DNA from: Nitrospinota bacterium
Lineage (GTDB): Bacteria; UBA8248
Assembly: GCA_030754595.1 (NCBI GenBank)
Contig: JASLZZ010000114.1
Coordinates: forward strand, 1 to 47,312
Length of the DNA: 47,312 nucleotides
Direction: 5' to 3'
In this document: positions 1 to 47,312 of the stretch, piece after piece
Layout: each line of letters begins with the position of its first letter
How positions within the stretch are numbered: the stretch's first letter is position 1
Translations under genes and position numbers: made by a program
The notes under the pieces: model-generated
Told to the model about the DNA's origin: nothing
The model's database searches: none
The model's input: the letters and a program-made list of their open reading frames with translations, nothing else

Positions 1-115
1 CTATCGCGTTGGATTGTGCGATGAATATCTAAAAATACTACTGACAGATAATAACTAAATAACTGTACTTTAGTTGTTTTTTTGAGGTTTCGGCTAAATT
101 TTGGGGGGATTGGGA

Positions 116-532
116 ATGAGAAACAAAAGGATATCTGATGAGGTTTGGAATGAGATCGCTAGTCAGGGGAAATTTGGTGAGACTGAAGATGATGTGTTGC
201 GTAGGATTTTTAAGCTGCCTGAGGTATCTAATGTGCTAAGTGGAGGTTCGGGTGATTTTGCTCATGTCCCTAGAATTAGAAGAGAGTACAAACGTAGTCC
301 AAATAAAACCACCTGTCCCTTAAGCGCGAGAGTGGAAGGGGGGCGTTTATTGGTTGAATTTCACAATGGTAAAGCCGAGAACTGGGATTTGCCTCCCAAG
401 GTTGATAAGCGGACCATCCGAAATGTAAGAGATCAAGCTGTTGAATTTGCTGAAATGAACGATGCAACTAAAGGCCAGCAATATGCTGTAATGAAAGCAT
501 TGACTGATGCTGGCTATCACTTGACGAAGTAG
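116..532 (+). CDS. Hypothetical protein with N-terminal ribbon-helix-helix (SeqA-N/CopG-like) DNA-binding motif
   Basis: ATG at 116 after a G-rich RBS; N-terminus [28 protein letters not shown] fits an RHH pattern; AT-rich relative to neighbours. Confidence 0.6.
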
Positions 533-549
533 AAAATGGGAAATTACTT

Positions 550-1524
550 ATGCACGAAAAAAGCGGAGAAAAAGATTCCAGCCAAATTGAGGTTAGCGCC
601 GAGATCGACGGTGTATCGCTCCATCTGAGCCGCCCGGCCGAGGCCGTCAGGGAGTGGATCGGCCAGCGGGAGGCGCTCGATCAGCTCCAGGCTTGTTGGC
701 TGATCATGGCGGAGGAGGATCTTCCCCTCTCGCCCCGGATTACGGGGCCGCCCGGCATCGGCAAGACCACACTCGCCTCGGCCGCCGCCCGCGAGCGGGG
801 CCAGGAACTCTATATCTTCCAGGCGACGGCGGACACGCGACCCGAGGATCTGCTGGTGACGCCGGTCTTGGCCGAGTCGGGCCGGATCGCCTACCACGCC
901 TCCCCGCTGGTGACGGCCATGATCCGAGGCGGCATCTGCGTCATCGACGAGGGCAACCGCATGAGCGAGAAAAGCTGGGCCTCGCTCGCGCCGCTCCTCG
1001 ACCACCGCCGCTACGTTGAGTCCATCGTCGCGGGGACGACCGTCCCGGCCCACGCCGAGTTTCGCTGCTGTGTGACGATGAACGATGACGCCTCGACCTA
1101 CGAGGTGCCCGACTATATCCTCTCGCGCCTCCAGCCGACGCTGCCGATCGAGTTCCCGGACCGCGACGACGAAATGGCCATCCTGAACTACCACCTCCCC
1201 TTCGCGGGCGAGGAGATGCTCGCCATGACGGTGGAATTCCTCCAGGAGGCCCACGGCCTCGACCTCGACTACTCCCCGCGCGACGGCATCCACATCCTCC
1301 AGTACGCCCTGAAGCGGCTCGCGCAGGATCCCGCCCACCCCCTCGGCCGGGACGAGGCCTGGCGCGAGTCGCTCGAGAAGGTCCTGGGCGAGGAGGCCCT
1401 CGACCTGAACGCACTCGCCCGAAGGCGGCGCCAGGCGATGGGCGATGAGCCGCCCCCGATGAACTTCGGGGACATCTTCTTCGGGGATGACAGCCCCCTT
1501 CACCCCGATAGGGGCGATGGCTGA
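550..1524 (+). CDS. MoxR-type AAA+ ATPase
   Basis: Walker A GPPGIGKT, Walker [10 protein letters not shown](R)CCVTMN sensor strand; high-GC3 codon usage. Confidence 0.9.
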
Positions 1525-1527
1525 GCC

Positions 1528-3528
1528 GTGGCCGGCGCTGACTTTCTTTCGATCTCGCCGAGGATCTCCGTCCTCCCGGTGATCCACGGCTCCGGGGATT
1601 TCGCCGTCGAGGTGCGGGACCGCCTCCTGCGCCTCGAGCCTGACTGTCTCGCCCTCCCGTTCCCCCCCTCGTTCCAGGAGGCGGTCGAGGAGGGTGTTCT
1701 CGATCTGCCCGCCATCTCGATCGCCGCCGCCGAGGAGCCCGAGACTTACGGCTCGGGCGGCGGACCCGAAGTGCCCGGGGCATCCGAAGCGCCCGGGGCG
1801 TTCGGCGGAGATGACGCCGCCGAATACGAGGAGAGCGAACCTACCTGGGAGGCCGGGGAGGACAGCGGCCCGGACGGCGAAGGCCCGGCCTTTAACTTCG
1901 TTCCCGTCGATCCCTGCCAGCCCGTCATCGCCGCCCTGAGGACGGCGATGGAGGAGCGCATCCCCCGTGCCTTCGTGGACATCGAGGTCGAATCGTTCCG
2001 CCCCGAGTCCCAAATCCTCCCCGACCCCTACGCGCTGAAAAGAGTCTCGCTCGAGGCCTTCGCCGCCGCCCTGCTCACCTCGGCCCCCCGGCCCGAGCCG
2101 GGCAGCCAGCGCGAGGCCCGCGTCAGGGGGATGGCGGTCCGCCTACGGAGGCTTGAAGGGGAGGGCTACGGGAAAATCGCCTTCGTCTGCGCGGCGGTGG
2201 ACTGGCCCTGGGTGCGCCAAAGCTATCTCGAGGGAGAATCAGGGGCCGCCCCGGTTGGCGTAGCCGATCTCGATGAAGGGATTTTCCCGCCCGCCCCCCG
2301 CCGCTATCCCGTCGAGGCCTCGACGCTCACCTTCGTCCTGGGCGAGCTTCCCTTCATCACCGCCCTCTACGAGCGGCGGCGCGAGGAGCTTCGCGGCGAC
2401 CGCAACCTCTCGATCGACGGGGTGAAGGAGTTGCTCCTCGAGGCTCGCACCGAGTGGCTCCGCGAGTACGAGCCCGTACTCAACTGGGTCACCCCCCAGC
2501 GGCTGCAGATACTTCTCCAGTATGTCCGCAACCTCACCCTCCAGGCGAGCCGCCTCACCCCCGATCTGTTCACCCTCGTCCTCGCCGCCAAGCAGATCGC
2601 CGGCGACGCCTTCGCGCTCACCCTCGCCGAAACGGCCCGGAAGTATCCCTATCAGGAGGAAGATGGCGGCCCCGGTAAAGTGCGCGCCGGTATCGGCGAG
2701 GCCGAATTCCCCGACGGCGGCGTAGGTGAAATCAAGAACCGCCTCGGCGGCTCCGAGGTCGTCTGGCGGCCCATCTCCCTAAAGCCGCGGGCCCCCCAGT
2801 ACAGGAAACGCCAGTGGCGGCAGCGGTGGAACCCGTTCACCCAGTGCTCCTGGCCGCCCGAGGACACCAAGATCGAGAGTTTTCACACTCATGTGCGTGA
2901 TCAGGCGAAGGCCCTCCTCGGCCAGGACCTCGCCCGCAGCGAAAAATTCACCACCTCGATCATGGACGGCCTCGACATCAGGGAGACCCTGCGCAGCTGG
3001 CACACCGGCGATCTCTACGTCAAGGAAATCCCCCCCGCGCGGGGGAATTTGGAGGTCGTCGTCTTCCTGTTCGACACCCCGGCCGACCCGGACAGGTACG
3101 CCTGGCGGACGATGTGGTTCGCCGAGCACGACGAGGAGTCCACCCTCTGCATGTACGCCACCCCCTTCGAGGAGAACGTCATCGGCCCCGGCGTCGCGCA
3201 GTCCACCTACGGCGGGGCGTTTTTCATCTTCCCTCCGCGTTTCATCGACGATGTCTGGCGCGACCCGCGCTTTGATTACGCGAGGACGCTCGAGGAGCGC
3301 CTCATCGCCGGCGCCTGTTTTCACTCGCGCGAGCGCGTCGTCGCCCTCGTCAACCCCGGCCCCCCCCCGGCGAGCTGGCGGCGGATCGCCCGGCTCAACC
3401 GCAAGCATCTGGTCCACATCCCCCTCGGGCGCTTTTCGCGCGAGACCGTCGAGCGCATCCGGCGCTTTCACGTCCTGAACGGCCGGGAGGTCCGCTCCTA
3501 CGCCTCCAGGTTCATTCAGGACGTATGA
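1528..3528 (+). CDS. Large hypothetical protein, probable partner of the MoxR ATPase
   Basis: 666-aa ORF starting 3 nt after the ATPase stop; strong codon bias; acidic low-complexity insert near 1740-1890. Confidence 0.8.
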   Translation: MAGADFLSISPRISVLPVIHGSGDFAVEVRDRLLRLEPDCLALPFPPSFQEAVEEGVLDLPAISIAAAEEPETYGSGGGPEVPGASEAPGAFGGDDAAEYEESEPTWEAGEDSGPDGEGPAFNFVPVDPCQPVIAALRTAMEERIPRAFVDIEVESFRPESQILPDPYALKRVSLEAFAAALLTSAPRPEPGSQREARVRGMAVRLRRLEGEGYGKIAFVCAAVDWPWVRQSYLEGESGAAPVGVADLDEGIFPPAPRRYPVEASTLTFVLGELPFITALYERRREELRGDRNLSIDGVKELLLEARTEWLREYEPVLNWVTPQRLQILLQYVRNLTLQASRLTPDLFTLVLAAKQIAGDAFALTLAETARKYPYQEEDGGPGKVRAGIGEAEFPDGGVGEIKNRLGGSEVVWRPISLKPRAPQYRKRQWRQRWNPFTQCSWPPEDTKIESFHTHVRDQAKALLGQDLARSEKFTTSIMDGLDIRETLRSWHTGDLYVKEIPPARGNLEVVVFLFDTPADPDRYAWRTMWFAEHDEESTLCMYATPFEENVIGPGVAQSTYGGAFFIFPPRFIDDVWRDPRFDYARTLEERLIAGACFHSRERVVALVNPGPPPASWRRIARLNRKHLVHIPLGRFSRETVERIRRFHVLNGREVRSYASRFIQDV

Positions 3529-3541
3529 GGGGCCGCGTCTC

Positions 3542-4003
3542 GTGAAACCGATAGCGCTGGATAACATCTCCGGCCTTAAAAACCGCTTCAACGCGGACCG
3601 GGGCCGCCCGCGCCTGATCGTCATCTTCTCGCCCACCTGAGGCCTCTGCCTCGAGGGCGCCCGTTGGGTTGACCGAAACATCTTGAAAAACGGCGCGGGC
3701 TCTGAACTCAAGGTCTACGCCGTCTGGGTCAGGCGGCTCAAAAGAGACGCCCCGGGCCACATCGACCCCGCCATATTCGGTCACCCGGCGGCGAGCGTAT
3801 TCTGGGACGGGGACCAGATCGCCGGAAAATTTTTCGCCGCCGCCGAGGGGTTTCACTCCCCCGTCGCTTGGGATTCCTATTATCTCTACGGCCCCAAGGT
3901 CCGCTGGCGGGCGATGGCCGCGCCGATCACGGCCTCGGGTTTTCCGGTCATGAATTTCCGGCGGGATTTGAGGCGGTTCGTGCGGGGGATGGCGGAGGGG
4001 TGA
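3542..4003 (+). CDS. Candidate selenoprotein, thioredoxin-like fold (SPT-U-GLC)
   Basis: GTG 3542 with GAGGGG RBS; reads MKPIALDNISGLKNRFNADRGRPRLIVIFSPT[TGA 3638-3640]GLCLEGARW and continues in frame into ORF 3683..4003. Confidence 0.8.
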
Positions 4004-4114
4004 TTAGAGATAGTCAAGAGCTGAGGTGATGCAGTCTGTGATAGAGTGTATCGGTCAAGACTTTTTCGCTTCGATAGATAATCAGGGTGATTGAATTCGA
4101 TAGGAGCTTTTCAA

Positions 4115-4453
4115 ATGACCATAGACGAGTTAACCACCCGGTTTCCGGAGATTCCGGCGGATTTGAAGGATGAACCCCTGCTGGCGGAATTCGCCGAGGC
4201 GTTCGGGCCTCAACTGGCGATAGCCGAAAAGCCCGTCGCCTGCACCGTCGAGCAGTCGGCGGGCAACGCGTTTTACATGAAGCTGATCAACCTGATCGGA
4301 ATCTACGCGATCGGGCTCGCGAAGCGGGAGGCGGTGCTCGGCCAGATACAGGCGCTAGTGGAGGGTTTCAGGGCCGACCCCGAGGGCTATGCCGCCTCGC
4401 TGCTTCCCGGGAGCGTTTCTCCCGTGCAGGTGCGGGGTCACGGCTGCGAATAG
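4115..4453 (+). CDS. Hypothetical protein (112 aa, C-terminal GCE)
   Basis: AGGAG RBS at 4102-4106, ATG 4115, coding-like codon usage, followed by a terminator. Confidence 0.75.
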   Translation: MTIDELTTRFPEIPADLKDEPLLAEFAEAFGPQLAIAEKPVACTVEQSAGNAFYMKLINLIGIYAIGLAKREAVLGQIQALVEGFRADPEGYAASLLPGSVSPVQVRGHGCE

Positions 4454-4467
4454 CAGACGTTTGACTG

Positions 4468-4518
4468 AAAAAAGGGATGGCCTCGGGCTGCCCCTTTTTT
4501 GGGCTGTCCCTTTTTTTT
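4468..4518. terminator. Bidirectional intrinsic terminator
   Basis: A6-GGGATGGCCT...GGGCTGTCCC-T8 stem between convergent genes. Confidence 0.8.
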
Positions 4519-4544
4519 GCGCGGACCCCCGGTCGGGGGCGGAC

Positions 4545-5048
4545 TCAGCCGCCGTAGAAAACGGTGTCGCCCAGATCCTTGAGCCATAGGGTGGCGTCGT
4601 CGGCCCGGCCCTCGGGCTCTGTTCTGACGCCGGCGCCGGTCACCTCGCCGACGAAGATGGAGTGATCTCCGTTCTCGACGGTCTCGGCCAGTTTGCACTC
4701 CACCCAGGCCGAGCAGGAAAGAAGAAGCGGCGCGCCCGCAGGGCCCTTTTCGAAGGCCTCGCCGCCGATGCTGTCGCCATCGCGCTCAAGGGGCTTGAAG
4801 AAGGTGAAGGCCGCGCCCTGCTGGTCCTTGCCGAGGAAGTTGAGGGCGAAGACGCCGGCTTCCTTGATGGTGGCGTGAACGCCTGAGTCGGCCTTCACCC
4901 CGAGGGCGACGAGTGGAGGGGCGAAGGAGGCCTGGGTCGCCCAGTTGACGGTGGCGGCTGCGACGGCGCCATCCCCGCCCTCGGCGGTGAGGACGTAGAG
5001 ACCGTAGGGGATCATCCTGAGAGCGGTTTTCTTCGCGGCATCGTCCAC
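4545..5048 (-). CDS. Flavin reductase family protein
   Basis: IPYGLYVLT, QASFAPPLV, GDHSIFVGEV motifs. Confidence 0.9.
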   Translation of the reverse strand: MDDAAKKTALRMIPYGLYVLTAEGGDGAVAAATVNWATQASFAPPLVALGVKADSGVHATIKEAGVFALNFLGKDQQGAAFTFFKPLERDGDSIGGEAFEKGPAGAPLLLSCSAWVECKLAETVENGDHSIFVGEVTGAGVRTEPEGRADDATLWLKDLGDTVFYGG

Positions 5049-5295
5049 GATTGCGACTCCTCTTTTTCGGTAAAGTGCAGGAAAAATCGAAACCGGATCG
5101 TTTTTTTTGGGGCGGGCCTACGATACCCGTTTTTCGGGCGCCGATCCATTCATCGCGCGCGGGCGCTCCGCGCCGGGACGGAGTAACCCTGTTCGGGCAC
5201 GGATTGCTCCCCCCGGCACGGATTGCCCTGTCAGACAGGCGGTGCGAAAATCCGGGCACGCGAAAATCGCGGGGGAGTTAGAAAGGGGACTTTCG

Positions 5296-6264
5296 GTGGC
5301 CAGAGCGCACGAGATACCAAGACGGCTCCTTGTCGCGGTCGGCGGCAACGCCACTCACCCGCCCGAGATCAAGGGGACGGCCGGGGAGCAGGCGGCCATC
5401 GCCGCTGCGACGGGCAGGGCGCTGCTCCCGCTGATGGCGTGCGACACCGAACTCATCGTCACCCACGGGAACGGCCCGGTGGTCGGGAAGATTCTGATGC
5501 GCCAGGCGCTCTCGGGGGCGCGGGTGACGCCGATGACGCTCGATATATGCGTCGCCCACAGCCAGGGAGGAATTGCCTACTTGCTCATGCAGGCGTTCGA
5601 GAACGCGTTGCGCGAGGCGGGGAACGCGAGGCACGTGGTCTGCCTGCTCACCCAGGTCGAGGTGGACTCCGATGACCCGGCCTTCGGGAATCCCGAGAAG
5701 TTCGTTGGCTACGCCTACAGTGAGGAGGAGGCGCGCGCCTTCGAGCGCGAGATGGGCTGGACGATGCGGGAGGATCCGGGCCGGGGCTGGCGCCATGTGG
5801 TGCCCTCGCCCGAGCCGAGGCACATCGTCGATATTTCGCTGATCCGGGCGCTGGCCGAGCGCGGGGCGGTGGTCATCGCGGGCGGAGGCGGGGGGATTCC
5901 GGTCGCCCGCGAGGGGAGCGGGATGCGCCGCGGGGTCGAGGCGGTGATCGACAAGGACTTGACCTCGGCGCTGATGGCGAACGTCCTGGGGATCGAGGAT
6001 ATGCTGATCCTGACGGCGGTGCCGAGGGTGGCGGTTCATTTCGGGACGCCGGAGCAGCGGCAACTGGACGAGGTTTCGCTCAAGGAGCTGAAAAAATACC
6101 AGGAGGCGGGGCATTTTCCGCCCGGCAGCATGGGCCCCAAGATCGAGGCGGCGATTCGCTTCATCGAGGGCGGGGGCCGGCGGGTCTGGATCACGAATCT
6201 CGAGGAAGCGCTTCCCGCGCTGAGGGGAGAGGCGGGGACGCTGATACATGCGGACGATGGCTGA
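5296..6264 (+). CDS. arcC: Carbamate kinase
   Basis: VAVGGNA, THGNGP, GGGGIPV, GVEAVIDKD, GSMGPK motifs; start placed at GTG 5296 after AAGGGG. Confidence 0.93.
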   Translation: MARAHEIPRRLLVAVGGNATHPPEIKGTAGEQAAIAAATGRALLPLMACDTELIVTHGNGPVVGKILMRQALSGARVTPMTLDICVAHSQGGIAYLLMQAFENALREAGNARHVVCLLTQVEVDSDDPAFGNPEKFVGYAYSEEEARAFEREMGWTMREDPGRGWRHVVPSPEPRHIVDISLIRALAERGAVVIAGGGGGIPVAREGSGMRRGVEAVIDKDLTSALMANVLGIEDMLILTAVPRVAVHFGTPEQRQLDEVSLKELKKYQEAGHFPPGSMGPKIEAAIRFIEGGGRRVWITNLEEALPALRGEAGTLIHADDG

Positions 6265-7399
6265 GATAAAAAGCGCGGAGCCGGGAGTCACGGGCCCGGC
6301 CTGTGTTCCGGAGTCCTATACTTTTCCGGTGACTCTGATGGGCGGGGGCGCCCGGAGGGCGCTCGGGCTGGTATCCAGTACAGCCAGTGCGGCTGGCGCG
6401 GCCGGCATCGAGGGCCGGGTGCTCGCGGTGTTTCGCCGGAGCTTTTATCTGGAGATGGGCGGAGGGAGCGCGGGTAAAGAAGGCGCTCTTGTCTGCATGG
6501 GGCCGGCCTGGATCGGGCCGGGGCCGCTGAACGCGATCTGCGCGCTGCCGGAGGGAATGGACTGGCGGGCGTCGGGTCTCGCGGAGGGGGGCCGGGCGAG
6601 TTGTTGGAGAGAGCTCCTCTGCGCCGGGCAGTTTTCGTTTTCGTGCGCGGGGGCGGCTAACTGGCGGCCTGCGCCGCCGGGCCTGGATTTCGACAATGCT
6701 CCTGCGATTCGGGCGGCGCTAGAGGCGATGGCCCGGAAGGGCGGGTGCCTTGCGCCCGAGGAAGGGCTGGGGCGGCTGATCCCGGCGCTGGCGCGTGGCG
6801 AACCGGCGCGGTGCGAACCGGACGCCCTGGATAGGCGCGGCGGGAAGGACCAGGTAATGCGGTCTGGATCGCGGGGGGCCGGGGCGCTGATGCGATGGAT
6901 TCGCGAGATGGTGCGGGCCGAGTTGTCCCTGTTCGAGACGGCGCCGACCGGGTTGTCCCTGTCCGAGCCACCGGAAGCGGCGGCGGGGCTCATCGGCCTG
7001 GGGCCGGGACTCACGCCTTCGGGGGATGACTTCATCGGCGGGGCGATGATCGCGCTCAGGACGATGGGGCGCGGGCGGGAGGCAGACCGGCTGGCTGCCT
7101 GGGCGCTTCCCCTTGCCGAGAGCGGCACCGGCCGCATCAGCCGGGCGCATCTCGAGTGCGCCGCGCGGGGAGAGGGCGCGGGGGCGCTCCACCGGGTCAT
7201 GGAGACGATCCCGGGGATGTCCCTCCGCACCGGGGGAGACATCGCGGCCTCACTCGCCGCCATCGACGCTGTCGGCCACACCTCGGGGTGGGACGCCCTG
7301 GCGGGAGTGGTAGGCGCGATAGCCGCCGTTTGCGGCGATTTCTCTCAATACGATGATCGGGAAAAGAACGGCGTTCGGGATAAGGAGCAAGAGTGGTGA
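6257..7399 (+). CDS. DUF2877 (YlbF/AllH-like) protein
   Basis: GLGPGLTPSGDD and GHTSG motifs; overlaps the carbamate kinase stop. Confidence 0.85.
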   Translation: MAEIKSAEPGVTGPACVPESYTFPVTLMGGGARRALGLVSSTASAAGAAGIEGRVLAVFRRSFYLEMGGGSAGKEGALVCMGPAWIGPGPLNAICALPEGMDWRASGLAEGGRASCWRELLCAGQFSFSCAGAANWRPAPPGLDFDNAPAIRAALEAMARKGGCLAPEEGLGRLIPALARGEPARCEPDALDRRGGKDQVMRSGSRGAGALMRWIREMVRAELSLFETAPTGLSLSEPPEAAAGLIGLGPGLTPSGDDFIGGAMIALRTMGRGREADRLAAWALPLAESGTGRISRAHLECAARGEGAGALHRVMETIPGMSLRTGGDIAASLAAIDAVGHTSGWDALAGVVGAIAAVCGDFSQYDDREKNGVRDKEQEW

Positions 7400-7595
7400 G
7401 CCGAATCGCCGTGGTGGGCGCGGGAGCGCACGGATTTTAATGCGCGATGCCCGCCGGGGAGCTACATTACCCAAAGTAATGTTTTTTTTGAACGAGATGA
7501 TTCCCAGGCTCCGCCCGCGTTTTTCCGGCACCGGCTTTTTCCCCGGCTCTCGAAAAGGTTGCCCGGTTCCCGACAATGTTCAAGGAGGAAGAATC

Positions 7596-8009
7596 ATGGC
7601 AGACAAAGTCCGGCAGGTGGACTACTACTACCTCAGAACTCCCGACAGGCCCGGCTCCGGCGAAAAAATCCTCAACATTTTTAAGAAAGAGCGCGTCAGC
7701 TTCACCGCCGTTCACGCCTTTCCGATCGGAAAGACGATCCAGGTGGACCTCGTTCCCAAGGACGGGCGCAAATTCCTGCGCGTCGCCAGAAAGGCGAAGA
7801 TGCGCCTGAGCCAGAAGAAAAAAGCCTTCGTCGCCGAGGGCGGCGATCGCGCGGGGGGGCTTGTCTCGGTCCTCGATAAAATCTCCGCCGAGGGAATCAA
7901 CGTCACCGCCGTCACCGGCCTCGCCGCCGGCAAGGGACGCTACGGCGCTATCTTCTGGGTCAAGCCCGGCGACTACCGAAGGGCGGCTAAGGCGCTGGAC
8001 GCCAAATAA
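7596..8009 (+). CDS. Tandem ACT-domain-like protein
   Basis: AGGAGG RBS, ATG 7596; PDRPG and DRAGGL...GINV ACT-like repeats. Confidence 0.75.
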   Translation: MADKVRQVDYYYLRTPDRPGSGEKILNIFKKERVSFTAVHAFPIGKTIQVDLVPKDGRKFLRVARKAKMRLSQKKKAFVAEGGDRAGGLVSVLDKISAEGINVTAVTGLAAGKGRYGAIFWVKPGDYRRAAKALDAK

Positions 8010-8056
8010 ATCCGGATGTGGGATAGAGAAACGGCGGAACGCCCTCAGGGAGCGGC

Positions 8057-8557
8057 TTAACCGTTTAGCGGAATCTCCATGAAGATCGCGCCGGGGGGTG
8101 GTCCCTTCCCGTAGGGCGGAATTTCGCGGAACCCCATCGAGAGGTAAAGGTCAGCCGCCGCCCGCATGGAGGGCAGGGTGTCCAGCCGCACGGCCCCGAA
8201 TCCGGCCCCTCCGGCTTCCCGGATGACGGTTTCGGCCAGCGCGCGGCCCACCTTCCGGCCCCGAAATGGGGGGCGCACATAGAGGCGCTTCATTTCGCCG
8301 GCGCCGTCTCCCAGCGGGCGCAGCGCCGCGCACCCGGCCGCCTCCCCGCCGACCGAGGCGATCCACAACCACCCCCCCGGCAGGCTGTAGTTTTCCGAAA
8401 CTCCGGCGAGTTCGGCCTCCAGGTCCCGGATGCATCGGTCCACCTCGGGCGTTTCAGCGTATTCCGCGATCAACTCTCGGGCCAGAGCGAAATCCTCGGC
8501 CGAGTCGGCGAGGGCGATCTCCACCCTTTGGGTGTCCCCTAACAGTGTGTCGGTCAT
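8057..8557 (-). CDS. GNAT family N-acetyltransferase
   Basis: EMKRLYV.P.FRG..VGRAL, LDTLPSM..A..LY..GF motifs; start ATG 8557. Confidence 0.92.
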   Translation of the reverse strand: MTDTLLGDTQRVEIALADSAEDFALARELIAEYAETPEVDRCIRDLEAELAGVSENYSLPGGWLWIASVGGEAAGCAALRPLGDGAGEMKRLYVRPPFRGRKVGRALAETVIREAGGAGFGAVRLDTLPSMRAAADLYLSMGFREIPPYGKGPPPGAIFMEIPLNG

Positions 8558-8790
8558 TCGTCCGCTTCCCGGCGGTTCCCGGCCGCCTCTTCTCCGGTGG
8601 GGTGCCCGTCGCGCTTCCACCAGTCCAGCCCGCCCATCTACTCCCTCACCCTGAAGCCGAGACCGGTCATGTTGAGCGCTCCCTTCGTCGAGGTATTGTA
8701 CCGATATCGTAGCAGTAGGTGACGATAAGAGATTCCCGGCCGGGAGTCGAGGCCGTCTCGTGGCTCATCTCACGGTAGGGGAAAACAAGG
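8554..8790 (-). pseudogene. Rhodanese-domain gene remnant
   Basis: FPYREMSHE..LIVTYC..IG, frameshift near 8701, NTSTKGALNMTGLGFRVRE[TAG 8638-8640]MGGLDWWKRDG; its TGA overlaps the GNAT ATG. Confidence 0.75.
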
Positions 8791-8894
8791 CCGAAATTTG
8801 CTAAATGTGGAGCGTCGCCGCATAATTCCGGGTTCTTCTTCCGCCCGCGGTTGAAGTTTGTGGGTTACTCTTTGTTGAAAGGACACCTTTAGGC

Positions 8895-10340
8895 ATGGAT
8901 GTCGTTTTCATCTCGCCTCCTGAATCACATTCCATCGAAAATTCGCTCCCCGAGCAGATTCAGCAGGGAGCCGGGGTCTACCCGAAATTGGGTCTTCTTT
9001 ATGTCGCGGCTTACTATGAAAATGCGAGCGGCAACCGATCGGATTTTATCGACGCCCCCGCCCTGGGCCTGGACTATGCGCAGTTCGAGGAGGAGATTCG
9101 AAAAAGACCCATTGACGTGGCCGCCATCAGTGTATTGACGTTCAATCTCATCGACTCATGCCGGGCGGTCGAACTGGTGAAAAAACATCACCCGAAGGCC
9201 AAAGTGGTTTTCGGCGGCCATCACGCGAACTACTATCCCGGTGAAACGGCGAAACTTCCACATGTCGATTACGTTCTCACCGGAGAGGGGGAAATATCAT
9301 TTACGAGCCTGATCGAAGCCATCGATCGGGGCGAGCGGCGCGAGGAGCTTTCCGCCATTCCGGGGCTGAGTTGGAAGGATCCGTTCCAGTGCAACGTGTC
9401 GGAGGGAAGGGGGGACGCGGGGAATCTAGACGATCTCCCGTTCCCGGCCCGCCACCTTATCAACCTGCGCAACTACAATAATTTGATTGGTGCGAGCGAT
9501 GTGACGGCGACGATTCAGTCTTCGAGGGGATGCCCCTTCGCGTGCACGTTCTGCGATATCCGGCGGACGGAGTTCCGTTGGAGAGATCCGGGAAACGTTG
9601 TCGATGAAGTCGAGGCGCTCGCCGATCAGGGGGTTGATGATTTTTTCTTCGTTGACGACACCATCACCATCCGCAAGAAGCGCGTCCACGAGATTTGCGA
9701 GAAAATCGTACGGCGCGGTATCAAGATTCAGTTCAAGATCAGTTCGCGGGTGGATTGCATCACCGAGGACCTTCTCCGCGATCTCAAAAAAGCGGGATGT
9801 TACCGAATCCATTACGGCGTGGAGAGCGCCTCCCAAAGAAGCCTGGATTATTTGGAAAAGGGGGTTAACCTTGACTTGGTGCGCCGGGTGTTCAAGCAAA
9901 CGCACAACGCGGGCATCGGAACTTACGCCTATATGATGATCGGCATTCCCGGAGAGACGCGAGAGGAGATGGAGCAAACCTTCGATTTCGCGGCCGAGCT
10001 GAACCCGGATTATTGCCAGTTTTCCATTTGCACCCCCTACCCCAAGACAGAGCTCTACGACCGCATGCTCCGTGACGGGATCGTTCCCCATGACTACTGG
10101 CAGGAATTCGCCGAGAAGCCCCACGAGGGGTTCAAGGTGAAATTCTGGAACCCGGATTTCGAAGAAGATGAGTTGCGCGAAATTCAGCAGCATGGCCTGA
10201 GGAAATTCTATGGACGGCCTAAATTCGTCCTTCGGGAGTTGACCCGGGTGCGAACGGCAACCGACTTTATTCGAAAAGTTTCCATGGGAGCGAATCTTCT
10301 TTTGAGACGCAAGAAAAAAACGACTTCAGCCGCTACGTGA
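8895..10340 (+). CDS. Cobalamin-binding radical SAM enzyme (class B methyltransferase-like)
   Basis: N-terminal B12-binding domain (LGLLYVAA, FGGHH, GEGE); SRGCPFACTFC; GVES; PYPKT. Confidence 0.92.
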   Translation: MDVVFISPPESHSIENSLPEQIQQGAGVYPKLGLLYVAAYYENASGNRSDFIDAPALGLDYAQFEEEIRKRPIDVAAISVLTFNLIDSCRAVELVKKHHPKAKVVFGGHHANYYPGETAKLPHVDYVLTGEGEISFTSLIEAIDRGERREELSAIPGLSWKDPFQCNVSEGRGDAGNLDDLPFPARHLINLRNYNNLIGASDVTATIQSSRGCPFACTFCDIRRTEFRWRDPGNVVDEVEALADQGVDDFFFVDDTITIRKKRVHEICEKIVRRGIKIQFKISSRVDCITEDLLRDLKKAGCYRIHYGVESASQRSLDYLEKGVNLDLVRRVFKQTHNAGIGTYAYMMIGIPGETREEMEQTFDFAAELNPDYCQFSICTPYPKTELYDRMLRDGIVPHDYWQEFAEKPHEGFKVKFWNPDFEEDELREIQQHGLRKFYGRPKFVLRELTRVRTATDFIRKVSMGANLLLRRKKKTTSAAT

Positions 10341-10382
10341 TTCCTTTGCCGCGCCGTTATAGGGCCGGGGCTTAGGACATCC

Positions 10383-10757
10383 CTACTCGGTATCACGGTC
10401 TTCTTCGGAAGCCTTCTCTTCTTGATTTTCCCGCAATTGCCCAAGGGCGATGTGGCGGGCAATGGCGGTGATGCGCTGGGACAAAATCGTCATCTGGACG
10501 AACAGATAAATCAACAAAAATACGATTCCCGCCAATATCATGACTACCCAGGCCTGCTGGGCGTCCTGCGTCCCGGTGACCCATCTGAGGAGCCCCCAGG
10601 CGGGCGGAAAATTGAGGGTGAAGACGCCGAGGCCGAGCAAGAGCAACCAGGCCACCCCGTAGCCGATATAGAGGCGCACCCGCACAATCAGATAAAAGGT
10701 GTATATGGCTAATAGCAGGGCCGAGAGATTGGCGAATATCAGAAATGTCGTCCTCAT
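10383..10757 (-). CDS. DUF2304-like small membrane protein
   Basis: Three hydrophobic segments and C-terminal RITAIARHIAL; ATG overlaps the GT2 stop. Confidence 0.75.
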   Translation of the reverse strand: MRTTFLIFANLSALLLAIYTFYLIVRVRLYIGYGVAWLLLLGLGVFTLNFPPAWGLLRWVTGTQDAQQAWVVMILAGIVFLLIYLFVQMTILSQRITAIARHIALGQLRENQEEKASEEDRDTE

Positions 10758-11479
10758 TCCTTGGGCTCCCACCGCTCGTCCATCCAAGCCCGCACCAGCG
10801 AGCACAGAATAAGCGTGCCCGTCATCATCGGGTAGGAGATTAGCGCCAGGCCTCCGTACATCGACACCCCCGCTTCCCGTTCGGCGAATGTCGCCGGATG
10901 CTCGGCGATGCGGAATCCGCGCCGGCCCAGGTAAACCAGGATTTCCGCGTGCATGTCGAGAAAGCCCCCGGCCGCTATGATGGGCAGGGACTCTTCTCCG
11001 ACGGCTTTCATGCCCGAGGTGGAGTCGGTGATTTTTTGGCCGGTCAGGGCGCTCGCCAAGCGGCTGAAGAATTGATTCCCCCAGTAACGGCCAGCCGAAG
11101 CCCCCTTTGTGTCACTTTCCAGATAGCGCGAGGCGATGATGATGTCGCCTTCCCCGCGGATGAGTTTTTCCATCATTGGCGCGATTTCGCGGGCCGGGTG
11201 CTGGCCGTCGCCGTCGAAAAAGACGGCCCGGCGGTAGCCGTTTTCGACGGCCCAGGCGCATCCGATCTGAATCGCATTACCGTATCCCAGGTTGCAGGGG
11301 AGGTAGAGGTGCCGGACCCCGAGCCCTTCGACTATTCGGCGGGTGGCGTCCGAGGAGTGATCGTTCACGACGAGGATGTCCAGCCCGGCGGCGTTTTCCC
11401 GAAGGTCAGCGATGACGCGCTCGATGCTTTCTTCCTCGTTATGGGCGGGAATGATTGCGAGATCGGGGGAGGTAGCCAC
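10754..11479 (-). CDS. GT2 glycosyltransferase (polyprenol-phosphate glycosyltransferase-like)
   Basis: IIPAHNEE, VVNDHSSD, DGDGQH, TDSTSG motifs. Confidence 0.93.
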   Translation of the reverse strand: MATSPDLAIIPAHNEEESIERVIADLRENAAGLDILVVNDHSSDATRRIVEGLGVRHLYLPCNLGYGNAIQIGCAWAVENGYRRAVFFDGDGQHPAREIAPMMEKLIRGEGDIIIASRYLESDTKGASAGRYWGNQFFSRLASALTGQKITDSTSGMKAVGEESLPIIAAGGFLDMHAEILVYLGRRGFRIAEHPATFAEREAGVSMYGGLALISYPMMTGTLILCSLVRAWMDERWEPKE

Positions 11480-12345
11480 TATGAGAAACTCCTCTCCTCG
11501 GGGGCCCGACGGGCAAGGACGGTGACGATATCGAAGGCGTTAAAATAGAGAGAGGGGCCTCTCTCCATCGATACCGATCCGTTCCCGGTCAACAAACGGG
11601 CTGCCCTGCCGATTCGAAGCCGCCTTCCGAAGTATCGGAAGGAAACCGGAGTCAGCCCCGCTCTTTTCAATATCTCGGTCAGCGTCTCCTTGGTGAAGAA
11701 GTACAGATGAACCGGGGGGAGCATCAGCCACCAATGCTTCCTCAAAACCCTTGCAACCAGCGAGCCGATATCTCCAGTGGATAATACCAGCCAACCGTTA
11801 GGTTTGAGCCTGGCAGAGGAGGTCTGGATATCCAGCAACGGGTTGGTCAGATGTTCAATGGTGTCCCACATCGAGATGATATCGAACTCGCCCCAATTAT
11901 CAGGGATGCTATTCGCCGTTCCGGCCACAGCGGTGAGGCCCGCCTGTTGGGCTATTTCGATGCAATATTCGGAGAAATCCACGCCCGACACCTTCCAGCC
12001 GCTTTGTTCGGCAACCTTCATGAAGCCACCGGTTGCGCATCCGATATCGAGCCAGTTTCCATTTTGAATCCCGCTTTTTTGGACGATCCATCGAATCCAT
12101 TTCAAGTAATCGGGTGTCCGTTGCTCGATTTGATCCTGATAATTCCGATACATAAGCCCTTGGAAGTAATCTTGCCCGTAAATGGACTTCAACGACGCAT
12201 TATCAGGAATCGGTTCCGTGAATTTGAGGCCGCAGGAGAGGCATTTTAGAATCGAATACCCGGATTTTTTGTATTGAAGTTCAAAAGATTGGCTGTCGCA
12301 TATATTGCAGGTTCGCGAGGTTGAAGGAGTCGATGCATTTAGCAA
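11479..12345 (-). CDS. Class I SAM-dependent methyltransferase with N-terminal zinc ribbon
   Basis: CNIC/CLSC, LDIGCATG, WDTIEHL, P.HLYFF motifs; lower GC. Confidence 0.9.
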   Translation of the reverse strand: MLNASTPSTSRTCNICDSQSFELQYKKSGYSILKCLSCGLKFTEPIPDNASLKSIYGQDYFQGLMYRNYQDQIEQRTPDYLKWIRWIVQKSGIQNGNWLDIGCATGGFMKVAEQSGWKVSGVDFSEYCIEIAQQAGLTAVAGTANSIPDNWGEFDIISMWDTIEHLTNPLLDIQTSSARLKPNGWLVLSTGDIGSLVARVLRKHWWLMLPPVHLYFFTKETLTEILKRAGLTPVSFRYFGRRLRIGRAARLLTGNGSVSMERGPSLYFNAFDIVTVLARRAPEERSFS

Positions 12346-12427
12346 ATAATATCCTCCACGGCGAGTTGCGAGTCAGCATCCACTATGCGCAACGATCTTT
12401 CAAGTCAGCCAGGAATACCAATAAATC

Positions 12428-14491
12428 TTGGGGTCCAAATTGAACGCGGTCATTTCAAAAAAATTATTGCAGTGGATTCCGCCGGCCATCCCTTTGGTTT
12501 TTTTGATATTTTCTCCCGGAGAGGCCCTGGGCGGCGGAGGTTTAATACCCCTCTTACATCTATTTCATTTACTCATGGCCGGAGCGGCTGTTTATCTATT
12601 GTTTCTGATCGGCCATATGGCGTTGGACCGAGCGGGATTGCTTCCCGGCGATTATTTTGAGCGGATACTTCTCGCGATATGTACGGGTTTTTTCGTTCTT
12701 GGGGTTTCTCTTTTTTTATTGGCCTCGGCGGGAGCGCTCCGCCCATGGATTGTGTGGCCGCTGGCGGTCCTCGCCGGTTGGTTTTCGAAAAGATCGTCGG
12801 TCGATGAATTTATCGCTTCCGACCGGGCGGATAGATGGAAATGGGAAAAGGGCCCGGTCCGGGCCGCCGCCATCGGCCTTGGAGTGTTATTCGTCCTGCT
12901 CTTCGGGGGGTCTTTACTCGAAGCGCTCATTCCGTCTCCTCATTCGCCCGATGCCCTGGCGCACAACCTCGCTTACGCCAGGCTGTTCGCCGAATCCGGG
13001 GGCTTGGTGTTCACGACCCACAGCCCCTTGTTTTTTGCCATCACCGGGTACTGGGAATTTTTTCTTGCCAGCGTTGCCTTGTTCGTTCCCTCGGACGTCT
13101 CGATGTTGGTGCTTGCCCAGCTCTTTCACCTGATATTGGGGCTCGGGGGCACGGCCTTGGGGATCGTCTGTCTCGTTCGGAGGCTTTCGCACCTCGACAA
13201 CCGGGAGGCATTGGCGTTCGGAATCTTCGGTGCGGTGCTTTTCGCGGGGATGCGAATCGACGTTTTTCACGTCAGGCGGTTTCCGCTGCTCATCGTTGCC
13301 CCCAAGTCGGATCTGTTTATCGTGGCCCTACAGGCGGCCGGGGCGCTGGCGTTTTTCGAATCGATGCGGATCCGGGCGACCGGCGCGGGGTGGGCCCTTC
13401 TGGGTGGATTGCTGCTCGGTGCGGCCTCGGGGGTCAAACTGACGGCCGGTCTGGCCTCCGTGGCCCTGGGGGTCGCCTTCATGATTTATCCGCCCGAGGC
13501 CGTTTCGCTCCGGAAGCGGGCCTCGCTGGCCGGTTGGGCGGCGGCCGGGCTCGCTATCGGACTCGCGCCCATGTTGGCGAAAAACGCCCTTGCCCTCGGG
13601 AACCCGATCTATCCCATGATGACCTCGTATTTCGGGACATATGAGAATCCCGAATATCTCCGGTATGTCATTTCCGGGTTCAGGGACACGCGCGGTTCTT
13701 GGCTCGACACGGGGTGGCGGCTATCCAGGCTCATCGCGCCCTCGGCGGCATTTGCGACCCTTCTGGCGGGTTTCTGGCCGGGGATGGCCCCGCGAGGAGC
13801 GTTGGCGCTATTTCTTGCCGTTCCTGTATCGATAGCGGTTTCGGTGGCGGTGTTTTCGGGGACCTTTCCGACGCGCTACGCCCTGTTCATCACCGCCTTC
13901 GCGGCCGCCTGCGCCGCCTGTCTCGCGGGCGCCCTCATCGATCGCCTTCGGGCGCGATTGGAGAGCGTGGGAGATTTTCCCACCCGCCGCGCGCTGCCGG
14001 CGGCATGGATTCTCCTTTTCACGCTCGCCGCCCTCCCCACGCATCTGGACAATCGCCTCAAGCGCGCGTTCAGAACCGCCGGAAAAACGACCATTCTCCG
14101 CGAGCGGGTGTACCGCATGAATCCGGTCTCGCGCTTTCAGGCCGGATGGAAGGGCCGCCTTCCGGAGGGGGCGAGGCCGATGACCTTCTACCGGCCCGAG
14201 CGGCTTTTTGCCGTGACCCGGGGATGGCTCCCGGTGGTTGCTGTCGAGAGTCCCTCGTTGGCGGCCCTGTTCCTGCGCGAGTCCGATGGCCCGGAGATTG
14301 AAAGGGCGCTCTTTAAGAGGGGGATCACCCACGTCTACTTCGGATCGCCGCTCGTCCCGCCGGGGTTTCCGCTGGACGCCCGGCCGCTTGCCTCTCATCT
14401 GCGAAACCGCCCGCCGCTCTGGCGGGAAAGTGGAATCGAGATGTACGCCCTGTCCTCCGGAAAAATGAGAAAGGGAATAGAAGGAAGGTAA
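12428..14491 (+). CDS. Polytopic membrane protein, probably GT-C-like glycosyltransferase
   Basis: Many hydrophobic segments, D..AH.L..A loop motif, GVK, GNPIYP and RY motifs; adjacent to GT2. Confidence 0.65.
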   Translation: MGSKLNAVISKKLLQWIPPAIPLVFLIFSPGEALGGGGLIPLLHLFHLLMAGAAVYLLFLIGHMALDRAGLLPGDYFERILLAICTGFFVLGVSLFLLASAGALRPWIVWPLAVLAGWFSKRSSVDEFIASDRADRWKWEKGPVRAAAIGLGVLFVLLFGGSLLEALIPSPHSPDALAHNLAYARLFAESGGLVFTTHSPLFFAITGYWEFFLASVALFVPSDVSMLVLAQLFHLILGLGGTALGIVCLVRRLSHLDNREALAFGIFGAVLFAGMRIDVFHVRRFPLLIVAPKSDLFIVALQAAGALAFFESMRIRATGAGWALLGGLLLGAASGVKLTAGLASVALGVAFMIYPPEAVSLRKRASLAGWAAAGLAIGLAPMLAKNALALGNPIYPMMTSYFGTYENPEYLRYVISGFRDTRGSWLDTGWRLSRLIAPSAAFATLLAGFWPGMAPRGALALFLAVPVSIAVSVAVFSGTFPTRYALFITAFAAACAACLAGALIDRLRARLESVGDFPTRRALPAAWILLFTLAALPTHLDNRLKRAFRTAGKTTILRERVYRMNPVSRFQAGWKGRLPEGARPMTFYRPERLFAVTRGWLPVVAVESPSLAALFLRESDGPEIERALFKRGITHVYFGSPLVPPGFPLDARPLASHLRNRPPLWRESGIEMYALSSGKMRKGIEGR

Positions 14492-14721
14492 GGAGCGTTT
14501 TCAGGGCAGATGCAGCCTTCTTACTTTTTCGGTTTCGCGGGAAAAGAGGGGCCGGTTGCGCTTTGGACGATCAGGGTTCAAAAAATATCGCTCATTGTGC
14601 TCTTGGCGACGAGGGCCTACGTCAACATCGCGCGGACCGGCGGAGCGCACAAAAAGGTGAACTGATTTTCGAGGCGGACGATCCGGCTCCTCTCTGAGAA
14701 TGACAGGGAGGGCTACTTCAG

Positions 14722-14751
14722 TTGACCTCCGCGATGGTTACCCTTTACATT
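14722..14751 (+). promoter_or_regulatory. Putative sigma70 promoter of sdhCAB
   Basis: TTGACC-N18-TACATT about 60 nt upstream of the sdhC ATG. Confidence 0.45.
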
Positions 14752-14812
14752 CGTATGCTTGGGTTTTCACCTCGCTGATTGTGAATCGGCCCGATGGCCG
14801 GGGAGTGGAGGA

Positions 14813-15490
14813 ATGAAACAAATCGCGCACTGGTACTTATCCTCCATCGGAGCCAAGCTGGTGATGGCCGTGACGGGCGTGCTTCTTTTCGGGTTCGTTC
14901 TCGGTCATATGACGGGCAATTTGCTGATGTTCGCCGGGCCGGATGCGATGAACGCCTACGCCCACTTTCTCCAAGAAAAAGGAATGCTGCTTTTGGCCGT
15001 CCGGGCGGGGCTCCTCGCTATTTTTGCGGTCCATATCGCCTCGGCCATCCGGGTTCACCGACAGAACCGGGCCGCGCGGCCCGAACCCTACGCGGTCTCG
15101 AGCTATCTGGTCACGACTTACGCCGCGCGCACGATTTTCGTCAGCGGGCTCATCGTCCTGGCGTTCGTGATTTACCACCTCCTTCACTACACCCTCGGGG
15201 TGACGAACCCCGAGTTTTTGAGGATGCTCGACCCCCAGGGCCGGCGGGACGTCTACGGCATGGTGATCACCGGCTTCACGAACCGGGCCGTCGCCTTGAG
15301 CTACATCGTCGCGATGCTCCTTCTTTCCTCGCACCTGAGCCACGGGCTCACCAGCTTGTTCCAGACGCTGGGCCTGCACGGCCCGAAGTTCAAGCCTCTT
15401 GTGAACAAGGTCGGCCCGGCGGTGGCCATCGTGATTTTTATCGGCTTCGCATCGATTCCCTTGGCCGTACTGTCGGGCAGGCTAAACTAA
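14813..15490 (+). CDS. sdhC: Succinate dehydrogenase cytochrome b subunit (single-subunit anchor)
   Basis: [13 protein letters not shown], conserved His residues, HLSHG..S.FQTLG; GGAGG RBS. Confidence 0.93.
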
Positions 15491-15509
15491 ACCCGAGGAG
15501 GCACGCCGT

Positions 15510-17417
15510 ATGAAACTGGACGCGAAAATCCCCTCGGGGCCGATGGCCGGGAAGTGGGAGAAACGCAAGTTCGAGGGCAAGCTGGTCAACCCGTCGAACA
15601 AGCGCAAGTACAACATCATCGTGGTCGGCTCGGGTCTCGCCGGCGGCGGCGCGGCGGCCTCGCTCGGCGAGTTGGGCTACAACGTGGATTGCTTCTGTTT
15701 TCAGGACAGCTCCCGGCGTGCCCATTCCATCGCCGCCCAGGGCGGAATCAACTCCGCCAAGAACTACCAGAACGACGGCGACAGCGTATATCGCCTTTTC
15801 TACGACACGGTGAAGGGCGGCGACTTCCGCTCGCGGGAGGCGAACGTCCACCGTCTCGCCGAGGTAAGCGCCGCGATCATCGACCAGTGCGTGGCGATGG
15901 GCGTGCCCTTCGCCCGGGAGTACGGCGGCACGCTGGCGAACCGCTCCTTCGGCGGAGCCCAGGTTTCGCGGACATTTTACGCGCGGGGCCAGACCGGCCA
16001 GCAGCTCCTCCTCGGCGTTTACTCCGCCCTGAGCCGCCAGATCGGAGCGGGGCAGGTGAGGATGCACCCGCGCACCGAAATGCTCGACCTCGTTGTCGTC
16101 GATGGCCACGCCAAGGGCATCGTCACCCGCGACCTGATCACCGGCAAGATCGAATCCTGGGCGGCCGATGCCGTTGTCCTGGCGACCGGCGGCTACGGCC
16201 CGGTGTTCTACCTCTCCACCAACGCCGTGGGCAACAATGTGACGGCGGCCTACCGCGCCCATAAAAAAGGCGCGCTCTTCGCCAACCCCTGCTACACCCA
16301 GATTCACCCGACCTGCATTCCCTTGAGCGGCGACCATCAATCGAAGCTGACGCTGATGAGCGAGTCCCTCCGCAACGACGGGCGCATCTGGGTGCCCAAA
16401 AAACAGGGCGACACCCGCGCTCCGGGCGATATTCCCGATGCCGAGCGCGACTACTACCTCGAGCGCATGTACCCGAGCTTCGGCAACCTCGCCCCGAGGG
16501 ACATCTCCTCGCGGGCGGCCAAGCGCGCCTGCGACGAGGGCCGGGGCGTGGGTCCGGGCAGGTTGGGCGTCTACCTCGACTTCAGGGACGCTCTCTCCCG
16601 CCTGGGCGATGACACCATCTGCCAGCGCTACGGCAACCTTTTCGACATGTACGAGCGCATCACGGGCGAGAACGCCTATAACATGCCCATGCGAATCTAT
16701 CCGGCCATCCACTACACCATGGGCGGCCTCTGGGTGGACTACGACCTGATGAGCAACGTGCCCGGCCTCTACGTGCTGGGCGAGGCCAACTTCTCCGACC
16801 ACGGGGCGAACCGCCTCGGCGCCAGCGCCCTGATGCAGGGCCTCGCCGACGGCTGCTTCGTCATTCCCTACACCATCGCCGAATACCTGGCCGGCACGGC
16901 GCCGGGCGAGGTGGGGACCGACCACGATGAATTCAAAAAATCCCAGAACGAAGTAAGCGACCGGATCCGGACGCTTCTCTCGGTCAACGGGAAGCGGTCG
17001 GCCACCTCCTTCCACCGTGAGCTCGGCCTTCTGATGTGGGAGAAATGCGGCATGGCCCGCAACGAGGCGGATCTCAAGTCGGCGCTCGAGATGATCCCCG
17101 CCCTCCGGGAGGAGTTCTGGGAGAACGTCAAAGTCACCGGAAGCGGCAACGACCTGAACAGCGAGCTCGAAAGGGCGGGCCGGGTAGCCGATTTTCTCGA
17201 GTTCGGTGAACTTCTCGTCACCGACGCGATCACCCGCGAGGAGTCCTGCGGCGGCCACTTCCGCGAGGAGTACCAGACCGAGGAAGGCGAGGCCATGCGC
17301 GACGACGAGAACTTCTCCTTCGTCGGCGCCTGGGAATACACCGGGGAGACCCCTATCCTTCACAAGGAAAACCTCGAGTTCGAGGAAGTGCATCTTGCCG
17401 TGAGGAGCTATAAATAA
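15510..17417 (+). CDS. sdhA: Succinate dehydrogenase/fumarate reductase flavoprotein
   Basis: [41 protein letters not shown]. Confidence 0.97.
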
Positions 17418-18166
17418 TGATCTTCACCTTGCGCATCTGGAGGCAAAAGCATGCCCGGGACAAGGGCAGGTTTGAGACCTACGAAATGAAGGGCGTCAGC
17501 CCCGACATGTCGTTTCTCGAGATGCTCGACGTCCTGAGCGACTCTCTCGTCGATAGGGGAGAGGATGCCCTCACCTTCGACAACGATTGCCGCGAGGGCA
17601 TCTGCGGCATGTGCTCGCTCACCATCAACGGCGTCCCGCACGGCCCCGACCAGGGGGGCACCGTCTGCCAGCTCCACATGCGGCGCTACAAGGAGGGCGA
17701 CACGATCACCATCGAGCCCTGGCGGGTCTCGCCCTTCCCGGTCCTCAAGGATCTGGCCGTGGACCGCTCCGCCTTCGACCGGATTATCCAGGCGGGCGGC
17801 TACATCACCACCAACGCGGGTAGCGCGGTGGACGCGAACGCCATCCTGGTCCCCAGGGCGGACGCCGAAACCGCCATGGACGCGGCCGCCTGCATCGGCT
17901 GCGGCGCCTGCGCGGCCTCTTGCCCGAACGGCTCGGCCATGCTCTTCGTGGCGGCCAAGGTGTCCCACCTCGCCCATCTGCCCCAGGGAGCGCCCGAGCG
18001 CGCCCAGCGGGTTTTGAGCATGGTGAGCCAGATGGACCAAGAAGGTTTCGGCAACTGCACCAATCATTCCGAGTGCGAGGCCGTCTGCCCCAAGGAAATC
18101 AACGTGAGCCACATCGCCAAGATCAACCGGGAGTTCATCCGCGCCGCCGTGAAAAGTATTTTCTAA
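17417..18166 (+). CDS. sdhB: Succinate dehydrogenase iron-sulfur subunit
   Basis: [24 protein letters not shown]...CP; TAATG coupling to sdhA. Confidence 0.97.
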
Positions 18167-18183
18167 GACAAGAGAGAGAACAG

Positions 18184-18585
18184 ATGATGAGGATTCGTTT
18201 CTTCGGCCTCTTTTTCACGGCGGTCCTGTTCGCCGCATTTTTGCTTCCGTCCGCGGCATCAGCGGCCGAATGGCAAACCTATAGCCGGGACGCGTACATC
18301 CAGTCCAAAAGCGCGGGCAAGATCGTACTCGTTGCCGTTCACGCCGACTGGTGTTCTACCTGCCGGAGGCAGTTGCCTCTGCTCGAAAGCCTGGTCAAGG
18401 AAAAAGCGTTCGAGAACGCCGTGGCCTACCGGGTCGATTTCGACACCGACAAGAAATTCCTGAGCGAGCACCGCGTCCGGTGGCAGAGCACCCTGATCGT
18501 CTTCAAGGGCGAAAAGGAAGTGGGCCGCTCCGCCGCCGACCTCGACAAAAACGCCATCCGTAAGCTCTTATCTAGGGGCCTTTAG
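18184..18585 (+). CDS. Exported thioredoxin family protein
   Basis: Signal peptide (ASA-AE), HADWCSTC, QSTLIVFKG. Confidence 0.88.
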   Translation: MMRIRFFGLFFTAVLFAAFLLPSAASAAEWQTYSRDAYIQSKSAGKIVLVAVHADWCSTCRRQLPLLESLVKEKAFENAVAYRVDFDTDKKFLSEHRVRWQSTLIVFKGEKEVGRSAADLDKNAIRKLLSRGL

Positions 18586-18595
18586 GGGCGCGGGT

Positions 18596-19552
18596 TTATT
18601 CCCCGTTCAGCCTCGCCGTTTCCCACAGCTTCCGCCACCGCTCCGCATCCTCGCGGATCAGGTGGTGAGCGATGATTCCCCTCTCGGTGACGTAGCAGGT
18701 GATCAGATCGCCGGGGATCGTCTCGAAGGTGACGTTCTCGCAAATATCGCCCGAGCCGGGCCAGACCTCCTCGCCCGGGCCTCTTTCCAGGACGACATCC
18801 GCCGCGGTCAGCCGGCCGCTGATCTTGAAGGTGTCGGAGATGACGGCGCAGGGTTTTCCGAAACGGCGGGCGGCCAGCGCCGCCGGGAGGCTGCCCACTT
18901 TGTTGACGGCGGCGGTGTCGCGGCAGATCGTGTCCGCGCCGATCAGCAGGGCGTCCGCCTCCCGCATGAACAGGCCCACCTCGGCGTCGGTGACGCAGCG
19001 CGCCTCGCGGCCCGCCCCCCTGAGCCGTTCGACCGTCCGCCTGCCCTCGAGCAGGGGCCTCGACTCGGCGACGATGATCTCGCAGCCCTCTGGCGCGGCG
19101 GTTTTCAGCGCCTCCTCGACCGACGAGGAATAGCTGAGGGTGATTACGCGCTCCGCGTCCCGGAGTATGGTTCCCGCCGCCCCGGCCATGCGTCCGGCGT
19201 GGGAGGCGATGCGGGCTTTCATGGAATCGGCGATCTCAAGGCCGAGAGCGCCCAGCCCGCCGGGCTCGCTGATCGGCTCCGATTTCAGGCGCTCCCGAAA
19301 ACCGGCGTAAAACATGAGCACCCAGTTGCCGGGGGCGGCCATCGAGGGGCGGAGGCCGTCGATCCTCCGGACCATATTCAGGATCTCCGGCAGGGGGTCG
19401 GCCGCCTGGTTATCCGTCTGGTTAACCGAGACGGCGGCGCAGGTCTCCGCCATCAGGTCCAGACCCAACACTGCCAGCTGAGCGGCTCCCGAGGATTTGT
19501 CCACGGCGATTTTCAAGTCCGCCCGCTCAATCGCCTCGGTCTTCCGGCTCAT
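18596..19552 (-). CDS. eIF2B/MtnA/ribose-1,5-bisphosphate isomerase superfamily protein
   Basis: RPSMA, ESRPLLEG, GAD, NKVGS, F.E.IP..LIT..VTE.G; AAGGAGG RBS. Confidence 0.88.
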   Translation of the reverse strand: MSRKTEAIERADLKIAVDKSSGAAQLAVLGLDLMAETCAAVSVNQTDNQAADPLPEILNMVRRIDGLRPSMAAPGNWVLMFYAGFRERLKSEPISEPGGLGALGLEIADSMKARIASHAGRMAGAAGTILRDAERVITLSYSSSVEEALKTAAPEGCEIIVAESRPLLEGRRTVERLRGAGREARCVTDAEVGLFMREADALLIGADTICRDTAAVNKVGSLPAALAARRFGKPCAVISDTFKISGRLTAADVVLERGPGEEVWPGSGDICENVTFETIPGDLITCYVTERGIIAHHLIREDAERWRKLWETARLNGE

Positions 19553-19650
19553 CGCGCTTGTGACCTCCTTGATCGTTTCGGGGGCCGATGATATCCCAGT
19601 TGAAGTTCCCATCCCATTTACCGCGGCATCATATCAAGAGGAGTTCCGCG

Positions 19651-21279
19651 ATGGCGCTTGCCCCCGAGCACGTGAACCCCGAGAGCATCCGAACGGCCTA
19701 TCCCTCGGCCTGGCCGCAGTATCCCTATAACGAGGCGCCGCCCACCCCCGAGCAGTCCGAGGTGCGCTATTCCATCTATTCCGAGTTGGCGCGGCGCCTC
19801 CGCGTCCGGGACGGGATCGAACTGGCCTACGATGTATTCCGCCCCTTCGCGCCGGGCGAGAAATTTCCCGCCCTGTTGTCATGGTCGCCCTATACGCGCC
19901 AGCTCCAGGGGACCCTCGCCCCCCTCGGTCAGAACGAGGCGGGCCTGACCGAGTTCTGGGTCCCCCGCGGCTACGCACAGGTGATCGCCGACGTGCGCGG
20001 CTCGAACGACTCAAGCGGCGCGTGGGATAACTTTGGCCCCGAGGAACAACTCGACCTCGCCGAGATGATCGAGTTCATCGCCGGACAGCCCTGGTGCAAC
20101 GGCAAGGTGGGGATGGTGGGCTGCTCCTACTTCGGGATGAGCCAGCTCCTCGCCGCCGAGCACCAGCCCGTGGGCCTCGCCGCCATATTTCCCTACGATG
20201 CGGCGACCGATCTCTACCGCGACGCCTACTACCACGGCGGGATCTACTCGGCCTGGGGGCGGTTCTGGTTCACCAGCCTCATGTTCCTGAACCACACGGG
20301 GGGTCGCGTGGCCGATCTGTCGGGTTTCAACAATCACTTCAACCGTATTCTCTCGCGCGAGGACCCGTTCGACTGCGCCTATTATCAGGAGCGCTCCTCG
20401 GGCCCGAGTCTTCACCGGGTCGAGGTGCCCACCTACTTCGGCTGCGACTGGAAGTTTTTCGGCCTCCACCTCCGGGGGTCGTTCATGGGCTGGGAGGGCG
20501 TTCCCGAGACGACGCCCAAGAAAATGCTCATCGGCCCCGAGTCGCGGCCCCGGCGGCCCTTCGGCGTCTATCACGGCGAGGCGCTACGCTGGTACGACCA
20601 CCATCTGAAAGGCATGGACTCGGGCGTATGGGAGGGCGCGCCGATCAATCTCTACATCCAGGGCGAGGACACCTGGCGGGGCGAGAGCGAGTGGCCGCTC
20701 GCGCGCACCGACTGGCGAAAACTCTACCTCTCGGGCGACTCGCTCACCGAGAACGCGGGCCCCGCGGGCGAGCGCGGCTACACCGTGACCCCCGGCACCC
20801 GGGCGGCCTGGCGCGGCGAGCCCAAACTCGTCTTCAGGACCGAGCCCTTTTCCTCGCCCACCGAGATCACGGGTCCGATGGCGCTCTACCTCACCGCCGT
20901 CTCGGACCAGGACGACACCGACTGGTTCGTCTTCGTCCGGGACGAGTCGCCGGACGGCTCCCAGCGCCTCCTCACCCGGGGCATGCTGCGCGCCAGCCAC
21001 CGGGAACTCGACCCCGGGAAGAGCGAGCCCTGGCGCCCCTGGCACCCGCACACGAGCGCCGAGCCCGTCACTCCCGGCGAGGAGATCGGCTACGTCATCG
21101 AGATCATCCCGACCTGCAATCTTTTTAAGGAGGGCCACCGCCTCAAGGTCGAGATATCCTCCTGCGACCCTGACACCGACCTCATATACACGCACGAGCC
21201 GCTGCCCCGCGTCGTCACCAACACGATTCGCACCGGCCAGGGGGGCTCCTATTTGCTGACGCCGTTTATCCCGAGATAG
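19651..21279 (+). CDS. CocE/NonD (peptidase S15) family hydrolase
   Basis: SPY, DVRG..DS.G, WCNGKVGMVGCSYFG; C-terminal LRASHR domain. Confidence 0.93.
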   Translation: MALAPEHVNPESIRTAYPSAWPQYPYNEAPPTPEQSEVRYSIYSELARRLRVRDGIELAYDVFRPFAPGEKFPALLSWSPYTRQLQGTLAPLGQNEAGLTEFWVPRGYAQVIADVRGSNDSSGAWDNFGPEEQLDLAEMIEFIAGQPWCNGKVGMVGCSYFGMSQLLAAEHQPVGLAAIFPYDAATDLYRDAYYHGGIYSAWGRFWFTSLMFLNHTGGRVADLSGFNNHFNRILSREDPFDCAYYQERSSGPSLHRVEVPTYFGCDWKFFGLHLRGSFMGWEGVPETTPKKMLIGPESRPRRPFGVYHGEALRWYDHHLKGMDSGVWEGAPINLYIQGEDTWRGESEWPLARTDWRKLYLSGDSLTENAGPAGERGYTVTPGTRAAWRGEPKLVFRTEPFSSPTEITGPMALYLTAVSDQDDTDWFVFVRDESPDGSQRLLTRGMLRASHRELDPGKSEPWRPWHPHTSAEPVTPGEEIGYVIEIIPTCNLFKEGHRLKVEISSCDPDTDLIYTHEPLPRVVTNTIRTGQGGSYLLTPFIPR

Positions 21280-21314
21280 GGCGGGAAACTGACCCTCAAG
21301 AAGTGGTTTTCGCC

Positions 21315-22001
21315 CTAGTCTCCGGCCGGTTCGATGCGGGCCGGCTCGATGCAGGCCGGCTCGTCGTTGCGCGGGTTGTTGACGTGGCGGCTGACGGTAT
21401 GGGCCTCCATCTCCCCGGCTGGGTAGGGGCGCAGGAGGGGCTCGAGGGTCCCGGGCTTCTCGTTGGCCGGGTCCATCCAGCGGCCGTAGTCCCCGGGCGC
21501 GATGATGACCGGCATGCGCGGATGAATTTTGGCGGTCATCTCGTTGGGCGAAGTGGTGAGGATGGCGCAGGTCTCAAGCTCCGATCCGTCTTCGCCGCAC
21601 CACTGCTCCCATAGCCCGGCGAGTGCGAACGGGCGGCCCTCCTTCATGCGGATGAAGAAGGGTTGTTTCGCCGCGCCGACCCGCGCCCACTCGTAGAAGC
21701 CGCTGGCGGGTATCAGGCAGCGCCGCCGCTTCATCGCGGCCCGGAAGGAGGGCTTCTCGGCCGCCGTCTCGGCCCTTGCGTTGATCATGCGGCTGCCGAT
21801 GGCGGGGTCCTTGGCCCAGGAGGGGATCAGCCCCCACTGGAGCAGGGTGAGCTCCCGGGCCCCGCCCTCTCCGGCGCGAACGGCGGCCACCGGCTGGCTC
21901 GGGGCGATGTTGTACCGGGGGGAGAGTTCTCCCGCGAGCTCGAGCCCGAAAAGCGCCTCGAGCATCGCCTTCGGGGCGATCAAAGTGAAGCGTCCGCACA
22001 C
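21315..22001 (-). CDS. SRAP (YedK/HMCES) abasic-site-processing protein
   Basis: MCGRF start, RYNIAPSQ, INARAET, GFYEW, H.RMP. Confidence 0.95.
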   Translation of the reverse strand: MCGRFTLIAPKAMLEALFGLELAGELSPRYNIAPSQPVAAVRAGEGGARELTLLQWGLIPSWAKDPAIGSRMINARAETAAEKPSFRAAMKRRRCLIPASGFYEWARVGAAKQPFFIRMKEGRPFALAGLWEQWCGEDGSELETCAILTTSPNEMTAKIHPRMPVIIAPGDYGRWMDPANEKPGTLEPLLRPYPAGEMEAHTVSRHVNNPRNDEPACIEPARIEPAGD

Positions 22002-22004
22002 GGA

Positions 22005-23066
22005 TCAGTCCGCTTTCCACCCGACGCCGTTGACGATGTTCTCGGGCTCGCCGCCTTCGATGACGCGGTGGACGTTCGCCATCCAGGCCTCGAGCTCGCG
22101 CACGAGCGTTTCGTCGTCGCCGCCGGCGATGTGAGGGGTGGGAATGAGCCCCGGCGCCCGCAGCAGGGGGTGATCTGCCGGGAAGGGCTCGGGGCTGAAC
22201 ACGTCGAGCCCGGCGCCCGCGAGGTGGCCGTCCTCGAGAGCCCGCTGAAGGGCGTCCTGATCGACCAGGGGCCCCCGCCCGATGTTGATTAGATAGGAGC
22301 CGCGCGGCATGGCGCGGATGGCGTCCTCGCCGACGATGTGGCGCGTGTACTCGTTCAACCTGACCGAGGGATAGATGACGTCCGAGGTGCGGAACAGATC
22401 GTCTTGCCCGACGGGGGTGGCGGCGGTTTTCCGGTCGATCCACTCCGGGAGCGGCGAGCGGTTCCAGTACCGGACCTCCATCCCGAAGGCGGCGGCGCGC
22501 ACCGCGAACTCGCGGGCGATCTCGCCCATCCCGAGAAGGCCGAGGCGCATCCCCCGGAGGGGGCGGACGCCCTCGAGTTGGGTCCAGTTGTAGGCGCTGC
22601 CGTCCGGGCGGGTGGGCGAGAGGGGCTTGTCCGTGCCCTCGCGGGCCGCACCCTCGCGGGCCGCCCGGGCGGCCTCGGGCATGTTGCGCACCAGGTTGAG
22701 AAGGAGGGCCACCGAGTGATCGGCGACCGAATCCACGATGGGACGGCCTCGAAAGGCGACGGGGACACCGGCCTCGGCCGCCGCCCCGGCATCGACCTTC
22801 TCGCCGTAGCGGGTGGCGACGTTGATGAACCGCAAGCGCTTTGCCCTCTCGAGGAGACCGCCGGGCAGGGGGGCGTTCTTGGTGAGGAAGAATTCGGCCT
22901 CCTCGGCCGCTTTCAATAGTTTCGCCGGGTCGCGCTCCATGATGAAATCCATCCGCTCGCTCGATATGGCCGTGTCGATCCGGCTCTGGTGCTCGGAGGA
23001 GATGGGCCGCCCCCGGGTCGAGCCGATGGCAGGGTGATAGGCGACCACTACTCGTGGAATCGGCAT
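22005..23066 (-). CDS. D-isomer-specific 2-hydroxyacid dehydrogenase family
   Basis: GLLGMGEIA, NIGRG, GLDVF..EP, TPHIAG; start ATG 23066. Confidence 0.9.
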   Translation of the reverse strand: MPIPRVVVAYHPAIGSTRGRPISSEHQSRIDTAISSERMDFIMERDPAKLLKAAEEAEFFLTKNAPLPGGLLERAKRLRFINVATRYGEKVDAGAAAEAGVPVAFRGRPIVDSVADHSVALLLNLVRNMPEAARAAREGAAREGTDKPLSPTRPDGSAYNWTQLEGVRPLRGMRLGLLGMGEIAREFAVRAAAFGMEVRYWNRSPLPEWIDRKTAATPVGQDDLFRTSDVIYPSVRLNEYTRHIVGEDAIRAMPRGSYLINIGRGPLVDQDALQRALEDGHLAGAGLDVFSPEPFPADHPLLRAPGLIPTPHIAGGDDETLVRELEAWMANVHRVIEGGEPENIVNGVGWKAD

Positions 23067-23408
23067 GGAAGCTTTTCTCCACTGAAAAAAAGAATGAGCG
23101 AACGTCTTTGCCGATTGAGTCTTCATATTAAGCCCGCGACTTGAGGTCGCGTCTGGAGCCCGCCCATCGGCGGCCCGGGGCTTGAAGGGCGCGGCCAAGG
23201 GCGGAACCGCCCGGGCGGTGATTTGGACTGACGGAACGGGGAATTTTCCCCGATGCGGCGGCTCCGGGCAAGCCGCCCGGCGGCCTGGCCGGGTTTCCAC
23301 TGGACGGGAAATTGGGTAGATTTCGCTCTCATACTCCGGGATGAAGGCGGGGCGGGATGAAAGCGGTGCCCGGCGTCGCCGGTTTCCATTTTTTTTAGGA
23401 ATTTTGAG

Positions 23409-23987
23409 ATGACGGGTTCACCGAAGATAAATTTCAGATGTCCGAGACCGCTCCTCCGCGCTCGCGCGATTGTGGTAGGGATTCTGATCGGGCTCGCCGC
23501 CGCGGGCTGCGGCAAGGGAAAAGTGTTCGATCTTCCCCGGGGAGCGGGAACCGTGATGATTATCACCGAGCCTCAGGGCGCGATTATTGCCTTCGACGGC
23601 TCGGTGCGAGGCAGGACCTACGAGAAGCAACCCATCGTTCTGAAGGGGATCACCCACGGCTGGCACACCATCAAGGCGACGCTGCCGGGCCACGTCCCGC
23701 GCGTCGAGGAGGTCCGGATCGACGGTTCCGAGACCGAGATCCGCATCCCGCTTTCACGGGACACCTTCGGCAGACTCTCCGTGGTCGTCGATCCCCCCGG
23801 CGCGGAGGTGTTCATCGACAGCCGCTATCACGGCATGGCCGAACCTGGGAAGGACATCGACTCGCTCGCTTTCGGGGAGCACACCCTCTGGCTCCGCCTG
23901 AAGGGGTTCCAGTCCGAGAAGCGGACCATCACGGTCGAGCGCCAGTTCCACCGCGCCTACCGGCTGCGGATGCGGGTGGTCCAGTAA
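23409..23987 (+). CDS. PEGA-domain lipoprotein
   Basis: Lipobox-like AAGC; two PEGA repeats (TEPQGA.I, VDPPGAEVFID). Confidence 0.85.
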   Translation: MTGSPKINFRCPRPLLRARAIVVGILIGLAAAGCGKGKVFDLPRGAGTVMIITEPQGAIIAFDGSVRGRTYEKQPIVLKGITHGWHTIKATLPGHVPRVEEVRIDGSETEIRIPLSRDTFGRLSVVVDPPGAEVFIDSRYHGMAEPGKDIDSLAFGEHTLWLRLKGFQSEKRTITVERQFHRAYRLRMRVVQ

Positions 23988-24006
23988 CCCGGAGCCGGGC
24001 CGACGC

Positions 24007-24801
24007 TCAGCCCCTGACGCCATCCTCGATTAACCGCCCGAAGGCCTCAAGGTTTTCTTGGGCGCTCTCCATCTCCCGGCCCGGGGCGTAGCTTTCGATG
24101 GCGGCGATTCCGGTGAAGAATTTTCCGATCTCCCGAAGCGGCGGGCCCAGGTCGTGGATCCCCTCGGCGAGGGGAACGTGGACGCGCTCGCGGGTCGAGC
24201 CGCTGAGGTGGATGTGGGCGATGCAGAGCTCAAAGCCTTTCGTCTCGGCCGGCAACCCGCTGTAGAGCAGGTGCGCGAGGTCCACCGTGATTCCGAAGCC
24301 GGGGCGGTCCACCTCACGGGCGATTTCAGCCGCCGTGGGGATATCGGTGACGTACTCGCCCGGGCGCGCCTCCATCACCTCGAGCGCCGCCCGCACGCCC
24401 AGCCGCTCCGCCTCCCCGGCGATCTCCTCCGCGTATGCCCTCATTTCGGGAATAAAATCCTCGGCTCTGTCGTGCGAGCTTGAAAACGCGCCGGGGTGGA
24501 GATTCACGATCCCGGCCTCCATCCGCGCGGCGTCCTCGAGGCTCCTCAGGTATTGGGCCCGCGATTTGCGGCGGATTCCCGCGTTGATCGAGGTGACGTT
24601 CAGGTCCCGGCTCGGCCCGTGGACCGAGAGCGCCAGATTTTTCTCGCGGACGGCTTTGCCGAGGGCGGCGGGGCCTTCGCCGGAGGCCCAGAGGAGTTCC
24701 GACCAGATCTCGACGGCTTGGTAGCCCAGGCGCTCCGCGGCGTCCACCAGTTCTCCGGGCGAGAGGGACCGCAGCGTGGTGGAAGAGAGCGCGTCCTTCA
24801 T
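24007..24801 (-). CDS. Sugar phosphate isomerase/epimerase (xylose isomerase-like TIM barrel)
   Basis: GYQAVEI, SVHGP, HPG, DLAH, HIHLS, H..L.EG motifs. Confidence 0.88.
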   Translation of the reverse strand: MKDALSSTTLRSLSPGELVDAAERLGYQAVEIWSELLWASGEGPAALGKAVREKNLALSVHGPSRDLNVTSINAGIRRKSRAQYLRSLEDAARMEAGIVNLHPGAFSSSHDRAEDFIPEMRAYAEEIAGEAERLGVRAALEVMEARPGEYVTDIPTAAEIAREVDRPGFGITVDLAHLLYSGLPAETKGFELCIAHIHLSGSTRERVHVPLAEGIHDLGPPLREIGKFFTGIAAIESYAPGREMESAQENLEAFGRLIEDGVRG

Positions 24802-24937
24802 CGGAGTGCCTTTCACGCGGGTTACGGGGGCGGGCGGGATGAACTCCCGCCGGCCATGCTGTAAACTTCACCCTCCATTCAACACGCAATCCTGTCAACG
24901 GCTCCGGGGCGTCCTGGATTGGTTCGGGGGAGGCGTC

Positions 24938-25501
24938 ATGCCGAAAATCGTGGTCATCAGCGGGAGCAGGAGACCCGGGAACAATACCGATAAAGCCCTG
25001 CGCATCGCTCTCGATGAGATTGGCGCCGCCGCCGAGGTCGAGGTTGTCCGCGCGGGCGAGTGTCGCTTTCTCCTGCCGGGTGATGAGGGCGCGGCCCTGC
25101 CGGGCGTGGCGGACGACGGCGAACGCCTTCGCGAAAAAGTGCTCGGGGCGGACGGGCTCCTCATCGCCACCCCCGAATACCACGGCAGCATATCGAGCAC
25201 CCTCAAGCTCATTATCGACAACCTTGGCTTCCCCTCCACCCTCGAGGGAAAGGACATCGCCATTTTCGGGGTGGCCATGGGCCCCGGCGCGGACAACGCC
25301 GTGGGCCACCTGCGCCATATCCTCACCCACATCGGGGGACGGGTTCTCCCCACGGAGACCTCGGTCGGGAGCGTTCATAAAGTCTTTGACGAGAGCGGCG
25401 CCTGCACCGACGAGGACGTTGAGGCCGCTATCCGCGCCGTCGCGCGCGCGCTGCTCGATCATATAACCGGACCGGACAGCGACGATCTGTCGGGACTCTG
25501 A
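24938..25501 (+). CDS. NADPH-dependent FMN reductase
   Basis: ISGS.R, ATPEYHGS....LK..ID. Confidence 0.92.
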   Translation: MPKIVVISGSRRPGNNTDKALRIALDEIGAAAEVEVVRAGECRFLLPGDEGAALPGVADDGERLREKVLGADGLLIATPEYHGSISSTLKLIIDNLGFPSTLEGKDIAIFGVAMGPGADNAVGHLRHILTHIGGRVLPTETSVGSVHKVFDESGACTDEDVEAAIRAVARALLDHITGPDSDDLSGL

Positions 25502-25509
25502 GGTAGCCG

Positions 25510-26268
25510 GTGGCGGATTTTTTTGATCTTTCGGGCGGCGGGCGGATCGCCTACGAAAAATTTTCGGGGAAATCGCCCGGCGTGATGTTCCTCGGCGGGT
25601 TCCACTCGGACATGACAGGAACCAAGGTCGCCGCGCTCGACGCGCATTGCCGCGAGGCGGGGCGATCGTTCGTCCGCTTCGATTACACCGGCCATGGCCT
25701 CTCGTCGGGCGAGTTCGTGGAGGGCGGCATCGGCGGCTGGACGGAGGACGCCGTCGCCGTGCTCGATGAGGTGGCCGAGGGGCCTCAAGTGCTCGTGGGC
25801 TCGAGCATGGGCGGCTGGATCATGCTGCTTGCCGCGCTGGCGCGGCCCGAAAGGGTGTGCGGCCTGGTGGGCGTCGCCGCCGCTCCGGACTTCACCGAGG
25901 ATTTGATCTGGAGCGCGCTTTCGCCCGAGGCGAGGCGTGAGATCGAAACGCGGGGAAAGTGGATTCGCCCCTCCGAGTACGATGAGGCGGGATACCCCAT
26001 CACGCGCCATCTGATAGAGGAAGGGCGAGAGAATCTCCTCTTGCGCGGACCCATCGCCATACGGTGCCCGGTCCGCCTCATTCACGGATTGGAGGACGAG
26101 TCCGTCCCCTGGGAGGTGTCCAGAAAACTCATGGGCGCGCTCGATAGCGGTGATGTCAGCCTCACCCTCGTCAAGGGAGGCGATCACCGCCTCTTGGAGC
26201 CCGCCGATATCGGGCGCCTTATCGGGACGATAGAGGCGCTCTGCGGGGAGATGGAGAAGAATCATTGA
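25510..26268 (+). CDS. Alpha/beta hydrolase
   Basis: GF.SDM.GTK, GSSMGG, HG..D, GDHRL. Confidence 0.92.
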   Translation: MADFFDLSGGGRIAYEKFSGKSPGVMFLGGFHSDMTGTKVAALDAHCREAGRSFVRFDYTGHGLSSGEFVEGGIGGWTEDAVAVLDEVAEGPQVLVGSSMGGWIMLLAALARPERVCGLVGVAAAPDFTEDLIWSALSPEARREIETRGKWIRPSEYDEAGYPITRHLIEEGRENLLLRGPIAIRCPVRLIHGLEDESVPWEVSRKLMGALDSGDVSLTLVKGGDHRLLEPADIGRLIGTIEALCGEMEKNH

Positions 26269-26346
26269 CCCACAGGCGAAGTAATATCCTGTCATATCGT
26301 TGAAATAAAATAGGTTATATAAAAACAATCTTGCTCGAAAAAAAAC

Positions 26347-26391
26347 TTGAGAGTCAGAGCTCCGAAGCTTACTGTATGAGCAAATGTTCAC
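26347..26391 (+). promoter_or_regulatory. tetR promoter with overlapping operator
   Basis: TTGAGA-N17-TACTGT followed directly by ATGAGCA-AA-TGTTCAC (26376-26391). Confidence 0.6.
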
Positions 26392-26415
26392 TCACTATAC
26401 GTGAAGGTAATGATC

Positions 26416-26985
26416 ATGCGCGACGGAACAAAGACCAAAGAGAGCATCGAAAGAACATCCCTTCGCCTCTTCGTGGAAAAGGGAGTCGCCGAGACCACGA
26501 TTCGCGATATCGCCTCGGCCGCCGGTATCGCCGAGGGGACCATGTACCGCCACTACGCCAGCAAGGAGGAGCTGGCCTGGAGTCTCTTCTCGAGGAACTT
26601 CACAGCCCTCTCCCGCGAGCTTGATCGTTTCCAGAAAGAGCAGCCGGGAACCCGGGAGAAGATCGAGGCGATGATCCGGTGTTTCTGCACTTTATTCGAC
26701 GACGACCCGATTCTGTTCAGCTATCTCTGCCTCCACGCGCTCCACGGCCAGATCGCGAAGATGACGCCCGACATGCCCCATGCGATGGAGGTTCTCATCA
26801 AGGTGATCGCCGGGGGGATGGATCGCGGGGAGATTCCGAAGAAGAATCCCATCGTTGCCGCTTCGATGGTGATGGGCATCGTTCTTCAGACCGCCACCTC
26901 GAAGGTCTATGAGCGTTTCGAGGAAAGCATGACAGTTCTCACCGATTCGCTCGTGGAGGCCTCCTGGCGGGTGGTGGGAGAGTAA
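26416..26985 (+). CDS. TetR/AcrR family transcriptional regulator
   Basis: HTH LF.EKG...TTIRDIA..AGIAEGTMYRHY.SKEEL. Confidence 0.95.
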   Translation: MRDGTKTKESIERTSLRLFVEKGVAETTIRDIASAAGIAEGTMYRHYASKEELAWSLFSRNFTALSRELDRFQKEQPGTREKIEAMIRCFCTLFDDDPILFSYLCLHALHGQIAKMTPDMPHAMEVLIKVIAGGMDRGEIPKKNPIVAASMVMGIVLQTATSKVYERFEESMTVLTDSLVEASWRVVGE

Positions 26986-27003
26986 TTTTTTTTTGAGTTC
27001 ATC

Positions 27004-27019
27004 GTGAACAAATGTTCAC
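27004..27019. promoter_or_regulatory. Palindromic operator, probable TetR site
   Basis: GTGAACA-AA-TGTTCAC, 14/16 identical to the site at 26376-26391. Confidence 0.65.
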
Positions 27020-27155
27020 TTATGCTGTGGCGTTCGATTTTCTATGCTGCGAAAGAGCGAAGGCCATTTTTCGAAACGGGGAATTTAGAAAAAACACCTG
27101 CCAATGGGGGAGAGATGATGAGCATGTTAACGGCGGAAAGGCCTGTAGGGCGCGA

Positions 27156-27524
27156 TCAGTCGGCCGGCGGGTGGTAGTGCGGATCGTCAGCTTCGTTGCC
27201 GTTCAGCACCACCTTGAGGCCCACCCCCAGGAAGGAGCTCTCGTTGAGGCTCCAGCGCATGACTTTGTATTCGCGGAGTCCCTTGACGTGAAACGGATCG
27301 GTGTCGGCGTGGGCGGCCGCCTCGGCCGCGTCGGCGCAGACGAGATAATACATCCCCGCCACGGGGGGGCCGTCGCTATCGGGCTCAAAGACCGGCCCCG
27401 CTCCGAGGAGCTTGTCGGACGCCTGGTTTTCGAACTGCCAGACAAGATGCTCCTTGCGGGCGGCCATTAAATCTTCGTGCGCCGCGCCATTGACCGTCGT
27501 CGAATACACCCAAAATAGCGGCAT
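27156..27524 (-). CDS. YciI family protein
   Basis: R.EHL, AGP, DPF...G motifs; GGAGG RBS. Confidence 0.85.
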   Translation of the reverse strand: MPLFWVYSTTVNGAAHEDLMAARKEHLVWQFENQASDKLLGAGPVFEPDSDGPPVAGMYYLVCADAAEAAAHADTDPFHVKGLREYKVMRWSLNESSFLGVGLKVVLNGNEADDPHYHPPAD

Positions 27525-27560
27525 TACTTCTCCTCCAAACGGGAAAAAGGGGAAAGTGGG

Positions 27561-27592
27561 AAAAAAGGGGCCGCGGAATCCCCCGCAGCCCC
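27561..27592 (-). terminator. Intrinsic terminator of tRNA-Asn
   Basis: GGGGCTGCGG-loop-CCGCGGCCCC-T6 on the minus strand. Confidence 0.85.
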
Positions 27593-27603
27593 TCTGGAAT
27601 TTC

Positions 27604-27679
27604 TGGCTCCGGCGGTAGGACTCGAACCTACAACAAGTCGGTTAACAGCCGACTGCTCTGCCAATTGAGCTACGCCGGA
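27604..27679 (-). tRNA. tRNA-Asn (anticodon GTT)
   Basis: TCCGGCG acceptor stem, AGCTCAATTGGCAGAGC D arm, CTGTTAA anticodon loop, GGTTCGAGTCC T arm, encoded CCA; 76 nt. Confidence 0.97.
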
Positions 27680-27721
27680 TCGCGTGTGGCGCCGCTCTCA
27701 GCCGAGAGACCGCGCCATCGC

Positions 27722-27751
27722 CTTATAGGTGGCGCCTCGCTGGGTTGTCAA
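27722..27751 (-). promoter_or_regulatory. Sigma70 promoter of tRNA-Asn
   Basis: TTGACA-N18-TATAAG on the minus strand. Confidence 0.7.
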
Positions 27752-27778
27752 GACTTCTCCGGCCGAGGGAGGCGGTTT

Positions 27779-28084
27779 CTAATCCGGGGAGGCGGGTTCT
27801 TCAGGCGGCGGATGGAGCACCTTGTAAATGGCGGCTCCGACCACGGGCACGGAAAGCAGGGCGGATATGAGGAAAAGGGCCCCCGCCCAGCTCCACATCC
27901 CCAACCGGATGCGCGAAACCCAGGCGGCGGGGCCGCTCAGGAGCCACCCTCCTATCAGGGCGAACAGGGCGTTGAAGGCGAAAACTCCGGCCGCGAGCCG
28001 CCCCGCGAGCAGCCGGCGGCGCGCCAGACGGGTGGGCAGGGTGTGGGCGGAGAGGTTGGGGGTGGAATTTTCGGACGCGCTCAT
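27779..28084 (-). CDS. Small two-TM membrane protein
   Basis: Two hydrophobic segments, GGAGAAGG RBS, directly downstream of the redoxin. Confidence 0.7.
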   Translation of the reverse strand: MSASENSTPNLSAHTLPTRLARRRLLAGRLAAGVFAFNALFALIGGWLLSGPAAWVSRIRLGMWSWAGALFLISALLSVPVVGAAIYKVLHPPPEEPASPD

Positions 28085-28115
28085 GCCTTCTCCGGGTGAT
28101 TTCCTTGGGCGGCGG

Positions 28116-28640
28116 TTATTCGGCGAGAAGGGTTTTGATCATCTTCTCGGTGGTTTGGTGATTTCCCTCGCCGATGGTCTTGAAGCGGACAACGCCCTTT
28201 TTATCAATAAGGTATTTCGTTGGCCAGTAGCGGTTATGGAATGCGCGCCAATTGGCGTGATCGTTGTCCATCACCACCGGGTAGGGAACATTCAGCCGAA
28301 CGAGAGATTTTTTGACGTTGGCCACCTCTTTTTCGAAGTCGAATTCGGGGGCGTGGTTGCCGATGACGACCAAGCCCTTTTCCTTGAAGCGCTCGTGCCA
28401 CGAGCGAATCACCGGGAGCTCCCGGATGCAGTTAATTCAACTGAAGGTCCACATGTCGAGCATAACGACCTTCCCCCGCTGCTCCTTTATCTTGAGGGGC
28501 GGACTGTTCAGCCAGGGCCCGGCCGCGAGTTCGGGGGCGGGGGTTCCCGATTTCAGGCCCGCGCCGCCGCCGTGGAAAAAGCCCGCGGCGAAGGCGGCTA
28601 GGGCGGCAGCGGCCGCCAGCCGAAAGAATCGTTTTTTCAT
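28116..28640 (-). CDS. Candidate selenoprotein: exported TlpA/DipZ-like redoxin (U-I-N-C)
   Basis: ORFs 28437..28640 and 28116..28412 are in one frame: GKVVMLDMWTFS[TGA 28437-28439]INCIRELP...HAPEF...YWPTKYLID. Confidence 0.88.
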
Positions 28641-28851
28641 GGGCGCTTGTCCTCCATTCCATTTTCGGTTGCTCCCCCCGTGCCCGAAAGACTACTCGAA
28701 AAACGGGGCCACTGCGATGAAAATCGGGCCGGAGGCGATCGTGGTGGGCAAAACATTTCCGCCGGGATAGGATCGGGAAAAGCGCCTTATTGGAAACTTT
28801 ATCGTTGTTTCGGATTCGTCCTGGATACTTACCCGAAAGGAGAGAAACGCC

Positions 28852-29196
28852 ATGCAAGCCTATAACTGGAATGAGCTTCCCGGCCACAAGAAAGAAGATC
28901 GTATCCAGCGAGTGGTGGCTGGGCAGAACATCACCGTTCTCCAGCAGACGCTCCTGCCCAACATGAAGCCGAACCCGCACAGCCACCCATGGGAGCAGAT
29001 GAGCATCGTTCTCACGGGCAAGGCCAAGTTCACCTGCATGGGCAAGGAAGTCGTCATGGGTCCGGGCGGGATCGTCGTCTTTCCCCCGGACGAGGAGCAC
29101 AGCACCGAGCTCGTAGACGGCGAGGTGCTTTTCGTCGAGGAGATTTTCGCGCCCGGCGTCGAGGTATTGAACGAGTTGGCGCCCTGGAAACCCTGA
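28852..29196 (+). CDS. Cupin domain protein
   Basis: HSHPWEQ...G...F and G....FPP..EH motifs. Confidence 0.9.
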   Translation: MQAYNWNELPGHKKEDRIQRVVAGQNITVLQQTLLPNMKPNPHSHPWEQMSIVLTGKAKFTCMGKEVVMGPGGIVVFPPDEEHSTELVDGEVLFVEEIFAPGVEVLNELAPWKP

Positions 29197-29238
29197 GGGC
29201 CGGTCACCGGGGCGTAATTGCGACGGGAGAGGCGGATT

Positions 29239-30018
29239 GTGCCGAACCAGCTGACGATCTCGGGCTTGAAGAAATCCTTCGGCGAAGTGGCCGCCGTGGA
29301 CGGGCTCTCCCTCGCCCTCGAGGCCGGCGAGCTGATGGTCCTCGTCGGTCCCACCGGCTGCGGGAAGAGCACGCTCCTCCGGCTGATCGCGGGCCTTGAG
29401 CGCCCCGGCGCCGGGCATATCTACCTCAGCGGGGAGCGAATCAACGATCTGCCGGTGGGCCGCCGGGGAATCCAGCTCGTTTTCCAGAGCTACGCCCTCT
29501 GGCCGCACATGCCGGTATTCAGCATGCGCCGCTGGAGTAACATCGGCTTCGGCCCGAGGCTGCGGCGCTGGCTTTCCGAGAAAATCCTCAATCGGGTGCG
29601 CGAGGTGATGGGCCGGGTGGGAATCGACGAGAGCCTCGCCGAGCGCCATCCGAACCAACTCAGCTCCGGCCAGCAGCAAAAAGTCGCTGTCGGCCGCGCC
29701 GTCGCCGTTCCGCCGCGCGTTTTTCTGCTCGACGAGCCGATGGCGAACATCGATCCGGTCTCGAAGCGCCAGGTGCGCGGCGAGCTTCTCCGGGTTCACG
29801 AGGAGATTGGCTCGACGACCCTGCTCGTCACCCACGACCTGAACGACGCGAGCATTCTCGCCGACCGCATCGCCGTCATGCGCGACGGGCGGATCCTCCA
29901 GGTTGACACCCTAGAGAACATCCTGCGCGCCCCGGCGGACCCTTTCGTCGAGGATTTTTTTTCCAGCTTCGATTTCGAGCGGTTCAAACTGAGGCGAGGG
30001 GGCGGTAAGGCGGAGTAG
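29239..30018 (+). CDS. ABC transporter ATP-binding protein (MalK/PotA-like, short)
   Basis: GPTGCGKS, VFQSYAL.PH, LSSGQQQ, LLDEP, VTHD. Confidence 0.93.
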   Translation: MPNQLTISGLKKSFGEVAAVDGLSLALEAGELMVLVGPTGCGKSTLLRLIAGLERPGAGHIYLSGERINDLPVGRRGIQLVFQSYALWPHMPVFSMRRWSNIGFGPRLRRWLSEKILNRVREVMGRVGIDESLAERHPNQLSSGQQQKVAVGRAVAVPPRVFLLDEPMANIDPVSKRQVRGELLRVHEEIGSTTLLVTHDLNDASILADRIAVMRDGRILQVDTLENILRAPADPFVEDFFSSFDFERFKLRRGGGKAE

Positions 30019-30040
30019 GGGGAGAATATTTCCCGGGCGC

Positions 30041-31003
30041 CTACGGGGACTGACCGGCCTGGCGCGAGGCGCCGCCTCCGGGCGAGGCGAGAAACTCCCG
30101 CCAGGCGTCCCAGTAGGAGGGCCCGCCCGCCCGGTAGGTGTCGTTGTGGCCCGCGCCGATGATTCTGAAGAAGCGCTTGGGCCGGGGGGCGAGGGAGAAG
30201 ACGGCCTGCCCCTGCGAGAAGGGGATGATCTCGTCGGCGCTTCCGTGGAGGACGAAAACGGGCATTTTGACGGAGGGGATCAGCGCGGCGGTGTCGAATT
30301 TTTGGGTGATTATCCAGTCGACGGGGAGAATGGGAAACATTTTCTTGCCCATCGCGAGCAGACTCTCGAACGTCGATTCGAGGATCAGCCCGCGCGCTTC
30401 CACACCCTCGGAGGCGAGCTTGACCATGACGGCGGCGCCGAGGGAACGCCCGAAAAGAAATATACGCCCCGGGGAGGTCCGCCCCCGCAGCCAGGCGTAG
30501 GCGGCCCGGGCGTCGGCGTAGAGGCCCTCCTCGTCCGGGCTCCCCTCGCTCAACCCGTAGCCCCGGTAGTCGAACAGAAAGACCCCGGCCCCGAGCTCGC
30601 GGCGGATGAAGGCGATATTCTCGGCGCGGTGGGAGAGGTTGCCGGCGTTGCCGTGCGCCCAGAGGATGACGGCTCCATGAGAGCCGTCCGGGCCATCGGG
30701 GTCGTCCTGGATATGCGAACTGTCCGGGTTTCCAGACCCAGTGGGTATGTCAGAACCGCCGGGCTTGCCGGGGCCGGCCCCCTTGGGGGGTTCGGGAGCG
30801 ACATACCAGCCGTGGAGTTTCACCCCGTCGGCGGCGGTGAAGCGGACCTCTTCGAAGGGGACGCCGTAGCTGGCGGGCGTCAACTCGATTGTACGGAAGG
30901 GGTGGTAGAGAAGAAAGTTTTCGAGAAACGAGAGTAGGCTCATCATAATGACCATAAAAATTATATAAAAAATGATATGGCGGAGCCGGCCGAACCGATT
31001 CAA
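30041..31003 (-). CDS. Alpha/beta hydrolase with N-terminal membrane anchor
   Basis: HGNAGN, DYRGYG.S.G, GRSLG, HG..D, GAGHND; start placed at TTG 31003 after GAGGA. Confidence 0.88.
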   Translation of the reverse strand: MNRFGRLRHIIFYIIFMVIMMSLLSFLENFLLYHPFRTIELTPASYGVPFEEVRFTAADGVKLHGWYVAPEPPKGAGPGKPGGSDIPTGSGNPDSSHIQDDPDGPDGSHGAVILWAHGNAGNLSHRAENIAFIRRELGAGVFLFDYRGYGLSEGSPDEEGLYADARAAYAWLRGRTSPGRIFLFGRSLGAAVMVKLASEGVEARGLILESTFESLLAMGKKMFPILPVDWIITQKFDTAALIPSVKMPVFVLHGSADEIIPFSQGQAVFSLAPRPKRFFRIIGAGHNDTYRAGGPSYWDAWREFLASPGGGASRQAGQSP

Positions 31004-31287
31004 ATCGTTGTCCTCGTCCGCCGGGGAGCGCCCATTCCACCTGTTGTGCGGGGGAATCGCGCCGGGGGCGTCTATTGAGCGCGGATTCGGAACGCGCCGT
31101 TCTTTTCGGATGAATTCTACAACGAGTCCCGCCTCGGGCTCCAATGTTGTTGTCAGTATTCGCTGGGCTCCGCTAGTATCTACCCTTCCGCCGGGTGGCG
31201 TACCCCTTCGCCGGATGGCGGGCGCCGCCGCGCGGCGAATCGATCTTTTTAGCTGACGAATCGAATTTACGGGAAGGAAGACACCAA

Positions 31288-31971
31288 ACGGCCGAAAGCG
31301 CCGTTGTCGAAATATTCCACGAGTACCATTGACCCTGGGCCTATCTAGCCGCGGCGCGGCTTGGTCATGTCATTGGCGAGTTTTCCGGCGGGGTCGCCCT
31401 ACGCTGGCGCGCCTTTCCACTCCAGCATATCAACAACCGCTCCGCCCTCCGCCACATCGTCGATCAGGAGTGGCCCCTCATCGCCGTCCAGGAGCCCCTT
31501 TGCCGGTGCAAGGGCTGGCCCCACGAGGAGTACCTGCGGACGACGCTTCCGGCGTTCGAGGCCTATGAGAGTGCCTACCGCCAGTACGCCGAGAAGGTGC
31601 GGGTGTTCGACCTGGCCCTTCGCCGCGGATTCTTCTGGGAGGGCCGACGCATCGACGAGAACACGGTCATCTGCGAGATCGCTTCGGAGTCGGGCCTCGA
31701 CTCCGCTCCTATCGCCGCCGTTCTCAAGTCGCAAAAATACGAAGAGAGCGTCTTGGCCGACTATAATGAGGCGATGCGCCGCAGGGACGAGGACGGGCTT
31801 CTGATGACGAGCCCGACGCTTTTTCTTCTCTCTGGCGAGGTGATCTACAACCCTTACGCTTCCGAGAAGAAGATAGTCGACGGGAAGATCACAGAGGTCC
31901 GTCCGCCTCCCGCCTACGGCGAAGAGGTCTACGAAGGGTTCCGGGAGATTTTGAAGCGGGCAATCGCCTAG
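31288..31971 (+). CDS. DsbA/FrnE-like protein with in-frame TGA (candidate selenoprotein or pseudogene)
   Basis: VEIFHEYH[TGA 31330-31332]PWAY...LRWRAFPL...FDLALRRGFF...TSPT in one frame; ACG at the expected start position after GGAAGGA. Confidence 0.65.
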
Positions 31972-32029
31972 GTGCTTTTGGGCCGGAGCGGGGGCCGGAT
32001 GAACGGAAAGAAAAAAGGAGGCCGGAAGC

Positions 32030-32737
32030 ATGCCGGATGATTTTGTCGAGGGCGTCTACGAGGAGGAGAAAGTTCTTACCGGCGGCCTGCGCGAGTCCAT
32101 CAAATACTGGGTAAAGCAGGACGGCGAAGCTTTTGTCCTCGAGTATTTAAGGCTTGACGGCGCCTCGACGGGAATGGAGGCCGAGCGGTTCTCCGTAGCG
32201 GACTTCTACAAACTATTCGATAAAACTCTGGAGCCCGAGCCCGAGGAGGAGAAATCTCCCGAGGAGGTCGTCCAGGAAAAACTCGTCCGCCAGGGTGAGA
32301 TTCACATAGAACGGGAGGAATTCCACAGCGCCGAATACGAGTTTAAGAACACGCTGAAACTGGACGAGAACAACGTCAAGGCGAACTTCGGTCTCGGGCA
32401 GTCGTTCTCGGGCCAGGGCCGCACCGAGGAGGCGCGTGAGGTTTTCGCCAAGCTCGGGGACAACGAGGACCTGTATAAAGAGGAAAACAAGCACACTTTC
32501 AACGAACTGGGCATCGCCCTCCGAAGGTAGGAGATGTACGACGACGCCGTTAAAAACTACCACCGCGCCATTCAGCTCGATCCCAACGACCCGATCCTCT
32601 ACTACAACATCTCGCTGGCCCTATACCATTCGGGCCAGATGGCCGCGGCAAGGAAATTTCTCACCTCATCGATCGAACTGGACGAAGGTTTCGAGGACGC
32701 CTTGAAACTGATGGAGCTGGTCGAGAAAAACAGCTAG
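32030..32737 (+). pseudogene. TPR protein interrupted by an in-frame TAG
   Basis: FNELGIALRR[TAG 32528-32530]EMYDDAVKNY.RAIQLDP.D splits one TPR repeat; both halves are in the same frame. Confidence 0.75.
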
Positions 32738-32771
32738 CCGGTTTCCCGTTTCGGCGGCCGGCGGCGGATTT

Positions 32772-33182
32772 CTATAGCCTCATGTCGAGCCAGGTGTCGA
32801 GATTCGTCATGTTGCCGGGCCAGCCGGATTTTCTGAGTTCGCCGGCCGCTTCTCCCGTTTCGTCCATGTGTCTCAGCGTGAAGCTCGTCCCGCCCCCGGC
32901 CACGGCCTTGAGCTCGAAGACAAGCTGGGTGGGCGCCTTCATGTCCTGGCCCTGCCATGACCACGCCATCCGGACGGGAGGGACCATCTCGGGCATCTGA
33001 CATTCGATTCGAGGAATTCCGCTAAAAGGGGACTGGCTCCAGAAAGCGAACCGGCGTCCCTCCGTCGCCTCGAAATCCGTTTCCATCAGCCACTCCGAAA
33101 GCGCTTCCGGATCGGTTACCGCGGCCTATACCTTTTCGATGGGATGCGGATAATATTCCTTGAAAATGAGAGAGAAGTTCAT
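32772..33182 (-). pseudogene. SRPBCC/AHSA1 domain gene with nonsense codon
   Basis: MNFSLIFKEYYPHPIEKV[TAG 33126-33128]AAVTDPEALSEWLM; TAG sits where the conserved Trp (VW.A.TD) is expected. Confidence 0.8.
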
Positions 33183-33243
33183 TTATGCGAGTCCATTTAC
33201 AAACCGAATTAAAGGATGGCCATTCTTATGAAAGGCGTGTCGT

Positions 33244-33567
33244 CTATTTCTTCGAGTCCAGGTATTCGCCGAGTTTCCCGAGACGCCGCTTCCAGAATTT
33301 CTCGTATCGCGAGGTCCATTGATGGACTTCCCTGAGCGCGTCCGGCCGGGCCTGGTAGAGGCGGAGAGGTCCTGCGGTTCGTTTTGAAACCAGGTTGGCG
33401 TTCAAAAGGACTTTCAGATACTGGGAGACGGCAGGCATGGAGATATCGAAATGGGTGGCTATCTCCTTCACCGGCAACTCGTCGCCGCTGAGCAAATTGA
33501 GCAGCTTGCGGCGGTTTTTGTCGGCGATAGCGTGAAATACATCGGGTTCTTTGTAGGTGGTTATCAT
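33244..33567 (-). CDS. ArsR/SmtB family transcriptional regulator
   Basis: DVF.AIAD..RR.LL, S.PAVSQ.LKVL; usual pairing with SRPBCC. Confidence 0.92.
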   Translation of the reverse strand: MITTYKEPDVFHAIADKNRRKLLNLLSGDELPVKEIATHFDISMPAVSQYLKVLLNANLVSKRTAGPLRLYQARPDALREVHQWTSRYEKFWKRRLGKLGEYLDSKK

Positions 33568-33573
33568 TAGATT

Positions 33574-33603
33574 AATTTATTTAAATGAACGCTTAAATGT
33601 CAA
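33574..33603 (-). promoter_or_regulatory. arsR promoter with operator palindrome
   Basis: TTGACA-N18-TAAATT on the minus strand; ATTTAA-N8-TTAAAT (33579-33598) in the spacer. Confidence 0.7.
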
Positions 33604-33754
33604 GCGGCTTTGACGGGAAACGAGAATTGGAAAAAGAGGGCCGAATCGGAGGATAATTCTCCGAAGTCCGGTTTAGCCGGGCCCGAGTCTTCAGCTACTA
33701 TCCAGCCCGGGCGGGCAGGGCGCGCGGGAGCCCGTCCGCAAAGGAGAATGATGC

Positions 33755-34567
33755 ATGGAATACCGCACGCTCGGCCGGACCGGGCTCCGGGTCAGCGAGC
33801 TGGGGATGGGAACCTGGCAGACCTTCGACGTCAGGGGAAGGGCAGCCGTGGGCCATTGCGGCCGGATCGCCGGCGAGGCGCTCGGGCTCGGCGTCAATTT
33901 TTTCGATACCGCGCCGATGTACGGGGAGGCCGAGCGGGTCCTGGGCAAGGCGCTCGAGGGGGCCGGCGAGGCTCTCATCGCCACCAAGGTGCTCGAGCAC
34001 AGCGAGGCGGCGGCCCGGGCGAGCATCGAGCGCTCCTTCAAGCTCCTCCGGACCGATGTCATCGATCTCGTCCAGATACATAACCTCGCGTCATGGCGGA
34101 TGGCGGCGGAGGTGCTCAAGAGCTATCAGCGGGAGGGCCGCATCCGATACATCGGAATCACCGACTACAGCGTGGCCAAGTATCCTGCAATGATCGAGGC
34201 GATGCGGACGGGCGATTTCGACACGGTTCAGATTCCCTATAACCTGGGCGAGCGGACCTGCCGCGGGGAGATTCTCCCGCTGGCGCGCGAGCTGGGTATC
34301 GGGGTGATCGTGATGACCCCGGTCGCCCCGCTCTTTGGCCGAAATCTTCTGCTCGGCCCCCTTTCCCGGGCGGACCTCTCGTTTCTCGAGCCCTACGGGG
34401 TGCGCACGCCGGGCCAGGCGCTTCTCAAATACCTTTTTTCGGACCCCGCCGTCTCCACTGTCATTCCGGCGACGAGCAAGATCGAGCGCGTGGCCGAGAA
34501 CGCCGCCGTATCGACGGGCGAACCCTTTCCCCCGGAGATTTGCGAGCGATTGGAAGAATTGCTCTAG
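33755..34567 (+). CDS. Aldo/keto reductase
   Basis: LG.TGL.VSELG.G, FDTA..YG.AE, ATK, IDL.QIH. Confidence 0.94.
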   Translation: MEYRTLGRTGLRVSELGMGTWQTFDVRGRAAVGHCGRIAGEALGLGVNFFDTAPMYGEAERVLGKALEGAGEALIATKVLEHSEAAARASIERSFKLLRTDVIDLVQIHNLASWRMAAEVLKSYQREGRIRYIGITDYSVAKYPAMIEAMRTGDFDTVQIPYNLGERTCRGEILPLARELGIGVIVMTPVAPLFGRNLLLGPLSRADLSFLEPYGVRTPGQALLKYLFSDPAVSTVIPATSKIERVAENAAVSTGEPFPPEICERLEELL

Positions 34568-34576
34568 GAGCCGGGT

Positions 34577-34980
34577 TTATTTGTCGAGTGGGTAGAGCCG
34601 TTCGATCCGGAGCCGGATGAGGTGGCGCCCGTCGCGGGCCATCGCTTCGAGATACTCGTCCATGTCATCGGGGTCGCCTCCCGTGATGCGCCGGTAGAGG
34701 TCGAGATTGAGACGGCCGCCGGGGTCATCTAGCAATTCGCAGACCCCCTCGGCGGTGATGTAGGGATACCACCCGTTTCTGGGAAGGACGCAGAGATTGG
34801 CCCGCGGGTCGCGCTTGAGGTTCCGGGTTTTCACGCGGTCCCAGGTCGCCGAGATCTCGACGCCTCGCCCGAGGCGGCATAGACGATGGGAGCGGAATGT
34901 GGCCTTCCGTCCTTGATGATGGTGGTCAGGACGCCGTTTTGTTGTTTTTCGATGAATTGTATCGCTTCGGTGCGCGTCAA
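34577..34980 (-). pseudogene. PPOX-class (pyridoxamine 5'-phosphate oxidase-like) protein, frameshifted
   Basis: TTG 34980: MTRTEAIQFIE...GVLTT..KDGRPH..PIVY; frame change near 34863 to K.RNL.RDPR...EG; may be a sequencing error. Confidence 0.75.
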
Positions 34981-35807
34981 TTTTCACCTCCTGGAGAAGA
35001 CCCCCCGCCTGGGGCCGATTCGCCGCCTGGGGCCGATTCGAGAAATCCCTCGAGCCCGGCCAGAAATTCCTCCGCCGCGTCGAGCATCGGGTAGTGCCCG
35101 CAGTTGGATATGACCGCCCGGGTGCACGAGGCGATTCTTTCCTCTAAAAGCTCATTAAAGGCCATCGGCCCCGCGTCGGTCTCACCCGTGCAGGCCCAGA
35201 CGGGAGCGTCGATCTCTCCCAGCCGCCCCCGCAGGTCGGGCATCGTGAGGACGGCGTCGGCGGCGGCGCAAAACCCCTCGGGCGTGTTTTTGAGAAAGCG
35301 CTCGCGGGCGCTGGCCGGGTTTTTTTTCCAGGCCTCGGGCAGGGCGAAGCTGAAAAGATCGCTATCGAACACCGCCGCCATTCCCTCTTCGATAGCCAGT
35401 TTCTTGAGGGCCTCGAACCGCTCTCCGGGGGCGCCCTCGGGCGCGGCGCCGGAGGCGCCGACCAGGAGAAGGCGGTTCAGCCGGTCCGGATGGTTGAGGG
35501 CGAAAAGCAGGGCGGTGCGCCCGCCCATGCTGTGGCCCACGAGGTCCACCCGTTCGAGGCCCAGGTAGTTGAGCAGCGCGGCGAGGTCGTCAACGAAATC
35601 CTGAATCCGGTAGGGGCCCGGCGGCTTGGAGGAGTCGCAGTGGCCCCGGTGGTCATGGCGCACCACCTGGAAGCGCTCCGCGAGGCGGCTGGCGGTGGCG
35701 TCCCAGACGTAGTGGCCGGTCGAAAAACCGTGCGCCAGTACAATAGGGGGGCCCTCGCCTTCGATCCTGTAGCTGAGGTGCACTCCGTTGACGGTGGCGG
35801 TGGGCAA
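34977..35807 (-). CDS. Alpha/beta hydrolase (PcaD-like)
   Basis: HG, D.RGH, GHSMGG, G..D, GH motifs; C-terminal ESAPGG duplication. Confidence 0.9.
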   Translation of the reverse strand: MPTATVNGVHLSYRIEGEGPPIVLAHGFSTGHYVWDATASRLAERFQVVRHDHRGHCDSSKPPGPYRIQDFVDDLAALLNYLGLERVDLVGHSMGGRTALLFALNHPDRLNRLLLVGASGAAPEGAPGERFEALKKLAIEEGMAAVFDSDLFSFALPEAWKKNPASARERFLKNTPEGFCAAADAVLTMPDLRGRLGEIDAPVWACTGETDAGPMAFNELLEERIASCTRAVISNCGHYPMLDAAEEFLAGLEGFLESAPGGESAPGGGSSPGGEN

Positions 35808-35998
35808 AGGAGCCTCTCTCGGGGCTGCGGCCGGGGCGGTACGAGTGAACGATCGGGCCGGGTCGAGCGTTCACTCGGCCACCTCTGCGCTTCTTGGGAT
35901 TCCCGCGGTAACGCGGTATCCTAGCCCATCTGGCGCGCCCGGGCGACCGGACCGCCCCTTGATTTTTTGGAAAACGTCGATTTTTCGGGGAAACCTTG

Positions 35999-36394
35999 AT
36001 GGCGCATCCCACAGGACAGCTCAAGGTCAGGACCGGCCCCCTTCGCACGCTTCAGCGGTGGGACTGGGACCGCTCGGGTGAGGAAGTCGCCCTGAAGGGG
36101 TTGATCGTGTTCGTGGGCGATCCCCCCTCCGAGGAGCTTTGGCTGGCGGTCGAGCTCTTCGTTCAGCGGCGGACCCCGCTGGCCGCCGCCGCCATCCAGA
36201 TCAACTCGCACGATCTCGAAGGATGGGGGGTGGCCTCGGTCCAGGCGTCGCTCGAGACCGCCGTCGATCCCCCCTACCGGCTCCGGGTGCGCTACCTTGA
36301 AAAGAGCCTGCCCGCGCTGGCCGAGTGGACGCTCGGGCCGAAGCCTTCGGAAATCAAGCCTTGGAATCAAAAAGAGTTGCGGTCGTCCTCCTGA
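35999..36394 (+). CDS. Hypothetical protein upstream of queC
   Basis: Coding-like high-GC3 codon usage; overlaps the queC start by 34 nt. Confidence 0.55.
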
Positions 36395-37050
36395 GCGGAG
36401 GGATGGATTCCGCCGTCGTCCTCGCCATCGCCCGCTCGGAGGGTTTCGGCTGCGAGGCGCTCAGCTTCGATTACGGCCAGCGCCACCGCTACGAGCTCGA
36501 TTCGGCCCGCCGCGTCGCGGACTCGCTGGGCGCGCACGGGCACACCCTCCTGCCCATCGACATGCGGGCCATCGGCGGCAGCGCGCTGACCGACGACATC
36601 GAAGTTCCCAAGGACCGCTCCGACATCGGCGAGGGAATCCCGGTCACCTACGTTCCGGCACGAAATACGGTTTTTCTGAGCTACGCCCTCGCGCTGGCCG
36701 AGGTGAAGGGGGCGTGGGATATTTTCATCGGGGTGAACGCGCTCGATTACTCGGGGTATCCCGATTGCCGGCCCGAGTACATCGAGGCCTTCGAGCGGAT
36801 GGCGAACATGGCGACGAAGGCGTCGGTGGAGTCGGACGTCTCGTTACGGATTCACTCTCCGCTGGCCCAAATGCGGAAGGTGGACATTGTGCGGAAGGGG
36901 GCCGAACTCGGCGTGGATTTCGCCCTGACGCACTCGTGCTACGACCCTGGGGCGGAGGGTCGCTCCTGCGGGCGATGCGACGCCTGCCGGCTCAGGCTCA
37001 AGGGCTTCGATGAGGCCGGGATGAAGGACCCGCTTTCCTATCTCGCCTGA
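36361..37050 (+). CDS. queC: 7-cyano-7-deazaguanine synthase
   Basis: [29 protein letters not shown]...CGRCDAC; start placed at TTG 36361. Confidence 0.97.
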
Positions 37051-37215
37051 TTTCCTTTAAGGAAATCGAATTCGCTCTCCGGAGGCCCCGGGATATTGAC
37101 AGGGCGGGCGAGGAACGCTAGTTAGATGAGTTGTTCCGACCCCCTTTTCCGGTTTTGAAGTGCGCTTGGCGGCTTCGGGCGAAATTATTAGGCATCATTC
37201 CCAGGGAGATCATAG

Positions 37216-38400
37216 ATGCAATATCCATTTACCGATGAGCAACTGGCGCTGGCCGACATGGTGGGCGACTTCATGGAGCGAGAGGTCGCCCCCGTCGCCG
37301 CAGAGATCGACCGGCGGCCCGATCCGAAGGACTGCTACCCTGGCGATCTGATCAACAAGGCCTCGAAGCTGGGCATCCGGACGTTGGCCGTTCCCGAGGA
37401 GTGGGGCGGGGCCGGGGCCGACACGACGACCAAGGCGCTGTGCCTCTGGCGGGGCGGGCAGACCGAGATCGGGGTCATCAAGTGCCTGAGCCAGTGCTGG
37501 AAGATATCGACCGTCATCGCCAGGCTCGGAACCGAGGCGCAAAAAGGAAAGTGGCTCAAGGGCTTCGTCGAGGACGACGATTGCGTCGGCTCTTTTTTAG
37601 TGACCGAGCCCGACTACGGCTCGGACAACATCTACCGCCAGCCGGGCGCGCATCTCGGGCTGAAGACCTCGGGCGTCCGGGACGGCGACCACTGGATCAT
37701 CAACGGGGCCAAGCGGTTCACCTCGCTGACGAGCTGGGCCAAAATTCTCATCGTCTTCGTCCGCACCGACCCGAACGCCGACCTTCAGGAGGGGACGACC
37801 TGTTTTCTCGTCCCCGGGGACGCGGAGGGGGTCACCTACGGCCGGGTGCACGACAAGATGGGCTACCGCCTCTACCCGAACGCCGAGAGTTTTTTCGACA
37901 ACGTGCGGGTGCACAAGGACGATATTCTCGGCGAGGTGAACCAAGGCTATCGTGTCCTGGCCACGGTCTTCCGGGGAAGCGCCGAGCTGGCCGCCTGCAA
38001 CACCGGCCTCGCGCGGGGGATCTTTAATTTCTGCAACCAACACGTCAAGGATCGCGTCCAGGGCGGGGTGCCCATCATCCAGCACCCCACCGTCCAGCAC
38101 ATGATGGCAGAGATGCTCATGAACATCGAGGTCGCCGAGCAGTTCATGTGGCGCATCTGCTGGGGCGCCGACAACGACGAGACCTACAACTCGCGCTTCA
38201 CCCGCTACGGCAAGGTGTTCAGCGACCAGATGGGGCTCAAGACCATCGCCCTGTCAACCGACATCCTCGGCGCCATCGGCATCATGAAGGACAACCCGGT
38301 CGAGAAGATGATCCGCGACCTGATCACCTTCCTGCACGGCGACGGCACCGACTCGCTCACCCTGCTTCGCGCCGCGCAGACGCTCGATGAGCCGGTTTAG
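37216..38400 (+). CDS. Acyl-CoA dehydrogenase family protein
   Basis: PEEWGG, TEP..GSD, NG.K.F, K.G, R.QGG..I, G..G; atypical HGDGT C-terminal motif. Confidence 0.9.
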   Translation: MQYPFTDEQLALADMVGDFMEREVAPVAAEIDRRPDPKDCYPGDLINKASKLGIRTLAVPEEWGGAGADTTTKALCLWRGGQTEIGVIKCLSQCWKISTVIARLGTEAQKGKWLKGFVEDDDCVGSFLVTEPDYGSDNIYRQPGAHLGLKTSGVRDGDHWIINGAKRFTSLTSWAKILIVFVRTDPNADLQEGTTCFLVPGDAEGVTYGRVHDKMGYRLYPNAESFFDNVRVHKDDILGEVNQGYRVLATVFRGSAELAACNTGLARGIFNFCNQHVKDRVQGGVPIIQHPTVQHMMAEMLMNIEVAEQFMWRICWGADNDETYNSRFTRYGKVFSDQMGLKTIALSTDILGAIGIMKDNPVEKMIRDLITFLHGDGTDSLTLLRAAQTLDEPV

Positions 38401-38417
38401 GCAAAGGAGATTGCTTT

Positions 38418-39103
38418 GTGGTGGATAGTGAAAAATTTCTAGAAGGCATGAGTCGAAAAATCAGATCCGAAAAATAGGCAAACAGTTATTTGCATTAAGA
38501 GTTGCTAATTGGGGATCCGTTGGTGAAATTGAATCCCGCGCATACACTTGTGCTCACTGCGGGAATCCCCTCAGTTCTCAGAAGGGATACGTAGCCACAG
38601 GTGCAGTGGGCAATACGGTATACCCTAGGGGGTGGATTTATACTTGCCACCACTGTCGAAAACCTACGTATTTTGGGCCAAGTGAAGAGCAAATACCGGC
38701 CCCTGCTCCAGGCAATTCCATCAAAAAAGTACCTGAACCTCTCAATGAACTATATGAGCAAATACGCAGAGCCATGGGTGTAAACGCATACGCCCTTGCT
38801 GTGATGGGTTGTCGAAAAATTTTGATGGCTATCGCGGTGCAAGAAGGAGCCAAGGAGGGAGAAAATTACCTATTCTACGTCGATCATATCGCCGAAATGG
38901 GTCTTGTTCCGCCGAGAGCTAGGGGGATGCTCGATAAGGTGCGGAAGTTGGGAAACGCGGAGAATCATAAAATTGCAATGGCGACTCAAGAGGAAGCGGT
39001 CGAGCTTCTCCAGTTTTTGGAAATGATTTTGAAAATCAATTACGAATATGCCACGGATGAACCAAAGGGAGATGGGTCCGAAACTGGCGGGGAGGGCACC
39101 TGA
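38418..39103 (+). CDS. DUF4145 (HEPN-like) protein with N-terminal zinc ribbon; 5' end probably frameshifted
   Basis: CAHC and CHHC pairs, R..GNA.NH motif; frame stays open upstream of GTG 38606 with no start codon; one extra A at 38456-38460 would join it to GTG 38418 behind AAGGAG. Confidence 0.7.
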
Positions 39104-39107
39104 AATC

Positions 39108-39884
39108 ATGGACCTGATGCTTCAGGACAAGGTGGCGATGGTCTCGGGCGGGAGCCGGGGCATCGGCTTTCACATCGCGCGCGATCTGGCCGCCGAGGGC
39201 TGCCACGTCATCATCGGCGGCCGTGGCGAGAAGGACCTCAAGGACGCCCTCAACGAGATCGGCGGCCAGGCGAGCAGCAGCCGCGCCGCCTCCTTCCGGG
39301 GGGACATCACCGATAAGGGCGTTCCCGAGAAATTCCTGAACGAGACGCTCGATTTCTTCGGCGGGGTTGATATTCTCGTCAACAACGTCGGCGGTGGAAA
39401 ACCCAAGACCCTACTCGAGTCCACCGACGAGGACTGGGCCCAGGCGTTCGAGTTCAATCTCTTTCACTCCGTCCGGATGTCGCGTCTCGTGATTCCTGAG
39501 ATGAAAAAGCGCGGGGGCGGCTCGATCCTCAACGTCGCCTCCATTTACGGGCGTGAGTCGAAGGGGGCGATGACCTATAACGCCTCGAAGGCGGCCCTGA
39601 TCGGTTTCACGAAATCCCTCGCCAGGGAAACGGCCGGGGACAACATCCGCGTCAACTCGATTTGCCCGGGCGGGATACTTTTTCCCGGCGGGTTGTGGGA
39701 GCGCCGGATCGCCGAGGCCCCCGACGGTCTTCAGGGTTACCTCGACTCGGATTTCCCCCTGGGCCGGTTCGGCCGCCCCGAGGAAGTCTCATCGGTCGCC
39801 GTCCTGATGTCGAGCCCTCGGGCGAGTCTCGTCCACGGCGCCTGCTGGACGGTGGACGGCTGCCAGAGCCGCTCGAATATTTAG
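39108..39884 (+). CDS. SDR family oxidoreductase (copy 1)
   Basis: SGGSRGIG, NNVG, YNASK. Confidence 0.95.
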   Translation: MDLMLQDKVAMVSGGSRGIGFHIARDLAAEGCHVIIGGRGEKDLKDALNEIGGQASSSRAASFRGDITDKGVPEKFLNETLDFFGGVDILVNNVGGGKPKTLLESTDEDWAQAFEFNLFHSVRMSRLVIPEMKKRGGGSILNVASIYGRESKGAMTYNASKAALIGFTKSLARETAGDNIRVNSICPGGILFPGGLWERRIAEAPDGLQGYLDSDFPLGRFGRPEEVSSVAVLMSSPRASLVHGACWTVDGCQSRSNI

Positions 39885-39913
39885 GTCATTTTCTTTCGTA
39901 TAAAGGATTCGAA

Positions 39914-40687
39914 ATGGACTTCATGCTAGAGGACAAAGTCGCCATGATCTCGGGCGGCAGCAAGGGGATCGGATTCAACATCGCCCGCGATCTGGCCGGA
40001 GAGGGGTGCCACGTCGCTATAAGCGGCCGTACCCAGGCCGACATCGACGAGGCTTCGGGCGCGATCGCCGCGCTGGGCCGTGGCCGCGCGCTCGCCTTTC
40101 GCGGGGACATGACCCAAAAAGAGGATTGCGAGGGATTCTTTAAAGCGGCTGTGGATGAATTCGGCGGGGTGGATATTCTGGTGAACAACGTCGGGGGCAG
40201 CGACCCGAAGACCCTGCTCGAGACGGACGACGAAGACTGGGCGACAGCCTTCGATTTTAATCTCCATAATGCCGTCCGCCTCTCGCGGTTCGTGATCCCC
40301 GAGATGAAAAAGCGCGGCGGGGGCTCAATCCTCAACATCGCCTCCATCGCGGGGCGCGAATCGGGCTCTGCGATGACCTACAACGCGTCGAAGGCGGCGA
40401 TGATCAGTTTTTCGAAGGCGCTGGCGCAGCAGGTCGCCAAGGACAACATCCGCGTCAACTCGCTCGCGCCGGGCAGCGTCCTTTTCCCCGGTGGGGTGTG
40501 GGAGCGGCGGATCGCCGCCTCGCCCGACGGCCTCAAGGGCTGGATGGAGTCGGCGATGCCTTTTGGGCGTTTTGGGCGTCCCGAGGAGATATCCTCGGTC
40601 GCCACCTTCATGGTCAGCCCCCGGGCCAGCCTGGTGCATGGCGCCTGCTGGGCTGTGGACGGCTGCCAGAGCCGCTCGAACATATAG
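39914..40687 (+). CDS. SDR family oxidoreductase (copy 2)
   Basis: SGGSKGIG, NNVG, YNASK. Confidence 0.95.
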   Translation: MDFMLEDKVAMISGGSKGIGFNIARDLAGEGCHVAISGRTQADIDEASGAIAALGRGRALAFRGDMTQKEDCEGFFKAAVDEFGGVDILVNNVGGSDPKTLLETDDEDWATAFDFNLHNAVRLSRFVIPEMKKRGGGSILNIASIAGRESGSAMTYNASKAAMISFSKALAQQVAKDNIRVNSLAPGSVLFPGGVWERRIAASPDGLKGWMESAMPFGRFGRPEEISSVATFMVSPRASLVHGACWAVDGCQSRSNI

Positions 40688-40708
40688 CCGCCGCCCGCCC
40701 GCGCCGAC

Positions 40709-42275
40709 TCAGTCGACTTGGCCTTCGCCTATGAAAATAAAGGAATTATCCCCCTCGGCCGGGGGCGCTTCGGCCTTCTCTTCGGCGGGGGGCGCTTCCT
40801 CCTTAACATCAGGAGGAGTCTCCTTGTCTTCGGGGGATTTCTCCTCGGGCTCTCCTGATTGATCGAGATCGAAATTTTCGCCTTCCCCGGTGGGAGCTTG
40901 CCCAGCGGCGGGTTCCGCCTCGGGCGCGGGTTTGGCGCCGGGGGCATCCCCTGTTTCTTTTTCGGCCCCGGATGGTCCTTCCCTTGATTCGGGGCGTTCT
41001 TCTTTATCATCGGAGGTGGCTTCAGGGGAGAGTTCTCCGGGCTCTTCCGGTTTTTCATTCCCACGGCCGGGACGCTCCTCCTCCGAGACACTTTCCTCGG
41101 TTTCGGGCTGCTCCGGCCGGGGCTCGGGATTTTTCTCCTCGTCCTCGAGAATCTCCCTTATGGACTGTTCTATTCTGGCCTTATCGGAGATCTCTTTCGC
41201 TGCCTCTTCTTTGGCTGCCCTCTCTGCAGCCGCCTTCCTCTGGCCTCTTCTTCGGCTGCCCTCTCTGCAGCCGCCTTCCTCTGGGCTTCTTCCTCGGCGG
41301 CCCTCTCGGTGAGGACCTTTTCGACGGGAATCTCCATTGGCGTCTCGATTTGTTTCTCCACCACGGGCTCGCCGGTCGCTTTCTCGGTCTCGATCTCCCC
41401 GGTGGGTTTCTCGGGAGAAATTTCGGTTCTTGCGGAATGGTCTTCGGGAAGGCCAATGCTCTCCTTGGTGACCTCTGTTTTCTCACCGCTTTCCCGGCCG
41501 CCTTGGGGGGAGGTGCTCTCCCGGGGTTCCTCCGGTTTCTCGGTTTCCGCCGGAGAAGCCTTCGGGCCCTCTTTTTCCGGCTTGGCGGTTCTCGCACCTT
41601 CCTCCAGTGTTTCGGATGTGGGCTCGGGTTTTTGCCCGTATTTCCGCTCGGGTTCTTTTTCGGCCGGGCCGGGCGCTTTCACCTCGGGAGAGGAAGTTTT
41701 CTCCACTGGTGGTTTGGCCTCGGAAGGTGATTCCCGTTCTCCGATTATTATTTTCGCATCGACGCCGGCGGGCGATTCCTTTTTCATCAAAAATTCCATG
41801 AGGGCCTTCTCCGTTTCGCTCTCCTTCGATTCTCCTTCTTCCTCCGGAGGAGGGGGTACGAGGGCGTTCGTGATCACATAGACGATCAGGCCGTCCTTCG
41901 CCTGGGCCTTGACGAGGCTCGAGTCCTTCGTGATCCGGACGAGTTGGCCTTCCACCGATTCGACGGTGGGAATCTTTCCCTGGATCAGAGTCTTGAGGGA
42001 CATATGGAGCAATTTTTGCGGTTGCATTTGCAAATGAGAACTTTGTTCCGGATGTCGTCCCCTACTTTCTCGCCCGAGATTTTTCCCTTGAGAAAGAGAT
42101 CGAGCAATTCGATGATTTGCTTGGCTCCGGTTTCTATCAGGCAGAAAAACGTGAAACTGTCTTTCCGGACCTCTCCGTGTTTGTAGGGGCGAAAATCGAG
42201 GGTCCTGGAGTGGCTTTTCGCGGGAAGGAGCAGCAATAGAGTCAGGATGGCTGTAAAAACGATTGCCCGTTTCAT
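40709..42275 (-). pseudogene. Exported protein with long Glu/Pro/Lys-rich tail, split by two frameshifts
   Basis: Signal peptide MKRAIVF...SHS; frame changes at about 42013-42017 and 41242; restored frame ends FIFIGEGQVD-TGA at 40709. Confidence 0.7.
41205..41308 (-). repeat. 42-bp tandem repeat (about 2.5 copies) encoding ERAAEEEAQRKAAA
   Basis: GGCTGCCCTCTCTGCAGCCGCCTTCCTCTGG at 41213 and 41254 (spacing 41, one base short). Confidence 0.9.
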
Positions 42276-42288
42276 AGTGGGAGGTTCT

Positions 42289-43261
42289 TCAGGAGGCTCG
42301 GCCGGCGGGCTCTTTCACCCGGACGAGCCACTGTTGCTTCAGCGTGCTTTTCACGACGCGAGGCAGGCTGAATCCCACTTGAGCCATCTTCGGCTCGCGG
42401 AGAGGGGGGTAAGCCGGGCCTCTTTCAGGGGAAGGCCGGCGATTTCGATCTTGGACAGGTCGGTCTGGCCCCAGCCGATCTCCTCGGCTGCCGCGAGGGT
42501 CCTCAAGCGGCTGGGGTCGAGCCCCGCCGCTTCGCAGGCCACGCGGTCGAGTGCGACAGGGTCGGTGCTGGCCATCAAAAGACCCATCCGTCGAGGCCGG
42601 CCCGCTCCCGGGCCCTGGCCTTCCATCGCCAGAACCGCGTCGAGGATCGAGAAACGGGGGCCGACGAGTCGTGCGGTCTCGGAGATCATGAGCGGAAAAT
42701 ACTCCTGATAGTTTCCCGCCTTGAAGTGCCACCATGCCTTTCGCTTCCCAGCCGCGCAGCTGAAGAGGTTTTTCACCGCGCCCGTCATGTACATCTGGCT
42801 GTGGGTTTTCAGCTTGGGAAGATTGATGAGCGCCTCGGCGCTGGTCGCCTCGCGGGCGATATGAAAATGACGGTAGACGGCGCCCTCAGTATTCGGGACC
42901 TTGACGGCGCATGTAAAGGGGGTGGGCGCCGCGTTTTCCTCGGCGCACACGGCGGCGAGACCTGAGGCGCTCATGGCGTTCCCGAAACTTCCCCAGGCGG
43001 GGCTGTCGCCGACAGAGATCGAGACCGGCCGGACCGAGGCGCGAAGGGCGCGGATGACGGCGCGGAGCGCCGCGAGATGGGTGGTGACGGCGCTCCCGGG
43101 GTGGGGTGGGCGCCCTTGAGCAGGTTTGGTTTGAGGAGAAGGTGCTTTCCGGGTGGGAGGTGAGTCTCTGCGCCGCCCATCAGTTCAAGAAGACGGTTGA
43201 CGGACTCTTCGACGCGGCCGCTGTCGTAGTCCTCGCACCGAACGATGGCGACGCGGCTCAA
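42289..43261 (-). pseudogene. DUF362 domain protein, split by two frameshifts
   Basis: VAIVRC..Y, LLKPNLL, VTTH, GDSP, INLPKLKTH, GAVKN.F, EG.GP, D.VALD; breaks at 43098-43107 and 42404-42409. Confidence 0.85.
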
Positions 43262-43288
43262 CCCTTGTCTCCCATCGGAAGTCTCCGC

Positions 43289-43615
43289 CTACCCTTTCTT
43301 GATCATTTCGATTTTCTCGTCGCGCTCTTTTTCGAGGGCCTCGCGCGTTTCGATGTGTTTCTTACGTGCTTCGTCGAGGGGGACCTGGGCCTCGGGCGGA
43401 AGCTGAGCGCGGACCGCCTCCAGCGGGGTGCCGCCTGTGAGCTTCATCATTTCCTGCTGGAAGAGAACCTCGCGTTCGGCGATTTTTCCCTCATAAATTT
43501 TTTTGGTTTCTTCGATCGAATCGCGCTGCTCGGGAGAGAGTTTCTTCATCTCCTCGCGCGCCCGATCACCGATGGCCGAGGTTTTTTCCATCGCAATTTC
43601 AAGGGCGCTTTTCAT
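43289..43615 (-). CDS. Hypothetical helical protein (MKSALEIAMEK)
   Basis: GAGGA RBS, charged coiled-coil composition. Confidence 0.75.
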   Translation of the reverse strand: MKSALEIAMEKTSAIGDRAREEMKKLSPEQRDSIEETKKIYEGKIAEREVLFQQEMMKLTGGTPLEAVRAQLPPEAQVPLDEARKKHIETREALEKERDEKIEMIKKG

Positions 43616-43965
43616 GGTTTCATCCTCCCCGGAGCGGCTCATCGGCATCTTGCCGCCCGCTCCGCATGGCGGTTATCCAGCTTTATGTCTTTCCAAGGAT
43701 TTTAGGGGCGCCCCGAGGAGGGGTCAATGGGGCAAGCGGGCCGCGATACGCTCCAGTGAGGGCTCGGACAGCTTCTCCACTGAATTCGGGCGGGAGGGGT
43801 CCGGCCCGGCAGGGTCCGGCCCGGCGGTTTTTCCTGTATAAAGGGACGAAACGCCCGGCCGAGACCAATCCAAAAGCCCGCGCCCAGACCGCTTTGTCCG
43901 CATCGCCGGTGGTCCGTTGACCCAGAAGACTGGCAGTCTGGAGAACCCGCGGTCCGGAGGAAATC

Positions 43966-44934
43966 ATGCACGAACCTGTCTATCAGGATGTCGTCGATGC
44001 CGCCGGGCGGATCGCGGCCTATCTGCCCGAAACGCCGTTTCACGAGATACCGCCGCTCTCCGAGAAATTCGGCTGCCACTATTTTCTCAAGTTCGAGTCC
44101 ATGCAACCCGTCGGGGCCTTCAAGGTGCGAGGTGGGGTGAATCTCGTCTCGCGGCTCTCAGAGAAGGAGCGTGCGCGGGGGCTGATCACCGCCTCGACAG
44201 GAAACCACGGTGCCTCGATCGCCTGGGCTTCGCGGGCCTTCGGGGTGCGCGCCACCGTTGCTGCCCCCGAGGGCTCGAACCCCGACAAACTCGTAGCCAT
44301 TCGCCGGATGGGGGCTGAGGTCGTCCTGCACGGCAGCGACTTCGACGAGGCCCGCGAATGGTGCGAGGCCGAGGCGGTGAGGAGCGGCATGCGCTACGTC
44401 CACTCGGCCAACGAGCCTCACCTCATCGCGGGGGTGGGAACGGCGGCGCTCGAGTGCTTCGGGGCAGAGACCGACATCGACGTACTCATCGTTCCCGTCG
44501 GGGGCGGGAGCGGGGCCGCCGGAGCCGCTCTCGTAGCGAAAACGCGCAGGCCGGGCGTCCACGTCGTCGGCGTCCAGGCCGAGCGCGCACCGGCGGTCCA
44601 CCAGAGTCTCCTGGCGGGGGAGATGCGCTCCCATCCCTCCTCTGCGACTTTCGCCGACGGCCTGGCGACGCGGGTTCCCTTCGAACAGACCTTCGGGATG
44701 ATGCGCCGCCTCGTGGACGAGACCCTTCTCGTCTCGGAGGAGGAAATGTGCGAGGCGATTCGCCTGTTAGTTTCAGAAGTGTGTGTGATCGCCGAGGGGG
44801 CGGGTGCGGCCCCGACCGCCGCGGCGGCGAAGATGGATTTGAGGGGCAAGAAGGTGGTGGCGATGGTGAGCGGGCGCAACCTCACGGCGGAGCATCTCCG
44901 TCTCATCCTCTCGGGCGGGGTGCCGATGCCATGA
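43966..44934 (+). CDS. Threonine/serine dehydratase (PLP-dependent, no regulatory domain)
   Basis: K.E..Q..GAFKVRG, STGNHG, PVGGG, ADGLA, EGAGA, SG.N. Confidence 0.93.
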   Translation: MHEPVYQDVVDAAGRIAAYLPETPFHEIPPLSEKFGCHYFLKFESMQPVGAFKVRGGVNLVSRLSEKERARGLITASTGNHGASIAWASRAFGVRATVAAPEGSNPDKLVAIRRMGAEVVLHGSDFDEAREWCEAEAVRSGMRYVHSANEPHLIAGVGTAALECFGAETDIDVLIVPVGGGSGAAGAALVAKTRRPGVHVVGVQAERAPAVHQSLLAGEMRSHPSSATFADGLATRVPFEQTFGMMRRLVDETLLVSEEEMCEAIRLLVSEVCVIAEGAGAAPTAAAAKMDLRGKKVVAMVSGRNLTAEHLRLILSGGVPMP

Positions 44935-47312
44935 ACGACGCCCGGCCGAAGCCCGTGCGCACCTACCGGCTGAATGCCGCGAAATCGTCACCGGGAGAAA
45001 AAGAATCCTCTGACGGCGGCACTTCCGATGGTCCTCTTTGTGTCGAGGTGGCGGTGAACGTCCCCCGGCTCGGGCCGCTGACCTACCGCGTCCCGGAGGA
45101 GGTGGCGGGAGCGCTCATTCCCGGTGTGCGCGTCATGGTCCCCCTCGGGCGGCGGCGGATGACGGGCTACGTCGTCTCGCCCCCTGCGCCCCTTCCGGCG
45201 GAGGGGACGCCCCCGGCTGGAGGAGTCGGCCCGGCATCGCTCAAGGATGTCATTCGCCTCCTCGACGAGGAGCCCGTCCTCACCGGGGAGATGATTGCGC
45301 TCACCCGGTGGGTCGCGGATTACTACTGCTGCGGCTGGGGCGAGGCGATTCGGGCCGCCCTGCCCGGCGTCGGGGAGCGCAAGGGTGTCGAGCGGGTCCG
45401 CCTGACCGAGGCGGGGCGGAGCGAGGCCGCCCTCGAGGCGGCGGGGCTGGGTCTCCCAGGGCTGGGGGGAGAGAAGGACGCCCCCCTCCGGGCGCGGGTG
45501 CTGGCCGCCCTTAAGGCGCGGCCCCGGCGGCTCGACCAGCTGGCCTCGGCCGTGGGGCGCGGCGCGCGGCAGGAGGCCGGGCGGCTCATCGACGAGGGTC
45601 TCGCCGAGAAAGTCTCGGTCGAGGAAGGCGGCTCCGTGCCGAGGGTGGTGCGCTGGGTCCGGCTCGTGGAGGCGCCGGAGGGGTACCTGGGCGAAAATTT
45701 CGATCAGCGTGCCCCGAGGCAGGCCGCCGCGTTACAACTCATTGAAAAAGCTAAAGATAAGCGAATCATGCTCCGCGAGCTCGAGCGCTTCTCGCCGGGC
45801 GCACGGGGGGCTTGCGCCGCGATGGCGAAAAAGGGCTGGGTGATTTTGGAGGACGGCCCGCCTCCCGACCCCTCCACAGACGAGCCCTCCGCTGGGTACG
45901 TCACCACCGGGGATGCTCTCTCAGGGCACACCCCCACTGGCGGAGCCAGCGCCGGGCACGATGCCCCCGCCGGGGCCACCCCCCCCCCGGAGGGGGTCGA
46001 ACTCACCCCGGCCCAGCGGACCGCCTTCGACGCCGTCGCCGCCGACATCAGCGCCAAAACCTACTCCGTCACCCTCCTCCACGGCGTCACCGGGAGCGGC
46101 AAGACCGAGGTTTACCTCCGCCTCGCCAGGGAAGCTCTCGACTCCGGGCGGGGGGCGCTCGTCCTCGTCCCCGAGATCGGCCTAACGCCCCAGCTCCTCG
46201 GGCGGTTCCGGTCGTGCTTCGGCGGCCGCGTCGCCTGCCTCCACAGCGCCTACCCCGAGCGTAGGCGCGCCGCCGAATGGCGGCGGGTCCGGAGCGGGGA
46301 GGCCCCGGTCGTCATCGGCACCCGCTCGGCCGTCTACGCCCCGCTCCCCGAGGTCGGCTTCATCGCCGTCGACGAAGAACACGACGCCTCCTACAAACAG
46401 GACGACGCCCCGCGCTACAACGCCCGCGACACCGCCATCGTCCGTGCGCGCCGAGCGGGCGTTCCGGCCGTCCTCGGCTCGGCCACCCCCTCGCTCGAGA
46501 GCTACTCGCGCGCGGCGGCGGGCGCCTACCGGCTCATGACGCTTCCGGCCCGGCCCGGCGGCCGGCCACTGCCCGAGGTCCGCCTCGTCGATCTCCGCCG
46601 GGAGCAGAGCGGCGGCGACCCCAAGGCCCCGCCCCTTCTGAGCGCCGATCTCGCCGGCGCGATCCACGAGCGCCTCGGGCGCGGGGAGCAGAGCCTTCTG
46701 TTTCTGAACCGCCGGGGCTTTTCCTCCGTCATCCTCTGCCGCGATTGCGGGGCCTCGGCCGAGTGCCAGAACTGCTCGGTCCCGCTCACCTTTCACCTGA
46801 ACGCCGGCGGCGGGGCCGGGCGGCTCCAGTGCCACCTCTGCGACCTCTCGATACCCCCGCCGAATATTTGTCCCCACTGCGGGAGCGGGCGCGTCGCCTA
46901 CTTCGGCCTCGGCACCGAGCGGGTCGAGGAGGCCGTCCGGGCGCGGTTCCCCGGAGCGCGGGTCCGGCGCATGGACCGCGACACCGTACGCCGCGCGGGG
47001 GCCTACGACGAAATCCTGGGGGCCGTGCGGCGGGGCGAGGTGGATATCTTGATTGGAACCCAGATGGTGGCGAAGGGTCACGACTTTCCGCGCATGACGC
47101 TGGTCGGTGTCATCCTCGCCGACGTGGGGCTCCATCTTCCCGATTTCCGCGCCGGAGAGCGGACCTTTCAGCTCCTGACCCAGGTGGCGGGCCGGGCCGG
47201 TCGGGCCGACCTTCCGGGCGAGGTGATCGTCCAGACCTTCCGGCCCGAACACTACGCCGTCACCTGCGCCAGGGAGCACGACTACGCCGCGTTTTACGAG
47301 ATTGAGTCGAGG
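44931..47312 (+). CDS. priA: Primosomal protein N' (truncated by the window end)
   Basis: Open frame from ATG 44931 (ATGA overlap); GVTGSGKTEVY, LVPEI.LTPQ, GTRSA, DEEHD, SATPS, NRRG, Cys-rich zinc region, GTQM.AKG.DFP, QVAGRAGR; absent from the ORF track because no stop is reached. Confidence 0.97.
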   Translation, partial: MNDARPKPVRTYRLNAAKSSPGEKESSDGGTSDGPLCVEVAVNVPRLGPLTYRVPEEVAGALIPGVRVMVPLGRRRMTGYVVSPPAPLPAEGTPPAGGVGPASLKDVIRLLDEEPVLTGEMIALTRWVADYYCCGWGEAIRAALPGVGERKGVERVRLTEAGRSEAALEAAGLGLPGLGGEKDAPLRARVLAALKARPRRLDQLASAVGRGARQEAGRLIDEGLAEKVSVEEGGSVPRVVRWVRLVEAPEGYLGENFDQRAPRQAAALQLIEKAKDKRIMLRELERFSPGARGACAAMAKKGWVILEDGPPPDPSTDEPSAGYVTTGDALSGHTPTGGASAGHDAPAGATPPPEGVELTPAQRTAFDAVAADISAKTYSVTLLHGVTGSGKTEVYLRLAREALDSGRGALVLVPEIGLTPQLLGRFRSCFGGRVACLHSAYPERRRAAEWRRVRSGEAPVVIGTRSAVYAPLPEVGFIAVDEEHDASYKQDDAPRYNARDTAIVRARRAGVPAVLGSATPSLESYSRAAAGAYRLMTLPARPGGRPLPEVRLVDLRREQSGGDPKAPPLLSADLAGAIHERLGRGEQSLLFLNRRGFSSVILCRDCGASAECQNCSVPLTFHLNAGGGAGRLQCHLCDLSIPPPNICPHCGSGRVAYFGLGTERVEEAVRARFPGARVRRMDRDTVRRAGAYDEILGAVRRGEVDILIGTQMVAKGHDFPRMTLVGVILADVGLHLPDFRAGERTFQLLTQVAGRAGRADLPGEVIVQTFRPEHYAVTCAREHDYAAFYEIESR

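Follow-up and report, generated by a model that had tools for sequence, protein, structure and literature searches.

A conserved AAA_5 ATPase-partner gene pair and a neighbouring, very probable selenoprotein gene in a Nitrospinota bacterium

The stretch of DNA analysed here (the window) is a 47 312 nt contig from a Nitrospinota bacterium (GenBank accession number JASLZZ010000114.1). A row of three closely spaced genes in it raises the question of whether a MoxR-class AAA+ ATPase, the large protein encoded next to it and a small gene with an in-frame TGA belong to one functional module, or whether separate units have come to lie side by side.

Gene organization and expression context

Genes 1, 2 and 3 were found to be co-oriented, on the forward strand, in both the list of open reading frames and the sequence itself. 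Gene 1 (bases 550–1524, ATG start) encodes a 324 aa ATPase of the AAA_5 type (MoxR-class, similar to CbbQ, NorQ and midasin) and is followed after 3 nt (1525–1527) by gene 2 (1528–3528, GTG start, stop codon at 3526–3528), which encodes a 666 aa conserved partner belonging to no named family. A gap of 13 nt (3529–3541) separates gene 2 from gene 3 (3542–4003), which starts with GTG at 3542–3544 and stops at 4001–4003. The initial annotation had described this local arrangement as operon-like, and the shared strand and short gaps bore this out. It had also noted that gene 3 is complete solely when the TGA at 3638–3640 is read through, and this was confirmed, as translation with table 11 leaves a remainder of only 106 aa (3683–4003).

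A Shine–Dalgarno-like run, GAGGGG (3527–3532), lies 9 nt 5′ of the GTG of gene 3 and overlaps the stop codon of gene 2. Further downstream on the same strand, ORF4 (4115–4453) encodes a protein of about 112 aa (111–112) that matched no Pfam family and has AGGAG 9 nt 5′ of its ATG. The first terminator-like hairpin and T run 3′ of the gene row that is outside any gene was found at 4478–4500. No terminator-like site was found between genes 1, 2, 3 and ORF4, and the gap between genes 2 and 3 included neither a terminator-like nor a promoter-like site. Because this gap is only 13 nt and includes no terminator, gene 3 is probably co-transcribed with genes 1 and 2 in this genome. Metatranscriptome contigs from four runs mapped to 2800–3207 and 4189–4526 only, outside gene 3 and both junctions. 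The 13 nt gap, the Shine–Dalgarno-like site and the absence of a terminator-like site before 4478 all fit co-expression, so a functional link between gene 3 and the pair may exist in this genus.

Selenocysteine at the in-frame TGA of gene 3

When the TGA (3638–3640, forward strand) is read as selenocysteine (Sec, residue 33), gene 3 becomes a single frame of 153 residues (3542–4000 plus the stop codon) with the motif SPT-U-GL-C at residues 30–36. The same in-frame TGA was present in the orthologues from the genus (G000, G001, G002 and G003), with protein sequence conserved on both sides, and was retained in 26 of 27 metagenome loci with a readable motif, including relatives with only 32–45 % identity. 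Recurrence of the TGA with its conserved flanks in G001, G002, G003 and these metagenome loci makes it more than a chance occurrence. Among 11 distant full-length homologues, nine have Cys at the Sec column, one has G and one has S, while Cys36 was invariant in all 14 rows of the alignment. The motif was present in 35 of the best 149 of 1513 representatives, with Cys in 30 of those 35; the remaining 114 of the 149 lacked the N-terminal part, as expected for ORFs cut at a TGA. Together, the conservation and the Cys-aligned homologues make it very probable that gene 3 encodes a true selenoprotein.

The alternative is that the TGA is a true stop, in which case only the 106 aa ORF at 3683–4003, or nothing, would be expressed and the upstream 32 codons would be non-coding or decayed. 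Public gene calls are in line with this, since in all seven close homologues only a C-terminal piece of 106–117 aa has been annotated, and gene 3 is a pseudogene at some loci (L116–L118). However, the pN/pS ratio between G000 and G003 was 0.35 for codons 1–32 and 0.31 for codons 34–153, and by these values purifying selection is equal on the two sides of the TGA. The N-terminal part can also be aligned to full-length homologues with Cys, at identities as low as 25–36 %, and a decayed gene would be expected to drift rather than to keep its TGA in nearly every locus. A product starting after the TGA would lack the N-terminal strand and the redox motif and, going by the predicted model, would have only part of the fold. 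A true stop is thus extremely improbable.

A further point in favour of a stop is a gene 3-like ORF in one genome of the phylum (G042), which has TAA at the Sec codon. Recoding of this TAA was rejected because the anticodon of the tRNA-Sec in that genome is the usual TCA, and the TAA more likely reflects a pseudogene or a sequencing error.

The genome that includes the window carries a complete Sec-decoding set, with selB (364.5 bits), tRNA-Sec (73.6 bits), selA (551.8 bits) and selD (345 bits) all scoring above their cut-offs, which also speaks against a true stop. The anticodon of the tRNA-Sec is TCA, and the selD gene has an in-frame TGA of its own.

A bacterial SECIS element is expected approximately 16–37 nt downstream of the UGA, with a G in the apical loop. 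At the level of the family, a SECIS-like stem-loop with a G in the apical loop was present shortly 3′ of the gene 3 UGA. It has a stem of 5–6 bp and a 3 nt loop, G-K-Y, located 23–25 nt past the TGA. In an alignment of 24 sequences, 93.5 % of cells were paired, compared to 31–60 % when the pairing was slid, and pair 21–33 showed compensation from CG to UA in three sequences. The geometry resembles that of the hairpin following the in-frame TGA of selD in the same genome. In the window, the corresponding hairpin (3657–3671, forward strand), identified from the family alignment, starts 17 nt past the TGA. This copy is the weakest in the family, forming four of six pairs (3659–3662 with 3666–3669), and its weakness would suit a true stop. 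The stretch that forms the hairpin also codes for conserved residues. A search of bases 3400–4200 with Rfam matched neither a SECIS nor any other family. A second hairpin that includes the UGA itself (3638–3653) was rejected as a SECIS because its z-score was only −1.44 and it was not kept in G003.

Fold and family of the gene 3 protein

The initial annotation had described gene 3 as a hidden Sec-thioredoxin, and both the translated frame, which has a UxxC motif, and the predicted model, which has a thioredoxin-like fold, agreed with this description. In the AF2 model, which is of low confidence overall (pLDDT 58.1) and too uncertain at residues 106–109 and 124–147 to place a conserved cis-proline loop facing the active site, a strand (24–29) leads to U33, which is followed by a helix (34–48). 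When the model was used to search with Foldseek, nearly all of the matches listed were thioredoxin-fold proteins (best E value 2.4e-4, TM 0.38–0.55), including TlpA, ResA, DsbE, CcmG, Sco and glutathione peroxidases. The predicted fold is that of a thioredoxin of the TlpA/ResA-like kind, in which the redox motif sits where helix 1 begins.

Neither gene 3 nor eight of its Cys homologues matched any Pfam or NCBIfam model, even at E≤1, and this included the thioredoxin-superfamily HMMs in these collections. A gene 3 profile compared with solved structures gave nothing significant, the thioredoxin and glutaredoxin rows having E values of 0.2–1.3. The family has conserved motifs of its own, SPT-(U/C)-xx-C, FNxDxGxPR and AWDxYYLY, and the 1513 representatives, each of a 50 %-identity cluster, were recovered at E≤1e-3. 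Of its two forms, the one with Sec appears to be in predominant use. Many of the relatives are membrane-anchored or lipoprotein forms, but the protein encoded in the window has no signal peptide or anchor. From its sequence, it appears to be a selenoprotein located in the cytoplasm, and the thioredoxin-fold family to which it belongs, so far without a name, is here designated SPT-(U/C)-xx-C.

The closest known relatives in type are the UxxC thioredoxin-fold selenoproteins; in structure, TlpA, ResA, DsbE and CcmG are the nearest among the matches listed. Gene 3 shares with them a thioredoxin-like topology in which strand 1 leads to a U/CxxC motif that opens helix 1, and Sec and Cys forms occur within one family in both cases. 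TlpA and ResA are membrane-anchored or lipoproteins, as are many gene 3 relatives, whereas the protein from the window is not, and gene 3 also differs in having its own motifs and no match to Pfam or NCBIfam. By analogy with UxxC thiol:disulfide oxidoreductases, Sec33 at the start of helix 1 may attack a disulfide or a thiol-bound substrate, leaving an intermediate that Cys36, which is invariant, would resolve as a selenenylsulfide.

The SPT-(U/C)-xx-C family is absent from Pfam and NCBIfam. It was also not found in the part of the published prokaryotic selenoprotein list available to us, the entry cd02966 being left aside. As no PF, NF or TIGR model matches gene 3, it falls outside the families that this part of the list defines by such models. 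Approximately 111 bacterial selenoprotein families and subfamilies are catalogued according to the accessible portion of BSepDB, and a model of the gene 3 family would add one to this number. It would also correct many annotations, since gene callers miss the protein, leaving only the piece after the TGA in all seven close entries and no N-terminus in most of the best representatives.

The conserved ATPase-partner pair

The assignment of gene 1 to the MoxR-class AAA+ ATPases was upheld by Pfam matches to AAA_5 (E value 3.2e-18; 66.5 bits, cut-off 22) and AAA_3 (1.1e-7; 32.2 bits, cut-off 27). The protein is a single AAA+ module in which the Walker A (G66–T73) and Walker B (D133–E134) motifs were invariant in 16 homologues. 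The closest solved chains were midasin (2e-22), a CbbQ/NirQ/NorQ domain protein (6.5e-9) and NorQ (2.1e-8). Gene 1 scored far below every NCBIfam equivalog cut-off (for GvpN, 32.3 bits versus 266.8).

Gene 2 belongs to a highly conserved family of proteins of 620–690 aa with 2894 relatives at E≤1e-3, and a relative was confirmed as encoded in 581 of 599 genome stretches. It matched nothing in Pfam or NCBIfam, had no sequence relative among solved structures and gave no Foldseek match at E≤0.001. Residues ~1–240 nevertheless superposed on ChaN (2g5g; Z 8.7, rmsd 4.3, 141 residues aligned), HopBA1 (5t09; Z 7.4, rmsd 3.7, 142 aligned) and EreC (6xcq; Z 7.1), though Z values of 7–10 are middling and can reflect no more than a common arrangement, and coverage was mainly of residues 3–378. 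The predicted model therefore suggests an N-terminal domain like those of ChaN, EreA and HopBA1, with no match at the sequence level. In contrast to these proteins, gene 2 continues with residues ~250–666, which lie outside the matched region.

Gene 1 was found upstream of gene 2 in 62 of 80 kept gene 2 loci, within 300 nt in 43 of them, and the pair recurs in at least seven phyla, with identities across phyla of 63–98 % for gene 1 and 47–93 % for gene 2. At other loci, the genes intervening between gene 1 and gene 2 were heterogeneous. Pairwise complex prediction, which had been suggested in the initial annotation, indicated that the two products bind, with a score of 0.70 (0.74, 0.69 and 0.70 in individual runs) compared to 0.00 for the best control; at least 73 % of contacts agreed between runs and the pLDDT of the partner was at least 74. 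Of 157 solved complexes, 116 passed the mark used for this score, as did two of 215 mismatched pairs; these counts hold only roughly here because our own alignments were used. The predicted contacts involve an N-terminal helix (41–60), residues 188–199 and the C-terminal tail (301–320) of gene 1, and the central helical part of gene 2 (~265–420). By gene order and by the predicted complex, the ATPase gene and gene 2 form a conserved unit of two. In the proposed mechanism, the ATPase would dock on the central helical region of gene 2 and may remodel or activate the gene 2 protein. No VWA match was found with Pfam in gene 2 (0 of 16 members), gene 3 or ORF4, and the pair would work without a detectable VWA protein. 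A literature search found nothing on this AAA_5-partner pair.

Distribution of gene 3 and the slot between gene 2 and ORF4

The initial annotation had grouped genes 1, 2 and 3 as one module. Gene 3 was found in only two of the 80 gene 2 loci, both from the genus of the window, compared to the 62 that include gene 1. Its proximity to the pair is confined to this genus and its close relatives, and it was present in five of 51 genomes of the phylum. This rarity next to the pair elsewhere, an outcome that the initial annotation had itself named as a refutation, leaves the three-gene module unsupported.

A single module would, in this genus if nowhere else, make the Sec-thioredoxin-like protein a redox accessory of the AAA-partner machine, or else its substrate or regulator. 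We regard this as distinctly unlikely. The co-oriented genes with gaps of 3 and 13 nt and no separating terminator-like site are consistent with it, as is the fact that gene 3 has stayed near gene 2 in G000, G001, G002 and G003, and the invariant cysteines of gene 2 (C40, C130 and C440) could be redox targets. However, gene 2 is present without gene 3 in G004, which belongs to the same genus, whereas in G042, which has the gene 3-like ORF, gene 2 was not found with the query used. Gene 3 is a pseudogene in L116–L118, in L118 alongside intact copies of genes 1 and 2, and neither gene 1 nor gene 2 was found near gene 3 in any of the eight distant loci where the upstream sequence spans 1.5 kb or more. 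An extra gene also separates genes 2 and 3 in G002, G003, L116 and L118.

That extra gene has a DinB/MDMPI_N match (Pfam, 3.5e-16) together with SCP2 and lies directly 5′ of gene 3, giving the order gene 2, DinB/MDMPI-like gene, gene 3, ORF4. Its position raises a different possibility, that the partner of gene 3 is a DinB/MDMPI-like thiol-dependent enzyme. The two genes would have arrived as a redox cargo, with the DinB-like gene later lost in the lineage of the window and G001 and gene 3 left as a free-standing reductase. In keeping with this, distant relatives of gene 3 neighbour genes for a MerR regulator, a Sec paralogue, a zf_CopZ protein and a pyridine nucleotide-disulfide oxidoreductase, neighbourhoods that look like thiol or metal stress clusters. 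The four loci with a MerR cluster are close kin of each other and amount to roughly one observation, and both the window and G001 lack a DinB-like gene at the site. This origin is unlikely, though less so than a three-gene module.

The slot between gene 2 and ORF4 was variable. In G004 and the loci from a sister genus, gene 2 is followed by ORF4, while the slot includes a TPR-methyltransferase gene in L025 and, in L034, a small ORF whose match to CMD is weak and falls short of the Pfam cut-off. The record behind L025 is among the bacteria richest in selenoprotein genes, with 54, in the part of the BSepDB paper available. With tblastn, ORF4 was detected 3′ of gene 2 in 11 of the 80 loci as well as in G003 (L019) and G004 (L143); by gene order, its place after gene 2 is conserved within the phylum. 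The best explanation, which we consider probable, is that two units are adjacent, the conserved ATPase-partner pair and the selenoprotein gene as lineage-specific cargo. Gene 3 would then occupy the variable slot between gene 2 and ORF4 and would not be a dedicated component of the ATPase unit. It is very improbable that two new kinds of known things have been joined here, an SPT-(U/C)-xx-C protein and a MoxR-class complex lacking VWA, with the genus recruiting the selenoprotein as a selenium-dependent redox accessory.

Comparison of the pair with known ATPase systems

AAA_5-DUF5682-VWA_CoxE triads, such as L148 in G054, also have an AAA_5 ATPase gene with one for a protein of 660–760 aa directly after it. 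The E. coli yehL operon is presumably of this kind. In their N-terminal domains the two large proteins can be aligned and have H-x-S, P-x-x-h-h and R-x-x-M motifs in common; the hhalign probability was only 7.6 % (E value 0.0046, 174 N-terminal columns). A protein-atlas search likewise led to a cluster with DUF5682 in 18 % of its members. DUF5682 (PF18934) was rejected as the family of gene 2, as its HMM matched none of 16 members at E≤10; the only weak match to this HMM in the same genome was on another contig. Unlike in the triads, no VWA_CoxE gene follows gene 2, and its N-terminal domain can be called only faintly DUF5682-like. A literature search on 'DUF5682' found no paper, which leaves the AAA_5-DUF5682-VWA_CoxE system uncharacterized in print.

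CbbQ and NorQ are the closest solved bacterial chains to gene 1, which, like them, consists of one AAA_5 module (~320 aa) carrying Walker A and B motifs and likewise has a large partner encoded directly downstream and predicted to bind. CGN-type MoxR-family AAA+ ATPases (CbbQ, NorQ) have VWA cofactors, according to the accessible part of the source (PMC3893208). In contrast, the partner encoded by gene 2 has no VWA or MIDAS match and no named family. The AAA_5-partner pair is a clean target for studying how a MoxR-class ATPase acts without a VWA cofactor.

Layout and coding capacity of gene 3

The three genes lie on the forward strand. Gene 1 (550–1524; 324 aa, ATG start) is followed after 3 nt by gene 2 (1528–3528; 666 aa, GTG start, TGA stop at 3526–3528) and, after 13 nt, by gene 3 (3542–4003), which starts with the GTG at 3542, continues through a TGA at 3638–3640 and stops at 4001–4003. 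A GAGGGG run is located 9 nt 5′ of this GTG. Using translation table 11 alone, gene 3 is visible only as a 106-aa ORF (3683–4003), and with the TGA read as Sec it encodes 153 residues including the motif SPT-U-GL-C. The ORF list and the sequence match this layout as it was described in the initial annotation, including both gaps and the read-through at 3638.

The seven close relatives found in a protein search were each 106–117 aa and spanned only the part after the TGA, as is typical when a Sec codon has been overlooked. Of 61 genomes searched in six frames, five contained gene 3. In G001, G002 and G003, which belong to the same genus, the position of the TGA and the preceding 32 codons are conserved, with the copy in G002 divided between two contig ends. 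Between the genome containing the window (G000) and G003, pN/pS was 0.35 for the codons preceding the TGA and 0.31 for those that follow, and the similar values on either side indicate that both parts form one coding unit. The genome also carries selA, selB, selD and a tRNA-Sec (anticodon TCA), all with scores above the cut-off. From these sequence comparisons, gene 3 very probably encodes a genuine selenoprotein. The selD gene (L166, G000:C16:24543–25505) contains a single in-frame TGA and is a selenoprotein gene as well.

A gene 3 profile search of 1.84 billion representatives recovered 1513 proteins with E≤1e-3, 436 of them with E≤1e-10. In 11 aligned longer members the Sec column contained Cys (nine), Gly (one) or Ser (one), and Cys36 was invariant in all 14 alignment rows. 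Among the 149 best representatives, 114 begin downstream of the motif, while the 35 that include it have Cys (30), Ser (2), Trp (2) or Gly (1). A metagenome scan, using patterns that exclude the Sec column, identified 29 loci with gene 3 relatives. The codon in this column was TGA in 26 of the 27 readable loci and TGG in one, though these loci include two duplicates as well as L114 (the window's own organism) and L115 (the same as G003), so the independent count is lower.

A distant homologue in another genome, G042 (L021:1486–1923, contig G042:C6, plus strand; 27% identity), has TAA at the Sec column (SPT-TAA-PVC) in a frame that is conserved on both sides. As the tRNA-Sec of that genome has the normal TCA anticodon, this copy probably became a pseudogene recently or contains a sequencing error.

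A candidate SECIS-like hairpin

A hairpin including the UGA itself was not kept in G003 and was dropped as a SECIS candidate. In 24 sequences, a stem of 5–6 bp with a three-base loop (G-K-Y) starts 17 nt 3′ of the TGA, and the window copy is at 3657–3671 (plus strand). In this stem 93.5% of cells are paired, compared with 31–60% after sliding of the partner columns. Three sequences have UA in place of CG at one pair, and two have AU in place of a GU pair. The hairpin that follows the TGA of selD in the same genome has the same shape, with 5 pairs and the loop GGA; there, the hairpin is the tip of a long stem. No Rfam family matched the gene 3 hairpin region. Support for a SECIS-like element is modest because the same nucleotides code for the conserved residues G-A-R-W-V, the CG-to-UA change in the three sequences probably reflects a single event, and the copy in the window pairs at only four of six positions.

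Fold and relationship to known selenoproteins

At a threshold as loose as E≤1, neither Pfam nor NCBIfam gave a match to gene 3 or to eight Cys homologues. In the AF2 model, which has low confidence (pLDDT 58.1), a strand (24–29) is followed by U33 and then a helix (34–48). Nearly all of the Foldseek matches listed have a thioredoxin fold (TlpA, ResA, DsbE, CcmG, Sco and glutathione peroxidases), the best E-value among them being 2.4e-4 and the TM-scores 0.38–0.55. Describing the product as Sec-thioredoxin-like is hence fair for its fold and its motif, and does not extend to a named family. The protein would undergo a thiol:disulfide-type redox cycle in which Sec33 attacks and Cys36 resolves. 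Many distant relatives have a signal peptide, a lipobox or a membrane anchor; none of these was found in the window's protein.

In its Table 1, a 2026 review of the prokaryotic selenoproteome gives each family a PF, NF, TIGR, cd or PTHR identifier. Gene 3 matched none of the families defined there by a Pfam or NCBIfam model; the table also has entries defined by cd02966. BSepDB is described as holding 111 families and subfamilies, and Nitrospinota-titled MAGs, including the record containing the gene 2 locus L025, are among the genomes that it lists as richest in selenoprotein genes (48–54 each). Gene 3 very probably encodes a real hidden selenoprotein and, in comparison with the Pfam and NCBIfam families, is a new member of a well-known class, the UxxC selenoproteins with a thioredoxin fold.

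Distant, membrane-anchored Sec homologues were seen in four related soil loci (L119, L120, L121 and L133; e.g. L133:659–4426), which are kin of one another. Their neighbours in a cluster encode a MerR regulator, a zf_CopZ protein, a tautomerase, a pyridine nucleotide-disulfide oxidoreductase and another Sec paralogue, whose frame likewise contains a TGA. The cluster hints at thiol or metal stress and is possibly a stress operon of this kind with two selenoproteins of the gene 3 family. It is the most promising pointer to the family's substrate.

The ATPase and its partner

Gene 1 matched Pfam AAA_5 (3.2e-18) and AAA_3, and its Walker A and Walker B motifs are invariant, which bears out its assignment as a MoxR-class ATPase. 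The closest solved chains were midasin AAA modules, CbbQ and NorQ. The MoxR family is reported to include seven subfamilies, CGN and YehL among them, with a VWA cofactor as the usual partner (PMC3893208).

None of the 2894 relatives of gene 2 is named. No Pfam match was found for any of 16 members, no relative was found among solved structures, and the model (pLDDT 66.1) gave no Foldseek match. Using VIA-align, residues ~1–240 were matched to ChaN (Z 8.7), HopBA1 (Z 7.4), BcR135 (Z 7.3) and EreC (Z 7.1), which is a middling range of Z. A protein-atlas search indicated DUF5682, but the DUF5682 HMM did not match gene 2 in the 16 members or in its own genome, and profile–profile comparison aligned 174 N-terminal columns with an E-value of 0.0046 and a probability of only 7.6%. 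A true DUF5682 locus (L148) has the order AAA_5–DUF5682–VWA_CoxE.

A genome scan confirmed 581 stretches with gene 2 relatives, in records from Nitrospinota, Tectomicrobia, Latescibacterota, Planctomycetota, Gemmatimonadota, Omnitrophota and Eiseniibacteriota. Gene 1 was upstream of gene 2 in 62 of the 80 loci kept, 43 of them with no more than 300 nt between the two. Upstream sequence is shorter than 1.8 kb in seven of the 18 loci that lack gene 1. The predicted complex of the two proteins scored 0.70 compared with 0.00 for the best control, with at least 73% of contacts shared between runs and a partner pLDDT of at least 74. Of 157 solved complexes, 116 reach the mark used for this score, as do two of 215 mismatched pairs; both counts are only approximate with the custom alignments used here. 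The predicted contacts join residues 41–60, 188–199 and 301–320 of gene 1 to residues 265–420 of gene 2. We conclude that genes 1 and 2 form a conserved MoxR-class unit that has no detectable VWA partner. The pair is widespread and uncharacterised.

Gene 3 occupies a variable position

The initial annotation had described the three genes as an operon that may be a chaperone or remodelling module linked to a selenium redox enzyme. In the neighbourhood survey of gene 2 relatives, gene 3 adjoined gene 2 in only two of 80 loci (L023 and L024), both from the window's genus, and it was present in five of 51 genomes of the phylum. The content of the slot after gene 2 differs from locus to locus. In the window, gene 3 is followed by ORF4 (4115–4453), while in G001 a 253-aa gene separates the two. 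A DinB/MDMPI-like gene precedes gene 3 and ORF4 in G002, G003 and the metagenome contigs L116 and L118. In G004, also from this genus, gene 3 is absent and ORF4 follows after 345 nt, and in the sister genus (L026–L035) ORF4 follows after ~130 nt. The slot is filled by a TPR-methyltransferase gene in L025 and, in L034, by a short ORF that weakly matches CMD. The interval separating gene 2 from ORF4 behaves like a slot for variable cargo. ORF4 encodes 112 aa with the C-terminal end G-x-G-C-E/G and belongs to no family; its conserved position downstream of gene 2 is confined to this phylum.

Gene 3 has decayed in three metagenome contigs (L116:1563–2015, L117 and L118:4001–4449), with TGA at W42 and TAG at W88. 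The copy in L118 is also frameshifted, and genes 1 and 2 upstream of it are intact. In G042 the gene 3-like ORF is present and gene 2 was not found. Rare adjacency in other genomes is the outcome that the initial annotation had named as refuting its proposal; together with the variable slot, the decayed copies and G042, it speaks against the proposed module, and the three genes are not a conserved three-gene system.

Within the window, no terminator-like site outside a gene was found before 4478–4490, and the local layout favours co-transcription of gene 3 with genes 1 and 2. Judged on gene arrangement, gene 3 is probably co-expressed with the AAA_5–partner pair. RNA-library contigs contained parts of gene 2 and ORF4 only and decide nothing on co-transcription.

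Other features of the window

A 143-aa ORF (101–532) had no Pfam or NCBIfam match, and the first 1000 nt have a G+C content of 0.52, compared with 0.62–0.69 in the following 7 kb. Beyond ORF4 are a flavin reductase-like gene (4545–5048, minus strand), a carbamate-kinase-like AA_kinase gene (5107–6264) and an AllH-domain gene (6248–7399) that is syntenic with the sister genus. In the composition profile, AT skew is strongly negative at 13001–14000 (−0.38) and 41001–42000 (−0.49).
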